In this document: one piece after another, positions 1-6,068 of the stretch
How the letters are laid out: each line of letters begins with the position of its first letter
How positions within the stretch are numbered: position 1 is the first letter of the stretch
DNA from: Escherichia phage ID21
DNA: 6,068 nucleotides
Strand: one strand, 5' to 3'
Sequence record: NC_007818.1
The notes under the pieces: model-generated
Databases searched by the model: none
Seen by the model: the letters and a program-made list of their open reading frames with translations, nothing else
What the model was told of the DNA's origin: nothing
Program-made: the position numbers and the translations under genes

Positions 1-66
1 TTGTTGACATTCCCTAAATCCTTATGAGACTCTTGCTTCAGCGAAATGACGCAGGAGTCTTTGCTT

Positions 67-435
67 ATGAAACCCGCACATCGCTTAACCCATCCGGTTC
101 TCGGTTCTTGGTTGTTTAAGTGTCCTGTTTATATCCGTTACGAACACCTTCATCATGGTCGTCTTATTAAGGTTCGTGCTGTTCGCGATTTATCCCCTCG
201 CCAACAGCTTATTGCTAACCCTAAAAATTGCTTTGACGTTGTTATTGCTGAGATTGATGTTACTTATGGCTCCCTCACTTGGTTTGATTATGAGCATGAG
301 GAATATGACGAGTTTGAGCCTGATGTTATAAAAGGCCTCGTTAACTATATTGAAATCCCTCATGTTATCCGTTCTGAGGAAGATCCTTCTGTTGATATTG
401 ATGATATGGATTGGCTTTATGAAATTGCGGAGTAA
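67..435 (+). CDS. Hypothetical protein (122 aa; 129 aa if started at in-frame ATG 46) with basic N-terminal half and strongly acidic C-terminal half, encoded in the expanded H-A intergenic region
   Basis: ORF track 46..435. AGGAG at 53-57 lies 9 nt upstream of ATG 67. Third codon positions are predominantly T (CGT, GTT, GAT, CCT, ATT), as in the capsid and scaffold genes. No similarity to any phiX174 protein I can recall. Confidence 0.45.
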   Translation: MKPAHRLTHPVLGSWLFKCPVYIRYEHLHHGRLIKVRAVRDLSPRQQLIANPKNCFDVVIAEIDVTYGSLTWFDYEHEEYDEFEPDVIKGLVNYIEIPHVIRSEEDPSVDIDDMDWLYEIAE

Positions 436-438
436 ATT

Positions 439-528
439 ATGGAAACTGTTATCGGAAAACTTATTGCTCTGGCTGTTGTTGCTCTTATGCTGTATGGAAT
501 TGCCCGTTTGATTCGGAGGTTTCCGTGA
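439..528 (+). CDS. Hypothetical 29-aa hydrophobic peptide (METVIGKLIALAVVALMLYGIARLIRRFP), likely single-pass membrane peptide
   Basis: ATG 439 lies 3 nt after the stop of the upstream ORF (TAA 433-435), with GGAG at 429-432 six nt upstream. A 17-residue hydrophobic core is followed by RLIRR. Below the size cut-off of the supplied ORF track; translated manually. Confidence 0.3.
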   Translation: METVIGKLIALAVVALMLYGIARLIRRFP

Positions 529-701
529 AATATTTTAGTTTGGTAGATGAACATTATGCTTACTGCCCTGATACAAGGATTTTGCACATCACTCGTAGTC
601 GTGTTTCTGACCCTCGTTATGAGCGTCGCTTTCTTACTGATGAGGAGCATTTTGCACTTTTGGATTGGTTAAAAAATCGCCCAACTTATATTAATTCTTG
701 A
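525..701 (+). CDS. Hypothetical 58-aa protein, GTG start overlapping upstream stop (GTGA)
   Basis: GGAGG at 515-519 lies 5 nt upstream of GTG 525, whose last two bases overlap the TGA stop (526-528) of the preceding peptide. T-rich third codon positions and four CGT Arg codons match the phage coding style. No in-frame ATG, so it depends on the GTG start. Stop TGA 699-701 sits inside the -35 of the gene A promoter. Confidence 0.3.
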   Translation: MKYFSLVDEHYAYCPDTRILHITRSRVSDPRYERRFLTDEEHFALLDWLKNRPTYINS

Positions 702-727
702 CAGGCCTTTAAAATACCCTCTATATT
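698..727 (+). promoter_or_regulatory. Sigma70-type promoter upstream of gene A (P_A candidate): TTGACA(698-703)-18 nt-TATATT(722-727)
   Basis: Perfect -35 hexamer and 5/6 match to TATAAT with an 18-nt spacer, about 35 nt upstream of the A start codon. phiX174 also has a promoter immediately upstream of A. Confidence 0.5.
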
Positions 728-757
728 GCCCTCATAGTTTCACTACGAGGGCTTTTT
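728..757 (+). terminator. Intrinsic-terminator-like hairpin (10-bp stem with one A.C mismatch, 5-nt loop) followed by TTTTT, between the P_A -10 and the A start codon
   Basis: GCCCTCATAG (728-737), loop TTTCA (738-742), CTACGAGGGC (743-752), then T5 (753-757). Position is analogous to a terminator after gene H (T_H) that I recall for phiX174. Confidence 0.4.
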
Positions 758-760
758 CGC

Positions 761-2245
761 ATGGCTACTGAAATCTTCTCTGATGTTGTTAAGTCTGTTT
801 GGTCGCACGCTACGGCTAAGCATTCTCATCTTCGTATGGCTGTGCAGGTTGATAACCGTAGTCGTCTTCTTTCTGATTTGGTTTACCAGCTGGAAAAGCG
901 CCTCTCTGAAGAGACTCATCTGGATGATGAGACTTATGCTCTTTATGAATCTCAAACTGGTCTCTTGGAGGACCATATGGCGCTGGTTCGGAAGTGTGCT
1001 GCCCAACTTGATAATAGTAACACTATAGACCACCGTACTCCTTTGGACTCCGAATGTGTTTTCCTCTTTGAGATGATTTGCCCCGGTGTTCGCTACGGTA
1101 AAACATTGAATTCTCTTTGGACCAAGTATGTTGCCCAGTGGCCTGAGAAGTTGATTCGTCAGGAGCTTGATATGGTTAAGCCTTTATCCTTTAAGGATGA
1201 GGTTGCCAAGTACATGGAGAAAATGCAGGAAAAGACACGCAAAAATCGCATGACTCAGAAAGTAATTAATGAGATGCGTATTGCTCACCAGAAAGGCTGG
1301 TTCTTCGTATTTGATACGTTGACCCTTGCCGATGACCGTTTGCAGGCTTTTAATGAAAACCCAAATGCTCTTCGTGATTATTTCAGGACTGTTGGTCGAG
1401 CTGTTCTGCGCGCTGAAGGCCGCTCGGTTAAGGATTCCTACAACGACTGCTATCGCTATCTTTGTGTGCCGGAGTTTGGAGGTCAGCATGGCCGTCTTCA
1501 TTGGCACGTTGTGCATATGGTGCGGACTCTTCCTTTGGGAAGTCACGACCCTAATTTCGGTCGCAAGGTACGTAATTATCGCCAGATTAACTCGTTCCGT
1601 GGCATGTGGCCTTATGGCTTCACGCAACCGATAGCTGTACGCTATCAACATGATGCTTATTCTCGCAAAGGTTGGCTGTGGCATGTTGACAAATCAGGAA
1701 AAGCAATGCAGAGTAAGCCTTATCAGGCGGTCGCATGGTATGTGACCAAGTATGTGGCTAAGCAGTCTGACCAGCGTCAGAAAGCTATTACCGAGAGACA
1801 AAAGAAATGCAAGAATCCACTTATGGCAATATGTCTGAAAAAGGAATTCAGAGTTCGCAGCAGCCGGAAGCTCGGAATGGAGTTGCCGTCGATGGCGCAT
1901 CTCAGCAACAAGGTACTTCTGGAACTGAGTCGAATCAGCTTCGATTCCAGCCCTCTGTATCAGATAGTGAAAGAGAACGCCAAAAAGCAATTGACCTTGA
2001 ACATCGGCGCGCTGCCTTTACACGTCATTTTGGATGTGCGCCCGGAAGTGAGAAGTATGTTGAAAAATATCCGTCGTTTGATGAAAAAGACACCCGAGTT
2101 CAATTGGCAGAGTTCTATCGCTTCAATGACGGTCACCTTAAAAAATGGGGATATTTCTAATGAAGCACGTCAATACATTATTGATGCAGGAATTACGCCT
2201 TCTGATTTGCGAGCTAAAGCGACTCAAACTTTCGGCGGTAAGTGA
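761..2245 (+). CDS. A: Replication initiation protein A (rolling-circle HUH endonuclease), 494 aa
   Basis: ORF track 761..2245. Contains AWYVTKYVAK with two tyrosines (Y327, Y331) matching the phiX174 gpA active-site YVAKYVNK motif as I recall it, plus an HUH-like LHWHVVH. Central and C-terminal regions align with recalled phiX174 gpA (GWFFVFDTLTLADDRL, NPNALRDYFR, DPNFGRKVRN). Contains the origin at 1004-1033. Confidence 0.95.
   Translation: MATEIFSDVVKSVWSHATAKHSHLRMAVQVDNRSRLLSDLVYQLEKRLSEETHLDDETYALYESQTGLLEDHMALVRKCAAQLDNSNTIDHRTPLDSECVFLFEMICPGVRYGKTLNSLWTKYVAQWPEKLIRQELDMVKPLSFKDEVAKYMEKMQEKTRKNRMTQKVINEMRIAHQKGWFFVFDTLTLADDRLQAFNENPNALRDYFRTVGRAVLRAEGRSVKDSYNDCYRYLCVPEFGGQHGRLHWHVVHMVRTLPLGSHDPNFGRKVRNYRQINSFRGMWPYGFTQPIAVRYQHDAYSRKGWLWHVDKSGKAMQSKPYQAVAWYVTKYVAKQSDQRQKAITERQKKCKNPLMAICLKKEFRVRSSRKLGMELPSMAHLSNKVLLELSRISFDSSPLYQIVKENAKKQLTLNIGALPLHVILDVRPEVRSMLKNIRRLMKKTPEFNWQSSIASMTVTLKNGDISNEARQYIIDAGITPSDLRAKATQTFGGK
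1004..1033 (+). other. Viral (+) strand origin of rolling-circle replication; predicted gpA nick between G1010 and A1011
   Basis: CAACTTGATAATAGTAACACTATAGACCAC matches the phiX174 30-nt origin CAACTTG/ATATTAATAACACTATAGACCAC (recalled) at 27 of 30 positions; the three differences are in the AT-rich middle. Confidence 0.85.
1214..2245 (+). CDS. A*: A* protein: in-frame internal restart of gene A (start uncertain: ATG 1214, 1223 or 1250)
   Basis: phiX174 makes A* from an internal in-frame ATG about 25 residues before the conserved GWF motif. Here in-frame ATGs lie at 1214, 1223 and 1250 before GWFFVF, and AAGGATGAGG (1193-1202) is an SD-like element upstream of 1214. Confidence 0.45.
   Translation: MEKMQEKTRKNRMTQKVINEMRIAHQKGWFFVFDTLTLADDRLQAFNENPNALRDYFRTVGRAVLRAEGRSVKDSYNDCYRYLCVPEFGGQHGRLHWHVVHMVRTLPLGSHDPNFGRKVRNYRQINSFRGMWPYGFTQPIAVRYQHDAYSRKGWLWHVDKSGKAMQSKPYQAVAWYVTKYVAKQSDQRQKAITERQKKCKNPLMAICLKKEFRVRSSRKLGMELPSMAHLSNKVLLELSRISFDSSPLYQIVKENAKKQLTLNIGALPLHVILDVRPEVRSMLKNIRRLMKKTPEFNWQSSIASMTVTLKNGDISNEARQYIIDAGITPSDLRAKATQTFGGK
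1807..2160 (+). CDS. B: Internal scaffolding protein B (117 aa), nested in gene A in another frame
   Basis: ORF track 1807..2160. C-terminus ...RVQLAEFYRFNDGHLKKWGYF parallels recalled phiX174 gpB ...RIQPAEFYRFHDAEVNTFGYF. Stop TAA 2158-2160 overlaps the K start as TAATG. Confidence 0.85.
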   Translation: MQESTYGNMSEKGIQSSQQPEARNGVAVDGASQQQGTSGTESNQLRFQPSVSDSERERQKAIDLEHRRAAFTRHFGCAPGSEKYVEKYPSFDEKDTRVQLAEFYRFNDGHLKKWGYF

Positions 2246-2348
2246 CCCGGATTTTTCTCAGGAGAAGATTCATGCTGAGCTCAACTCGTTATTATGCAAG
2301 TTATCGCGCTACTTTGACGAAGCAGCTGATGTTTCTTACAAAGGCTGA
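2160..2348 (+). CDS. K: Protein K (62 aa), overlapping the end of A and the start of C
   Basis: ATG 2160-2162 overlaps the B stop. Product MKHVNTLLMQELRLLICELKRLKL... resembles recalled phiX174 gpK (...IKQELLLLVYELNRSGL...). The ORF-track start at 2145 is an upstream in-frame ATG and less likely. Confidence 0.65.
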   Translation: MKHVNTLLMQELRLLICELKRLKLSAVSDPDFSQEKIHAELNSLLCKLSRYFDEAADVSYKG

Positions 2349-2478
2349 CTTTACGAATGATGATGAAAAGTGGCTTAACGCTTTTGGTAATCTTCTTCGT
2401 CAGTGGTTTGAAATTGAACAATGGAAAGGCAATCATAAAAAATTGCTTGACGACCTGAAAAAACGTAATTACATTTGA
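2242..2478 (+). CDS. C: DNA maturation/packaging protein C (78 aa from GTG 2242; 68 aa if started at ATG 2272)
   Basis: ORF track 2242..2478. Shares ...DEEKWLN...WF with recalled phiX174 gpC. GTG 2242 overlaps the A stop as GTGA, mirroring the phiX174 ATGA A-stop/C-start overlap. ATG 2272 has a canonical AGGAG (2260-2264) 7 nt upstream, so the true start is ambiguous. Confidence 0.75.
   Translation: MTRIFLRRRFMLSSTRYYASYRATLTKQLMFLTKADFTNDDEKWLNAFGNLLRQWFEIEQWKGNHKKLLDDLKKRNYI
2447..2475 (+). promoter_or_regulatory. Sigma70-type promoter upstream of gene D (P_D candidate): TTGACG(2447-2452)-17 nt-TACATT(2470-2475)
   Basis: 5/6 match at -35 and 4/6 at -10 with ideal 17-nt spacing, lying in the 3' end of gene C about 45 nt upstream of the D start, where phiX174 has its D promoter. 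Confidence 0.5.
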
Positions 2479-2520
2479 GTTGTTTCAAAGGTTTTTACCC
2501 ATAAATGTTAGGAGTATGTT

Positions 2521-2979
2521 ATGTCTAATCTCGTTGCTACCGATGTTAATTTTGCTACTTCTGTTGCTGCTCTGAAGATGCTTCAGGCTTCAGCCGTTTT
2601 GGATATTACCGAAGAGGATTTTGATTTTCTGACTGGTGATAAAATTTGGATTGCTACCGACCGCAACCGCGCGCGTCGTTGTGTAGAGGCTTGCGTTTAT
2701 GGGACACTGGACTTTGTCGGGTATCCTCGCTTTCCTGCTCCTGTTGAGTTTATTGCTGCCGTCATTGCTTATTATGTTCATCCCGTTAACATTCAGACGG
2801 CCTGCCTCATCATGGAAGGCGCGGAGTTTACAGAAAATATTGTTAATGGCGTCGAGCGTCCGGTTAAAGCCGCTGAGCTCTTCGCGTATACCTTGCGTGT
2901 TAAGGCCGGATTCAAAGAGACGGTTTTAAGCGCTGAGGATAATGCTCGTCAGAAACTGCGTGCAAGTGGAGTTATGTAA
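2521..2979 (+). CDS. D: External scaffolding protein D (152 aa)
   Basis: ORF track 2521..2979. Near-identical over long stretches to recalled phiX174 gpD (RARRCVEACVYGTLDFVGYPRFPAPVEFIAAVIAYYVHPVNIQTACLIMEGAEFTEN). SD TAGGAG 2509-2514. Confidence 0.97.
   Translation: MSNLVATDVNFATSVAALKMLQASAVLDITEEDFDFLTGDKIWIATDRNRARRCVEACVYGTLDFVGYPRFPAPVEFIAAVIAYYVHPVNIQTACLIMEGAEFTENIVNGVERPVKAAELFAYTLRVKAGFKETVLSAEDNARQKLRASGVM
2699..2929 (+). CDS. E: Lysis protein E (76 aa), nested in gene D in the +1 frame
   Basis: ORF track 2699..2929. N-terminus MGHWTLSGILAFLLLLSLLLPSLLIMFIP matches the phiX174 E transmembrane domain (MVRWTLWDTLAFLLLLSLLLPSLLIMFIP, recalled), including the conserved proline. GAGGC lies upstream of the ATG. 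Confidence 0.85.
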   Translation: MGHWTLSGILAFLLLLSLLLPSLLIMFIPLTFRRPASSWKARSLQKILLMASSVRLKPLSSSRIPCVLRPDSKRRF

Positions 2980-2980
2980 T

Positions 2981-3055
2981 ATGAAAAAAGCTCGTCGTTC
3001 TCCTTCTCGTAAGAAAGGTGCTCGCCTCTGGTATGTAGGCGGTTCTCAATTTTAA
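2981..3055 (+). CDS. J: Small basic DNA-binding/packaging protein J (24 aa: MKKARRSPSRKKGARLWYVGGSQF)
   Basis: Translated manually (too short for the ORF track). ATG 2981 is 1 nt after the D stop. C-terminus GARLWYVGG matches phiX174 gpJ; the short 24-aa form suggests an alpha3-like phage. Confidence 0.85.
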   Translation: MKKARRSPSRKKGARLWYVGGSQF

Positions 3056-3060
3056 TTAAT

Positions 3061-3074
3061 GGGGCTTCGGCCCC
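3061..3074 (+). terminator. J-F intergenic hairpin GGGGC-UUCG-GCCCC (5-bp G/C stem, UUCG tetraloop); likely terminator/mRNA-stabilising element
   Basis: Perfect inverted repeat directly visible. The same GGGGCTTCGGCCCC occurs in the phiX174 J-F spacer as I recall. Followed by AAGGA SD and the F start. Confidence 0.55.
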
Positions 3075-3089
3075 TATAAGGATTCTTAA

Positions 3090-4373
3090 ATGTCAAACGT
3101 GCAAACTTCCGCTGAACGTATTCCTCACGACCTCTCTCATCTGGTTTTTGATGCAGGCAAAATTGGTCGTTTAAAGGTTGTTTCTTGGACTCCTGTTGTT
3201 GCAGGTGATTCTTTTGAGCTTGATATGATTGGCGCTATTCGCCTTTCTCCGCTTCGTCGTGGCCTTGCTGTTGACTCTCGCGTTGACCTGTTCACGTTTT
3301 ATGTTCCTCATCGTCATGTATATGGTGAGCAGTGGATTGAGTTTATGAAGCAAGGTGTTGATGCTGCTCCTTTGGCCCCTGTTCAGTGCTCTCGCGGTTG
3401 GGATAGTGCTCAGTATCTTGCTACCATTCCGTCTAGTAACCTGAAGGTTCCTAAGTTTCTTCATCAAGGTTACCTGAATATTTATAACAACTATTTTAAA
3501 GCTCCGTGGATGGATGATTTGACTTATGCCAATCCGTCCAATATGGAAGGTGAAGATGTTCGTTTTGGTGTTCGCGCATGTAACCTGAAGACTATCTGGA
3601 CTGCCCCTCTGCCGCCGGATACCGAGACCTCTCATTCTATGGAGACCGAGACTAACTCCATTGATATTATGGGTTTACAGGCTGCTTATGCTCAATTGCA
3701 TACTGAGCAGGAGCGTGATTACTTTATGACTCGTTATCGTGATATCGTTAACGAATTTGGAGGTAGCACGTCTTATGACGCGGATAATCGTCCTCTTCTG
3801 GTTATGCACTCTGAGTTTTGGGCTTCAGGCTATGACGTCGACGGCACCGACCAAAGCTCTCTCGGTCAGTTCTCCGGTCGTGTCCAGCAGACGTTTAAGC
3901 ATTCAGTACCGCGATTCTTCTGTCCTGAGCATGGCACTATGTTTACACTCGCATTGGTCCGCTTCCCGCCGACCCATGAGATGGAGATGCATTACTTAGT
4001 TGGTAAGGAAGATTTGACTTATACTGATTTGGCTTGTGACCCAGCTCTGATGGCTAACTTGCCTCCGCGTGAGGTTAATATGTCTCAGTTCTTCCATTCT
4101 GGAAGTACTAGTGCTAAGTTTAAGATCGCTGAAGGTCAGTGGTATCGTATGCAGCCTGACCGTGTTGCTCTGCCTTATAACTATCTTGATGGTTTCCCGT
4201 TCTATAGCGCGATTCCGTCTGATGATATTAAGCAGCGTGTTCTGGTTAATACTGATAACTACGATGAGGTTTTCCAGTCTATGCAACTTGCTCACTGGAA
4301 TATGCAGACTAAGTTTAACTGCACCATTTATCGTAATATGCCGACTACTCGTGATTCTATTATGACTTCTTGA
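3090..4373 (+). CDS. F: Major capsid protein F (427 aa)
   Basis: ORF track 3090..4373. Long near-identical stretches to recalled phiX174 gpF (LSPLRRGLA, YVPHRHVYGEQWI, YLNIYNNYFKAPWM, SYDADNRPLLVM, GYDVDGTDQ, PRFF.PEHGTMFTLALVRFPP, KFKIAEGQWYR, TTRDSIMTS). Confidence 0.97.
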   Translation: MSNVQTSAERIPHDLSHLVFDAGKIGRLKVVSWTPVVAGDSFELDMIGAIRLSPLRRGLAVDSRVDLFTFYVPHRHVYGEQWIEFMKQGVDAAPLAPVQCSRGWDSAQYLATIPSSNLKVPKFLHQGYLNIYNNYFKAPWMDDLTYANPSNMEGEDVRFGVRACNLKTIWTAPLPPDTETSHSMETETNSIDIMGLQAAYAQLHTEQERDYFMTRYRDIVNEFGGSTSYDADNRPLLVMHSEFWASGYDVDGTDQSSLGQFSGRVQQTFKHSVPRFFCPEHGTMFTLALVRFPPTHEMEMHYLVGKEDLTYTDLACDPALMANLPPREVNMSQFFHSGSTSAKFKIAEGQWYRMQPDRVALPYNYLDGFPFYSAIPSDDIKQRVLVNTDNYDEVFQSMQLAHWNMQTKFNCTIYRNMPTTRDSIMTS

Positions 4374-4379
4374 TTATGT

Positions 4380-4393
4380 GGGGCTTCGGCCCC
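4380..4393 (+). terminator. F-G intergenic hairpin GGGGC-UUCG-GCCCC, second copy of the J-F element
   Basis: Same 14-nt hairpin as 3061-3074, again followed by TTTAAGGATT and a start codon. Confidence 0.55.
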
Positions 4394-4409
4394 CTTTAAG
4401 GATTTGATT

Positions 4410-4955
4410 ATGTTTCAAGTTTATGTAGCTAAACATGTTGCTCCGTTCACTTCCATGAATCGTGCATTTTCTATCTCTCCTGCTGCTGACCCGCAGGTTG
4501 TTAACTCTGGCGAGATTGTTGCTGGTCGTTCTACCTTCCGCATTGCTTCTTCTATTGATTCAGCTTCCAATGGTAATGGTTTTGCATTCGTTCAGATGAT
4601 GGACCCTAACTCTCCTGATTCTCAGCAGGTCTTCTCTGTTGCTGCGTCACTGTCTTTTAGCGTTGACTCGAATTATGTCCCTTGCGTTGTTCGCTTTGAG
4701 AGTAGTGCTGCTCAGCCTGGTCGATTCGCTATTTCTAAGGCTGATTTTATTCCGGTTGAGGCCTCCGCCCTCTCTGCGCGCGCGCTTAGTGTTCGTGATT
4801 GTGTTACTGTTGATGTTAAGCCTCGCACTGAAGGTAATAACGTCTTTGTTGGTCTATTCCTGTCTTCTGCTGCCGCTAATGCTGGTAATGTTACTGGTGT
4901 TATTTCGATGGCTCAGGTTGACCATGAAGTTACAGCTTTGCAGCCTCTTAAATAA
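4410..4955 (+). CDS. G: Major spike protein G (181 aa)
   Basis: ORF track 4404..4955 (TTG); the ATG at 4410 with AAGGA 7 nt upstream is preferred. MFQ start, CVVRFESS, RDCVTVDVKPRTEGNNVFVG and C-terminal LQPLK match recalled phiX174 gpG. Confidence 0.9.
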   Translation: MFQVYVAKHVAPFTSMNRAFSISPAADPQVVNSGEIVAGRSTFRIASSIDSASNGNGFAFVQMMDPNSPDSQQVFSVAASLSFSVDSNYVPCVVRFESSAAQPGRFAISKADFIPVEASALSARALSVRDCVTVDVKPRTEGNNVFVGLFLSSAAANAGNVTGVISMAQVDHEVTALQPLK

Positions 4956-5090
4956 AAGGCCGCCGCACTCCCGGTTATATGCCTGCCCAGTGTAGGGCGG
5001 ACCGAGCCGTACGGAGATACCCGATAAACTAGGAACGTGGAAGGCGTTAGCCGCCTTCCCTCCTGCTAAGCCCAAAGGAGACTTTCAGCT
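4956..5090 (+). other. 135-nt GC-rich structured G-H intergenic region; candidate complementary (-) strand origin of the DnaG-primase-dependent type
   Basis: No credible ORF. Several stem-loops are visible (6-bp stem 4983-5000; CCGTACGG palindrome 5007-5014; perfect 8-bp stem 5039-5059). A CTG at 5063-5065 sits just 3' of the strongest hairpin. GC-rich unlike the T-rich coding regions. Confidence 0.4.
5039..5059 (+). other. Perfect hairpin GGAAGGCG-TTAGC-CGCCTTCC (8-bp stem, 5-nt loop)
   Basis: Inverted repeat read directly from the sequence. Not followed by a T-run, so not a canonical intrinsic terminator. Confidence 0.5.
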
Positions 5091-6068
5091 ATGTTAGGTG
5101 CCGTTGTAGGTGGTATTGCTTCAGCCTTAGCCGGTGGAGCCGCCTCTAAGTTATTTGGTGGCAAGTCTGCCCCTCAAGCCGCTACAGAGTCCGCTGGTCT
5201 ATCTAACGGTCAAGGTGTTATTGGTATGGACCAAGATGCCGGTATTCAGTCTGCTATTCAGGGTTCAAATGTCCCAAATGGTCAGATTCCTGCTCCTACT
5301 ACTACAGGTGGCGTTATGTCTGATGCTGGCAATATGATTAAGAATGCTGGTAAAGATTTGCTTGATGGTGTTATGACTGCTGGTAGTGACCGCGTTAAGC
5401 AGGCTTTGATTGATAAGTTAGGTGGCAATAATGCGAAGAAACAAGGACAAGCAACCCGTGATTACTTGGCTGCGGCCTTCCCTGAGCTCAACGCATGGGA
5501 GCGTGCTGGAGCTGGTGCTTCCGGCGCCGGCTTGGAATCTTCCAGTCAGGACCAACAGAAAGAATTGATGCGGATGCAGTTGGACAACCAGAAAGATATT
5601 GCGAAGATGCAGATGCAGAATAATTTGCAGATTGCAGGTATTCAGTCCGCTACTTCTCGTCAAAATACGAAGGATTCTGTTTATGCTCAGAATGAGATGC
5701 TTCAGTACAATCAGCGTGAGTCGCAAGCGCGTGTTGAGTCCATCCTTGCCAACACTGACCTTACGGCTAAACAGGCCACCCATGAAATTATGAGAATGGC
5801 CCTTACTCGTGCTCAGGAGACTGGTCAACACTTAACTAACTCCCAGGTTATGGCATTGGAGAAAAAGGTTTATGCAGAAATCGGAAAAATTCATCAGGAT
5901 ACTCAAAATGCTCGTTATGGTAGCTCTCAAGTTACTGCTGCGGCGAAAGATGTTACAAATATGATTTCTGATGCTGCTGGCGGTGTTGCCGATTGGGCTT
6001 CTCAGCAGTGGAATTCTTTCTTTAAAGATGGCAAGTCTAATGGTATTCCTCTCAATACCAGAAAATAA
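5091..6068 (+). CDS. H: Minor spike / DNA pilot protein H (325 aa)
   Basis: ORF track 5091..6068. Gly/Ala-rich N-terminus MLGAVVGGIASALAGGAASKLFGG, TRDYLAAAFPELNAWERAGA, IAGIQSATSRQNTKD.VYAQNEML and RYGSS match recalled phiX174 gpH. SD AAAGGAG 5074-5080. The stop codon is the last triplet of the window. Confidence 0.93.
   Translation: MLGAVVGGIASALAGGAASKLFGGKSAPQAATESAGLSNGQGVIGMDQDAGIQSAIQGSNVPNGQIPAPTTTGGVMSDAGNMIKNAGKDLLDGVMTAGSDRVKQALIDKLGGNNAKKQGQATRDYLAAAFPELNAWERAGAGASGAGLESSSQDQQKELMRMQLDNQKDIAKMQMQNNLQIAGIQSATSRQNTKDSVYAQNEMLQYNQRESQARVESILANTDLTAKQATHEIMRMALTRAQETGQHLTNSQVMALEKKVYAEIGKIHQDTQNARYGSSQVTAAAKDVTNMISDAAGGVADWASQQWNSFFKDGKSNGIPLNTRK

What the first reader, a model, noticed from the sequence alone, without database searches (positions are those of the whole stretch)
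1..760. Expanded 760-nt region upstream of gene A carries a compact three-ORF + strand cassette absent from the phiX174 core
In phiX174 (and G4, as I recall) the spacer between H and A is only tens of nucleotides. Here it holds three consecutive same-strand ORFs (67-435, 439-528, 525-701) separated by 3 nt or overlapping by 4 nt (GTGA), each with its own SD (AGGAG, GGAG, GGAGG), and all with the T-rich third-codon-position bias of the bona fide phage genes. That packing and codon periodicity are hard to get by chance. None resembles a canonical microvirus protein, so this looks like an undescribed accessory module. No canonical promoter precedes it (TTGACA at 4-9 has no usable -10), so expression would be by read-through from H transcripts.
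Basis: partly seen in the sequence, partly recalled or inferred. Interest (0 to 1): 0.85.

Follow-up and report, generated by a model that had tools for sequence, protein, structure and literature searches.

The report
Three small accessory genes between H and A
The 760 bases between genes H and A of this alpha3-type microvirus carry three real, conserved small protein genes found in every member of that genus and nowhere else; their existence was noted in 2006, but nobody knows what they do.

Summary
The window is a complete 6068-nt Alphatrevirus genome (alpha3/St-1/phiK/WA13 group) and 1-760 is its H-A spacer, against 63 nt in phiX174 and 58 nt in G4. It holds ORF1 (67-435, 122 aa), ORF2 (439-528, 29 aa, one membrane-spanning segment) and ORF3 (525-701, 58 aa, GTG start). 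Each has its own Shine-Dalgarno site.

In 27 distinct relatives ORF2 and ORF3 are always intact, and ORF1 is intact in 26. Substitutions are mostly synonymous: dN/dS is 0.18 for ORF1 and 0.08 for ORF3, and about 1 or more in the off-frames. ORF1 folds confidently (pLDDT 90.6) into a shape with no known match. ORF3 resembles only the first half of an OmpR/ToxR DNA-binding domain.

No relative of any of the three was found outside about 6-kb alphatrevirus genomes.

The cassette lies between a relic copy of the gene-A promoter's -35 box and the working promoter and terminator. It is probably transcribed as the tail of the H transcript, behind a conserved hairpin that buries ORF1's ribosome-binding site.

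It is not undescribed. A 2010 review cites Rokyta et al. [quoted passage not shown] Function remains unknown; my best guess is a non-structural, host-directed accessory operon.

The parts
1..9 (+). TTGTTGACA directly after the H stop codon. It is an orphan -35-like hexamer (4-9) and copy 1 of a direct repeat that flanks the cassette; copy 2 is TTCTTGACA at 695-703.
   Evidence: Sequence. It is conserved in 26 of 27 relatives. In phiX174 and G4 the pA -35 lies 9 and 3 nt after the H stop. Identity in register between 1-69 and 695-763 is 30 of 69, reached by 9 of 5000 shuffles. Reading it as an insertion scar is inference.
27..60 (+). Leader hairpin with arms 27-40 and 47-60. Its 3' arm contains ORF1's Shine-Dalgarno site, and a T-rich run (60-66) and ATG 67 follow. 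It looks like a terminator and would sequester the ribosome-binding site.
   Evidence: the repeat finder I1. The fold is -19.8 kcal/mol with z -4.7. All 26 leaders extracted correctly from the 27 relatives fold it, at -13 to -21 kcal/mol; the ID62 leader was cut at the wrong ATG. 94% of cells pair against about 50% in slid controls, but covariation is weak, with one double change.
53..57 (+). Shine-Dalgarno site AGGAG for ORF1
   Evidence: The alpha3 record M25640 annotates a ribosome-binding site at the matching position.
67..435 (+). ORF1, 122 aa. It is soluble. Its conserved basic N-terminal half has pI 9.8 and its acidic C-terminal half has net charge -16. Residues 83-103 (a surface helix and the loop after it) are hypervariable.
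429..432 (+). Shine-Dalgarno site GGAG for ORF2, lying in the last codons of ORF1
   Evidence: M25640 annotates a ribosome-binding site here.
439..528 (+). ORF2, 29 aa, METVIGKLIALAVVALMLYGIARLIRRFP. It has one hydrophobic membrane-spanning segment and a basic C-terminal tail.
   Evidence: ATG and ORF are intact in 27 of 27 relatives. Variable sites by codon position are 8:0:7. GRAVY is 1.31 and pI 10.9. Gene callers call it independently on several metagenome contigs.
515..519 (+). Shine-Dalgarno site GGAGG for ORF3, inside the ORF2 tail
   Evidence: M25640 annotates a ribosome-binding site here.
525..701 (+). ORF3, 58 aa. Its GTG start overlaps the ORF2 stop (GTGA) and its own stop TGA lies inside the pA -35 hexamer.
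698..727 (+). Gene-A promoter pA: -35 TTGACA at 698-703, an 18-nt spacer, and -10 TATATT at 722-727
   Evidence: It is the only 11-of-12 promoter match in the genome. The phiX174 and G4 H-A spacers have the same architecture.
728..757 (+). GC hairpin (GCCCTC 728-733 and GAGGGC 747-752) followed by TTTTT 753-757. It corresponds to the hairpin of the phiX174 and G4 H-A spacers, and I read it as the terminator that closes the H-cassette transcript. The pA start site is predicted to fall in its loop.
   Evidence: the repeat finder I7. The fold is -14.2 kcal/mol with z -5.2. The phiX174 start site 3962 annotated in NC_001422 falls in the loop of the matching hairpin. The terminator function and the start-site position in this window are inferred.
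5091..6068 (+). Gene H (context), the upstream gene whose transcripts must carry the cassette
   Evidence: Pfam Microvir_H is recorded on the neighbours in related contigs.
761..2245 (+). Gene A (context), the downstream gene

Best explanation
Region 1-760 is a three-gene accessory operon specific to the genus Alphatrevirus. It sits in the H-A spacer between a relic copy of the pA -35 box (4-9) and the working pA promoter with its hairpin and T run (698-757).

Shown: all three ORFs are protein-coding and under purifying selection, and they are present in every known alphatrevirus and absent everywhere else searched.

Inferred, expression: the cassette has no promoter of its own. It is therefore transcribed as the distal end of the transcripts that cover H, and these end at the hairpin and T run at 728-757. 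A conserved leader hairpin (27-60) followed by a T-rich run probably stops part of these transcripts, and it buries ORF1's Shine-Dalgarno site. That would keep ORF1 output low. ORF2 starts 3 nt after the ORF1 stop, and ORF3 starts inside the ORF2 stop, so ORF2 and ORF3 are made by coupled translation in fixed proportion.

Inferred, products: ORF1 is a soluble 122-aa protein of a new fold. It has a conserved basic half and a very acidic half that carries a fast-evolving surface helix. ORF2 is a 29-aa inner-membrane peptide with its basic tail in the cytoplasm. ORF3 is a small sheet-plus-helix protein that probably works with ORF2.

Least certain, function: the products are non-structural and not needed for the core replication and assembly cycle, which phiX174 and G4 run without them. 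They most likely act on the infected cell, for example by evading host defence, excluding competing phage or adjusting the envelope. ORF1's variable acidic surface would be the contact with a variable partner.
For: ORFs and signals.

Conservation: the region is 84-91% identical in 13 other alphatreviruses.

Integrity: ORF2 and ORF3 are intact in 27 of 27 distinct H-A regions and ORF1 in 26 of 27, including metagenome contigs.

Selection: dN/dS is 0.18 for ORF1 and 0.08 for ORF3, against about 1-5 in the off-frames. ORF2 never varies at second codon positions. Pooled pN/pS values are 0.32, 0.49 and 0.20 for ORF1, ORF2 and ORF3. Baselines are H 0.09 and A 0.09.

Divergent allele: P0030 is 40% identical to ORF1 yet keeps the frame and the motifs. 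It sits next to a nearly unchanged ORF2 N-terminus and ORF3.

In-frame change: a 32-aa N-terminal extension variant exists.

Rewritten junction: the ORF2/ORF3 junction exists in two versions and keeps the 4-nt overlap in both.

Independent calls: gene callers find H, then 120-154 aa and 58 aa, then A on every contig, and the 29-30 aa gene on most.

Structure: AF2 models reach pLDDT 90.6 and 76. The BFVD model of the ORF1 ortholog has the same fold.

Distribution: only alphatrevirus records carry the genes. They are the same 24 records that carry gene A. E. coli genomes gave no match to the region and plasmids none to ORF3.

Promoter and hairpin architecture.

Charge split of ORF1. Hypervariable residues 83-103, with pN/pS about 0.9-1.1 while the hydrophobic positions of the helix are kept.
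Against: There is no expression data of any kind here: no transcript ends, ribosome footprints or peptides.

The leader hairpin is supported by conservation and energy, but covariation is weak. It could be a DNA-level element.

ORF2's synonymous sites are about 3-fold less variable than those of its neighbours, and the +1 frame scores an equally low dN/dS. ORF2 alone could therefore be something other than, or more than, a simple gene.

No homology or fold match supports any particular function. The host-directed role rests on exclusion and on analogy.

The St-1 frameshift may be a sequencing error rather than evidence that ORF1 is dispensable.
Confidence: 0.7

Rival explanations
1. The expanded spacer is a non-coding cis element, such as the complementary-strand origin, a packaging signal or a regulatory RNA, and the ORFs are incidental.
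For: These phages do need a primase-type complementary-strand origin somewhere in the genome. Positions 1-66 and the ORF2 stretch are conserved at the nucleotide level.
Against: Variation follows codon positions: 15, 5 and 53 variable sites in the ORF1 N-half and 12, 7 and 30 in ORF3, with off-frame dN/dS at or above 1. Frames are kept through 60% amino-acid divergence and through in-frame indels. The G4-type origin is found elsewhere: the G-H spacer 4956-5090 aligns end to end with the G4 F-G spacer that carries the annotated origin. There is no Rfam match. The 425-535 stretch folds no better than shuffles, z 0.06.
Confidence: 0.03
2. Only ORF1 and ORF3 are genes. The 90-nt ORF2 stretch is a conserved linker or cis element, or it is read in two frames, and the 29-aa peptide is not the functional product or not the only one.
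For: Synonymous diversity is 0.11, against 0.30-0.45 in the neighbours. Third positions vary no more than first positions, 7 against 8 sites. The +1 frame has dN/dS 0.20 and is open up to position 511 in all 14 GenBank genomes. PHROG matches are only marginal, at E 0.02 or weaker.
Against: The ATG with GGAG 6 nt upstream is kept in 27 of 27 relatives. Both versions of the junction keep a stop that overlaps the ORF3 start. Second codon positions never vary (0 of 15 variable sites; (2/3)^15 is about 0.002 on my own calculation). All substitutions inside the membrane-spanning segment are conservative, such as I/V, L/F and A/S/T. The +1 frame has no conserved start. Two overlapping translation-initiation regions in a 90-nt gene could explain the constraint on synonymous sites.
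Confidence: 0.12
3. The products are morphogenetic or virion components specific to alphatreviruses.
For: The cassette lies directly after the structural genes F, G and H on the same transcripts. Alphatrevirus genomes are larger than those of phiX174 and G4.
Against: From my own knowledge, not checked here: published alpha3 virion and procapsid structures are built from F, G, H, J, B and D only. Neither ORF1 nor ORF3 resembles a capsid, spike or scaffold fold. The position behind several leaky terminators and a hairpin that buries the Shine-Dalgarno site predicts low abundance. The laboratory phage St-1 carries a frameshifted ORF1 in its record.
Confidence: 0.05
4. The cassette is a selfish or addiction-type insertion, with ORF2 as a toxic membrane peptide and ORF3 or ORF1 as its antidote. 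It would persist for its own sake and give the phage no benefit.
For: The cassette is flanked by a direct repeat (1-9 and 695-703). ORF2 has the size and layout of small membrane toxins. ORF2 and ORF3 are translationally coupled.
Against: No transposase, integrase or nuclease is present. No copy exists outside alphatreviruses. It is fixed in all 24 complete genomes. A 6-kb phage with a tight packaging limit would be expected to lose a useless 12% of its genome.
Confidence: 0.05

Closest known systems
[quoted passage not shown] 2006, as cited by Wichman & Brown 2010, PMC2935103)
   Same: Same phage group, and almost certainly the same ORFs. In the H-A region exactly five + strand reading frames are open in all 14 GenBank genomes. 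They are ORF1, ORF2 and ORF3, plus two hydrophobic overlapping frames that end at 511 and 672.
   Different: The 2006 paper could not be read here, so which ORFs make up the five is my inference. The two overlapping frames look like composition artefacts, because the T-rich wobble position becomes their second codon position and their dN/dS is at or above 1.
Hypothetical proteins QBZ71502, QBZ71503 and QBZ71504 of Escherichia phage Lilleven (MK629527)
   Same: They are orthologs at the same position with the same lengths (122, 29 and 58 aa), the same 3-nt gap and the same 4-nt overlap. They are 74%, 93% and 88% identical to the window's proteins.
   Different: None in kind. The annotation is automatic and no function is given.
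Morons of tailed phages: extra genes inserted between conserved genes
   Same: This is a lineage-specific insertion between two conserved core genes. It is absent from sister genera, bounded by terminator-like hairpins, and presumably gives a conditional benefit.
   Different: A classical moron brings its own promoter, and none is found here. This is a lytic ssDNA phage, so there is no prophage expression. The insertion appears to have split or duplicated the resident promoter region.
OmpR/PhoB/ToxR-type winged-helix DNA-binding domain (for ORF3)
   Different: ORF3 ends after the first helix. It has no recognition helix and no wing, and there is no Pfam, NCBIfam or PDB sequence match. The resemblance covers a sub-domain and does not show membership.
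Small single-pass membrane peptides of phages and type I toxin systems, such as Hok, Ldr, TisB and Fst (for ORF2)
   Same: About 30 aa, with one hydrophobic helix and a basic C-terminal tail.
   Different: There is no sequence relation. Neither an antisense RNA nor toxicity was tested. The resemblance is recalled from memory and is only a lead.
The gene-A initiation region of phiX174 and G4: a hairpin whose 3' arm holds the Shine-Dalgarno site, then a T run, then ATG
   Same: ORF1's leader has the same layout as the leader of gene A in all three genera. The stretches 1-69 and 695-763 are both exactly 69 nt long and match in register at 30 positions.
   Different: The upstream copy has no usable -10. 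Transcripts through it would therefore contain the whole hairpin, whereas pA transcripts are predicted to start inside theirs.

Membership tests
Alphatrevirus H-A cassette (the conserved ORFs cited from Rokyta 2006; the Lilleven hypothetical proteins) | Lies between the gene H stop and the gene A promoter of an alpha3-like genome | tested here: met
   H ends at 6068 and A starts at 761. The same placement holds in 13 GenBank phages and in the metagenome contigs.
Alphatrevirus H-A cassette (the conserved ORFs cited from Rokyta 2006; the Lilleven hypothetical proteins) | Three co-linear ORFs of about 122, 29 and 58 aa that are orthologous to those of alpha3, St-1, phiK and WA13 | tested here: met
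   Amino-acid identity is 74-97% for ORF1 (62% over 78% of its length in the frameshifted St-1 record), 78-97% for ORF2 and 88-98% for ORF3.
Alphatrevirus H-A cassette (the conserved ORFs cited from Rokyta 2006; the Lilleven hypothetical proteins) | Identity with the specific 'five reading frames' listed in the 2006 paper | not testable with these tools
   The paper is not held. Only the citing sentence could be read.
OmpR/PhoB winged-helix DNA-binding domain (ORF3) | N-terminal four-stranded antiparallel sheet packed on helix 1 | tested here: met
OmpR/PhoB winged-helix DNA-binding domain (ORF3) | Helix-turn-helix with a recognition helix, plus a C-terminal beta-hairpin wing | tested here: not met
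   The protein is 58 aa and ends 9 residues after helix 1.
OmpR/PhoB winged-helix DNA-binding domain (ORF3) | Sequence match to the family profile (Pfam Trans_reg_C) | tested here: not met
   No Pfam or NCBIfam family matches at E up to 1. There is no PDB sequence match to such domains.
Moron (autonomous inserted gene unit) | Inserted between genes that are adjacent in related phages | tested here: met
   The H-A spacers of phiX174 and G4 are 63 and 58 nt, against 760 nt here.
Moron (autonomous inserted gene unit) | Own promoter | tested here: not met
   No sigma-70-like site lies upstream of ORF1. TTGACA at 4-9 lacks a -10. This was a consensus scan only, not a transcript map.
Moron (autonomous inserted gene unit) | Own terminator | tested here: inconclusive
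   Hairpin-plus-T-run structures bracket the cassette at 27-66 and 728-757. The downstream one corresponds to the hairpin already present in the phiX174 and G4 spacers. Termination was not measured.
G4-type complementary-strand origin located in the H-A region | Sequence homology to the G4 origin and primer region | tested here: not met
   The homolog is the G-H spacer 4956-5090, not 1-760.
Acidic DNA-mimic anti-restriction proteins such as Ocr and ArdA (ORF1) | Strongly acidic surface | tested here: inconclusive
   The C-terminal half has 18 Asp/Glu in 56 residues and net charge -16, but the N-terminal half is basic, about +5.
Acidic DNA-mimic anti-restriction proteins such as Ocr and ArdA (ORF1) | Sequence or fold similarity to a known DNA mimic | tested here: not met
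Type I toxin-like small membrane peptide (ORF2) | A peptide of about 30 aa with one hydrophobic helix and a charged tail | tested here: met
   The sequence is METVIGKLIALAVVALMLYGIARLIRRFP, with GRAVY 1.31 and pI 10.9.
Type I toxin-like small membrane peptide (ORF2) | Toxicity on expression, and control by an antisense RNA | not testable with these tools
   This needs an experiment. No promoter-like site was found on the minus strand of 1-760.

The most novel reading that the evidence does not exclude
ORF1 is a fast-evolving inhibitor of a host factor or defence system. Its conserved basic half would be the scaffold. Its acidic half, with the hypervariable surface helix at residues 83-103, would be the contact surface in an arms race. 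ORF2 and ORF3 would form a membrane-anchored partner system, for example for superinfection exclusion. Together they would be the first anti-defence or competition module described in a phiX174-type ssDNA phage. They might explain why alphatreviruses, unlike phiX174 and G4, grow on K-12 and B strains. A further unexcluded oddity is that the ORF2 stretch may be read in two frames.
Probability: 0.2. Interest if true: 0.7.

Novelty: already known. Interest (0 to 1): 0.4.

Why it matters
The phiX174 group is the best-annotated set of genomes in biology, and phiX174 itself has been declared 'annotation complete' (PMC6883844). Yet its sister genus carries about 12% extra genome as three conserved genes. 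Reference records leave them unannotated: alpha3, St-1, WA13, ID32 and the others have no feature there. A 2026 paper on a new alpha3-like phage still lists only the eleven canonical genes.

A T=1 capsid has little spare packaging room, so keeping 700 nt throughout the divergence of the genus implies a real benefit in nature. The system is small and easy to manipulate genetically, so the question of function can be tested directly. ORF1 also appears to have a new protein fold. The practical lesson is that annotations of alphatreviruses should include these three genes.

Tried and rejected
1. Family searches of the three proteins against Pfam, PHROGs, NCBIfam and PADLOC gave nothing usable.

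2. Sequence searches for relatives found only alphatrevirus contigs. I ran two single-sequence searches and one profile search of 5.8 billion proteins. I also ran one exhaustive HMMER profile search of 1.84 billion representatives with ORF1. That last search did turn up a 40%-identical ORF1 allele, P0030.

3. PDB sequence searches with profiles gave nothing.

5. I suspected that ORF1's N-terminal half and ORF3 are paralogs. Both have four strands and a helix, both hit ToxR weakly, and RLIKVRAVRDLSPR resembles RILHITRSRVSDPR. hhalign gave 5% probability, and the motif falls on different secondary-structure elements, so I rejected the idea.

6. The cassette is not derived from the phage's own genes: blastp and tblastn against the rest of the genome found nothing.

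7. It is not derived from E. coli or from plasmids.

8. I considered that H-A is the complementary-strand origin. I rejected this because the origin homolog lies in the G-H spacer.

9. I considered that TTGACA at 4-9 is a working promoter. No spacing gives an acceptable -10, so this is unsupported, though not excluded experimentally.

10. RNA structure could not explain the low synonymous variation of ORF2: z 0.06.

11. Covariation support for the leader hairpin is weak.

12. The primary paper (Rokyta 2006) and a related adaptation paper are not held. Other literature searches found no functional study.

13. An IMG/VR scan with the H C-terminus added few new H-A regions, because most records end at the H stop.
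Full report
WHAT THE WINDOW IS. The 6068 bases are a complete circular microvirus genome written from the base after the gene H stop codon. H is 5091-6068 and A is 761-2245, and D, E, J, F and G are all recognisable. Region 1-760 matches the start of 13 different Alphatrevirus genomes at 84-91% identity. These are alpha3, St-1, phiK, WA13, WA45, ID32, ID62, NC3, NC28, NC29, NC35, Lilleven and a dog-faeces microvirus. The window's H C-terminus is 100% identical to a 6068-nt IMG/VR record. Region 1-760 is therefore the H-A spacer of an alpha3-type phage.

- ORF1 is 67-435. The ORF listing starts it at ATG 46, but only ATG 67 is conserved in relatives.
- ORF2 is 439-528.
- ORF3 is 525-701 with a GTG start.
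- The Shine-Dalgarno sites are AGGAG 53-57, GGAG 429-432 and GGAGG 515-519.
- ORF1 and ORF2 are 3 nt apart. ORF2 and ORF3 overlap by GTGA.

T at third codon positions is 0.56, 0.50 and 0.58, like F (0.51), G (0.59) and H (0.46). The H-A spacers of phiX174 and G4 really are short, at 63 and 58 nt. Within the window alone, an ORF of at least 122 codons occurs in 8 of 2000 dinucleotide shuffles.

THEY ARE GENES. I collected 27 distinct H-A regions. They come from the GenBank records, one IMG/VR contig, and Logan and ENA metagenome contigs found through the proteins. Seven lines of evidence agree.
- Integrity. ORF2 and ORF3 are intact in all 27 and ORF1 in 26. The exception is a single-base deletion in the St-1 record.
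- Selection in the 14 GenBank genomes. dN/dS is 0.18 for ORF1, with 0.06 in the N-half and 0.31 in the C-half. It is 0.08 for ORF3. The two other frames of the same DNA give 1.0-5. Variable sites by codon position are 43, 34 and 96 for ORF1 and 12, 7 and 30 for ORF3.
- Selection in the larger set. Pooled pN/pS is 0.32, 0.49 and 0.20 for ORF1, ORF2 and ORF3. The neighbouring ends of H and A both give 0.09.
- A divergent allele. An exhaustive profile search found an ORF1 allele only 40% identical (P0030). It keeps the length, the frame and motifs such as AHR..HP..G.W.FK.PVY and ANPKNC. It sits on a contig whose ORF3 is almost unchanged and whose ORF2 keeps its first 21 residues.
- An in-frame insertion. 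Two contig families carry an insertion that gives ORF1 a 32-aa N-terminal extension.
- A rewritten junction. The ORF2/ORF3 junction exists in two versions...RRFP-stop with a GTG start and ...RTL[KR]-stop with an ATG start. Both keep the 4-nt overlap.
- Independent gene calls. The callers used for the metagenome assemblies give H, then a gene of 120-154 aa and one of 58 aa, then A on every contig. They also call the 29-30 aa gene on most of them.

THE PRODUCTS.

ORF2 (29-30 aa) is a hydrophobic helix with a basic tail.

Pfam, PHROGs, NCBIfam and PADLOC give no usable hit for any of the three. PDB profile searches with ORF1 and ORF3 give none either.

DISTRIBUTION. Searches of 5.8 billion and 1.84 billion proteins find ORF1 and ORF3 relatives only on contigs of about 6 kb or less, next to Microvir_H and Phage_GPA genes wherever I looked up the neighbours. 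In the phage collection, tblastn finds each of the three in the same 25 records. Twenty-four of these are exactly the records that megablast finds with gene A. The 25th is a partial alpha3 record. E. coli genomes give no match to the region and plasmids none to ORF3. The cassette is not a copy of any other part of the phage genome. It is a trait shared by the whole genus Alphatrevirus and has no detectable source.

HOW IT IS BUILT IN AND PROBABLY EXPRESSED. In phiX174, G4 and this window, the sequence just before gene A has the same design: TTGACA, about 17 nt, a -10, a GC hairpin, a T run, then ATG. Here that unit is 698-757, and it holds the only strong promoter match in the genome. In phiX174 the annotated start site (3962) falls in the hairpin loop. 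Transcripts from pA therefore lack the 5' arm, while transcripts arriving from upstream contain the full hairpin. I infer from this that the hairpin terminates the upstream transcripts but not the pA transcripts.

In phiX174 and G4 the -35 box lies 9 and 3 nt after the H stop. In the window a TTGACA also lies 3 nt after the H stop (4-9), but its -10 is missing. The stretch 1-9 (TTGTTGACA) repeats at 695-703 (TTCTTGACA). The stretches 1-69 and 695-763 are both exactly 69 nt up to an ATG, and they match in register at 30 positions; 9 of 5000 shuffles reach that. In ID32 the two copies are alike for about 21 nt.

My reading, which is inference, is that about 690 nt were inserted into the ancestral pA region with duplication of its 5' part.

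Downstream of it is a 14-bp hairpin (27-40 with 47-60; -19.8 kcal/mol, z -4.7). Its 3' arm contains ORF1's Shine-Dalgarno site, and a T-rich run (TTTTTT in most relatives) and the ATG follow. It is present in every relative and 94% of cells pair. Nearly all its columns are invariant, however, so covariation adds little.

The most economical model is as follows. The cassette is the distal end of the transcripts that cover H. Some of these stop at the leader hairpin. On the rest, ORF1 initiation is throttled by the buried Shine-Dalgarno site. ORF2 re-initiates 3 nt after the ORF1 stop, ORF3 is coupled to ORF2 through the overlap, and the transcript ends at 728-757. None of this was measured.

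WHAT IT DOES. No tool result points to a function, so this step is inference. phiX174 and G4 complete replication, assembly and lysis without these genes, so they are accessory. Three things argue against a structural role: their place at the far end of the transcription unit behind a Shine-Dalgarno-burying hairpin, their small size, and the absence of any capsid-like fold. Retention of 12% extra DNA in all 24 complete genomes argues for a real benefit. A frameshifted ORF1 in the long-passaged laboratory phage St-1, if it is not an error, argues that the benefit is conditional. An orphan, lineage-specific protein with a very acidic, fast-changing surface is the usual profile of proteins that phages aim at host factors or defences. 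So is a coupled pair made of a membrane peptide and a small soluble protein.

I commit to that reading: a host-directed accessory operon, for defence evasion, exclusion of competitors or an envelope effect. I give it roughly 40% for the general class and no more than about 15% for any one mechanism. I put over 90% on the genes being real and about 70% on the expression model.

RIVALS. A purely non-coding element is excluded for practical purposes, and the primase-type complementary-strand origin lies elsewhere (see below). The one rival that stays open concerns ORF2. Its synonymous sites vary about three times less than those of H, ORF1, ORF3 and A. Third positions vary no more than first positions. 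The +1 frame, open up to 511 in all GenBank genomes but without a conserved start, scores an equally low dN/dS. No RNA structure explains this. Two translation-initiation regions packed into 90 nt may be enough to explain it, but dual coding or a cis element cannot be ruled out.

WHAT IS ALREADY KNOWN. The module is not undescribed. [quoted passage not shown] The 2006 paper is not in the library. In the 14 GenBank genomes exactly five + strand frames are open throughout the H-A region. They are the three ORFs plus two hydrophobic overlapping frames ending at 511 and 672. The latter two are what a T-rich wobble position produces when it is read as a second codon position.

The alpha3 record M25640 already marks ribosome-binding sites before the ORFs. 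The original alpha3 genome record splits ORF1 into two pieces while the resequenced one is intact, which may be why it was never annotated. Lilleven annotates all three as hypothetical proteins. RefSeq records of alpha3, St-1, phiK, WA13 and the others have no feature there, and a 2026 description of a new alpha3-like phage lists only the canonical genes. I found no functional study.

VERDICT. The cassette is real, protein-coding and specific to the genus. Its existence is already on record, and its function is unknown. Novelty: already known. New here, at the level of analysis, are:
- the quantitative selection evidence across 27 genomes;
- the confident new-fold model of ORF1 with a hypervariable surface helix;
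- the partial OmpR-like sub-domain of ORF3;
- the duplicated promoter scar flanking the insertion;
- the conserved Shine-Dalgarno-sequestering leader hairpin;
- the unexplained synonymous constraint on ORF2.

Interest is moderate (0.4). A specialist would not be surprised that the ORFs exist, but the question of what they do is open and easy to test.

Noticed in passing
window 4956-5090 (G-H spacer): This 135-nt spacer aligns along its whole length with the G4 F-G spacer (G4 3884-4019), which carries the annotated primer RNA and complementary-strand origin. It folds into comparable GC-rich hairpins at -45 kcal/mol. The primase-type origin therefore sits between G and H in this genus, whereas it lies between F and G in G4.
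   Followed up: partly
window 439-501 (ORF2 codons 1-21): Synonymous diversity is about 3-fold lower than in all neighbouring genes: 0.11 against 0.30-0.45. Third positions vary no more than first positions, and the +1 frame has an equally low dN/dS. No RNA structure is detected. The cause is unexplained.
   Followed up: partly
window 350-511 and 547-672, + strand, overlapping frames: Two hydrophobic, Leu-rich overlapping reading frames are open in all 14 GenBank genomes, as the frames that end at 511 and 672. Their starts vary and their dN/dS is at or above 1 over most of their length. They lie in the frame where the T-rich wobble position of ORF1 or ORF3 becomes the second codon position, so few stop codons are expected. 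They are probably the other two of the literature's 'five' frames.
   Followed up: partly
L010 (St-1, NC_012868) about position 230; X60322/NC_001330 (alpha3): The St-1 record has a 1-nt deletion that frameshifts ORF1 after residue 55. The original alpha3 record also breaks ORF1 into two pieces, while the resequenced alpha3 (DQ085810.2) is intact. These are either sequencing errors or loss during laboratory passage.
   Followed up: partly
L014 (NC35, NC_007820), equivalent to window 708-736: NC35 lacks 29 nt, comprising most of the pA spacer, the pA -10 and the 5' arm of the hairpin. In this phage the cassette would not be insulated from gene A, and A would need another promoter arrangement.
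   Followed up: no
L031/L032 and L033/L034 (ENA and Logan contigs of 6217 and 6193 nt), just after the H stop: An insertion of about 110 nt gives ORF1 an in-frame, acidic 32-aa N-terminal extension (154 aa: MKPLTSSEIEVINSAICDLDDSIEEVESLVASASFKPAHRL...). It is itself under purifying selection. The leader hairpin is rebuilt around a different inner stem.
   Followed up: partly
L015 (Logan SRR20337160 contig, 1962 nt) 820-1475: This is a mosaic locus. ORF1 is only 40% identical to all other alleles (129 aa), while ORF3, the first 21 residues of ORF2 and the flanking H and A ends are close to the window's. Here the ORF1 stop is followed directly by the ORF2 ATG (TAAATG).
   Followed up: partly
L005 (phiK, NC_001730), equivalent to window 698-703: In phiK the pA -35 reads TTGGCA. 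Because the ORF3 stop lies inside that hexamer, ORF3 runs on to 70 aa there.
   Followed up: no
window 417-650, minus strand: A 77-aa minus-strand ORF is open in 12 of 14 GenBank genomes. It is antisense to ORF2 and ORF3, and no promoter-like site was found for it. It is probably incidental.
   Followed up: no
window 761-2245 compared with 1-760: Gene A is 92-95% identical in nucleotides across the genus, while the cassette is 84-91% identical. The most divergent stretch is 331-390 in ORF1, with pairwise diversity 0.34-0.40. The cassette evolves faster than the overlapping-gene region next to it.
   Followed up: partly

What the first reader, a model, noticed from the sequence alone, without database searches (positions are those of the whole stretch)
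525..701. Candidate 58-aa GTG-initiated ORF whose stop lies inside the gene A promoter -35
A GGAGG-GTG start overlaps the preceding stop (GTGA), which suggests coupled translation. Codon usage is phage-like. The ORF ends at TGA 699-701 inside the TTGACA -35 (698-703) of the A promoter, so coding and regulatory sequence overlap. The product (VKYFSLVDEHYAYCPDTRILHITRSRVSDPRYERRFLTDEEHFALLDWLKNRPTYINS) is not recognisable to me.
Basis: inference. Interest (0 to 1): 0.55.

Follow-up and report, generated by a model that had tools for sequence, protein, structure and literature searches.

The report
Conserved small gene upstream of gene A
The 58-codon reading frame is almost certainly a real protein-coding gene of unknown function, shared by all alpha3-like phiX174 relatives though most database records leave it unannotated, and its existence has already been noted in the literature.

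Summary
The window is a complete alpha3-like microvirus genome (Alphatrevirus, 93% identical to ID32). All stated features are present:
- GGAGG at 515-519.
- GTG at 525, overlapping the TGA of a 29-codon ORF.
- A 58-codon frame ending at TGA 699-701, inside TTGACA 698-703. That hexamer belongs to the best sigma-70 match in the genome.

ORF length alone is not significant; the comparative evidence decides. Among 29 distinct related genomes the frame is never broken within residues 1-50. The start is GTG or ATG at the same codon. Of 207 inferred substitutions, 134 fall at third codon positions. dN/dS is 0.18, against 0.98 and 1.6 in the other same-strand frames.

ORF58 is the last of three same-strand genes (122-aa acidic protein, 29-aa membrane peptide, 58-aa protein). 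They fill the so-called H-A intergenic region and are flanked by two TTGACA copies. No homologue exists outside the genus, and there is no convincing fold match.

One GenBank record (Lilleven) calls it hypothetical. A 2010 review cites "five additional conserved reading frames" in these phages. The gene is real, its function is unknown and its novelty is low.

The parts
4..9 (+). Left-hand TTGACA, 3 nt after the H stop (same position as the -35 in G4). It has no good -10 partner. It forms a near-direct 9-nt repeat (TTGTTGACA) with 695-703 (TTCTTGACA).
   Evidence: Only 3 TTGACA occur on the + strand and two of them flank the cassette. The hexamer is conserved in all aligned genomes that cover this position.
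26..61 (+). Conserved stable hairpin followed by a U-rich run (UUUGCUU here, U7 in alpha3). Its 3' arm carries the AGGAG Shine-Dalgarno of the 122-codon ORF. It is probably a leaky terminator or RNA-stability element after H.
   Evidence: dG -19.8 kcal/mol, z -4.7; pairs kept, pair 35-52 is GC/GT/AT; 3' arm resembles the phiX174 and G4 GGAGGCTTTT..ATG.
67..435 (+). First cassette gene: a 122-aa acidic protein (pI 4.9, net charge -11). The window's own upstream ATG at 46 is not conserved.
439..528 (+). Second cassette gene: a 29-aa hydrophobic peptide with a basic C-terminus (predicted single-pass membrane peptide). Its TGA overlaps the ORF58 start.
   Evidence: Second codon positions are almost invariant (44/10/30).
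515..519 (+). GGAGG Shine-Dalgarno for ORF58, 5 nt upstream of the start and lying inside ORF29.
   Evidence: GGAGG in most GTG-start genomes; TAGGA or AGGAG in the ATG-start genomes. The region 500-560 is less structured than shuffles (z +1.3). GenBank M25640 marks an RBS at the equivalent alpha3 position.
525..701 (+). ORF58, the finding: third cassette gene, 58 codons, GTG start, TGA stop.
698..727 (+). Presumptive gene A promoter: TTGACA (698-703), 18-nt spacer, TATATT (722-727). The ORF58 stop (699-701) lies inside the -35.
   Evidence: 11/12, best in the genome; kept in 22 of 25 aligned genomes; exceptions phiK, ID32 and NC35; same layout as the phiX174 and G4 H-A spacers.
728..757 (+). 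GC-rich hairpin (GCCCUC.AUAG...CUAC.GAGGGC) plus U5, directly after the -10 and 3 nt before the A start. It is a terminator-like element for transcripts arriving through H and the cassette. By analogy with phiX174, P_A transcripts should start near A734, past the outer 5' arm (GCCCUC).
   Evidence: dG -14.2 kcal/mol, z -3.7; pair 735-745 TA in 21 genomes, AT in 3; the phiX174 annotated start site 3962 is the first loop base of the equivalent hairpin.
761..2245 (+). Gene A (replication initiator, 494 aa), the gene served by the promoter that overlaps the ORF58 stop.
   Evidence: orthologues carry PF05840 Phage_GPA; annotated as gpA in all related records.

Best explanation
ORF58 (525-701) is a genuine protein-coding accessory gene.

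**Setting.** It is the last of three same-strand genes: ORF122 (67-435), ORF29 (439-528) and ORF58. Together they fill what GenBank records of alpha3-like microviruses call the H-A intergenic region.

**How it is made (inferred).** The gene A promoter fires downstream of the cassette. ORF58 can therefore only be transcribed by RNA polymerase that reads through gene H and the hairpin at 26-61. Those transcripts would end at the hairpin plus U5 at 728-757. Ribosomes start at GTG 525 using GGAGG 515-519, or by re-initiating as they terminate ORF29 at the overlapping TGA. That would tie ORF58 output to the output of the membrane peptide. The stop codon is supplied by the -35 hexamer of P_A. That hexamer is also the right-hand copy of a TTGACA repeat flanking the cassette. 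This suggests the cassette was inserted or duplicated at the P_A -35 in the Alphatrevirus ancestor.

**What the product is.** It is a 7.2-kDa, near-neutral soluble protein. The model shows a small four-stranded beta-sheet, a conserved Arg/His/Tyr-rich loop (R18, H21, R26, D29-P30-R31-Y32, R34) and one acidic amphipathic helix (E40, E41, H42, D47, W48, L49).

**Function (my guess).** I think it is a dispensable host-interaction factor that works by binding a partner, rather than an enzyme or a virion component.

I put the gene being real at about 0.9, the expression route at about 0.6, and the binding-factor role at about 0.3.
For: **Shown**
- The ORF is open with no internal indel in 25 of 25 aligned distinct genomes. 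24 of 25 have 58 codons and stop in TTGACA. Four more metagenome loci were found through the neighbouring gene. Three are intact and one has a homopolymer shift affecting only the last 8 residues.
- The start codon alternates between GTG (17 genomes) and ATG (8) at the same position. The RTGA overlap is kept in 24 of 25.
- Tree-based parsimony gives 46/27/134 substitutions at codon positions 1/2/3. There are 131 synonymous and 76 non-synonymous changes in frame, against 39:165 and 30:174 off frame (Fisher p about 1e-20).
- Pairwise dN/dS is 0.18, against 0.98 and 1.61 in the other + frames. All minus-strand frames carry stops in 16 to 25 of 25 genomes.
- Codon usage fits the phage in this frame only.
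- The initiation region is unstructured.
- 24 residues are invariant across 10 protein clusters that are 78-97% identical to the window protein.
- AlphaFold gives a compact fold, pLDDT 77.
- Gene callers independently predict the ORF in Lilleven (QBZ71504.1) and in Logan, ENA and JGI assemblies.
- The neighbouring ORF122 shows the same selection signature.
- phiX174 and G4 have the same promoter-hairpin-ATG layout. The annotated phiX174 start site lies just past the 5' arm of the hairpin.

**Literature**
[quoted passage not shown] 2006)' (PMC2935103).
Against: - There is no direct evidence of transcription, translation or phenotype.
- In phiX174, conserved ORFs with RBS-like sites were shown not to make protein (PMC6883844). 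Those ORFs overlap known genes, which ORF58 does not.
- The curated records for alpha3, phiK, St-1, WA13 and others omit the ORF.
- The clade is shallow (82-91% nucleotide identity to the window across the aligned H-A region), so openness alone would be weak evidence.
- phiK reads TGG instead of TGA (70 codons). One metagenome contig has a shifted C-terminus.
- The neighbouring ORF122 is frameshifted in the St-1 record. The cassette may therefore be dispensable in the laboratory.
Confidence: 0.82

Rival explanations
1. The stretch is not translated. It is conserved as a cis-acting DNA or RNA element, for example an upstream element of the A promoter, a replication or packaging signal, or an mRNA 3' stabiliser. 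On this view the open frame is incidental.
For: The curated GenBank records treat 1-760 as intergenic. An ORF of this length is not unusual by chance. phiX174 has conserved but unexpressed ORFs. Real cis elements, the promoter and two hairpins, sit at the edges of the cassette.
Against: A cis element does not produce three-base periodicity. 134 of 207 substitutions fall at third positions, and the synonymous to non-synonymous ratio is 131:76, against about 35:170 in the other frames. The frame is the only one of six that is open in all genomes. The GTG to ATG change at the start and the retained RTGA overlap make sense only for translation. There is no Rfam hit and no excess RNA structure at 500-560.
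Confidence: 0.05
2. ORF58 is a small nucleic-acid-binding regulator acting on its own neighbourhood. For example, it could bind the P_A promoter or terminator region, or the 5' end of A mRNA. Late read-through transcription would then feed back on synthesis of the replication protein.
Confidence: 0.1
3. ORF58 works together with the coupled 29-aa membrane peptide, and perhaps with acidic ORF122, as a host-directed module. The module could be for superinfection exclusion, modulation of lysis or entry, or anti-defence. It would be useful in natural hosts but dispensable on laboratory E. coli C.
For: The stop-start overlap with a predicted single-pass membrane peptide is kept in 24 of 25 genomes. 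The three genes always occur together and only in this genus. Cassette GC content is 40.7%, against 45-46% for core genes. ORF122 is strongly acidic and is frameshifted in the long-passaged St-1 record. From my own knowledge, small lineage-specific phage genes at variable loci often have such roles.
Against: There is no match to any PADLOC, PHROG or Pfam family. No structural match exists to known anti-defence or exclusion proteins beyond noise. There are no experimental data. This is an argument from context only.
Confidence: 0.25

Closest known systems
Hypothetical protein QBZ71504.1 of Escherichia phage Lilleven (MK629527, 5855-6031), with unnamed orthologues in Logan, ENA and JGI assemblies
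   Same: It is the same gene: 58 aa, 88-90% identical, and in the same position after a 122-aa and a 29-aa ORF and before gene A. The BFVD model of the Lilleven protein is the only significant structural hit.
   Different: It differs only in sequence. Neither copy has a name, a function or expression data.
[quoted passage not shown] 2006, as cited in PMC2935103)
   Same: Same clade and same description: conserved, unannotated, function unknown. ORF58 is very probably one of the five.
   Different: The primary paper is not held. I could not confirm which five ORFs are meant. Only three ORFs in 1-760 show a coding signature here.
phiX174 and G4 H-A spacer: P_A promoter, hairpin/T-run terminator, A start
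   Same: Window 695-763 has the same order and spacing: TTGACA, 17-18 nt, -10, GC-rich hairpin, T-run, ATG. The -10 and 5' arm resemble G4 (CTCTAATATGCCTCC against CTCTATATTGCCCTC). In phiX174 the annotated start site lies just past the 5' arm of the hairpin.
   Different: In phiX174 and G4 the H stop lies 3-10 nt upstream of the -35 and nothing is encoded there. In this window a 685-nt, three-gene cassette separates the H stop from the working promoter. A second, -10-less copy of the module (1-69) precedes ORF122.
Small non-essential or cryptic ORFs of phiX174 (gene K; cryptic ORFs tested in PMC6883844)
   Same: They are small ORFs in a Bullavirinae genome with RBS-like sites and conservation, and their status as genes has to be argued.
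   Different: The phiX174 cryptic ORFs overlap essential genes, so their conservation is borrowed, and they gave no protein. ORF58 overlaps no known gene and carries its own purifying-selection signal.
Helicase-associated (HA) domain, PF03457
   Same: Residues 34-58 (RRFLTDEEHFALLDWLKNRPTYINS) resemble the repeated motif RGKVADEEELRLAKWLDNQATFVRS of a 570-aa HA-repeat helicase. That protein was the only non-orthologous hit among 1.84 billion representatives.
   Different: The match covers only 25 residues. The hhalign probability is 22%. There is no Pfam HA hit for ORF58. The predicted fold is a beta-sheet plus one helix, not a helical bundle. I treat it as a motif resemblance and not as homology.

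Membership tests
Alphatrevirus third H-A cassette ORF (orthologues of Lilleven QBZ71504.1) | Full-length sequence similarity to the other members | tested here: met
   78-97% identity over 88-100% of the query to 10 protein clusters, E 1e-22 to 1e-31. 88-98% identity by tblastn to all Alphatrevirus records.
Alphatrevirus third H-A cassette ORF (orthologues of Lilleven QBZ71504.1) | Synteny: after H, ORF122 and ORF29, and directly before the gene A promoter, on the same strand | tested here: met
Alphatrevirus third H-A cassette ORF (orthologues of Lilleven QBZ71504.1) | 58 codons, RTG start overlapping the ORF29 stop, TGA inside TTGACA | tested here: met
   24 of 25 genomes, including the window.
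[quoted passage not shown] | Being one of the five ORFs listed in that paper | not testable with these tools
   The paper is not held. Only the secondary citation was read.
Translationally coupled overlapping gene pair | The downstream start codon overlaps or abuts the upstream stop, with a Shine-Dalgarno inside the upstream ORF | tested here: met
   GTGA at 525-528 and GGAGG at 515-519. The overlap is kept in 24 of 25 genomes.
Translationally coupled overlapping gene pair | Downstream translation depends on translation of the upstream ORF | not testable with these tools
   This needs reporter fusions with and without an ORF29 nonsense mutation.
Bullavirinae gene A promoter (P_A) with overlapping terminator | Sigma-70 -35 and -10 hexamers at 16-18 nt spacing, immediately upstream of a hairpin plus T-run and the A start | tested here: met
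   11/12 match; hairpin; the layout aligns with phiX174 and G4.
Bullavirinae gene A promoter (P_A) with overlapping terminator | A mapped transcription start and termination at this site | not testable with these tools
   Only the phiX174 annotation (start site 3962) is available by analogy.
Helicase-associated (HA) domain PF03457 | Match to the Pfam model and an all-helical fold | tested here: not met
   No Pfam hit at E up to 10. hhalign probability 22% over 25 residues. The model is four strands plus one helix.
OmpR/PhoB-type winged-helix DNA-binding domain | Trans_reg_C profile match, with a recognition helix and a wing | tested here: not met
   [not shown]
HNH / His-Me finger nucleases (considered because of the beta-beta-alpha layout with invariant H21 and H42) | Profile match to an HNH family, or structural match to a His-Me finger | tested here: not met
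   [not shown]

The most novel reading that the evidence does not exclude
The three-gene cassette, ORF58 included, is a functional module captured by insertion at the -35 hexamer of P_A in the Alphatrevirus ancestor. ORF58 would be the founding member of a new small-protein family. It would either feed back on gene A expression or termination, or, with the coupled membrane peptide, disarm a host function that phiX174- and G4-like phages never meet. If so, the textbook '11-gene' microvirus plan would be incomplete for a whole genus used in experimental evolution.
Probability: 0.12. Interest if true: 0.6.

Novelty: already known. Interest (0 to 1): 0.3.

Why it matters
Alpha3-like phages (alpha3, St-1, phiK, WA13, ID32 and others) are model systems for capsid assembly and experimental evolution. 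They are usually described with the 11 phiX174 genes. About 12% of their genome (1-760) is labelled intergenic in most records. This analysis shows that it encodes three proteins under purifying selection.

That affects three things. It changes how mutations in this region should be interpreted in evolution experiments. It bears on annotation of the many metagenomic Alphatrevirus genomes. It also raises the question of what accessory functions a 6-kb ssDNA phage can afford.

The finding does not add a new kind of biology. The ORFs have been noticed before, and their function is still unknown.

Tried and rejected
**Homology searches for ORF58 (nothing found)**
- PHROGs, Pfam, NCBIfam and PADLOC at E up to 10 gave nothing.
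- A PDB sequence profile search gave only noise.
- The 5.8-billion-protein word search found only orthologues.
- An exhaustive profile search of 1.84 billion representatives found its own cluster plus one HA-repeat helicase. I rejected that hit as a 25-residue motif match.
- tblastn against phages and plasmids found nothing outside Alphatrevirus below E about 2.

**Structure**
- BFVD returned only the Lilleven orthologue.

**Other ideas tested and dropped**
- Paralogy with other genes of the phage: blastp gave no hit better than E 0.46.
- An RNA family or structured element in the ORF: no relevant Rfam hit and no excess structure at the start region.
- An antisense gene explaining the conservation: every minus-strand frame has stops in 16 to 25 of 25 genomes.
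- A -1 frameshift fusion of ORF29 and ORF58: there is no slippery heptamer in register. One 78-aa fusion protein in ENA (P0003) looks like a deletion variant.
- A promoter for the cassette at the left TTGACA: the best -10 partner is GAGACT, 9/12 overall, which is unconvincing.
- An operator-like repeat in the P_A spacer: none is conserved.

**Literature**
- Rokyta et al. 2006 could not be opened.
- Later papers on Alphatrevirus genomes do not discuss these ORFs.

Full report
**What the window is.** The 6068-nt window is a complete genome of an alpha3-like microvirus (Bullavirinae, genus Alphatrevirus). It is collinear with ID32, NC3, WA13, WA45 and NC35 at 92-93% identity. It is linearised directly after the stop of gene H. 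Gene A starts at 761, followed by B, K, C, D, E, J, F, G and H. The finding therefore lies in the 760-nt stretch that nearly all GenBank records of this genus leave unannotated as the H-A intergenic region.

**Checking the observation.**
- GGAGG at 515-519.
- GTG at 525-527, overlapping TGA 526-528. That TGA ends a 29-codon hydrophobic ORF (439-528).
- A 58-codon frame ending at TGA 699-701.
- TTGACA at 698-703 containing that stop, then an 18-nt spacer and TATATT at 722-727.

This promoter-like site scores 11/12 and is the best in the whole genome. Length alone proves nothing. The window has 29 ORFs of at least 58 aa, and shuffles give 13 +/- 3. A stop inside TTGACA needs only the right one of three frames. 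Codon usage does favour this frame. The log-likelihood is +0.15, against -0.47 and -1.33. T at third positions is 59%, against 49% in the known genes.

I aligned the H-A region of 25 distinct genomes. They came from 13 GenBank phages plus IMG/VR and Logan assemblies, and are 82-91% identical to the window.
- There is no indel anywhere inside 525-701.
- Direct translation gives 58 codons ending in the TGA of TTGACA in 24 of 25 genomes. phiK has TGG (TTGGCA) and runs on to 70 codons.
- The start codon is GTG in 17 genomes and ATG in 8, at exactly the same codon.
- In 24 of 25 genomes the start overlaps the ORF29 stop as RTGA, even where the last ORF29 codons differ.
- Four additional contigs were retrieved through the neighbouring gene, so they were not selected for an intact ORF58. 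Three are intact. One has an extra A in a homopolymer that changes only the last 8 residues.

**Selection signal.**
- Tree-based parsimony counts 46, 27 and 134 substitutions at codon positions 1, 2 and 3.
- That is 131 synonymous and 76 non-synonymous changes. The same substitutions read in the other two frames give 39:165 and 30:174 (Fisher p about 1e-20).
- Pairwise Nei-Gojobori dN/dS is 0.18 in frame, against 0.98 and 1.61 off frame.
- No minus-strand frame is open. Stops occur in 16 to 25 of 25 genomes.

This pattern is what purifying selection on a protein produces. A cis-acting element would not produce it.

**Surroundings.** Two more same-strand ORFs precede ORF58.
- **ORF122 (67-435).** It shows the same signature: dN/dS 0.19 and substitutions 131/78/363. 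The window's upstream ATG at 46 is not conserved, so the conserved start is ATG 67. The product is acidic (pI 4.9, net charge -11).
- **ORF29 (439-528).** It is a hydrophobic peptide with a basic C-terminus. Its second codon positions hardly change (44/10/30).

The three ORFs are always found together, always between H and A, and only in about 6-kb Alphatrevirus contigs.

Flanking the cassette are two stable, conserved hairpins:
- 26-61: dG -19.8 kcal/mol, z -4.7, followed by a U-rich run.
- 728-752: dG -14.2 kcal/mol, z -3.7, followed by U5.

Both have occasional compensatory pair changes.

**Comparison with phiX174 and G4.** Their short H-A spacers have this order: H stop, TTGAC(A/T), 17 nt, -10, GCCTCC hairpin, T-run, ATG of gene A. 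The annotated phiX174 transcription start (3962) falls on the first loop base of that hairpin. Transcripts started at P_A therefore lack the 5' arm, while transcripts arriving from upstream contain the full terminator.

Window 695-763 reproduces this layout, and its -10 and 5' arm resemble G4. Window 1-69 looks like a second copy without a -10. It has TTGACA 3 nt after the H stop, as in G4. It has a hairpin and then GGAGTCTTT..TTATG, close to phiX174's GGAGGCTTTTTTATG, but the ATG belongs to ORF122.

Only three TTGACA hexamers occur on the + strand, and two of them bracket the cassette as TTGTTGACA and TTCTTGACA. My inference is that the cassette entered, or arose by duplication, at the -35 of P_A. 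That would explain why ORF58 ends exactly there. The stop-in-promoter overlap would then be a junction or compaction feature. Nothing shows that it is a regulatory device.

**Expression model (inferred).** P_A fires downstream of ORF58. The cassette must therefore be read from transcripts that pass H and the first hairpin, and those transcripts should stop at the second hairpin. The initiation region 500-560 is less structured than shuffled sequence (z +1.3), and the SD spacing is canonical. GenBank M25640 (alpha3 gene H) already marks ribosome-binding sites in this region, including one at the position equivalent to 513-518. The conserved RTGA overlap suggests coupled translation with ORF29.

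**What the protein is.** It is 58 aa, 7.2 kDa, pI 6.8.
- Twenty-four positions are invariant. They are concentrated in R18-I-L-H21, T23, S25-R26, D29-P-R-Y32, R34 and L37, E40-E-H42, A44-L, D47-W-L49. The N-terminal 17 and C-terminal 8 residues vary.
- AlphaFold2 on the family alignment gives pLDDT 77 and pTM 0.59. It predicts strands at 2-6, 9-14, 19-22 and 34-36 and a helix at 39-50.
- No family library matches, and no PDB sequence matches.
- The exhaustive profile search of 1.84 billion representative proteins returns only its own cluster and one helicase. That helicase's HA-domain repeats resemble residues 34-58, but the hhalign probability is 22% and I do not accept it as homology.

All three cassette proteins are therefore genus-restricted orphans.

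**Function.** This part is inference. The protein is too small and too featureless to be an obvious enzyme. It is not part of the known virion or assembly set. ORF122 is frameshifted in the St-1 record, and in the 1992 alpha3 record though not in the re-sequenced alpha3, so at least part of the cassette may be dispensable in the laboratory. The cassette has lower GC than the core genes (40.7% against 45-46%).

My leading reading is a dispensable host-interaction factor that binds a partner through its Arg/His/Tyr-rich loop and acidic helix, possibly together with the coupled membrane peptide. I put this at about 0.3. A local nucleic-acid-binding regulator of P_A or the terminator is a less likely alternative, at about 0.1. 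A non-coding explanation is at about 0.05.

**Known or new.** Lilleven (MK629527) annotates exactly these three ORFs as hypothetical proteins. Automated gene calls exist in several assemblies. [quoted passage not shown] 2006)' (PMC2935103). I could not open the primary paper to match the numbering. Recent Alphatrevirus genome papers still list only the classical genes.

**Verdict.** The existence of the ORF is already known. What this analysis adds is:
- quantitative evidence that it is under protein-level selection;
- the conserved start and coupling architecture;
- the promoter/terminator context and the TTGACA-flanked cassette structure;
- a negative result on homology and fold.

Novelty is low, and interest is modest because the function remains open.

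Noticed in passing
[not shown]
   Followed up: yes
window 439-528: A 29-codon hydrophobic peptide (METVIGKLIALAVVALMLYGIARLIRRFP) is conserved in all genomes. Its second codon positions are almost invariant. It is a predicted single-pass membrane peptide whose stop overlaps the ORF58 start.
   Followed up: partly
window 1-9 and 695-703: A near-direct 9-nt repeat, TTGTTGACA and TTCTTGACA, brackets the three-gene cassette. These are two of only three TTGACA hexamers on the + strand. Together with a duplicated promoter-hairpin-ATG layout like the phiX174 and G4 H-A spacer, this suggests the cassette was inserted or duplicated at the P_A -35.
   Followed up: partly
window 728-757; L050 (phiX174 3956-3980): The terminator-like hairpin plus U5 begins right after the -10 of P_A. 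In phiX174 the annotated start site (3962) is the first loop base of the equivalent hairpin, so P_A transcripts would skip the 5' arm while read-through transcripts terminate. The same geometry here predicts a start near A734. One pair (735-745) shows a compensatory TA to AT change.
   Followed up: partly
window 26-61: A very stable conserved hairpin (dG -19.8 kcal/mol, z -4.7) sits just after gene H. Its 3' arm contains the Shine-Dalgarno of ORF122 and is followed by a U-rich run (U7 in alpha3). It could both attenuate transcription into the cassette and mask the ORF122 ribosome-binding site.
   Followed up: partly
L014/L020 (NC35), equivalent to window 705-734: NC35 carries a 30-nt deletion that removes the promoter spacer, the -10 and the 5' arm of the hairpin, while keeping ORF58 and TTGACA intact. 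Gene A in this viable phage must be expressed some other way, presumably by read-through.
   Followed up: no
L004/L021 (phiK), equivalent to window 699-701: phiK reads TGG instead of TGA (TTGGCA). This extends ORF58 to 70 codons and weakens the -35. It could be a real variant or an error in the 1992 sequence.
   Followed up: no
L010/L017 (St-1 GQ149088) and L015 (alpha3 X60322), within the ORF122 orthologue: ORF122 is frameshifted in the St-1 record (after NPKNC) and in the 1992 alpha3 record. It is intact in the re-sequenced alpha3 (DQ085810.2). This is either a sequencing error or loss of a dispensable gene in laboratory stocks.
   Followed up: partly
L035 (NFYT01000619.1) and protein P0003: Two natural variants were seen. 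An A7 homopolymer (A6 elsewhere) shifts the last 8 residues of ORF58, giving 56 aa. A 78-aa ENA protein fuses the ORF29 N-terminus in frame to ORF58 residues 5-58. Both suggest the termini tolerate change, or they are assembly errors.
   Followed up: no
window 4956-5090: There is a 135-nt gap between genes G and H. From memory, the primase-dependent complementary-strand origin of alpha3, St-1 and phiK maps to an intergenic region such as this one, whereas in G4 it lies between F and G (annotated in NC_001420). I did not examine this here.
   Followed up: no
window 1-760 compared with the rest of the genome: The cassette region has lower GC (40.7%) than genes A, F, G and H (45.6-46.6%). It is also more diverged between genomes (82-91% identity to the window, against 92-93% genome-wide for the closest relatives).
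   Followed up: partly

What the first reader, a model, noticed from the sequence alone, without database searches (positions are those of the whole stretch)
698..760. Gene A promoter followed by a terminator-like hairpin whose 5' arm lies just downstream of the -10 element
TTGACA-18-TATATT is directly followed by a 10-bp G/C-rich stem (728-752) and T5 run (753-757) ending 3 nt before the A start. If transcription starts about 7 nt after the -10, P_A transcripts begin inside the 5' arm and cannot form the full hairpin, whereas read-through transcripts from upstream (H and the cassette) would. That would terminate upstream transcripts while letting P_A transcripts through, which could keep A expression low and independent. 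This is comparable to the T_H arrangement I recall for phiX174.
Basis: partly seen in the sequence, partly recalled or inferred. Interest (0 to 1): 0.5.

Follow-up and report, generated by a model that had tools for sequence, protein, structure and literature searches.

The report
Overlapping gene A promoter and terminator
This is the alpha3-type phage's version of the overlapping promoter and terminator already known upstream of gene A in phiX174: it should stop and translationally silence transcripts arriving from upstream while letting gene A's own transcripts through, so it is real and well built but ordinary for this phage group.

Summary
TTGACA (698-703), an 18-nt spacer and TATATT (722-727) directly abut a hairpin at 728-752. 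T5 follows at 753-757 and the gene A ATG at 761. One correction: the stem is not a clean 10 bp. It is 6 G/C-rich pairs, an A734·C746 mismatch, then 3-4 A/U pairs (-13 to -14 kcal/mol).

The composite is not chance (0 of 1000 dinucleotide shuffles). In 18 alphatrevirus sequences the conserved positions coincide with the functional motifs, and two stem pairs show compensatory changes.

The same layout, with the -10 abutting a GCC(T/C)(C/T)C arm, occurs in phiX174 and G4-like phages. In phiX174 the annotated start site (3962) is the 7th hairpin nucleotide, and RNA-seq shows a net ~70% drop across 'pA-T_H'.

- Gene A's Shine-Dalgarno (GAGGG, 747-751) is the 3' arm. It is fully paired in read-through RNA and partly free in promoter-initiated RNA.
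- A stronger hairpin sits right after gene H (26-61).
- Phage NC35 has lost the -10 and the 5' arm in one 29-bp deletion.

Verdict: real, interpretation supported by homology, a new member of a known kind, low to moderate interest.

The parts
525..701 (+). Last gene of the H-A 'cassette' (58 aa, GTG start). Its TGA stop (699-701) lies inside the -35 hexamer. This is the gene whose transcripts the hairpin/T-run would end.
   Evidence: The ORF is intact in 17 of 19 alphatrevirus sequences. Variable sites by codon position are 15/10/33. Of 40 variable codons, 23 are synonymous-only in this frame, against 6 and 3 in the other two frames. No PHROG or Pfam family matches.
698..703 (+). -35 hexamer TTGACA of the gene A promoter (P_A)
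   Evidence: part of the only 11/12 match in the window. Invariant in 17 of 18 relatives; phiK has TTGGCA. Same hexamer as phiX174 pA at 3927-3932.
704..721 (+). 18-nt promoter spacer
   Evidence: The length is conserved but the sequence is free to vary: 15 of 18 columns are variable.
722..727 (+). -10 hexamer TATATT, abutting the hairpin with no gap
   Evidence: Conserved; ID32 has TATAGT. The -10 abuts the hairpin's first G in phiX174, G4, ID52-, ID2- and ID18-like phages too.
728..737 (+). 5' arm of the hairpin (GCCCTCATAG). The outer six bases also form the G/C-rich stretch between the -10 and the start site.
   Evidence: The only changes in the outer arm are C-to-T, giving U·G wobbles.
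734..734 (+). Predicted P_A transcription start (plausible range 733-737). It is the mismatched A, the 7th nucleotide of the 5' arm.
   Evidence: Inference: 7 nt after the -10, and pyrimidine-purine (C733-A734). Position 734 is a purine in all 18 relatives. phiX174's annotated start 3962 is likewise 7 nt after its -10 and the 7th nucleotide of its hairpin.
738..742 (+). Hairpin loop (TTTCA)
   Evidence: All 5 columns are variable among relatives.
743..752 (+). 3' arm of the hairpin (CTACGAGGGC)
   Evidence: 93.8% of cells are paired across 16 distinct sequences, against 34-56% when the partner is slid. Two pairs carry changes on both sides.
747..751 (+). Shine-Dalgarno of gene A (GAGGG), embedded in the 3' arm
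   Evidence: Read from the sequence: 9-10 nt before ATG 761. Invariant. Probability unpaired is 0.000-0.005 in RNAs starting at or before 728, and 0.23-0.50 in RNAs starting at 733-737. In phiX174 GGAGG (3969-3973) sits in the same place, and 63% of the hairpin's detrimental mutations fall in that stem.
753..757 (+). T5 run (U-tract of the terminator)
   Evidence: T4 to T6 in relatives. T6 in phiX174 and T4 in G4.
761..2245 (+). Gene A (replication initiator), 494 aa
   Evidence: Annotated gpA starts at the homologous ATG in 11 relatives.
4..69 (+). Upstream sister module directly after the gene H stop: TTGACA 4-9, hairpin 26-61 with AGGAG (53-57) in the 3' arm, T-rich tail 60-66, and ATG 67 of the first cassette ORF.
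   Evidence: -19.8 kcal/mol. Conserved in 14 alphatrevirus sequences, 95% paired, but with no covariation. It is the first hairpin that transcripts leaving H meet.

Best explanation
Proposed mechanism: a combined promoter, terminator and ribosome-binding-site module, the alphatrevirus counterpart of phiX174 'pA-T_H'.

Anatomy. A near-consensus sigma-70 promoter (698-727) directly abuts a hairpin (728-752) and T5 run (753-757), 3 nt before the gene A start.

Read-through transcripts. RNA polymerases arriving from upstream carry late transcripts that have read through H and the three cassette genes. They transcribe the whole hairpin and then the U-run. Many should terminate there. Those that continue carry gene A's Shine-Dalgarno locked in the stem.

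Promoter-initiated transcripts. Polymerases that initiate at P_A start about 7 nt after the -10, at A734, after the six G/C pairs of the 5' arm. Their RNA cannot form the hairpin. They pass the U-run and carry an accessible ribosome binding site.

Net effect. Transcription is 'reset' at the start of gene A. A expression then depends on a single promoter rather than on the much stronger late transcription.

Shown here: the motifs, their significance against shuffles, their conservation and compensatory changes, and the folding difference between the two RNA classes.

Inferred from phiX174: the start site, actual termination, and the effect on gene A expression.
For: Anatomy and statistics. The composite occurs in 0 of 1000 shuffles.

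Conservation follows the functional motifs.

Structure:
- 93.8% of stem cells are paired.
- T735A+A745T is compensatory in the five distinct ID32-type sequences.
- C746T (ID62 and the ID32 type) and A734G (St-1) repair the A·C mismatch.
- All outer-arm changes are C-to-T, giving U·G. That pair is tolerated only on the + sense strand.

Same architecture in three genera:
- phiX174: TTGACA-17-TTTCAT|GCCTCCAA-ATC-TTGGAGGC-T6-ATG.
- G4: TTGACT-18-TAATAT|GCCTCC-8 nt-GGAGGC-T4-C-ATG.
- Between genera, stem pairs 4 and 5 are swapped (T-A/C-G against C-G/T-A).

phiX174 data:
- The annotated start at 3962 is the 7th hairpin nucleotide.
- RNA-seq shows a 0.29-fold net change, about 70% block, across pA-T_H, which the authors describe as overlapping.

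Folding:
- The hairpin is -10 to -17 kcal/mol in full and 0 to -1 from nucleotide 7, in all 11 variants.
- The Shine-Dalgarno is unpaired with probability 0.00 in read-through RNA and 0.23-0.50 in P_A RNA.

Natural deletion: NC35 lacks the spacer, the -10 and the outer 5' arm through one 29-bp deletion. No promoter-like or terminator-like site is left in its first 800 nt. Losing both halves together fits the idea that they work as a unit.
Against: - There is no transcript mapping for any alpha3-group phage. The literature search found none.
- The U-tract is only 5 long and is followed by CGC. The stem has a mismatch. Termination may therefore be partial, as it is for all phiX174 terminators.
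- In the phiX174 mutational scan only 13% of the hairpin's detrimental mutations lie in the 5' stem, against 63% in the 3' stem. Much of the 3'-arm conservation is therefore explained by the ribosome binding site alone, and hairpin formation has little fitness effect in laboratory growth.
- Compensatory evidence rests on few independent events: 2 of 10 pairs, and the count of pairs with changes on both sides was reached by 285 of 500 shuffles.
- NC35 shows the whole module is dispensable for a viable phage.
- A published phiX174 model treats pA transcripts as being cut off by T_H.
Confidence: 0.75

Rival explanations
1. Attenuator reading. P_A transcripts do contain a functional terminator, and most of them are cut off at the T-run about 20-25 nt after initiation. 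This, rather than escape, is what keeps gene A expression low.
For: [quoted passage not shown] Net transcript level falls across the element.
Against: - The -10 hexamer abuts the first base of the stem in all three genera, so a start upstream of the stem is geometrically implausible.
- The annotated phiX174 start (3962) is inside the stem.
- RNA starting from nucleotide 7 has 0 to -1 kcal/mol of hairpin.
- The net fall is explained equally well by termination of incoming transcripts outweighing weak initiation, which is how the RNA-seq authors read it.
Confidence: 0.07
2. Mainly post-transcriptional element. The selected function of the hairpin would be to mask gene A's Shine-Dalgarno on polycistronic read-through RNA, and/or to protect the 3' end of upstream mRNAs from exonucleases. 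Termination would be weak and incidental.
For: - The Shine-Dalgarno lies in the 3' arm in every lineage.
- It is 100% paired in read-through RNA.
- phiX174 terminators are leaky and are linked to mRNA stability.
- The 3' stem is the mutation-sensitive half in phiX174.
Against: - A conserved T4-T6 run sits directly after the stem in all lineages. Masking does not need it.
- In phiX174 this is the strongest of the four terminators.
- This reading complements the main explanation rather than excluding it.
Confidence: 0.13
3. A structure of the single-stranded viral DNA (replication or packaging signal), or a chance palindrome next to a chance promoter match.
For: The virion strand is single-stranded and would form the same hairpin. 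Other intergenic hairpins of these phages serve DNA replication: in phiX174 the F-G hairpin is a PriA site.
Against: - 0 of 1000 shuffles reproduce the composite.
- Conservation follows the -35, -10, Shine-Dalgarno and T-run exactly.
- Its position and orientation fit transcription signals.
- NC35 lacks the 5' arm and is a viable isolate.
- Five distinct sequences carry U·G wobbles, which are weak in DNA.
Confidence: 0.03

Closest known systems
phiX174 pA-T_H combined promoter/terminator element (H-A intergenic region, nt 3927-3980)
   Same: - Position immediately upstream of gene A.
- Consensus -35 TTGACA.
- -10 abutting a G/C-rich hairpin.
- Gene A's Shine-Dalgarno in the 3' arm.
- T-run, then ATG.
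- The 7th hairpin nucleotide is a purine, which is the annotated start site in phiX174.
   Different: - The stem is longer (10 positions with an A·C mismatch, against 8 perfect pairs), with a 5-nt loop against 3.
- T5+CGC against T6.
- The -10 is near-consensus (TATATT, 18-nt spacer). phiX174 has a degenerate TTTCAT with a TATG extension and a 17-nt spacer.
- It lies about 760 nt from the H stop rather than 10 nt, because three extra genes lie in between. It follows the 58-aa cassette gene, not H.
G4-group (Gequatrovirus) H-A junction
   Same: TTGACT-18-TAATAT directly abuts GCCTCC...GGAGGC, then T4 and ATG. The spacer is 18 nt, as in the window.
   Different: Only a 6-bp stem with an 8-nt loop, so a start at nucleotide 7-8 removes the entire 5' arm. 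No cassette between H and A.
Protection of IS10/IS50 transposase genes from outside transcription (recalled from memory: Davis, Simons & Kleckner 1985; Krebs/Schulz & Reznikoff; not checked with the tools)
   Same: Same logic. Transcripts entering from outside contain both arms of an inverted repeat that sequesters the translation start. The element's own promoter starts inside the repeat, so its transcripts stay translatable.
   Different: These are unrelated sequences and systems. In the IS elements the hairpin is not followed by a U-tract and is not described as a terminator. This is a functional analogy only.
Canonical Rho-independent (intrinsic) terminators of E. coli
   Same: G/C-rich stem closed next to a U-run, -13 kcal/mol, short loop.
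   Different: It is overlapped by a promoter whose start lies inside the stem. It has an internal mismatch and a short 5-U tract. It failed the tool's strict stem rule.

Membership tests
Bullavirinae pA-T_H overlapped promoter-terminator module | [quoted passage not shown] | tested here: met
   The element spans 698-757 and the A ATG is at 761. gpA is annotated at the homologous ATG in relatives.
Bullavirinae pA-T_H overlapped promoter-terminator module | Sigma-70 -35/-10 pair whose -10 hexamer directly abuts the first base of the hairpin | tested here: met
   The -10 ends at 727 and the stem starts at 728. The same zero-gap junction is found in phiX174, G4, ID52-, ID2- and ID18-like phages and is described for phiX174.
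Bullavirinae pA-T_H overlapped promoter-terminator module | G/C-rich hairpin whose 3' arm carries gene A's Shine-Dalgarno, followed by a T-run | tested here: met
   GAGGG 747-751 lies in the 3' arm and T5 is at 753-757. phiX174 has GGAGG 3969-3973 in its 3' stem.
Bullavirinae pA-T_H overlapped promoter-terminator module | Transcription from pA starts inside the hairpin | not testable with these tools
   Only predicted (A734, 7 nt after the -10). The phiX174 RefSeq record annotates 3962, the 7th hairpin nucleotide.
Bullavirinae pA-T_H overlapped promoter-terminator module | Net drop of transcript level across the element (termination of incoming transcripts) | not testable with these tools
   Measured only in phiX174: 0.29-fold, about 70% block.
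Intrinsic (Rho-independent) terminator | Stable G/C-rich stem-loop ending within 2 nt of a U-tract | tested here: met
   -13.0 to -14.2 kcal/mol, z = -3.2. The stem ends at 752 and the T-run starts at 753.
   Not reported by the scan, presumably because the A·C mismatch splits the stem. A folding-based rule finds it as the stronger of only 2 sites on the + strand.
Intrinsic (Rho-independent) terminator | Base pairing maintained by evolution | tested here: met
   93.8% paired, 2 pairs with changes on both sides, covariation score reached by 0 of 500 shuffles. Few independent events, however.
Sigma-70 promoter | Match to TTGACA-(16-18)-TATAAT | tested here: met
   11 of 12, the best and only such match in the window. 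4.6% of shuffles contain any 11/12 match.
Rfam RNA families (any curated structured RNA) | Covariance-model match at 698-760 | tested here: not met
   No match in the region, even at E up to 1.

The most novel reading that the evidence does not exclude
Alphatreviruses may carry two copies of the same compact module ('-35 / hairpin holding a Shine-Dalgarno / T-run / ATG'), one on each side of a ~690-nt three-gene cassette (window 4-69 and 698-763).

On this reading the ancestral overlapped pA-T_H unit was duplicated or re-created when the cassette entered the H-A junction, and the two copies then divided the labour. The copy next to H kept a strong terminator hairpin (-20 kcal/mol). It may still fire weakly: it reads TTGACA-18-GACTCT preceded by TATG-N, as in phiX174, which would place a start in its loop. 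The copy next to A kept the strong promoter and a weaker, mismatched hairpin.

The module would then be a reusable insulator that lets genes be inserted into a circular, read-through transcription system without disturbing the dosage of gene A. NC35's single deletion of the -10 plus the 5' arm would be the reverse experiment.
Probability: 0.25. Interest if true: 0.45.

Novelty: new member of a known kind. Interest (0 to 1): 0.27.

Why it matters
Mostly as confirmation. The overlapped pA/T_H design of phiX174 is not a quirk of one phage. It is a conserved architecture in all three genera of phiX-like coliphages: the -10 always abuts the stem, and the start site is always predicted just past the G/C-rich arm.

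This has one practical consequence. Quantitative models of phiX174 expression that let T_H act on pA-initiated transcripts are probably mis-specified. Engineered or refactored genomes that separate pA from T_H would change both termination and gene A translation.

The alpha3-group sequences add natural compensatory variants and a natural co-deletion (NC35). These could be used directly as test constructs.

Tried and rejected
- Rfam scan of the whole window at E up to 1: nothing at the site.
- The tool's strict terminator rule missed the hairpin, so I wrote a folding-based rule and a shuffle test.
- Literature on alpha3-group transcription: no paper held. The Rokyta et al. 2006 paper was not available under the id I tried. 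A search for the older phiX174 mRNA papers returned only unrelated hits. The classical statement that the A mRNA starts inside the hairpin therefore rests on the RefSeq feature and my memory.
- NC_001420 (G4) is not in the collection, so I used G4 isolate OR492646.
- Module 1 against module 2 homology: global alignment scores are only marginally above shuffles (p about 0.01-0.04). They are driven by shared motifs, so common descent cannot be separated from convergence.
- Covariation in the upstream hairpin 26-61: none, because its pairs show no change on both sides.
- PHROGs and Pfam for the three cassette ORFs: no family.
- Metagenome and IMG/VR scans added only 7 new alphatrevirus variants. 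IMG/VR added 5 G4-group loci and 1 phiX174 locus, so the covariation sample stays small.
- I considered and rejected a DNA-level role and a bidirectional terminator. On the minus strand the hairpin is followed by AATATAG, which is not a T-run.

Full report
WHAT THE WINDOW IS

The 6068 bases are a complete circular genome of an alpha3-like microvirus (Microviridae, Bullavirinae, Alphatrevirus). It is linearised immediately after the stop codon of gene H.
- The best database match is phage ID32 at 93% identity. WA13, NC3, NC35 and NC29 are at about 92%, and alpha3 is at 84%.
- Gene order is A (761-2245), B, K, C, D, E, J, F, G, H (5091-6068), as in annotated relatives.
- Positions 1-760 are the long H-A region typical of this genus.
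- The genome is a mosaic. Positions 401-800 are 96-98.5% identical to alpha3 and 83-87% to ID32. Most of the rest is ID32-like. The element under study therefore came in with an alpha3-type segment.

THE OBSERVATION

- TTGACA 698-703
- 18-nt spacer
- TATATT 722-727
- 5' arm GCCCTCATAG 728-737
- loop 738-742
- 3' arm CTACGAGGGC 743-752
- T5 753-757
- CGC
- ATG 761

The one inaccuracy is the '10-bp stem', because A734 faces C746. The fold is six G/C-rich pairs, a 1x1 internal loop and three to four A/U pairs. It scores -14.2 kcal/mol in context, z = -3.2, and -13.0 for the bare hairpin.

The promoter is the only 11-of-12 match on either strand of the window. In 1000 dinucleotide-preserving shuffles:
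- 4.6% contained an 11/12 promoter;
- the mean number of hairpin+T-run sites was 0.27;
- none contained a promoter of at least 10/12 followed within 12 nt by such a site.

The consensus scan did not list the terminator, presumably because the mismatch breaks its perfect-stem rule.

CONSERVATION WITHIN THE GENUS

I collected the region from 11 GenBank alphatreviruses, one dog-faeces genome, Lilleven, three IMG/VR contigs and four metagenome contigs. In the 18-sequence alignment (16 distinct rows), conservation follows the functional parts:

| Part | Variable columns |
|---|---|
| -35 | 1 of 6 |
| spacer | 15 of 18 |
| -10 | 2 of 7 |
| outer 5' arm | 2 of 6 |
| loop | 5 of 5 |
| outer 3' arm | 0 of 6 |
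| T-run | length only (T4-T6) |
| 3-nt linker | 3 of 3 |

Evidence that the stem is maintained:
- 93.8% of stem cells form standard pairs, against 34-56% when the partner is slid by 1-3 columns.
- The ID32-type sequences (five distinct) carry T735A together with A745T.
- C746T (ID62 and the ID32 type) or A734G (St-1) closes the A·C mismatch.
- One metagenome variant (L029) has a perfect 10-bp stem at -16.8 kcal/mol.
- The only changes in the outer 5' arm are C-to-T, giving U·G wobbles. Those would be A·C mismatches on the complementary strand, so the structure is selected in the + sense, and RNA is the simplest reading.

The number of independent events is small. The count of pairs with changes on both sides was reached by 285 of 500 shuffles.

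COMPARISON WITH THE OTHER GENERA

- phiX174 reads TTGACA(3927-3932)-17 nt-TTTCAT(3950-3955)-GCCTCCAA-ATC-TTGGAGGC(3956-3974)-T6-ATG(3981).
- G4 reads TTGACT-18-TAATAT-GCCTCC-CATCAAAC-GGAGGC-TTTTC-ATG.
- ID52-, ID2- and ID18-like genomes follow the same plan.

In every case:
- the -10 abuts the first G of the stem;
- the 5' arm begins GCC(T/C)(C/T)C;
- the 3' arm is a purine-rich Shine-Dalgarno;
- a T-run and the gene A ATG follow.

Between genera, stem pairs 4 and 5 are exchanged (T-A/C-G in phiX174 and G4, C-G/T-A here). Pairing and a Shine-Dalgarno-like 3' arm are both kept.

WHAT IS KNOWN EXPERIMENTALLY IN phiX174

- The RefSeq record annotates a transcription start at 3962. By the sequence this is 7 nt after the -10 and the 7th nucleotide of the hairpin.
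[quoted passage not shown] They measure a net 0.29-fold change (about 70% block) and call it the strongest phiX174 terminator, one that 'resets' the transcriptional current before gene A.
- A 2026 complete-mutagenesis preprint confirms the -35, the degenerate -10 and its TATG extension as mutation-sensitive. [quoted passage not shown]
- pA transcripts are reported to be low largely because of mRNA instability.

MECHANISM PROPOSED FOR THIS WINDOW

Applying the phiX174 geometry, the P_A start is A734. It is preceded by C733, and position 734 is a purine in all 18 relatives.
- RNA beginning there lacks the six G/C pairs. The residual hairpin energy is 0 to -1 kcal/mol, against -10 to -17 for the full hairpin, in all 11 variants from the three genera.
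- P_A transcripts should therefore pass the U-run. Transcripts arriving from upstream form the full hairpin directly before the U-run and should terminate in part.
Gene A's Shine-Dalgarno (GAGGG 747-751) is the 3' arm. Its bases are unpaired with probability 0.000-0.005 in RNAs that start at or before 728, and 0.23-0.50 in RNAs starting at 733-737. Read-through RNA that escapes termination should therefore translate gene A poorly.

The motifs, statistics, conservation and folding contrast are shown here. The start site, termination and masking are inferred.

WHAT ARRIVES FROM UPSTREAM

The H-A region is not empty. It holds three ORFs:
- 67-435;
- 439-528, a hydrophobic 29-mer whose stop overlaps the next start (GTGA);
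- 525-701.

They are annotated as hypothetical proteins in phage Lilleven. The 58-aa ORF is intact in 17 of 19 sequences and shows clear coding constraint. Variable sites by codon position are 15/10/33, and 23 of 40 variable codons are synonymous-only, against 6 and 3 in the other frames. Its TGA stop is inside the -35 TTGACA. So the hairpin/T-run is also the 3' end signal of a real gene.

In addition, directly after the H stop there is a second, stronger hairpin (26-61, -19.8 kcal/mol):
- AGGAG sits in its 3' arm.
- A T-rich tail follows (TTTGCTT here, T6 in alpha3, St-1, NC3 and ID62), then ATG 67.
- A conserved TTGACA lies at 4-9, upstream of the hairpin.

It is 95% paired across 14 sequences but shows no compensatory change on both sides of any pair, so there is no covariation evidence. 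Transcripts leaving H meet this hairpin first.

A NATURAL DELETION

NC35 lacks 29 bp that remove the spacer, the -10 and the outer 5' arm in one step. No promoter-like or terminator-like site remains in its first 800 nt, and the remaining sequence has no significant structure. NC35 is a deposited complete phage genome.

This shows two things. The module is dispensable.

RIVAL EXPLANATIONS

1. Attenuator model. T_H would cut off pA transcripts, as a phiX174 simulation paper assumes. This is unlikely because the -10 abuts the stem and the annotated start lies inside it.
2. Mainly post-transcriptional role (Shine-Dalgarno masking, 3'-end protection). This is compatible with the data and partly included in my explanation. 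The conserved T-run, and T_H being the strongest phiX174 terminator, argue that termination is real.
3. DNA-level role or chance. The shuffle test, the conservation pattern, the U·G wobbles and NC35 argue against it.

COMPARISON AND NOVELTY

The element meets every sequence-level defining feature of the phiX174 pA-T_H module (see the membership table). The two functional features, start inside the stem and a drop in transcript level, cannot be tested with these tools.

Differences from phiX174:
- a near-consensus -10 with no TG extension;
- an 18-nt spacer;
- a longer, mismatched stem;
- T5+CGC instead of T6;
- a location after a three-gene cassette rather than directly after H.

No Rfam family covers it. 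The logic resembles the protection of IS10/IS50 transposase genes from outside transcription. That comparison is from memory and was not checked.

I class the element as a new member of a known kind. Interest is low to moderate. Its value lies in:
- showing the design is conserved across three genera;
- flagging that models applying T_H to pA transcripts are probably wrong;
- pointing to the duplicated module and the NC35 deletion as ready-made tests.

Noticed in passing
window 4-69: A second '-35 / hairpin with Shine-Dalgarno / T-rich tail / ATG' module sits directly after the gene H stop. It comprises TTGACA 4-9, TATG 23-26, hairpin 26-61 (-19.8 kcal/mol) with AGGAG 53-57, tail 60-66 and ATG 67. 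From TT-TTGACA to ATG it is 69 nt, the same length as 695-763. It is conserved in 14 alphatreviruses but shows no covariation. Its similarity to module 2, phiX174 and G4 is only marginal (p 0.0005-0.04, driven by shared motifs).
   Followed up: partly
window 67-435, 439-528, 525-701: Three ORFs fill the H-A region, which is non-coding and under 70 nt long in phiX174 and G4. The 58-aa ORF shows strong coding constraint. The 29-aa ORF is hydrophobic, and its stop overlaps the next start (GTGA at 525-528). None has a PHROG or Pfam family. The stop codon of the 58-aa ORF is embedded in the P_A -35 hexamer, and in phiK the TTGGCA variant removes that stop.
   Followed up: partly
L012 (phage NC35) 700-730, equivalent to window about 704-732: A 29-bp deletion removes the promoter spacer, the -10 and the outer 5' arm of the hairpin together. 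No sigma-70-like promoter or terminator-like site remains upstream of gene A in this deposited genome.
   Followed up: yes
window 401-800 against the rest: The genome is a recombinant mosaic. Positions 401-800 are 96-98.5% identical to alpha3 but only 83-87% to ID32. Positions 3001-5400 are 83-99% ID32-like and 48-80% alpha3-like. No record in the phage collection exceeds 93% identity overall.
   Followed up: partly
window 3058-3075 and 4377-4395: Two near-identical GGGGCTTCGGCCCC hairpins (GNRA-like/UUCG loop) follow genes J and F. These are the positions of the phiX174 T_J and T_F terminators. Neither is followed by a T-run of 4 or more, so my terminator rule did not pick them up.
   Followed up: no
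window 4956-5090: The long G/C-rich G-H intergenic region has several potential hairpins (for example GGAAGGCGTTAGCCGCCTTCC around 5039-5059). From memory, this is where alpha3-group phages carry the primase-dependent complementary-strand origin. Not examined.
   Followed up: no
literature: A published phiX174 expression model lets T_H terminate most pA-initiated transcripts. The annotated start (3962) lies inside the T_H stem, which would make pA transcripts immune. The fitted pA and T_H strengths in that model are reported as strongly coupled and poorly determined.
   Followed up: partly

What the first reader, a model, noticed from the sequence alone, without database searches (positions are those of the whole stretch)
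1004..1033. Rolling-circle origin inside gene A, conserved at the nick and recognition flanks but altered in the AT-rich spacer
The first 10 nt (CAACTTGATA) and last 13 nt (ACACTATAGACCAC) are identical to the phiX174 origin as I recall it, but the middle reads ATAGTA where phiX174 has TTAATA. gpA nicking and binding determinants are thus preserved while the spacer differs, which bears on origin specificity between phage clades. The active-site tyrosines (Y327, Y331 in YVTKYVAK) are present in the same gene.
Basis: partly seen in the sequence, partly recalled or inferred. Interest (0 to 1): 0.45.

Follow-up and report, generated by a model that had tools for sequence, protein, structure and literature searches.

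The report
Alpha3-type phage rolling-circle replication origin
This is the ordinary, long-known replication start site of an alpha3-like relative of phage phiX174; its two-base "altered spacer" is the standard version carried by every sampled member of that phage group, not a peculiarity of this genome.

Summary
Window 1004-1033 reads CAACTTGATA-ATAGTA-ACACTATAGACCAC. It matches the annotated phiX174 viral-strand origin (NC_001422 4299-4328) at 28 of 30 positions. The two differences are T>A at 1014 and A>G at 1017. The 30-mer lies in frame in gene A, whose product is a Phage_GPA HUH nuclease with HWH and YVTKYVAK (Y327, Y331).

The window is a complete alpha3-clade microvirus genome, 93% identical to phage ID32. 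ATAGTA is the fixed allele of that clade: alpha3, St-1, phiK, WA13, ID32 and the others are 30/30 identical to the window. phiX-like, G4-like and two more distant relatives carry TTAATA. Among 569 phage records there are only these two classes and no 29/30 intermediate.

Within 16 distinct alpha3-like sequences, the longest invariant run in the first 873 nt of gene A is 1004-1035, while 53% of third codon positions vary elsewhere. Selection therefore acts on the DNA itself.

The idea that the spacer sets clade specificity is untested here. As I recall the 1980s literature, phiX gpA cuts alpha3 and St-1 DNA, which argues against it.

Two weak leads: the substitutions complete a 5-bp inverted repeat, and a predicted DNA-wedge phenylalanine of gpA is serine in this clade.

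Verdict: already known, low interest.

The parts
1004..1033 (+). 30-nt viral-strand (rolling-circle) origin, alpha3-clade allele
   Evidence: 28/30 to the phiX174 origin 4299-4328 and to G4 500-529. 30/30 to alpha3, St-1, phiK, WA13, ID32 and others. 0 of 30 sites vary among 16 distinct alpha3-like sequences.
1004..1013 (+). CAACTTGATA, the gpA recognition/cleavage decamer. The inferred nick lies between G1010 and A1011.
   Evidence: Identical to phiX 4299-4308. phiX rep_origin is annotated at 4306, and G4305/A4306 is given as the cleavage site in bioRxiv 10.64898/2026.07.25.740675. The nick position is inferred by homology and was not assayed.
1014..1019 (+). AT-rich spacer ATAGTA (phiX/G4: TTAATA). 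The differences are at 1014 and 1017.
   Evidence: only these two alleles were seen in IMG/VR, metagenome and phage-record searches. Both changes are at second codon positions (I>N, N>S).
1020..1033 (+). ACACTATAGACCAC, 3' part of the origin (the gpA binding or 'key' sequence in the classical description)
   Evidence: Identical in the phiX, G4 and alpha3 clades. In Pectobacterium phage Mimer, positions 28 and 30 of the origin differ. The functional label comes from my own knowledge of the classical literature.
1014..1026 (+). 5-bp inverted repeat ATAGT-AAC-ACTAT, completed by the two clade-specific substitutions (a weak lead, not an established element)
   Evidence: the hairpin is -1.4 kcal/mol in the alpha3 allele against +4.4 in the phiX allele. 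It ranks in the top 3.6% of 3915 double mutants. The overall fold is not significant (z +0.69).
761..2245 (+). gene A, rolling-circle initiator gpA (494 aa)
   Evidence: Pfam Phage_GPA PF05840, E 3.5e-59. 96-99% identical to alpha3-clade gpA and 44% to phiX and G4 gpA. The alpha3 record annotates gene A at 759-2243.
1499..1507 (+). HUH motif (H247-W248-H249)
   Evidence: Aligns with phiX H263-F264-H265.
1739..1762 (+). YVTKYVAK with catalytic tyrosines Y327 and Y331
   Evidence: Aligns with phiX Y343 and Y347.

Best explanation
Window 1004-1033 is the viral-strand (plus-strand) origin of rolling-circle replication of an alpha3-clade microvirus (Bullavirinae, Alphatrevirus).

By homology with phiX174, gpA is encoded by the same gene that contains the site. 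It binds the origin on supercoiled replicative-form DNA and opens the AT-rich middle. It then cuts the plus strand between G1010 and A1011 and becomes covalently joined to the 5' phosphate through one of the tyrosines Y327/Y331. The free 3'-OH primes synthesis. After one round, the second tyrosine cuts the regenerated site while the displaced strand is sealed into a circle.

The spacer ATAGTA is not a change in this genome. It is the fixed, probably derived, allele of the whole alpha3 clade. It is held constant by selection on the DNA itself, superimposed on the gene A reading frame.

Shown here: sequence identity, position, reading frame, clade distribution, DNA-level constraint and the initiator motifs. 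Inferred by homology: the nick position and the reaction steps.
For: Match to the reference origin:
- The match to the annotated phiX174 origin is 28/30, against 0 expected by chance.
- The site occupies the same in-frame codons of gene A in all three clades (Q82-H91 in the window, Q107-H116 in phiX, Q148-H157 in G4).
- These codons sit in an N-terminal region that is otherwise almost unalignable.
- It is the only 30-mer in gene A with at least 26/30 identity to both phiX and G4.

Clade distribution:
- All alpha3-like genomes sampled carry the identical 30-mer: alpha3, St-1, phiK, WA13, ID32, NC35, NC29, NC28, ID62, IMG/VR contigs and 4 metagenome contigs.
- Of 569 phage records, 545 match the phiX allele exactly (at least one, phage Mimer, only over positions 1-27), 24 match at 28/30, and none at 29/30.

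DNA-level constraint:
- Among 16 distinct alpha3-like sequences the longest invariant run in the first 873 nt of gene A is 1004-1035.
- None of the 30 origin sites varies, while 53% of third codon positions vary outside it. A naive P for 10 invariant third positions is about 5e-4.
- In phiX174, saturation mutagenesis found detrimental synonymous mutations at Q107-D115, including the spacer codons I110 and N111 (bioRxiv 10.64898/2026.07.25.740675).

Initiator: gpA is Phage_GPA, and its HUH motif and both tyrosines are conserved.
Against: Nothing contradicts the identification. The limits are these:
- The alpha3-clade GenBank records inspected do not annotate a rep_origin.
- The origin is not the most conserved 30-mer genome-wide; stretches of gene D/E and gene F are 30/30 or 29/30 identical to phiX.
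- The classical biochemical papers on the alpha3 and St-1 origins could not be read in the held library.
Confidence: 0.95

Rival explanations
1. The two spacer substitutions are a specificity determinant. They have co-evolved with alpha3-clade gpA so that each clade's initiator prefers its own origin.
For: The difference is fixed between clades, with no single-step intermediates among 569 records. The spacer is invariant within the clade, even at synonymous sites. In phiX, synonymous spacer changes are detrimental.

The gpA residue aligned with phiX F471 also tracks the spacer. A 2026 preprint proposes this residue as part of a wedge entering the AT-rich region. It is F in all four TTAATA lineages (phiX, G4, IMG/VR contig L014, phage Mimer) and S in all ATAGTA sequences.
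Against: The pattern reflects only one evolutionary event, so the co-occurrence has no statistical weight. gpA is only 44% identical between clades, so many residues differ anyway. The other proposed wedge residue, F455, is Q or L in two TTAATA lineages and hypervariable within the alpha3 clade.

From my own knowledge (Heidekamp, Baas and Jansz 1982, J Virol 42:91; Baas 1987, J Mol Biol 198:51; neither could be read here): phiX gpA cleaves alpha3 and St-1 RF DNA at this site, and small changes in the spacer do not block cleavage in vitro.
Confidence: 0.12
2. The block is conserved because the decapeptide QLD(NS)NTIDH matters for gpA protein function. On this view the two differences reflect selection on residues 85-86, not on the DNA.
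For: Both differences are nonsynonymous second-position changes (I>N, N>S). The decapeptide is an island of protein conservation.
Against: All 10 third codon positions are invariant across 16 alpha3-like sequences, although 53% of third positions vary elsewhere. They are also identical across three clades whose surrounding protein sequence is unalignable. Synonymous mutations at these codons are detrimental in phiX. The invariant block begins exactly at base 1 of the 30-mer (1004), with a variable site at 1003, and runs two bases past its 3' end to 1035.
Confidence: 0.03
3. The two substitutions were selected because they complete a 5-bp inverted repeat (ATAGT-AAC-ACTAT, 1014-1026). This would give the alpha3-clade origin a small hairpin or dyad next to the nick, as in many other HUH-initiator origins.
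For: Each substitution turns a mismatch (T.T, A.C) into a Watson-Crick pair in the same stem. The hairpin energy goes from +4.4 to -1.4 kcal/mol. The allele ranks in the top 3.6% of all 3915 double mutants and in the top 3.7% of 135 spacer double mutants.
Against: The hairpin is marginal at 37 C, and the 70-nt region folds no better than shuffles (z +0.69). The test is post hoc, with p about 0.04 for a single event. The nick lies outside the stem-loop. The phiX and G4 origins work without such a stem. There is no covariation within the clade, because nothing varies there.
Confidence: 0.05

Closest known systems
Viral-strand origin of bacteriophages alpha3, St-1 and phiK (Alphatrevirus)
   Same: Identical 30/30, at the same position in gene A (alpha3 1002-1031, St-1 1001-1030). 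gpA is 96-99% identical.
   Different: Nothing differs in the origin itself. The surrounding genome is only 84-93% identical to known records; the best match is ID32 at 93%.
phiX174 ori(+) (4299-4328, nick G4305/A4306) and the identical G4 origin
   Same: 28/30 identical. The nick decamer and the 14-nt 3' part are the same. The site is in frame in gene A. The initiator has the same HUH and two-tyrosine motifs.
   Different: The spacer is ATAGTA instead of TTAATA, so one G:C pair sits in the AT-rich stretch and the encoded residues are NS instead of IN. gpA is only 44% identical. The residues aligned with phiX F455 and F471 are N and S.
Hairpin-loop origins of other HUH Rep systems (CRESS-DNA viruses, geminiviruses, pT181-type plasmids)
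   Same: An HUH/tyrosine initiator nicks a specific plus-strand site to prime rolling-circle synthesis.
   Different: There is no stable stem-loop presenting the nick (z +0.69). The nick lies 5' of the only, marginal, 5-bp inverted repeat.

Membership tests
phiX174-type 30-nt viral-strand origin of Bullavirinae | Sequence match to the 30-nt origin consensus, including the CAACTTG^ATA cleavage decamer | tested here: met
   28/30 to phiX and G4, and the decamer is identical. There is one site in the window against 0 expected by chance.
phiX174-type 30-nt viral-strand origin of Bullavirinae | Located on the plus strand inside gene A, at the homologous in-frame codons | tested here: met
   Codons 82-91 of ORF 761-2245 align with phiX codons 107-116 and G4 codons 148-157.
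phiX174-type 30-nt viral-strand origin of Bullavirinae | Cognate initiator of the Phage_GPA family with an HUH motif and two juxtaposed catalytic tyrosines | tested here: met
   PF05840, E 3.5e-59. HWH at residues 247-249, and Y327/Y331.
phiX174-type 30-nt viral-strand origin of Bullavirinae | Constraint on the DNA sequence beyond what the coding requires | tested here: met
   0/30 variable sites and the longest invariant run (1004-1035) among 16 alpha3-like sequences, against 53% variable third positions elsewhere.
phiX174-type 30-nt viral-strand origin of Bullavirinae | AT-rich spacer between the cleavage decamer and the 3' binding part | tested here: met
   ATAGTA is 5/6 A+T, against 6/6 in phiX. 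The length is unchanged.
phiX174-type 30-nt viral-strand origin of Bullavirinae | gpA cleaves between position 7 (G) and position 8 (A) on supercoiled DNA and supports replication and packaging | not testable with these tools
   This needs a nicking assay or an origin-plasmid assay. The cut site is inferred from the phiX annotation and from the preprint text.
Alpha3-clade (Alphatrevirus) origin allele | Spacer ATAGTA with otherwise canonical flanks | tested here: met
   30/30 identity to alpha3, St-1, phiK, WA13, ID32, NC35, NC29, NC28, ID62 and related contigs.
Hairpin-loop HUH Rep origins (CRESS/geminivirus/pT181 type) | Nick site presented in the loop of a stable stem-loop | tested here: not met
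   The 70-nt region folds at -3.8 kcal/mol with z +0.69. The only local hairpin (1014-1026, -1.4 kcal/mol) does not contain the nick.

The most novel reading that the evidence does not exclude
The two fixed spacer substitutions of the alpha3 clade are not neutral. They are co-adapted with clade-specific changes in gpA: loss of the predicted phenylalanine wedge (phiX F471 > S452, F455 > variable), possibly together with the newly completed 5-bp dyad ATAGT/ACTAT. If so, origin opening or termination works somewhat differently, and origins are not freely interchangeable between clades in vivo.
Probability: 0.1. Interest if true: 0.4.

Novelty: already known. Interest (0 to 1): 0.1.

Why it matters
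It matters little beyond correct annotation. The site marks the plus-strand origin and the inferred nick in a new alpha3-like genome, whose closest relatives' records inspected here lack a rep_origin feature.

The comparison does document cleanly that natural Bullavirinae carry essentially only two origin alleles, with no intermediates. Each allele is frozen within its clade, even at synonymous sites. This is a compact example of a DNA signal overprinted on a reading frame.

If the spacer and gpA differences were shown to be co-adapted, they would offer a simple natural handle on how a hairpin-less HUH initiator opens its origin.

Tried and rejected
- Classical papers: I tried to read the work on the alpha3, St-1, U3 and G14 origins and on origin mutagenesis (Heidekamp 1982, van Mansfeld 1986). 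They are not held in the library. Statements from them are marked as my own knowledge.
- phiX mutagenesis data: I tried to extract the measured fitness of phiX T4309A (I110N) and A4312G (N111S) from the 2026 saturation-mutagenesis preprint. The stored supplementary tables are truncated; one stops at gpA residue 106, four residues short.
- Genome-contig scan with a gpA alignment: the 80 loci kept (of 188 relatives found) all look like phiX174 spike-in contigs in unrelated bacterial assemblies, so it gave no new origin diversity.
- Viral-contig scans with gpA and with a three-clade gpA alignment: both returned only the same 19 Bullavirinae contigs already found by the DNA pattern.
- Hairpin-type origin: rejected. 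The fold is no better than shuffles.
- Protein-only constraint: rejected on synonymous-site invariance.
- The two-phenylalanine 'wedge' as a clean covariation: only F471 tracks the spacer allele. F455 does not.

Full report
**What the window is.** The 6068-nt window aligns end to end with complete genomes of alpha3-clade microviruses. The best match is Escherichia phage ID32 at 93% identity. WA13, WA45, NC35 and NC29 are at about 92%, and alpha3, phiK and St-1 at 84-85%. Gene order and coordinates match the alpha3 reference, where gene A is annotated at 759-2243. The corresponding ORF in the window is 761-2245 and encodes 494 aa. The window is therefore a full genome of a new alpha3-like phage (Bullavirinae, Alphatrevirus).

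**Checking the observation.**
- Window 1004-1033 reads CAACTTGATAATAGTAACACTATAGACCAC.
- The phiX174 reference NC_001422 reads CAACTTGATATTAATAACACTATAGACCAC at 4299-4328, with rep_origin ('origin of viral strand synthesis') annotated at 4306. G4 has the identical 30-mer at 500-529.
The window differs at two positions: 1014 (T>A, origin position 11) and 1017 (A>G, position 14).
- A search allowing three mismatches finds this single site, and none in 200 shuffles.
- G1010/A1011 correspond to phiX G4305/A4306.
- Y327 and Y331 in YVTKYVAK are present and align with phiX Y343 and Y347. The HUH motif is H247-W248-H249. gpA matches Pfam Phage_GPA at E 3.5e-59.
- The only slip is that the 3' flank is 14 nt, not 13.

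**The spacer is a clade character, not an alteration.** I scanned IMG/VR for the two flanks with any 6-nt spacer.
- Every alpha3-like contig has ATAGTA. This includes the database copies of alpha3, phiK, St-1, WA13, ID32, NC35, NC29, NC28 and ID62.
- Every phiX-like or G4-like contig has TTAATA.
- The same scan of metagenome contigs gave 78 TTAATA sites, mostly phiX, and 4 ATAGTA sites, all with alpha3-like flanks. No third allele appeared.
- The 19 Bullavirinae gpA loci found in IMG/VR by protein homology are the same 19 contigs. The exact-flank requirement therefore excluded nothing there.
- In the phage-record collection, 569 records match the phiX 30-mer. Of these, 545 are exact (at least one, phage Mimer, only over positions 1-27), 24 are at 28/30, and none is at 29/30. 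The window's own 30-mer is 30/30 to alpha3 and St-1.
- Two more distant relatives also carry TTAATA: IMG/VR contig L014, and Pectobacterium phage Mimer, whose origin differs only at positions 28 and 30. ATAGTA is therefore most simply the derived state of the alpha3 clade.

**Selection acts on the DNA.**
- gpA of the window is only 44% identical to phiX and G4 gpA, and the N-terminal third is essentially unalignable. Yet Q82 L83 D84 and N87-H91 form an invariant island exactly over the origin.
- At the nucleotide level, this is the only 30-mer in gene A with at least 26/30 identity to both phiX and G4. Stretches of genes D/E and F are even more conserved.
- Within the clade I compared 16 distinct sequences over the first 873 nt of gene A. 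205 sites vary, including 149 of 291 third codon positions. None of the 30 origin positions varies.
- The longest invariant run in that alignment is 1004-1035. It starts at the first base of the 30-mer, and position 1003 is variable.
- With 53% of third positions variable outside the origin, ten invariant third positions have a naive probability of about 5e-4.
- This agrees with a 2026 saturation-mutagenesis preprint on phiX174. It reports detrimental synonymous mutations at Q107, L108, D109, I110, N111, N112, T113, I114 and D115 and attributes them to ori(+) (bioRxiv 10.64898/2026.07.25.740675). Those positions include the two spacer codons, so the spacer is not a free linker in either clade.

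**Mechanism.** By homology with phiX174, gpA binds the origin on supercoiled replicative-form DNA and the AT-rich centre is opened. The plus strand is cut between G1010 and A1011, and the 5' phosphate is joined to a tyrosine. The 3'-OH primes rolling-circle synthesis. The second tyrosine cuts the regenerated origin while the displaced strand is ligated into a circle (reaction outline as summarised). Shown here are the sequence, position, frame, motifs and constraint. The cut site and the chemistry are inferred.

**Does the spacer bear on clade specificity?**
- Nothing computed here shows it. The difference is one fixed event.
- From my own knowledge of the classical literature, which the library does not hold: the alpha3, St-1, U3 and G14 origins were mapped by cutting their RF DNA with phiX gene A protein (Heidekamp, Baas and Jansz 1982). 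Small insertions or deletions in the spacer left in vitro cleavage intact but impaired packaging (Baas 1987). That argues against the spacer being a recognition switch for nicking.
- It leaves open quantitative or in vivo effects.

**Two leads noticed on the way.**
- The two substitutions each convert a mismatch into a Watson-Crick pair in the same small stem: ATAGT (1014-1018), loop AAC, ACTAT (1022-1026). The hairpin energy is -1.4 kcal/mol, against +4.4 for the phiX allele. The alpha3 allele ranks in the top 3.6% of all 3915 double mutants of the phiX 30-mer for single-strand stability.
- That hairpin is marginal, and the region as a whole folds no better than shuffles (z +0.69). The test is post hoc, and the nick lies outside the stem.
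- The preprint proposes, from an AlphaFold 3 model plus mutational data, that phiX F455 and F471 wedge into the AT-rich part of the origin. In the window these positions are N436 and S452.
- The F471 position is F in all four TTAATA lineages and S in all ATAGTA sequences. The F455 position is Q or L in two TTAATA lineages. It is N, T, A, I or H within the otherwise 96-99% identical alpha3-clade proteins.
- This is one evolutionary event in proteins that differ at more than half their residues. It is a hint, not evidence.

**Verdict.** The 'altered spacer' is the normal, previously sequenced allele of alpha3-type phages. The finding is already known and of low interest. The most novel reading not excluded is co-adaptation of spacer and initiator, with a probability of about 0.1.

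Noticed in passing
window 2066-2068 (N436) and 2114-2116 (S452); L003, L009, L017, L097 and others: The gpA residue aligned with phiX F455 is a proposed DNA-wedge residue. It is hypervariable (N/T/A/I/H) among alpha3-clade gpA proteins that are otherwise 96-99% identical. The residue aligned with F471 is S in every alpha3-clade sequence and F in every lineage carrying the TTAATA spacer.
   Followed up: partly
window 1014-1026: The two clade-specific spacer substitutions complete a perfect 5-bp inverted repeat, ATAGT-AAC-ACTAT. In phiX and G4 the same positions give only 3 of 5 pairs.
   Followed up: partly
window 1009-1020: One non-coding frame across the origin reads four consecutive stop codons (TGA TAA TAG TAA). 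The other non-coding frame hits TAG at 1026-1028.
   Followed up: no
window 2725-2876 (gene D/E overlap): Several 30-mers here are 30/30 identical to phiX174 and G4, although the genomes are otherwise about 75% identical or unalignable. This is either very strong constraint on the D/E overlap or past exchange between clades.
   Followed up: no
L190 2131-2160 (Pectobacterium phage Mimer, ON872163): This more distant phiX-like phage carries CAACTTGATATTAATAACACTATAGACAAG. Positions 1-27 and 29 are identical to phiX, and only positions 28 and 30 differ. Its gene A is annotated in several pieces.
   Followed up: partly
L110-L189 (genome contigs): 188 stretches in bacterial and archaeal assemblies of unrelated taxa (for example Methanoculleus, Bifidobacterium, Helicobacter) encode a gpA relative. 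The 80 loci kept are contigs of roughly 3.7-10.7 kb, most 5.4-5.5 kb, each showing the same 44% identity to the window's gpA as phiX174 does. Almost certainly these are phiX174 sequencing spike-in contamination.
   Followed up: no
L036-L102 (contig FUFK010037421.1, 327,964 nt): One metagenome contig holds dozens of phiX-type origins. Where two fall in one locus they are spaced 5386 nt apart. It looks like a concatemeric mis-assembly of phiX174 reads.
   Followed up: no

What the first reader, a model, noticed from the sequence alone, without database searches (positions are those of the whole stretch)
2145..2280. Dense triple-frame overlap at the B/K/A/C junction using TAATG and GTGA stop-start overlaps
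The B stop and K start share TAATG (2158-2162), and the A stop and the candidate C GTG start share GTGA (2242-2245), while K reads through both in the third frame, so all three + frames are coding around 2242-2245. The phiX174 equivalent is ATGA. Here the C start is either non-canonical GTG (conserved architecture) or ATG 2272 with a strong AGGAG (better initiation signal), an unresolved ambiguity.
Basis: partly seen in the sequence, partly recalled or inferred. Interest (0 to 1): 0.4.

Follow-up and report, generated by a model that had tools for sequence, protein, structure and literature searches.

The report
Known microvirus B/K/A/C gene junction
This is the already-annotated junction of genes A, B, K and C of the alpha3-like coliphage ID21, and comparison with 28 related sequences shows that gene C starts at the ATG at 2272 rather than at the GTG overlapping the end of gene A, so the proposed three-frame overlap is not real.

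Summary
The window is Escherichia phage ID21 (Alphatrevirus). Its deposited gpC (68 aa, from ATG 2272) and gpK (62 aa, from ATG 2160) match the window exactly.

The stated GTG/ATG ambiguity can be resolved by comparison. In 29 distinct alpha3-like sequences, the 26 nt between the A stop and ATG 2272 evolve as K-only coding sequence. The dN/dS-like ratio there is 0.05 in the K frame and 1.5 in the C frame. From 2272 onward the constrained frame becomes C (0.05).

GTGA, AGGAG and ATG 2272 are invariant in all 29. GTG 2242 has only a mismatched GGCGG placed too close to it.

GTGA is the positional counterpart of the phiX174/G4 ATGA, but an 18-nt clade-specific indel separates the A stop from C's start. 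The A/K/C triple overlap is therefore absent here. Only nt 2160 is read in three frames (A codon, B stop, K start). A rare GTG-initiated isoform cannot be excluded.

Ordinary and already known.

The parts
761..2245 (+). Gene A (replication initiator, 494 aa); stop TGA at 2243-2245
   Evidence: ORF. Annotated as gpA at the equivalent position in all relatives. The C-terminal ...GGK* aligns with G4-like gpA.
1807..2160 (+). Gene B (internal scaffolding protein, 117 aa), nested in A in another frame; stop TAA at 2158-2160
   Evidence: Pfam Phage_B PF02304, E = 3e-47. Annotations.
2147..2151 (+). GGGGA, Shine-Dalgarno-like element for K, 8 nt before ATG 2160, inside B and A
   Evidence: Duplex energy with the 16S 3' tail is -5.5 kcal/mol. 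Invariant in 29 sequences.
2158..2162 (+). TAATG: B stop and K start share one nucleotide (2160). That is the only nucleotide read in all three frames (A codon AAT 2159-2161, B stop, K start).
   Evidence: Among 29 distinct sequences, 22 have TGATG and 7 have TAATG. TGATG is found in phiX174, G4, ID2 and ID52.
2160..2348 (+). Gene K (62 aa here), third frame. It overlaps A (2160-2245), is alone at 2246-2271, and overlaps C (2272-2348).
   Evidence: Exact match to gpK of phage ID21, YP_512381.1. phrog_8511, E = 1e-39. dN/dS-like ratio is 0.05 in the K-only stretch.
2242..2245 (+). GTGA: the A stop preceded by G. It is the positional counterpart of the phiX174/G4 ATGA (A stop/C start) but very probably not a working start here.
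   Evidence: It lies 82 nt from the K start, as in phiX174 and G4. Invariant in 29/29. The C frame downstream of it is unconstrained.
2246..2271 (+). K-only coding spacer between the A stop and the C start. It contains the clade-specific 18-nt indel (boundaries ambiguous, anywhere from 2242-2259 to 2246-2263).
   Evidence: Both K and C protein alignments place a 6-residue gap here in phiX174 and G4. It has the highest density of variable sites (0.42). Parsimony changes by C-frame position are 1/20/7.
2260..2264 (+). AGGAG, Shine-Dalgarno sequence of gene C, 7 nt before ATG 2272, inside K
   Evidence: Duplex energy -7.4 kcal/mol; 3.4% of window positions reach -7 or lower. Invariant in 29/29 although 2261 and 2264 are K third positions. 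AGGAGAAAATTC in alpha3 versus ATGAGAAAATTC in phiX174.
2272..2478 (+). Gene C (DNA maturation protein, 68 aa)
   Evidence: Exact match to gpC of phage ID21, YP_512382.1. Pfam Phage_C PF12025. phrog_1465, profile positions 5-72. dN/dS-like ratio 0.04-0.05 from codon 2 onward.

Best explanation
The window is coliphage ID21 (genus Alphatrevirus). The region is the clade's version of the classical Bullavirinae B/K/A/C junction.

Gene K starts at ATG 2160. That start shares one base with the B stop (TAATG) and has a GGGGA element 8 nt upstream. K is therefore probably made partly by ribosomes that finish B and restart on the spot (inferred).

Gene A ends at TGA 2243-2245.

Gene C starts 26 nt later, at ATG 2272. 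It is served by its own strong, optimally spaced AGGAG inside the K frame and is initiated independently of A termination (inferred).

The GTG in GTGA is the positional relic of the ATGA stop/start overlap of phiX174 and G4. In the alpha3 clade an 18-nt indel has pulled the A stop and the C start apart. As a result, 2246-2271 encodes K only and there is no A/K/C triple overlap.

Shown: the motifs, their conservation and the frame-specific selection pattern. Inferred: translational coupling of K to B, and de novo initiation of C.
For: Identity. Whole-window megablast gives 93% to ID32 and 84-92% to other alpha3-like phages. Exact-sequence look-up finds the 68-aa gpC and 62-aa gpK of phage ID21. 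The 78-aa GTG form and the 67-aa K form from ATG 2145 are in no collection.

Annotation. All 12 relatives with annotated genes place C at the ATG equivalent to 2272, as do the automated calls on 21 metagenomic contigs.

Selection, 29 distinct sequences. In 2246-2271, parsimony changes by C-frame codon position are 1/20/7, against 25/3/127 in the C body (Fisher p = 2e-17). Counting sites instead, 6 of 11 versus 3 of 66 fall at C position 2 (p = 1.4e-4).
- K frame, 2246-2271: 18 synonymous, 4 nonsynonymous changes (ratio 0.05).
- C frame, 2245-2271 (nine codons): 5 synonymous, 23 nonsynonymous (ratio 1.5).
- C frame, 2275-2318: ratio 0.05. K frame there: 0.50.
The 10-residue extension has 16 variants (for example L/P/R/H/V at residue 6 and F/Y/S/C at residue 10). 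The first 10 residues of C have 2 variants. TCT to AGT at 2256-2258 keeps Ser in K. Variable-site density is 0.42 in the spacer, 0.18 in A+K and 0.27 in K+C.

Initiation signals. AGGAG gives -7.4 kcal/mol with 7-nt spacing. GTG has only a mismatched GGCGG (-6.3) a few nt away. AGGAG is invariant although two of its bases are K third positions. There is no stable RNA structure (z = +1.55).

Homology. Pfam Phage_C scores 38.3 bits without the extension and 37.8 with it. The PHROG profile aligns Met1 of the 68-aa form to profile position 5.

Literature. -1 and -4 overlaps are the canonical termination-reinitiation geometry. Coupling in E. coli falls 40-80% at +14 nt and is nearly lost at +38 nt (PMC10666635). 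K and C proteins are detected in phiX174 infection (PMC8125068).
Against: No experiment on this phage was available, and Kodaira 1992 and Rokyta 2006 are not held.

GTGA is invariant, and no relative has a stop codon in the C frame between 2242 and 2272. Both facts are uninformative, however. G2242 is a K second position. Only two single-base routes to a stop exist, both at K second positions.

An unconstrained, disordered N-terminal tail could still be translated.

phiX174 uses the equivalent weak GGCGG context for its accepted ATG start.

The G4-like positive control was underpowered: 10 sequences, with changes of 0/3/5 in the first 10 C codons.

The parsimony counts use an NJ tree built from the same 379 nt and ignore recombination, so the p-values are approximate.
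Confidence: 0.85

Rival explanations
1. GTG 2242 is used as a minor, additional start. Ribosomes terminating A at TGA 2243-2245 reinitiate on the overlapping GTG and make a rare 78-aa gpC with a basic, unconstrained N-terminal tail. In that case 2242-2245 would be read in three frames.
For: GTGA is a canonical -4 termination-reinitiation geometry (PMC10666635). It is invariant in 29/29 sequences. The C frame is open from 2242 in every relative. phiX174 and G4 start C at exactly this position, behind the same GGCGG/GGTGG context.
Against: The extension evolves with a dN/dS-like ratio of 1.5 and shows radical replacements. A is known from phiX174 biology to be a low-abundance protein (my own knowledge), so few ribosomes terminate there. 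GTG is a weaker start codon and its GGCGG lies too close to it. No database or gene caller reports the 78-aa form.
Confidence: 0.1
2. GTG 2242 is the main or only start of gene C, conserving the phiX174 architecture. ATG 2272 would then be just an internal methionine.
For: Positional homology of GTGA with ATGA. The frame is open.
Against: Purifying selection in the C frame begins at 2272, not 2242. AGGAG is invariant and optimally spaced for ATG 2272. The family profiles do not cover the extension. All annotations disagree with this reading.
Confidence: 0.03
3. K starts at the upstream ATG 2145 (as annotated for phage St-1). That would give a 67-aa K and a 16-nt stretch (2145-2160) read in three frames (A, B, K).
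For: ATG 2145 is in frame with K and invariant in 29/29 sequences. St-1's record annotates K from it. An A-rich tract precedes it.
Against: Pairing with the anti-Shine-Dalgarno sequence is only -2.5 kcal/mol, against -5.5 for ATG 2160. The ATG is forced by B's Lys-Trp codons and A's Asn-Gly codons, so its conservation says nothing. phiX174 and G4 have no ATG there, whereas the -1 overlap start is shared by all three genera. The K family profile starts at MKHV. Ten of eleven K annotations use the -1 start. No site varies in 2138-2158, so the claim cannot be tested by substitutions.
Confidence: 0.05

Closest known systems
Escherichia phage ID21 and the other alpha3-like phages (Alphatrevirus): annotated genes A, B, K, C
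   Same: gpC (68 aa) and gpK (62 aa) are identical to ID21. Gene order, frames, the -1 B/K overlap, the 26-nt gap between A stop and C start, and AGGAG-7 nt-ATG are the same in all relatives.
   Different: Nothing of substance. ID21's K is 62 aa because the TAA at 2319-2321 of most relatives is GAA here. Relatives have K of 53 or 60 aa.
phiX174 (Sinsheimervirus) and G4 (Gequatrovirus) A/K/C junction, with ATGA at nt 133-136 and 1720-1723
   Same: The B stop and K start overlap by one base. K reads across the A stop and into C. The distance from K start to the A-stop motif is 82 nt. The A C-terminus ...GGK* matches that of the G4-like phages; phiX174's gpA tail was not translated.
   Different: In phiX174 and G4 the C start ATG overlaps the A stop, giving a 4-nt stretch read in three frames. 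Here the motif is GTGA, an 18-nt indel follows it, and C starts 30 nt downstream at a codon equivalent to phiX174 D5/G4 N5. The sequence equivalent to the phiX174 start context ATGAG is AGGAG, which acts as the Shine-Dalgarno sequence.
Prokaryotic -1 (TAATG/TGATG) and -4 (ATGA/GTGA) stop-start overlaps used for translational coupling by termination-reinitiation (Huber et al. 2019, 2023)
   Same: The B/K junction has the -1 geometry with a Shine-Dalgarno-like element inside the upstream gene. The A stop has the -4 sequence form.
   Different: Coupling was not measured here. At GTGA the downstream frame shows no coding constraint, so only the form of the motif is present.

Membership tests
Alphatrevirus (alpha3-like Bullavirinae) A-B-K-C gene block | Genome-wide nucleotide similarity and collinearity with alpha3-like phages | tested here: met
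   100% coverage at 90-93% identity to ID32, NC3, WA13, WA45 and NC35, and 84-85% to alpha3, phiK and St-1. gpC and gpK are identical to phage ID21.
Alphatrevirus (alpha3-like Bullavirinae) A-B-K-C gene block | Proteins belong to the Phage_B and Phage_C families and to the K family | tested here: met
   PF02304 at 3e-47 and PF12025 at 1e-9, both above their curated cut-offs. phrog_8511 at 1e-39 for K and phrog_1465 at 4e-31 for C.
Alphatrevirus (alpha3-like Bullavirinae) A-B-K-C gene block | K is a real, selected coding frame, not merely an open frame | tested here: met
   In the K-only stretch 2246-2271 there are 18 synonymous and 4 nonsynonymous changes (ratio 0.05, binomial p = 1e-10).
-1 stop/start overlap with termination-reinitiation coupling (B to K) | Stop and start share one base (TAATG/TGATG), with a Shine-Dalgarno-like element inside the upstream gene | tested here: met
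   TAATG at 2158-2162. Among 29 distinct sequences, 22 have TGATG and 7 have TAATG. GGGGA lies 8 nt upstream, -5.5 kcal/mol.
-1 stop/start overlap with termination-reinitiation coupling (B to K) | Translation of the downstream gene depends on translation of the upstream gene | not testable with these tools
   This needs a reporter or a premature-stop experiment. It is inferred only from geometry and from PMC10666635.
-4 stop/start overlap (ATGA/GTGA) joining A and C, as in phiX174/G4 | An NTGA motif at the upstream gene's stop | tested here: met
   GTGA at 2242-2245, invariant in 29/29.
-4 stop/start overlap (ATGA/GTGA) joining A and C, as in phiX174/G4 | The downstream protein-coding constraint begins at the overlapping start codon | tested here: not met
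   The C-frame ratio is 1.5 between 2245 and 2271 and 0.05 from 2275 on. C-frame second positions take 20 of 28 changes upstream of 2272 and 3 of 155 downstream.
-4 stop/start overlap (ATGA/GTGA) joining A and C, as in phiX174/G4 | A usable ribosome-binding context for the overlapping start | tested here: inconclusive
   The mismatched GGCGG gives -6.3 kcal/mol but ends about 1-4 nt from GTG. phiX174 has the same context before its accepted ATG.
Three-frame (A/K/C) coding overlap of phiX174 nt 133-136 | The same nucleotides are translated, or used as a stop, in all three forward frames | tested here: not met
   A ends at 2245 and the constrained C frame starts at 2272, so 2246-2271 is K only. 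Only nt 2160 is shared by an A codon, the B stop and the K start.

The most novel reading that the evidence does not exclude
The Shine-Dalgarno sequence of gene C in the alpha3 clade (AGGAG, 2260-2264) and the phiX174/G4 start context (ATGAG) are one homologous sequence differing by a single base.

On this reading, an 18-nt indel split the two jobs of the ancestral ATGA. The A stop stayed upstream, as GTGA. The former C start became the ribosome-binding site for a new ATG four codons downstream. The reverse direction is equally possible: a deletion that turned a Shine-Dalgarno sequence into a start codon and created the famous triple overlap.

The indel may itself derive from the B/K junction 100 nt upstream.

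This would be a natural case of decompressing (or compressing) an overlapping stop-start, with a switch between coupled and independent initiation.
Probability: 0.4. Interest if true: 0.35.

Novelty: already known. Interest (0 to 1): 0.12.

Why it matters
It matters little beyond housekeeping. The analysis confirms, using evolutionary evidence rather than the habit of choosing the longest ORF or the first ATG, that the database start of gene C in alpha3-like phages is right. It also shows that the textbook phiX174 A/K/C triple overlap is not a universal feature of Bullavirinae.

Two modest by-products follow:
- The 26-nt K-only stretch gives unusually clean evidence that the non-essential gene K is under strong purifying selection in this clade.
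- The junction offers a natural comparison of coupled (ATGA) and uncoupled (26-nt gap plus strong Shine-Dalgarno) expression of the same essential gene. That could interest people who refactor or decompress phiX174-type genomes.

Tried and rejected
Searches that added little:
- Protein-pattern scans of metagenome and genome contigs with gpC found no relatives.
Two real alpha3-like contigs (L127, L140) were recovered from it.
- The word-based protein search returned a single cluster.
- The full HMMER scan of 1.84 billion representatives returned only that cluster plus phiX174 spike-in/adapter chimeras.
- tblastn against the phage collection showed no lineage between alpha3-like and G4/phiX-like. 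No outgroup therefore exists to say whether the 18 nt were inserted or deleted.

Tests that did not settle anything:
- A G4-like positive control (10 distinct sequences) showed the expected excess of C third-position changes only weakly (0/3/5).
- RNA folding of 2205-2310 showed less structure than shuffled sequence (z = +1.55), so a structural or regulatory hairpin explanation was dropped.
- The direct-repeat finder found nothing in 2100-2320.
- The absence of stop codons in the GTG-to-ATG stretch was considered as support for the GTG start. It was rejected because only two single-base changes could create one, both at K second positions.

Papers not held: Rokyta et al. 2006 could not be read.
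Full report
**What is in the sequence**

- Gene B (1807-2160) ends in TAA 2158-2160.
- ATG 2160-2162 shares base 2160 with that stop (TAATG). It opens a third-frame ORF of 62 codons ending in TGA 2346-2348.
- Gene A (761-2245) ends in TGA 2243-2245, and the base before it makes GTG 2242-2244.
- A TAA in the C frame (2239-2241) lies directly before that GTG, so the GTG is simply the first possible start after a stop.
- AGGAG is at 2260-2264 and ATG at 2272-2274, with 7 nt between them.

**What the window is**

The whole window aligns over 100% of its length at 90-93% identity with the alpha3-like coliphages ID32, NC3, WA13, WA45 and NC35, and at 84-85% with alpha3, phiK and St-1.

An exact-sequence look-up shows that the 68-aa protein from ATG 2272 is gpC of Escherichia phage ID21 (YP_512382.1). 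The 62-aa protein from ATG 2160 is its gpK (YP_512381.1). The 78-aa form from GTG 2242 and the 67-aa K form from ATG 2145 exist in no collection. The window is therefore ID21, genus Alphatrevirus, and the region is already annotated.

**How relatives are annotated**

All 12 alpha3-like records that carry gene annotations start C at the ATG equivalent to 2272. These are ID32, WA13, alpha3, St-1, NC3, WA45, NC35, NC29, NC28, ID62, phiK and Lilleven.

Ten start K at the one-base overlap with the B stop. St-1 starts K at the upstream ATG equivalent to 2145. Lilleven annotates neither B nor K.

Automated gene calls on 21 further metagenomic contigs also give a 68-aa C.

In phiX174, K is 51-221, C is 133-393 and A ends at 136. 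In G4, K is 1638-1808, C is 1720-1974 and A ends at 1723. The K start is thus 82 nt before the ATGA in both, exactly as 2160 is 82 nt before GTGA here.

**Resolving GTG versus ATG by comparison**

I assembled 61 alpha3-like copies of 2100-2478, of which 29 are distinct. GTGA, AGGAG and ATG 2272 are invariant in all 29, so simple conservation does not discriminate. The pattern of substitutions does.

Between the A stop and ATG 2272 (2246-2271), 11 of 26 sites vary. That is the highest density in the region:

| Stretch | Variable-site density |
|---|---|
| A+B | 0.12 |
| A+K | 0.18 |
| K only (2246-2271) | 0.42 |
| K+C | 0.27 |
| C only | 0.35 |

Parsimony changes by C-frame codon position are 1/20/7 in that stretch, against 25/3/127 in the body of C (Fisher p = 2e-17). 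By sites, 6 of 11 versus 3 of 66 fall at C position 2 (p = 1.4e-4). Against the adjacent K/C overlap alone, p = 0.005. C second positions are K third positions.

The dN/dS-like ratios are:

| Frame and stretch | Synonymous | Nonsynonymous | Ratio |
|---|---|---|---|
| K frame, 2246-2271 | 18 | 4 | 0.05 |
| C frame, 2245-2271 (nine codons) | 5 | 23 | 1.5 |
| C frame, 2275-2318 | 21 | 3 | 0.05 |
| K frame, 2275-2318 | 8 | 16 | 0.50 |

The ten-residue extension has 16 different sequences among the 29, with radical changes (residue 6 L/P/R/H/V, residue 10 F/Y/S/C, residue 3 R/Q/L). The first ten residues of C have two. One lineage changed TCT to AGT at 2256-2258. This keeps Ser in K while changing two residues in the C frame.

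The constrained frame therefore switches from K to C exactly at 2272.

No relative has a stop codon in the extension. That is uninformative, because only two single-base changes could make one and both fall on K second positions.

Caveats: the counts are parsimony counts on a neighbour-joining tree built from the same 379 nt, and recombination is ignored.

**Initiation signals**
- AGGAG pairs with the 16S rRNA tail at -7.4 kcal/mol with ideal spacing. Only 3.4% of positions in the window reach -7.
- GTG 2242 has a mismatched GGCGG (-6.3) ending a few nt before it.
- K's ATG 2160 has GGGGA 8 nt upstream (-5.5).
- ATG 2145 has essentially nothing (-2.5).
- Of the nine K third positions in 2246-2271, six vary. 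Two of the three that never vary lie inside AGGAG.
- The RNA around the junction is less structured than shuffled controls (z = +1.55).
- The Pfam Phage_C score does not improve with the extension (38.3 versus 37.8 bits).
- The PHROG profile aligns Met1 of the 68-aa form to its position 5.

**Relation to phiX174 and G4**

Independent alignments of the K proteins and of the C-frame translations both place a six-residue gap in phiX174/G4 directly after the A stop. The A C-terminus ...GGK* is shared with the G4-like phages, so GTGA corresponds to ATGA as the A stop. phiX174's gpA tail was not translated in that call.

Downstream of the indel, alpha3's AGGAGAAAATTC differs from phiX174's ATGAGAAAATTC by one base. 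The alpha3-clade Met (2272) aligns with phiX174 D5/G4 N5. Because GA flanks both ends of the indel, the alignment cannot say whether ATGA corresponds to GTGA or to AGGA.

Functionally, the A stop remained upstream, and the sequence equivalent to the old C start context now serves as the Shine-Dalgarno sequence. The direction of the change cannot be determined. No fourth lineage of gpC exists in the phage collection or in 1.84 billion protein representatives.

**How it most likely works**

B is abundantly translated. Ribosomes ending at UAA 2158-2160 can restart at AUG 2160, the canonical -1 geometry. That geometry is conserved in all three genera and described as a termination-reinitiation configuration in PMC10666635.

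A ends at 2245. The 26-nt gap to AUG 2272 lies in the range where coupling in E. coli is largely lost: a 40-80% drop at +14 nt and near zero at +38 nt. C is therefore most likely initiated independently at its strong Shine-Dalgarno sequence, inside the K frame. K then ends inside C at 2346-2348.

These translation steps are inferred, not shown. K and C proteins have been detected by mass spectrometry in phiX174 infection (PMC8125068), but I found no such data for alpha3-like phages.

**Verdict**

The motifs are real, and the B/K overlap is a genuine conserved feature. The claimed three-frame coding at 2242-2245 is not supported. Only nt 2160 is shared by an A codon, the B stop and the K start.

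The GTG/ATG ambiguity resolves in favour of ATG 2272, in agreement with the existing annotation of this very phage. A rare GTG-initiated isoform cannot be excluded (about 0.1).

The finding is ordinary and already known. The evolutionary note about the split ATGA is a modest, unproven extra.

Noticed in passing
window 2319-2348: The end of K is polymorphic in the clade. Most relatives have TAA at 2319-2321 (K = 53 aa). The window has GAA there, synonymous ACT to ACG in C, so K runs to TGA 2346-2348 (62 aa). Eight other sequences have 60 aa and one other has 62 aa. The K family profile (phrog_8511) has 53 positions. G4-like ID204 also has a shortened K.
   Followed up: partly
window 2145-2147: An in-frame ATG lies 15 nt upstream of the K start and is used as the K start in the St-1 record. 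It is invariant, but it is formed by B's Lys-Trp codons (AAA TGG) and A's Asn-Gly codons, and it has no Shine-Dalgarno sequence (-2.5 kcal/mol). If used, 2145-2160 would be read in three frames.
   Followed up: partly
window 2249-2263 versus 2149-2163: The clade-specific insert plus Shine-Dalgarno sequence (GGATTTTTCTCAGGA) matches the B-stop/K-start junction (GGATATTTCTAATGA) at 12 of 15 bases, exactly 100 nt upstream. Chance matches at this stringency are expected 0.26 times per window. The insert may be a diverged local copy of that junction. This is weak, post hoc evidence, and the direct-repeat finder did not report it.
   Followed up: partly
window 2408-2436 and 2447-2475: There are two sigma-70-like promoter matches on the + strand inside the 3' end of gene C (TTGAAA-17-AATCAT and TTGACG-17-TACATT), just upstream of gene D. 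This is where phiX174 has its D promoter (the phiX174 comparison is from my own knowledge).
   Followed up: no
window 2479-2520; L008 (NC29) 2480-2712; L005 (NC3) 2477-2549: The spacer between C and D varies widely in length among close relatives: 42 nt here, about 230 nt in NC29, about 70 nt in NC3 and 26 nt in alpha3.
   Followed up: no
window 46-435 and 525-701: Two ORFs (129 aa and 58 aa) lie in the long H-A intergenic region typical of alpha3-like phages. They match no PHROG family, and similar ORFs are annotated as hypothetical proteins in Lilleven and MG945254.
   Followed up: no
proteins P0018-P0029: Apart from P0002, the alpha3-like cluster itself, every gpC 'homologue' in the 1.84-billion representative library is a phiX174 gpC fused to Illumina-adapter translations (RSTLFPYTTLFRS) or duplicated. 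These are sequencing spike-in chimeras in public assemblies.
   Followed up: yes

What the first reader, a model, noticed from the sequence alone, without database searches (positions are those of the whole stretch)
3061..4404. Duplicated UUCG-tetraloop hairpin plus SD module flanking gene F
GGGGCTTCGGCCCC followed within 3-5 nt by T(A/T)TAAGGATT and a start codon occurs twice (3061-3083 before F, 4380-4404 before G). An extra-stable C(UUCG)G tetraloop directly upstream of an SD is a compact unit that could both terminate or stabilise upstream message and set the translation level of the downstream capsid genes. The J-F copy is known in phiX174 (recalled). An identical second copy before G looks like a duplicated or convergent regulatory cassette.
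Basis: partly seen in the sequence, partly recalled or inferred. Interest (0 to 1): 0.5.

Follow-up and report, generated by a model that had tools for sequence, protein, structure and literature searches.

The report
Twin UUCG hairpins flanking capsid gene
The two identical GC-rich hairpins on either side of the capsid gene F are real and conserved, and are most likely this phage's versions of the leaky transcription stop and mRNA-protecting signals long known in phiX174, so the finding is sound but ordinary.

Summary
TGGGGCTTCGGCCCC occurs exactly twice, at 3060-3074 and 4379-4393. Each copy lies 5-6 nt after a stop codon (J, F). Each is followed by UAAGGA and, 7 nt later, by the ATG of F (3090) or G (4410).

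The window is a complete Alphatrevirus (alpha3/WA13-like) genome. All 22 Alphatrevirus-like genomes examined carry a C(UUCG)G hairpin in both the J-F and F-G spacers. Stem sequences differ with compensatory changes, while the loop and its closing pair never vary.

phiX174 has the identical 14-mer only in its J-F spacer. That spacer holds its terminator T_J, a rho-independent, leaky terminator; transcripts ending there are the more stable ones.

The best reading is that both copies are RNA-level elements that form and protect transcript 3' ends, stepping down mRNA for F, G and H. The U-tracts are poor, so termination is probably weak.

I found no computational support for a role in setting translation, for a DNA-level role, for concerted evolution, or for the copies acting as recombination joints.

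The same hairpin followed by a ribosome-binding site recurs in at least 120 unrelated viral contigs, so it is a generic phage design.

Verdict: a new member of a known kind, of low interest.

The parts
3053..3055 (+). Stop codon (TAA) of gene J; the hairpin starts 5 nt downstream
   Evidence: Sequence. J placed by homology to the WA13 annotation.
3061..3074 (+). Hairpin 1 in the J-F spacer: stem 3061-3065 / 3070-3074 (GGGGC/GCCCC), loop UUCG 3066-3069. Counterpart of the hairpin in the phiX174 J-F spacer, where T_J lies.
   Evidence: Identical 14-mer at phiX174 970-983. Covariation.
3077..3082 (+). Shine-Dalgarno UAAGGA for gene F; 7 nt before the ATG at 3090
   Evidence: The TAAGGATT motif occurs 4 times in the window against 0.23 expected.
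3090..4373 (+). Gene F (major capsid protein), flanked by the two hairpins; stop codon TGA at 4371-4373
   Evidence: ORF list. 99% identical to WA45 gpF, Pfam PF02305.
4380..4393 (+). Hairpin 2 in the F-G spacer: stem 4380-4384 / 4389-4393, loop UUCG 4385-4388. Occupies the position that T_F holds in phiX174 but has the sequence of hairpin 1.
   Evidence: Present in the F-G spacer of 22 of 22 Alphatrevirus-like genomes.
4397..4402 (+). Shine-Dalgarno UAAGGA for gene G; 7 nt before the ATG at 4410
   Evidence: G start placed by homology to WA13 and NC3 (98.9% amino-acid identity).

Best explanation
Both copies act in the polycistronic late mRNA, which has the same sense as the + strand. Each folds into a very stable 5-bp G-C stem capped by a C(UUCG)G tetraloop, just after the stop codon of J or F.

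They are the Alphatrevirus counterparts of the phiX174 terminators T_J and T_F, and would work in two ways. A minority of RNA polymerases terminate just downstream of the stem. Whatever 3' ends arise there, by termination or by 3'-to-5' trimming, are protected from exonucleases.

The result is a stepwise fall in mRNA dosage, D/J > F > G > H, which fits the capsid stoichiometry. The Shine-Dalgarno sequence directly after each stem is simply the next gene's ribosome-binding site, packed into a 34-36 nt spacer.

Shown here: the structure, its position, its conservation and covariation, and its identity to the 14-mer in the phiX174 J-F spacer.

Inferred by homology: termination and stabilisation.

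From the poor U-tracts, I infer that protection of 3' ends matters more than termination.
For: 1. Structure and selection. All 22 Alphatrevirus-like genomes have a C(TTCG)G hairpin in both spacers.
   - On 29 distinct loop-anchored 20-mers, 92% of cells pair, against 74.9% in shuffles.
   - There are 30 double-sided compensatory cells against 9.5 in shuffles (0 of 500 reach it), and slid controls score much lower.
   - G-C swaps to C-G at two stem positions and to A-U at a third.

2. RNA-specific signature.
   - The loop is UUCG in every Alphatrevirus-like copy at both sites. It is UACG, another UNCG loop, in the G4-like phages ID52 and NC6.
   - The C-G closing pair is invariant in all 29 sequences.
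   - Predicted stability is -10.8 kcal/mol as RNA against -6.0 as DNA.

3. Match to a characterised element.
   - phiX174 has the identical 14-mer in its J-F spacer.
   - T_J, T_F, T_G and T_H are placed in the J-F, F-G, G-H and H-A spacers and described as rho-independent and non-stringent.
   - T_J, T_F and T_G each block only 20-40% of transcription.
   - Read-through of T_J is 68% at 37 C, T_J-ended transcripts are the more stable ones, and disrupting T_J accelerates decay (PMC3335065).

4. Purifying selection on the spacer. The F-G spacer is 97-100% identical to NC35 and ID62 where G is 83-86% identical. Against the alpha3 group it is 72-76% where G is 60%.

5. Stoichiometric rationale for graded transcripts: PMC3003669.
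Against: - No transcript data exist for this phage or, as far as I could find, for any Alphatrevirus.
- The 3' flanks are poor U-tracts: UAUAAGGA (2 U in 8) and CUUUAAGG (3 in 8). Neither site passes the terminator scan.
- A d'Aubenton-Carafa-type score is negative for both sites. It is also negative for phiX174 T_J.
- The hairpins start only 5-6 nt after the stop codon, so a terminating ribosome would melt the 5' arm. That would further lower co-translational termination (my inference).
- The phiX174 mutational scan reports that only 14.6% of substitutions in terminators are detrimental, so the fitness effect is probably small.
- The F-G copy is not sequence-homologous to phiX174 T_F. Its assignment rests on position and on similarity to T_J.
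Confidence: 0.72

Rival explanations
1. Translation-level device. The hairpin placed 2-3 nt before the SD controls initiation on F and G. It could insulate the SD from upstream structure. In the F-G spacer it could instead nucleate a helix between the F stop region (4367-4373) and the G SD (4396-4402), so that only ribosomes finishing F expose the G ribosome-binding site (translational coupling, 60:60 F:G).
For: - Hairpin-to-SD and SD-to-ATG spacing is the same at both sites.
- RNAalifold draws the outer helix in most F-G spacers.
- In a 190-nt context, the G SD is predicted 0.22 unpaired in the wild type and 0.34-0.51 when the hairpin arms are mutated.
Against: - J-F shows no change in SD accessibility with or without the hairpin, and no outer helix.
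- The F-G outer helix adds -2.8 kcal/mol, no better than shuffled upstream flanks (mean -2.66; 42% of shuffles do as well).
- Both strands of that helix are already fixed by coding and SD constraints, so its conservation is uninformative. It is broken in the long-spacer variant L046.
- The hairpin-SD distance varies from 1 to 7 nt across genera.
Confidence: 0.12
2. DNA-level function in the single-stranded viral genome. The hairpins would serve as structural or recognition elements for complementary-strand priming, packaging or capsid/J-protein contacts.
For: - The genome is packaged as + strand ssDNA, in which the same hairpins can form (-6.0 and -5.8 kcal/mol).
- In G4 the F-G spacer carries the complementary-strand origin, and in phiX174 it carries the ori(-) and PriA-binding hairpin (preprint 10.64898/2026.07.25.740675).
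Against: - The origin homologue in this genome lies in the G-H spacer, not in F-G.
- Strict conservation of a UNCG loop with a C-G closing pair is a hallmark of RNA stability. By my recollection of Antao & Tinoco, not checked here, it gives no special stability in DNA.
- The same unit occurs between genes in large contigs of 30-175 kb, which are presumably dsDNA phages where an ssDNA role would not apply.
Confidence: 0.06
3. Recombination linker or concerted-evolution repeat. Identical sequences flanking F would serve as homology for swapping the F module between co-infecting phages, or would be kept identical by gene conversion, with no regulatory role of their own.
For: - The window is a mosaic. 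The block 4176-5046 differs from NC3 at only 4 positions, against about 6% elsewhere.
- In many genomes the two stems are the same type.
Against: - The mosaic breakpoints lie inside F (about 4176) and in the G-H spacer, not at either hairpin.
- In alpha3, St-1, MG945254, L047, L050 and L051 the two copies have different stems, so there is no strict concerted evolution.
- Compensatory stem changes and an invariant loop indicate selection on the fold, not on sequence identity.
Confidence: 0.04
4. Chance or a neutral leftover of a duplication, with no function.
For: The element is short (14-15 nt), and GC-rich palindromes fold by construction.
Against: - 0 of 200 shuffles reproduce the repeat.
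- It is present at both sites in 22 of 22 genomes whose G proteins are as little as 34-36% identical.
- Covariation is significant.
Confidence: 0.02

Closest known systems
phiX174 terminator T_J (J-F intergenic hairpin)
   Same: - Identical 14-nt hairpin GGGGCUUCGGCCCC.
- Same place: a few nt after the J stop codon and just upstream of the F Shine-Dalgarno sequence.
- Same transcribed strand.
- T_J is described as rho-independent and leaky, and its loss accelerates mRNA decay.
   Different: - The 3' flank here is UAUAAGGAUU, against UUACUUGAGG in phiX174: fewer U residues and the SD closer (3 nt against 7).
- No experimental data exist for this phage.
phiX174 terminator T_F (F-G intergenic region)
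   Same: Same position in the gene order, after F and before G. It is expected to play the same role in stepping down G and H transcripts.
   Different: - No sequence similarity.
- The phiX174 F-G spacer is 110 nt. It holds other hairpins that overlap the complementary-strand origin and PriA site.
- Here the spacer is 36 nt and contains only a copy of the T_J-type hairpin plus the SD.
- In this genome the origin-like element sits in the G-H spacer instead.
Intercistronic C(UUCG)G hairpins of phage mRNAs (Tuerk et al. 1988, as summarised in PMC8948821)
   Same: - C-G closed UUCG tetraloop on a short G-C stem, in intergenic regions of phage transcripts.
- Roles reported in mRNA stability.
- The exact 14-mer followed by AAGGA occurs in at least 120 unrelated IMG/VR contigs. 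In 94 of 123 occurrences it lies between the end of one ORF and the start of the next.
   Different: This is a broad structural class with several reported functions, not a homologous family. Membership says little about which function applies here.
Canonical E. coli intrinsic terminator
   Same: GC-rich stem-loop on the nascent RNA, downstream of a stop codon.
   Different: No run of U residues follows the stem. Both sites fail the criterion of at least 5 T in 8, so at best they are weak terminators.

Membership tests
Bullavirinae intercistronic terminators (phiX174 T_J/T_F type) | Lies in the J-F or F-G non-coding spacer on the transcribed (+) sense strand | tested here: met
   Spacers are 3056-3089 and 4374-4409. 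Genes were placed by homology to WA13.
Bullavirinae intercistronic terminators (phiX174 T_J/T_F type) | Stable GC-rich stem-loop in the RNA | tested here: met
   -10.8 and -10.4 kcal/mol, retained in 131-nt context folds. Covariation.
Bullavirinae intercistronic terminators (phiX174 T_J/T_F type) | Sequence and positional orthology to phiX174 T_J (J-F copy) | tested here: met
   Identical 14-mer at phiX174 970-983, between the J stop (964) and the F start (1001).
Bullavirinae intercistronic terminators (phiX174 T_J/T_F type) | Sequence orthology to phiX174 T_F (F-G copy) | tested here: not met
   The phiX174 F-G spacer (110 nt) shares no hairpin with the 36-nt spacer here. Only the position is equivalent.
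Bullavirinae intercistronic terminators (phiX174 T_J/T_F type) | Transcript 3' ends or a fall in transcription across the site; stabilisation of upstream mRNA | not testable with these tools
   Known for phiX174 only. I found no RNA data for Alphatrevirus.
Canonical rho-independent terminator | U-rich tract immediately 3' of the stem | tested here: not met
   2 and 3 U residues in the first 8 nt. Neither site is reported by the terminator scan. Tail scores are 1.48 and 1.55, against 2.23 for phiX174 T_J and 4.7 for a trp attenuator control (control sequences were recalled from memory).
C(UUCG)G extra-stable tetraloop hairpins | UUCG loop closed by a C-G pair on a Watson-Crick stem | tested here: met
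   Both copies have it. The closing pair is invariant in all 29 distinct sequences, and the loop is UUCG in 27 of them and UACG in 2.
C(UUCG)G extra-stable tetraloop hairpins | Intergenic location in phage transcripts | tested here: met
   True here. It also holds for 94 of 123 occurrences of the same 14-mer+SD in unrelated viral contigs.
Complementary-strand origin of Bullavirinae (G4 oric / phiX174 PriA site) in the F-G spacer | Homology to the G4 origin hairpins | tested here: not met
   The homologue is the G-H spacer 4956-5090 (83% mean column identity with the G4 F-G spacer). The F-G spacer here has no room for it.
Any curated Rfam family | Covariance-model match | tested here: not met
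   The only hit is a chance match (E = 0.55) to an unrelated lncRNA model on the opposite strand.

The most novel reading that the evidence does not exclude
The hairpin-plus-SD unit could be more than a packed terminator and ribosome-binding site. It might be a translational punctuation device. In the F-G spacer, the UUCG hairpin would clamp the F stop-codon region onto the G Shine-Dalgarno sequence. G would then be initiated mainly by ribosomes that have just finished F, enforcing the 1:1 F:G ratio of the capsid. The same logic might apply to the many stop-hairpin-SD-start units seen in unrelated phages.
Probability: 0.08. Interest if true: 0.4.

Novelty: new member of a known kind. Interest (0 to 1): 0.18.

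Why it matters
It matters little beyond annotation. The two hairpins mark where late transcripts of an alpha3-like microvirus are probably trimmed or ended, which helps explain graded expression of capsid genes without dedicated regulators.

The comparative result is tidy. The hairpin pair is universal in the genus Alphatrevirus, has an invariant UUCG loop, and shows compensatory stem changes.

The element is also a clean natural example of the 'stop - C(UUCG)G hairpin - SD - start' unit that recurs across many phages. That makes it useful as a compact part for synthetic operons and as a marker for annotating microvirus transcription units.

It does not open a new question.

Tried and rejected
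- **Rfam scan:** nothing relevant.
- **Metagenome scan with an F-protein profile:** returned almost only loci with F about 67-68% identical to the window's, the level of phiX174, which I read as phiX174 spike-in. One G4-like contig was also found, and no new Alphatrevirus.
- **IMG/VR scan with F:** returned about ten microvirus genomes, none closer than about 93% to the window.
- **phiX174 deep mutational scan:** the per-position table is stored in lexicographic order and cut off, so positions 965-999 (T_J) are not readable. Only the summary figure of 14.6% of terminator substitutions being detrimental could be used.
- **Papers not held:** Rokyta 2006 (PMC1347346) and Tuerk 1988 (PMC279771). 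I found no paper in the library describing terminators of alpha3-like phages.
- **Terminator scoring:** a d'Aubenton-Carafa-type score is negative for both sites, but also for phiX174 T_J and for one of my recalled control terminators. I use it only as an indication of weak U-tracts.
- **SD-insulation idea:** hairpin mutations in silico do not consistently change SD accessibility.
- **F-stop/G-SD outer helix:** predicted by RNAalifold but no better than shuffled flanks.
- **Concerted evolution of the two copies:** rejected, because several genomes carry different stems at the two sites.
- **Hairpins as recombination joints:** rejected for the one clear mosaic block, whose breakpoints lie elsewhere.

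Full report
**What the window is.** The 6068-nt window is a complete genome of an alpha3/WA13-like microvirus (genus Alphatrevirus, subfamily Bullavirinae).
- It is 93% identical overall to phage ID32. The region from the end of D through F and G into H (2900-5200) is 95.5% identical to NC3.
- No record in the phage collection or IMG/VR is closer than about 93% overall.
- By homology to the WA13 annotation and the ORF list, the genes are A 761-2245, D 2521-2979, J 2981-3055, F 3090-4373, G 4410-4955 and H 5091-6068.
- The finding therefore concerns the two short non-coding spacers either side of the capsid gene F.

**The observation.** It is correct.
- GGGGCTTCGGCCCC lies at 3061-3074 and 4380-4393. 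With the preceding T it is an exact 15-nt direct repeat.
- The repeat is found twice and only twice even with 2 mismatches allowed. Shuffles give a mean of 0.01 matches, and 0 of 200 give 2.
- Each copy starts 5-6 nt after a stop codon: J TAA at 3053-3055 and F TGA at 4371-4373.
- Each is followed after 2-3 nt by UAAGGA (3077-3082, 4397-4402). Exactly 7 nt later comes the ATG of F (3090) or G (4410).
- The two spacers align over their whole length (29 of 37 positions; score 17 against -7.5 +/- 3.4 in 5000 shuffles). The F-G spacer is the best match to the J-F spacer anywhere in the genome.
- As RNA, each copy folds into a 5-bp G-C stem with a UUCG loop at -10.8 and -10.4 kcal/mol. The hairpin survives in 131-nt context folds.

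**Comparison across relatives.** I extracted the J-F and F-G spacers from 13 annotated Alphatrevirus genomes, phiX174, G4 and G4-like phages. I added nine further Alphatrevirus-like genomes and some distant relatives, recovered through an F-protein search and contig look-ups.
- All 22 Alphatrevirus-like genomes have a C(TTCG)G hairpin in both spacers, each followed by an AAGGA- or AGGA-type SD.
- The stems differ: GGGGC, GGGCC, GGGCCC, GAGCCC, GAGGCC, GAGGGC, AGGGGC, AAGGGC and ATGGGCC.
- The UUCG loop never varies among the Alphatrevirus-like copies, and the C-G closing pair never varies in any sequence examined.
- On 29 distinct loop-anchored 20-mers, chosen by the loop motif and not by stem pairing, 92% of cells pair against 74.9% in shuffles.
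- There are 30 double-sided compensatory cells against 9.5 in shuffles (0 of 500 reach it). Registers slid by one to three columns score far lower.
- The one C(TACG)G site I left out belongs to the G4 origin hairpins.
- phiX174 carries the identical 14-mer at 970-983 in its J-F spacer, but nothing like it in its 110-nt F-G spacer.
- G4 and ID11 use a different J-F hairpin. ID52 and NC6 use GGGGGC-UACG-GCCCCC, another UNCG loop.
- A distant relative (L055, F 54% identical) has the hairpin before G but not before F.
- Within the WA13 clade the F-G spacer is 97-100% identical where G is 83-86%. Against the alpha3 group it is 72-76% where G is 60%, and the G proteins are only 34-36% identical.
- The fold is therefore under purifying selection at both sites across the genus.

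**What it most likely does.** The literature places phiX174 T_J in the J-F spacer, and the identical 14-mer is the hairpin found there.
- T_J, T_F, T_G and T_H lie in the J-F, F-G, G-H and H-A spacers. They are rho-independent and non-stringent (Logel & Jaschke, bioRxiv 10.1101/2020.03.05.979765).
- T_J, T_F and T_G each remove only 20-40% of transcription. Together they leave about 18% by the time polymerases reach H.
- Read-through of T_J is 68% at 37 C. Transcripts ending at T_J are more stable than longer ones, and disrupting T_J speeds decay of the shorter transcripts (PMC3335065).
- The graded transcripts match capsid stoichiometry: 240 D, 60 F, 60 G and 12 H (PMC3003669).
- By homology for the J-F copy, and by position plus sequence identity for the F-G copy, both elements here are best read as RNA hairpins that form and protect transcript 3' ends.

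**Why I place the function in RNA.**
- The strict conservation of a UNCG loop with a C-G closing pair points to RNA. That combination is exceptionally stable in RNA. My recollection of Antao & Tinoco, not checked here, is that it is not special in DNA.
- ViennaRNA gives -10.8 kcal/mol as RNA against -6.0 as DNA.

**Why termination is probably weak.**
- The flanks are UAUAAGGA and CUUUAAGG, with 2-3 U in 8. Neither passes the terminator scan.
- Tail scores are lower than for phiX174 T_J.
- A ribosome sitting on the stop codon 5-6 nt upstream would cover the 5' arm (my inference).
- I therefore weight 3'-end protection above termination. Both steps are inferred, not shown.

**The translation idea.**
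- Mutating either arm, both arms or the loop in silico does not change SD accessibility at J-F. At F-G it raises accessibility modestly, from 0.22 to 0.34-0.51.
- That effect comes from a predicted 7-bp helix between the F stop region (4367-4373) and the G SD (4396-4402), which wraps around the hairpin.
- The helix adds -2.8 kcal/mol, no more than shuffled upstream flanks do (mean -2.66; 42% do as well).
- Both of its strands are fixed by coding and SD constraints, and it is broken in a long-spacer variant.
- I keep translational coupling only as a low-probability reading.

**Duplicated or convergent?** This cannot be settled.
- The two copies are not always the same within a genome. Alpha3, St-1, MG945254, L047, L050 and L051 differ, so there is no strict concerted evolution.
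- The window is a mosaic. Positions 4176-5046 differ from NC3 at 4 sites, against 73 sites in 3001-4175. The breakpoints lie inside F and in the G-H spacer, not at the hairpins.
- In 94 of 123 occurrences it lies between the end of one ORF and the start of another.
- This fits the long-known abundance of CUUCGG hairpins in intergenic regions of phages such as T4 (Tuerk et al. 1988, as summarised in PMC8948821).
- 'Stop - UUCG hairpin - SD - start' is thus a generic phage design, and independent origin of the second copy is plausible.

**Why the F-G spacer is so short here.**
- In G4 the F-G spacer carries the complementary-strand origin. In phiX174 it carries the ori(-) and PriA-binding hairpin, which overlaps T_F.
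- In this genome the homologue of the G4 origin lies in the G-H spacer 4956-5090.
- That spacer is 93% identical to alpha3, St-1 and phiK, although the flanking genes are 60-80% identical.
- The F-G spacer is thereby reduced to a hairpin and an SD.

**Verdict.**
- The J-F copy is identical to the hairpin in the phiX174 J-F spacer, where T_J lies.
- The F-G copy is a genus-wide second instance of the same hairpin type at the T_F position.
- I could not find it described in the papers available to me, although identical spacers have been in public alpha3-type genomes for years.
- It is a new member of a known kind, with low interest.

Noticed in passing
window 4956-5090 (G-H spacer): This GC-rich, multi-hairpin spacer is homologous to the G4 F-G spacer, which carries the annotated primer RNA and complementary-strand origin (83% mean column identity). 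It is 93% identical to alpha3, St-1 and phiK, while the flanking G and H genes are only 60% and 80% identical. It is very likely the primase-dependent complementary-strand origin of this phage.
   Followed up: partly
window 698-757: A near-consensus sigma-70 promoter (TTGACA, 18 nt, TATATT; 698-727) is followed at once by a hairpin (728-752) and UUUUU (753-757), 3 nt before the gene A start at 761. This matches the overlapping pA promoter / T_H terminator arrangement described for phiX174. Transcripts starting at this promoter would lack the full 5' arm of the hairpin and so escape termination.
   Followed up: partly
window 46-435, 439-528, 525-701: Three ORFs lie in the so-called H-A intergenic region: 129 aa, a hydrophobic 29 aa, and 58 aa, packed closely with ORF2 and ORF3 overlapping by 4 nt.
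- They are conserved across Alphatrevirus; the 58-aa ORF is 88-100% identical in amino acids, including to alpha3.
- They are called as genes in Logan contigs and in phage Lilleven.
- They are not annotated in the WA13-type RefSeq records.
- They have no PHROG match.
- In the alpha3 and St-1 records the first ORF appears split by a frameshift.
   Followed up: partly
window 4176-5046: This is a mosaic block. It covers the 3' end of F, the F-G spacer, all of G and part of the G-H spacer. It differs from phage NC3 at only 4 positions, whereas 3001-4175 differs at 73 positions. This indicates recent recombination that brought in an NC3-type G gene.
   Followed up: yes
L064-L183 (IMG/VR contigs): The exact hairpin GGGGCTTCGGCCCC followed within 1-6 nt by AAGGA occurs in at least 120 unrelated viral contigs of very different sizes, up to 175 kb. 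It mostly sits between the end of one ORF and the start of the next, so it is a recurrent intercistronic unit in phages generally.
   Followed up: partly
L055 2288-2307 (Logan SRR7122366, distant Bullavirinae-like phage): In this phage, whose F protein is only 54% identical, a GAGCCC-UUCG-GGGCUC hairpin plus GGAG precedes the G-like gene. The J-F junction has no hairpin at all. The F-G position can therefore carry the element independently of the J-F position.
   Followed up: no

What the first reader, a model, noticed from the sequence alone, without database searches (positions are those of the whole stretch)
4956..5090. GC-rich structured G-H spacer with hairpin next to CTG: candidate primase-dependent complementary-strand origin
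Unlike the short G-H junction I recall for phiX174, this spacer is 135 nt, GC-rich and non-coding. It contains a perfect 8-bp hairpin (5039-5059) immediately 5' of a CTG (5063-5065). In G4-type phages DnaG primase starts the primer opposite the T of a template CTG and synthesises into an adjacent stem-loop. A primer started at T5064 would read 5'-AGGAGGGAAGGCGG... and span this hairpin. I recall that alpha3/St-1-type phages carry their minus-strand origin between G and H, but cannot verify that here.
Basis: partly seen in the sequence, partly recalled or inferred. Interest (0 to 1): 0.6.

Follow-up and report, generated by a model that had tools for sequence, protein, structure and literature searches.

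The report
Known primase-dependent complementary-strand origin

Summary
The G-H spacer is 135 nt (4956-5090) and is the most GC-rich 135-nt stretch of the genome. It carries a perfect 8-bp hairpin (5039-5046/5052-5059) three bases 5' of CTG 5063-5065. The hairpin alone is not beyond chance (0.59 expected per shuffled genome), so the case rests on homology.

The window is a complete alpha3-group microvirus, at best 93% identical to phage ID32. Its spacer aligns end to end with the G-H spacers of alpha3, St-1 and phiK. Positions 5005-5076 are 72/72 identical to alpha3 and St-1. It also aligns with the F-G spacer of G4, the classic primase origin (blastn E=9e-23 to the G4-group phage ID52).

The aligned G4 CTG reproduces the published G4 primer properties. 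In 24 distinct origins the CTG is invariant, and stem-loops I and III are kept by three compensatory base-pair changes. The spacer core is 94% conserved against 75-86% for the flanking genes. G4's stem-loop II is absent from the whole alpha3 group.

Interest is low. Side observation: a diverged copy of the module lies in small satellite-like E. coli plasmids.

The parts
4956..5074 (+). Complementary-strand (minus-strand) origin, oric, of the St-1/phiK/alpha3 type. It is read as a structure on the packaged + strand.
   Evidence: Full-length alignment to the alpha3/St-1/phiK G-H spacers and the G4/ID52 F-G spacers. blastn E=9e-23 to ID52. Mean pairwise identity 0.944 in 12 alpha3-group genomes, against 0.753 for gene G, 0.863 for gene H and 0.70-0.74 at third codon positions.
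4958..5003 (+). Stem-loop III. Basal helix 4958-4964 with 4996-5003 (A5001 bulged), plus a weaker apical part.
   Evidence: 99.4% of cells paired in 24 origins. Two pairs show compensatory double changes: C-G to T-A in 5 sequences and G-C to A-T in 2. The same helix appears in the G4 DNA fold.
5004..5038 (+). Conserved, essentially unstructured linker containing TACGGAGATAC (5010-5020). It occupies the position of G4 stem-loop II, but the 3' arm of that stem is missing.
   Evidence: 34/34 identical to alpha3 and St-1. The G4 stem II pairs are unpaired in 18 of 18 alpha3-group sequences at 4 of 6 positions. Fold of 5001-5040 is -2 kcal/mol with z=+0.93, against -6.4 kcal/mol for G4.
5039..5059 (+). 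Stem-loop I (Hairpin I). The 8-bp stem is GGAAGGCG/CGCCTTCC and the loop is TTAGC. It contains the mini-hairpin motif GCGTTAGC at 5044-5051.
   Evidence: 100% paired in 24 origins, with an A-T to C-G compensatory change between the alpha3 and G4 groups. It matches the published St-1/alpha3 Hairpin I. Local fold z=-3.25.
5063..5065 (+). 5'-CTG-3' primase start signal. The primer is predicted to start opposite T5064.
   Evidence: Invariant in all 24 origins and in the plasmid copies. It aligns with the G4 CTG, which reproduces the published primer features.
5037..5064 (-). Predicted RNA primer (up to about 28 nt by analogy with G4): 5'-AGGAGGGAAGGCGGCUAACGCCUUCCAC. It is copied from the + strand through hairpin I.
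   Evidence: Reverse complement of the template from T5064. The length is inferred from G4.
5066..5074 (+). Conserved 3' flank (CTAAGCCCA) following the start site.
   Evidence: CTGC-AAGCC is invariant or nearly so in the alpha3 group, the G4 group and the plasmid copies.
5075..5080 (+). Shine-Dalgarno sequence (AAGGAG) of gene H. It is not part of the origin.
   Evidence: 10 nt upstream of ATG 5091. This 3' part of the spacer (5075-5090) is poorly conserved, with mean identity 0.706.

Best explanation
The spacer is the origin of complementary-strand synthesis of an alpha3-type microvirus. After infection the circular + strand is coated by host SSB, except where stem-loops III (4958-5003) and I (5039-5059) resist coating. 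DnaG primase, without DnaB or the PriA primosome, binds this SSB-phased structure and starts an RNA primer opposite T5064 of the CTG. It copies leftwards through hairpin I, giving 5'-AGGAGGGAAGGCGG..., and DNA polymerase III then extends the primer to make the double-stranded replicative form. Shown here: homology, conservation, covariation, strand and position. Inferred from G4, St-1 and alpha3 biochemistry: the proteins involved, the start nucleotide and the primer length.
For: The window is a complete alpha3-group genome. The + strand is the packaged strand: all genes lie on it, and the 30-nt viral-strand origin sits at 1004-1033 (28/30 match to phiX174). The spacer aligns end to end with the alpha3/St-1/phiK G-H spacers and the G4-group F-G spacers, with blastn E=9e-23 to ID52. 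Positions 5005-5076 are 72/72 identical to alpha3 and St-1. The published St-1/alpha3 Hairpin I sequence is unique in those genomes and lies in the G-H spacer. The G4 CTG aligned to 5063-5065 reproduces the published primer properties. The CTG is invariant in 24 origins. There are three compensatory pair changes in stems III and I, with 99.6% of cells paired against 29-57% when partners are slid. The non-coding core is conserved at 0.944, against 0.70-0.74 at third codon positions. The same module sits in a different intergenic slot in G4 (F-G) and in non-coding plasmid DNA, so its function does not depend on the neighbouring gene.
Against: No priming experiment exists for this genome. The hairpin plus CTG alone is within chance expectation, and the whole-spacer fold is not significant (z=-1.24). 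G4's stem-loop II is absent, so the three-hairpin SSB-phasing model described for G4 cannot apply unchanged. I could not read Sims et al. 1979. The map position in alpha3-type phages is therefore inferred from where the published hairpin sequence lies, not from the paper's own text.
Confidence: 0.93

Rival explanations
1. The structured spacer acts at the RNA level, as a transcription terminator or mRNA-stabilising hairpin after gene G, or as a translational throttle for the low-copy protein H. On this view it is not a DNA origin.
For: It lies between two genes on the transcribed strand, and the hairpins would also form in mRNA. The Shine-Dalgarno sequence of H follows 15 nt after hairpin I.
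Against: No terminator-like site was found in the spacer, and hairpin I is followed by CCCTCCTGC rather than a T run. The same module lies upstream of gene G in the G4 group, and in plasmid non-coding DNA on the strand opposite to all annotated genes, so it is not tied to H expression. The part nearest the H start codon is the least conserved (0.706). A secondary RNA-level role is not excluded.
Confidence: 0.04
2. It is a phiX174-type primosome assembly site recognised by PriA (protein n'), which requires DnaB, DnaC, DnaT, PriB and PriC before priming.
For: phiX174 keeps its complementary-strand signal in a long (110-nt) intergenic spacer, which is a comparable genomic setting.
Against: There is no similarity to any part of phiX174 beyond 8-9-nt chance words. 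None of the phiX174-group records was hit by the spacer, whereas homology to the primase-only G4 origin is strong.
Confidence: 0.02
3. It is a chance GC-rich hairpin in a functionless spacer.
For: The expected number of 8-bp perfect hairpins per shuffled genome is 0.59, and the whole-spacer fold has z=-1.24.
Against: Identity is 94% across the alpha3 group, higher than in the flanking coding DNA. There are compensatory substitutions, the CTG is invariant, and the region is homologous to an experimentally defined origin.
Confidence: 0.01

Closest known systems
Negative-strand (complementary-strand) initiation sites of phages St-1, phiK and alpha3 (Sims, Capon and Dressler 1979, J Biol Chem 254:12615, as cited in PMC13037366)
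   Same: Same genomic slot (G-H spacer) and same length. Hairpin I, the CTG, the 3' flank and the linker are identical (72/72 over 5005-5076). Only 2-3 substitutions occur, all in stem-loop III.
   Different: The host genome is a different alphatrevirus, at best 93% identical to any record in the phage collection. The origin itself has no meaningful differences.
Phage G4 origin of complementary-strand synthesis (G4oric / G4ori)
   Same: Homologous over the whole length. Stem-loops I and III, the TACGGAGATAC block, the CTG start signal and its spacing from hairpin I, and the GCGNNAGC loop motif are shared. The expected mechanism is the same: SSB plus DnaG only.
   Different: It lies between G and H rather than between F and G. 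Stem-loop II of G4 (CGGAGA/TCTCCG) is not formed. Hairpin I has A-T where G4 has C-G, and GCGTTAGC where G4 has GCGAAAGC. The first C of the predicted primer is at position 12 rather than 9.
Plasmid 'G4-type' single-strand initiation (ssi) signals (my recollection of work by Nomura, Masai and Arai around 1991; not verified in the library)
   Same: Primase-dependent priming signals resembling G4oric on non-phage replicons. Diverged copies of this very module occur in small E. coli plasmids (82% and 71% identity).
   Different: Those copies rebuild the hairpin I region around GCGAAGC and lie in plasmids with satellite-like gene content. Their activity is untested.
phiX174 PriA (n') primosome assembly site in the F-G spacer
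   Same: Same biological task: starting the complementary strand on SSB-coated viral DNA.
   Different: There is no sequence similarity, and the protein requirements differ (established knowledge).

Membership tests
St-1/phiK/alpha3-type primase-dependent complementary-strand origin | Non-coding spacer between genes G and H on the packaged (+) strand | tested here: met
   Spacer 4956-5090 lies between G and H. The viral-strand origin 30-mer is on the same strand at 1004-1033.
St-1/phiK/alpha3-type primase-dependent complementary-strand origin | Hairpin I with an 8-bp stem and a GCGTTAGC loop region | tested here: met
   GGAAGGCGTTAGCCGCCTTCC at 5039-5059, identical to and unique in alpha3, St-1 and phiK. 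It matches the description in PMC13037366.
St-1/phiK/alpha3-type primase-dependent complementary-strand origin | Sequence identity with the experimentally sequenced origins | tested here: met
   120/122 identical to St-1, 119/122 to alpha3 and 118/122 to phiK over alignment columns 1-122.
G4oric-like primase origin (works-like class) | 5'-CTG-3' start signal a few bases 3' of stem-loop I | tested here: met
   CTG 5063-5065 lies 3 nt after the stem, is invariant in 24 origins, and aligns to the G4 start site validated against published primer features.
G4oric-like primase origin (works-like class) | Stem-loops I and III maintained by selection | tested here: met
   Three compensatory pairs and 99.6% of cells paired. 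No double changes appear when partners are slid by 1-3 columns.
G4oric sensu stricto (three stem-loops) | Stem-loop II (CGGAGA ... TCTCCG) | tested here: not met
   The 3' arm is absent. 18 of 18 alpha3-group sequences are unpaired at 4 of 6 positions, and the middle segment folds at -2 kcal/mol with z=+0.93. The element is therefore filed under the St-1/alpha3 type, not as G4oric proper.
G4oric-like primase origin (works-like class) | Priming by DnaG on SSB-coated ssDNA without DnaB or PriA; rifampicin-resistant | not testable with these tools
   This requires in vitro priming or in vivo assays of conversion from single strand to replicative form.
phiX174-type PriA primosome assembly site | Homology to the phiX174 F-G spacer hairpin recognised by PriA | tested here: not met
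   Only 8-9-nt chance words are shared with phiX174. No phiX174-group hits were found.
Intrinsic transcription terminator | GC-rich hairpin followed by a T run | tested here: not met
   No terminator-like site was found in 4956-5090.

The most novel reading that the evidence does not exclude
The origin may be a portable cassette whose real recognition unit is smaller than the textbook three-hairpin G4 structure. It sits in the F-G spacer in G4-type phages, in the G-H spacer in alpha3-type phages, and at 71-82% identity in non-coding DNA of small satellite-like E. coli plasmids. Across all of these, stem III, the ..A(C/G)(G/A)GAGATAC.. linker, a GCG(N)NAGC mini-hairpin and CCCT(C/A)CTGC(T/A)AAGCC persist. 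Stem-loop II (absent in the alpha3 group) and the extended 8-bp hairpin I (rebuilt in the plasmids) do not. That would favour sequence-specific recognition plus a mini-hairpin over SSB phasing by three hairpins. It would also document exchange of an origin between microviruses and plasmid or satellite replicons.
Probability: 0.3. Interest if true: 0.4.

Novelty: already known. Interest (0 to 1): 0.12.

Why it matters
It matters mainly for annotation. None of the GenBank records of alpha3-group phages inspected here marks this origin, so a 120-nt essential cis-element goes unlabelled in these genomes. Recognising it explains why this non-coding spacer is as conserved as the replication gene A. 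Anyone engineering or synthesising these genomes should not alter it. It adds no new biology: the element and its mechanism were worked out in 1978-1998 for G4, St-1, phiK and alpha3.

Tried and rejected
1. Statistical significance of the hairpin-plus-CTG motif alone: not significant, so it was dropped as evidence.
2. The RNAalifold consensus proposed a competing helix (alignment columns 29-34 with 41-46) instead of the basal stem III. I rejected it because the two variable positions change on both sides only in the stem III model, while the alternative shows one-sided changes only.
3. A G4-like stem-loop II in the window: absent.
4. Pattern scans of IMG/VR and JGI metagenomes for the block CTGCCCANTGTNGGGCNGACCG. 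Apart from alpha3/G4-group microviruses and one metagenomic relative (L034), all hits (L025, L029-L033, L035-L039) were chance matches inside high-GC contigs with no flanking similarity.
5. Rfam: no family matched the window or the plasmid loci, as expected for a DNA element.
6. Literature: I could not obtain Sims et al. 1979, Fiddes et al. 1978 or Rokyta et al. 2006. No open paper stating 'between G and H' was found, and no open paper on plasmid G4-type ssi signals was found.
7. Similarity to phiX174: none.
8. Complete E. coli genomes: the module occurs in only 2 of 5426 genomes, both on the 8-kb plasmid.

Full report
**What the window is**

The 6068-nt window is a complete microvirus genome with the gene order A(B,K)-C-D(E)-J-F-G-H, all on the + strand. 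It belongs to the alpha3 group (genus Alphatrevirus). The best matches in the phage collection are ID32 (93.0%), NC3 (92.5%) and WA13 (91.9%). Alpha3, phiK and St-1 match at 84-85%. The 30-nt viral-strand origin known from phiX174 gene A is present on the + strand at 1004-1033 (28/30 match). The + strand is therefore the packaged strand, the one on which a complementary-strand origin must be read.

**Check of the observation**

- Gene G ends at 4955 and gene H begins at 5091, so the spacer is 135 nt.
- Its GC content is 59.3% against 45.3% for the genome, and it is the most GC-rich 135-nt window of the genome.
- The inverted repeat GGAAGGCG/CGCCTTCC at 5039-5046/5052-5059 is perfect, with a 5-nt loop. 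It is the only perfect hairpin of 8 bp or more in the genome.
- CTG lies at 5063-5065, three bases after the stem.
- The comparison with other phages also holds. The G-H spacer is 8 nt in phiX174 and 10 nt in G4. The F-G spacer is 110 nt in phiX174, 136 nt in G4 and only 36 nt here.
- The motif alone is not beyond chance. Shuffled genomes contain 0.59 such hairpins on average and 0.10 with a nearby CTG. The whole spacer folds with z = -1.24.

**Homology**

The spacer aligns without large gaps to the G-H spacers of alpha3, St-1 and phiK and to the F-G spacers of G4 and ID52. A blastn search with the spacer found all alpha3-group records at 91-99% identity. It also found G4-group phages ID52, NC6 and vB_1081 at 80% over 141 nt (E = 9e-23), at a position between their F and G genes. 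Over alignment columns 51-122 (window 5005-5076: the linker, hairpin I, the CTG and the 3' flank) the window is 72/72 identical to alpha3 and St-1. Only 2-3 substitutions separate them, all in stem-loop III.

**Link to the experimental literature**

- PMC6783573 states that on SSB-coated G4 DNA, primase alone starts the primer at the T of a 5'-CTG-3' located 3' of three stem-loops. It adds that the 28-nt primer has its first C at position 9, followed by 18 A-free nucleotides.
- Reading the G4 sequence from the CTG that aligns with window 5063-5065 gives AGUAGGGACGGCGGCUUUCGCCGUCCA, which has exactly these properties. The aligned CTG is therefore the mapped G4 start site.
- PMC13037366 reports that Hairpin I of the St-1 and alpha3 origins has an 8-bp stem and GCGTTAGC where G4 has GCGAAAGC. 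[quoted passage not shown]
- The sequence GGAAGGCGTTAGCCGCCTTCC occurs exactly once in each of alpha3, St-1, phiK and the window, always in the G-H spacer.
- I could not read the 1979 paper itself. The map position is therefore inferred from where the published hairpin lies.

**Selection on the element**

In a whole-genome alignment of 12 alpha3-group genomes, the non-coding core 4956-5074 has a mean pairwise identity of 0.944. This equals gene A. It is far above gene G (0.753), gene H (0.863) and third codon positions (0.70-0.74). The last 16 nt, which carry the Shine-Dalgarno sequence of H, are only 0.706.

I then assembled 24 distinct origins, 18 from the alpha3 group and 6 from the G4 group, including three metagenomic viral contigs and one metagenome contig.

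- The CTG is invariant.
- For a G4-like model of stem-loops III and I, 99.6% of cells are standard pairs, against 29-57% when partners are slid by 1-3 columns.
- Three pairs show compensatory double changes. Two are in stem III (C-G to T-A in 5 sequences, G-C to A-T in 2). One is in hairpin I (A-T in the alpha3 group, C-G in the G4 group).
- A competing helix proposed by RNAalifold shows only one-sided changes at the same columns.
- The loop of hairpin I varies (TT, CA, TA, AA, T, A). In 23 of 24 sequences it stays within the GCGNNAGC/GCGNAGC mini-hairpin motif described in PMC13037366.

**A real difference from G4**

G4 DNA folds into three stem-loops (z = -4.98). The 3' arm of G4 stem-loop II is missing in all 18 alpha3-group sequences. 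The window's middle segment 5001-5040 has no significant structure (-2 kcal/mol, z = +0.93), while the G4 equivalent folds at -6.4 kcal/mol. This linker is nevertheless highly conserved in sequence: TACGGAGATAC at 5010-5020 is nearly invariant across both groups. The window is therefore a member of the St-1/phiK/alpha3 origin type. It works like G4oric but is not G4oric in the strict three-hairpin sense.

**Rivals**

- Terminator: no terminator-like site lies in the spacer.
- Gene-specific regulation: the module sits upstream of a different gene in G4 and on the non-coding strand of plasmids, which argues against a role specific to gene H.
- phiX174-type site: there is no similarity to phiX174, including its PriA-site spacer.
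- RNA family: Rfam has no matching family.

**Side observation**

The origin module matches unannotated non-coding DNA of small E. coli plasmids. CP057337.1 and CP057350.1 (9.65 kb) match at 81.8% over 117 nt (E = 1e-19). NZ_CP062859.1 and NZ_CP062904.1 (8.0 kb) match at 71%, and CP057168.1 (9.0 kb) also carries a copy. These copies keep the stem III arms, the central block and CCCTCCTGCTAAGCC. They rebuild the hairpin I region around GCGAAGC. The 9.65-kb plasmid encodes an AlpA-like regulator, a small-terminase-like protein and a serine recombinase, so it looks like a phage-satellite-like element. Only 2 of 5426 complete E. coli genomes carry such a copy. I recall that 'G4-type ssi' signals on plasmids are known, but I could not verify this in the library.

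**Verdict**

The feature is the known DnaG-dependent complementary-strand origin of alpha3-type phages, essentially identical to the St-1 and alpha3 origins sequenced in 1979. It is unannotated in the database records I inspected, but it is not new. Interest is low.

Noticed in passing
L048:5001-5119 (CP057337.1 1083-1201, minus strand); L049:866-985 (NZ_CP062859.1 7025-7144, minus strand); also CP057168.1 2146-2269: A diverged copy (71-86% identity) of the whole microvirus complementary-strand origin lies in unannotated non-coding DNA of small (8.0-9.65 kb) E. coli plasmids, on the strand opposite to all annotated genes. The plasmids encode AlpA-like, small-terminase-like and serine recombinase proteins, so they resemble phage satellites. 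Hairpin I is rebuilt around GCGAAGC, while stem III, the linker and the CTG flank are kept.
   Followed up: partly
window 5004-5038: All alpha3-group origins lack G4's stem-loop II but keep its 5' arm sequence (TACGGAGATAC) almost invariant. The plasmid copies keep a diverged form of the same block (ACAGAGATAC). This suggests sequence-specific rather than structural constraint on the segment.
   Followed up: partly
window 5044-5051 and alignment A2 columns 90-97: The hairpin I loop varies among 24 origins (GCGTTAGC, GCGCAAGC, GCGTAAGC, GCGAAAGC, GCGTAGC, GCGAAGC) but only at the N positions of the GCGNNAGC/GCGNAGC mini-hairpin motif. The single exception is metagenome contig L034 (GCGTTAGT).
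   Followed up: partly
window 46-435 and 525-701: The roughly 760-nt region between H and A is unannotated in all related GenBank records inspected. It contains ORFs of 129 aa and 58 aa whose conservation across 12 genomes is lowest at the third codon position (0.85/0.90/0.69 and 0.95/0.98/0.81), the pattern of real protein-coding genes.
   Followed up: partly
window 3056-3089 and 4374-4409: The J-F and F-G spacers both contain the same hairpin GGGGCTTCGGCCCC followed by ..TAAGGATT.. just before the next start codon. This is a repeated hairpin-plus-ribosome-binding-site unit, possibly the weak terminators or mRNA stabilisers known from phiX174-type transcription. The terminator scan did not flag them, since there is no T run.
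   Followed up: no
window 1-6068: The genome is at most 93% identical to any record in the phage collection, and its best relative changes along its length. Overall it is closest to ID32, but the G-H spacer is closest to MG945254, NC29 and NC35 (98-99%) and only 93% identical to ID32. This suggests a recombinant mosaic and a probable new species-level alphatrevirus.
   Followed up: no
window 698-727: The strongest sigma-70-like promoter match in the genome (TTGACA, 18-nt spacer, TATATT; 11/12) lies just upstream of gene A (ATG 761). This is consistent with the promoter of gene A.
   Followed up: no
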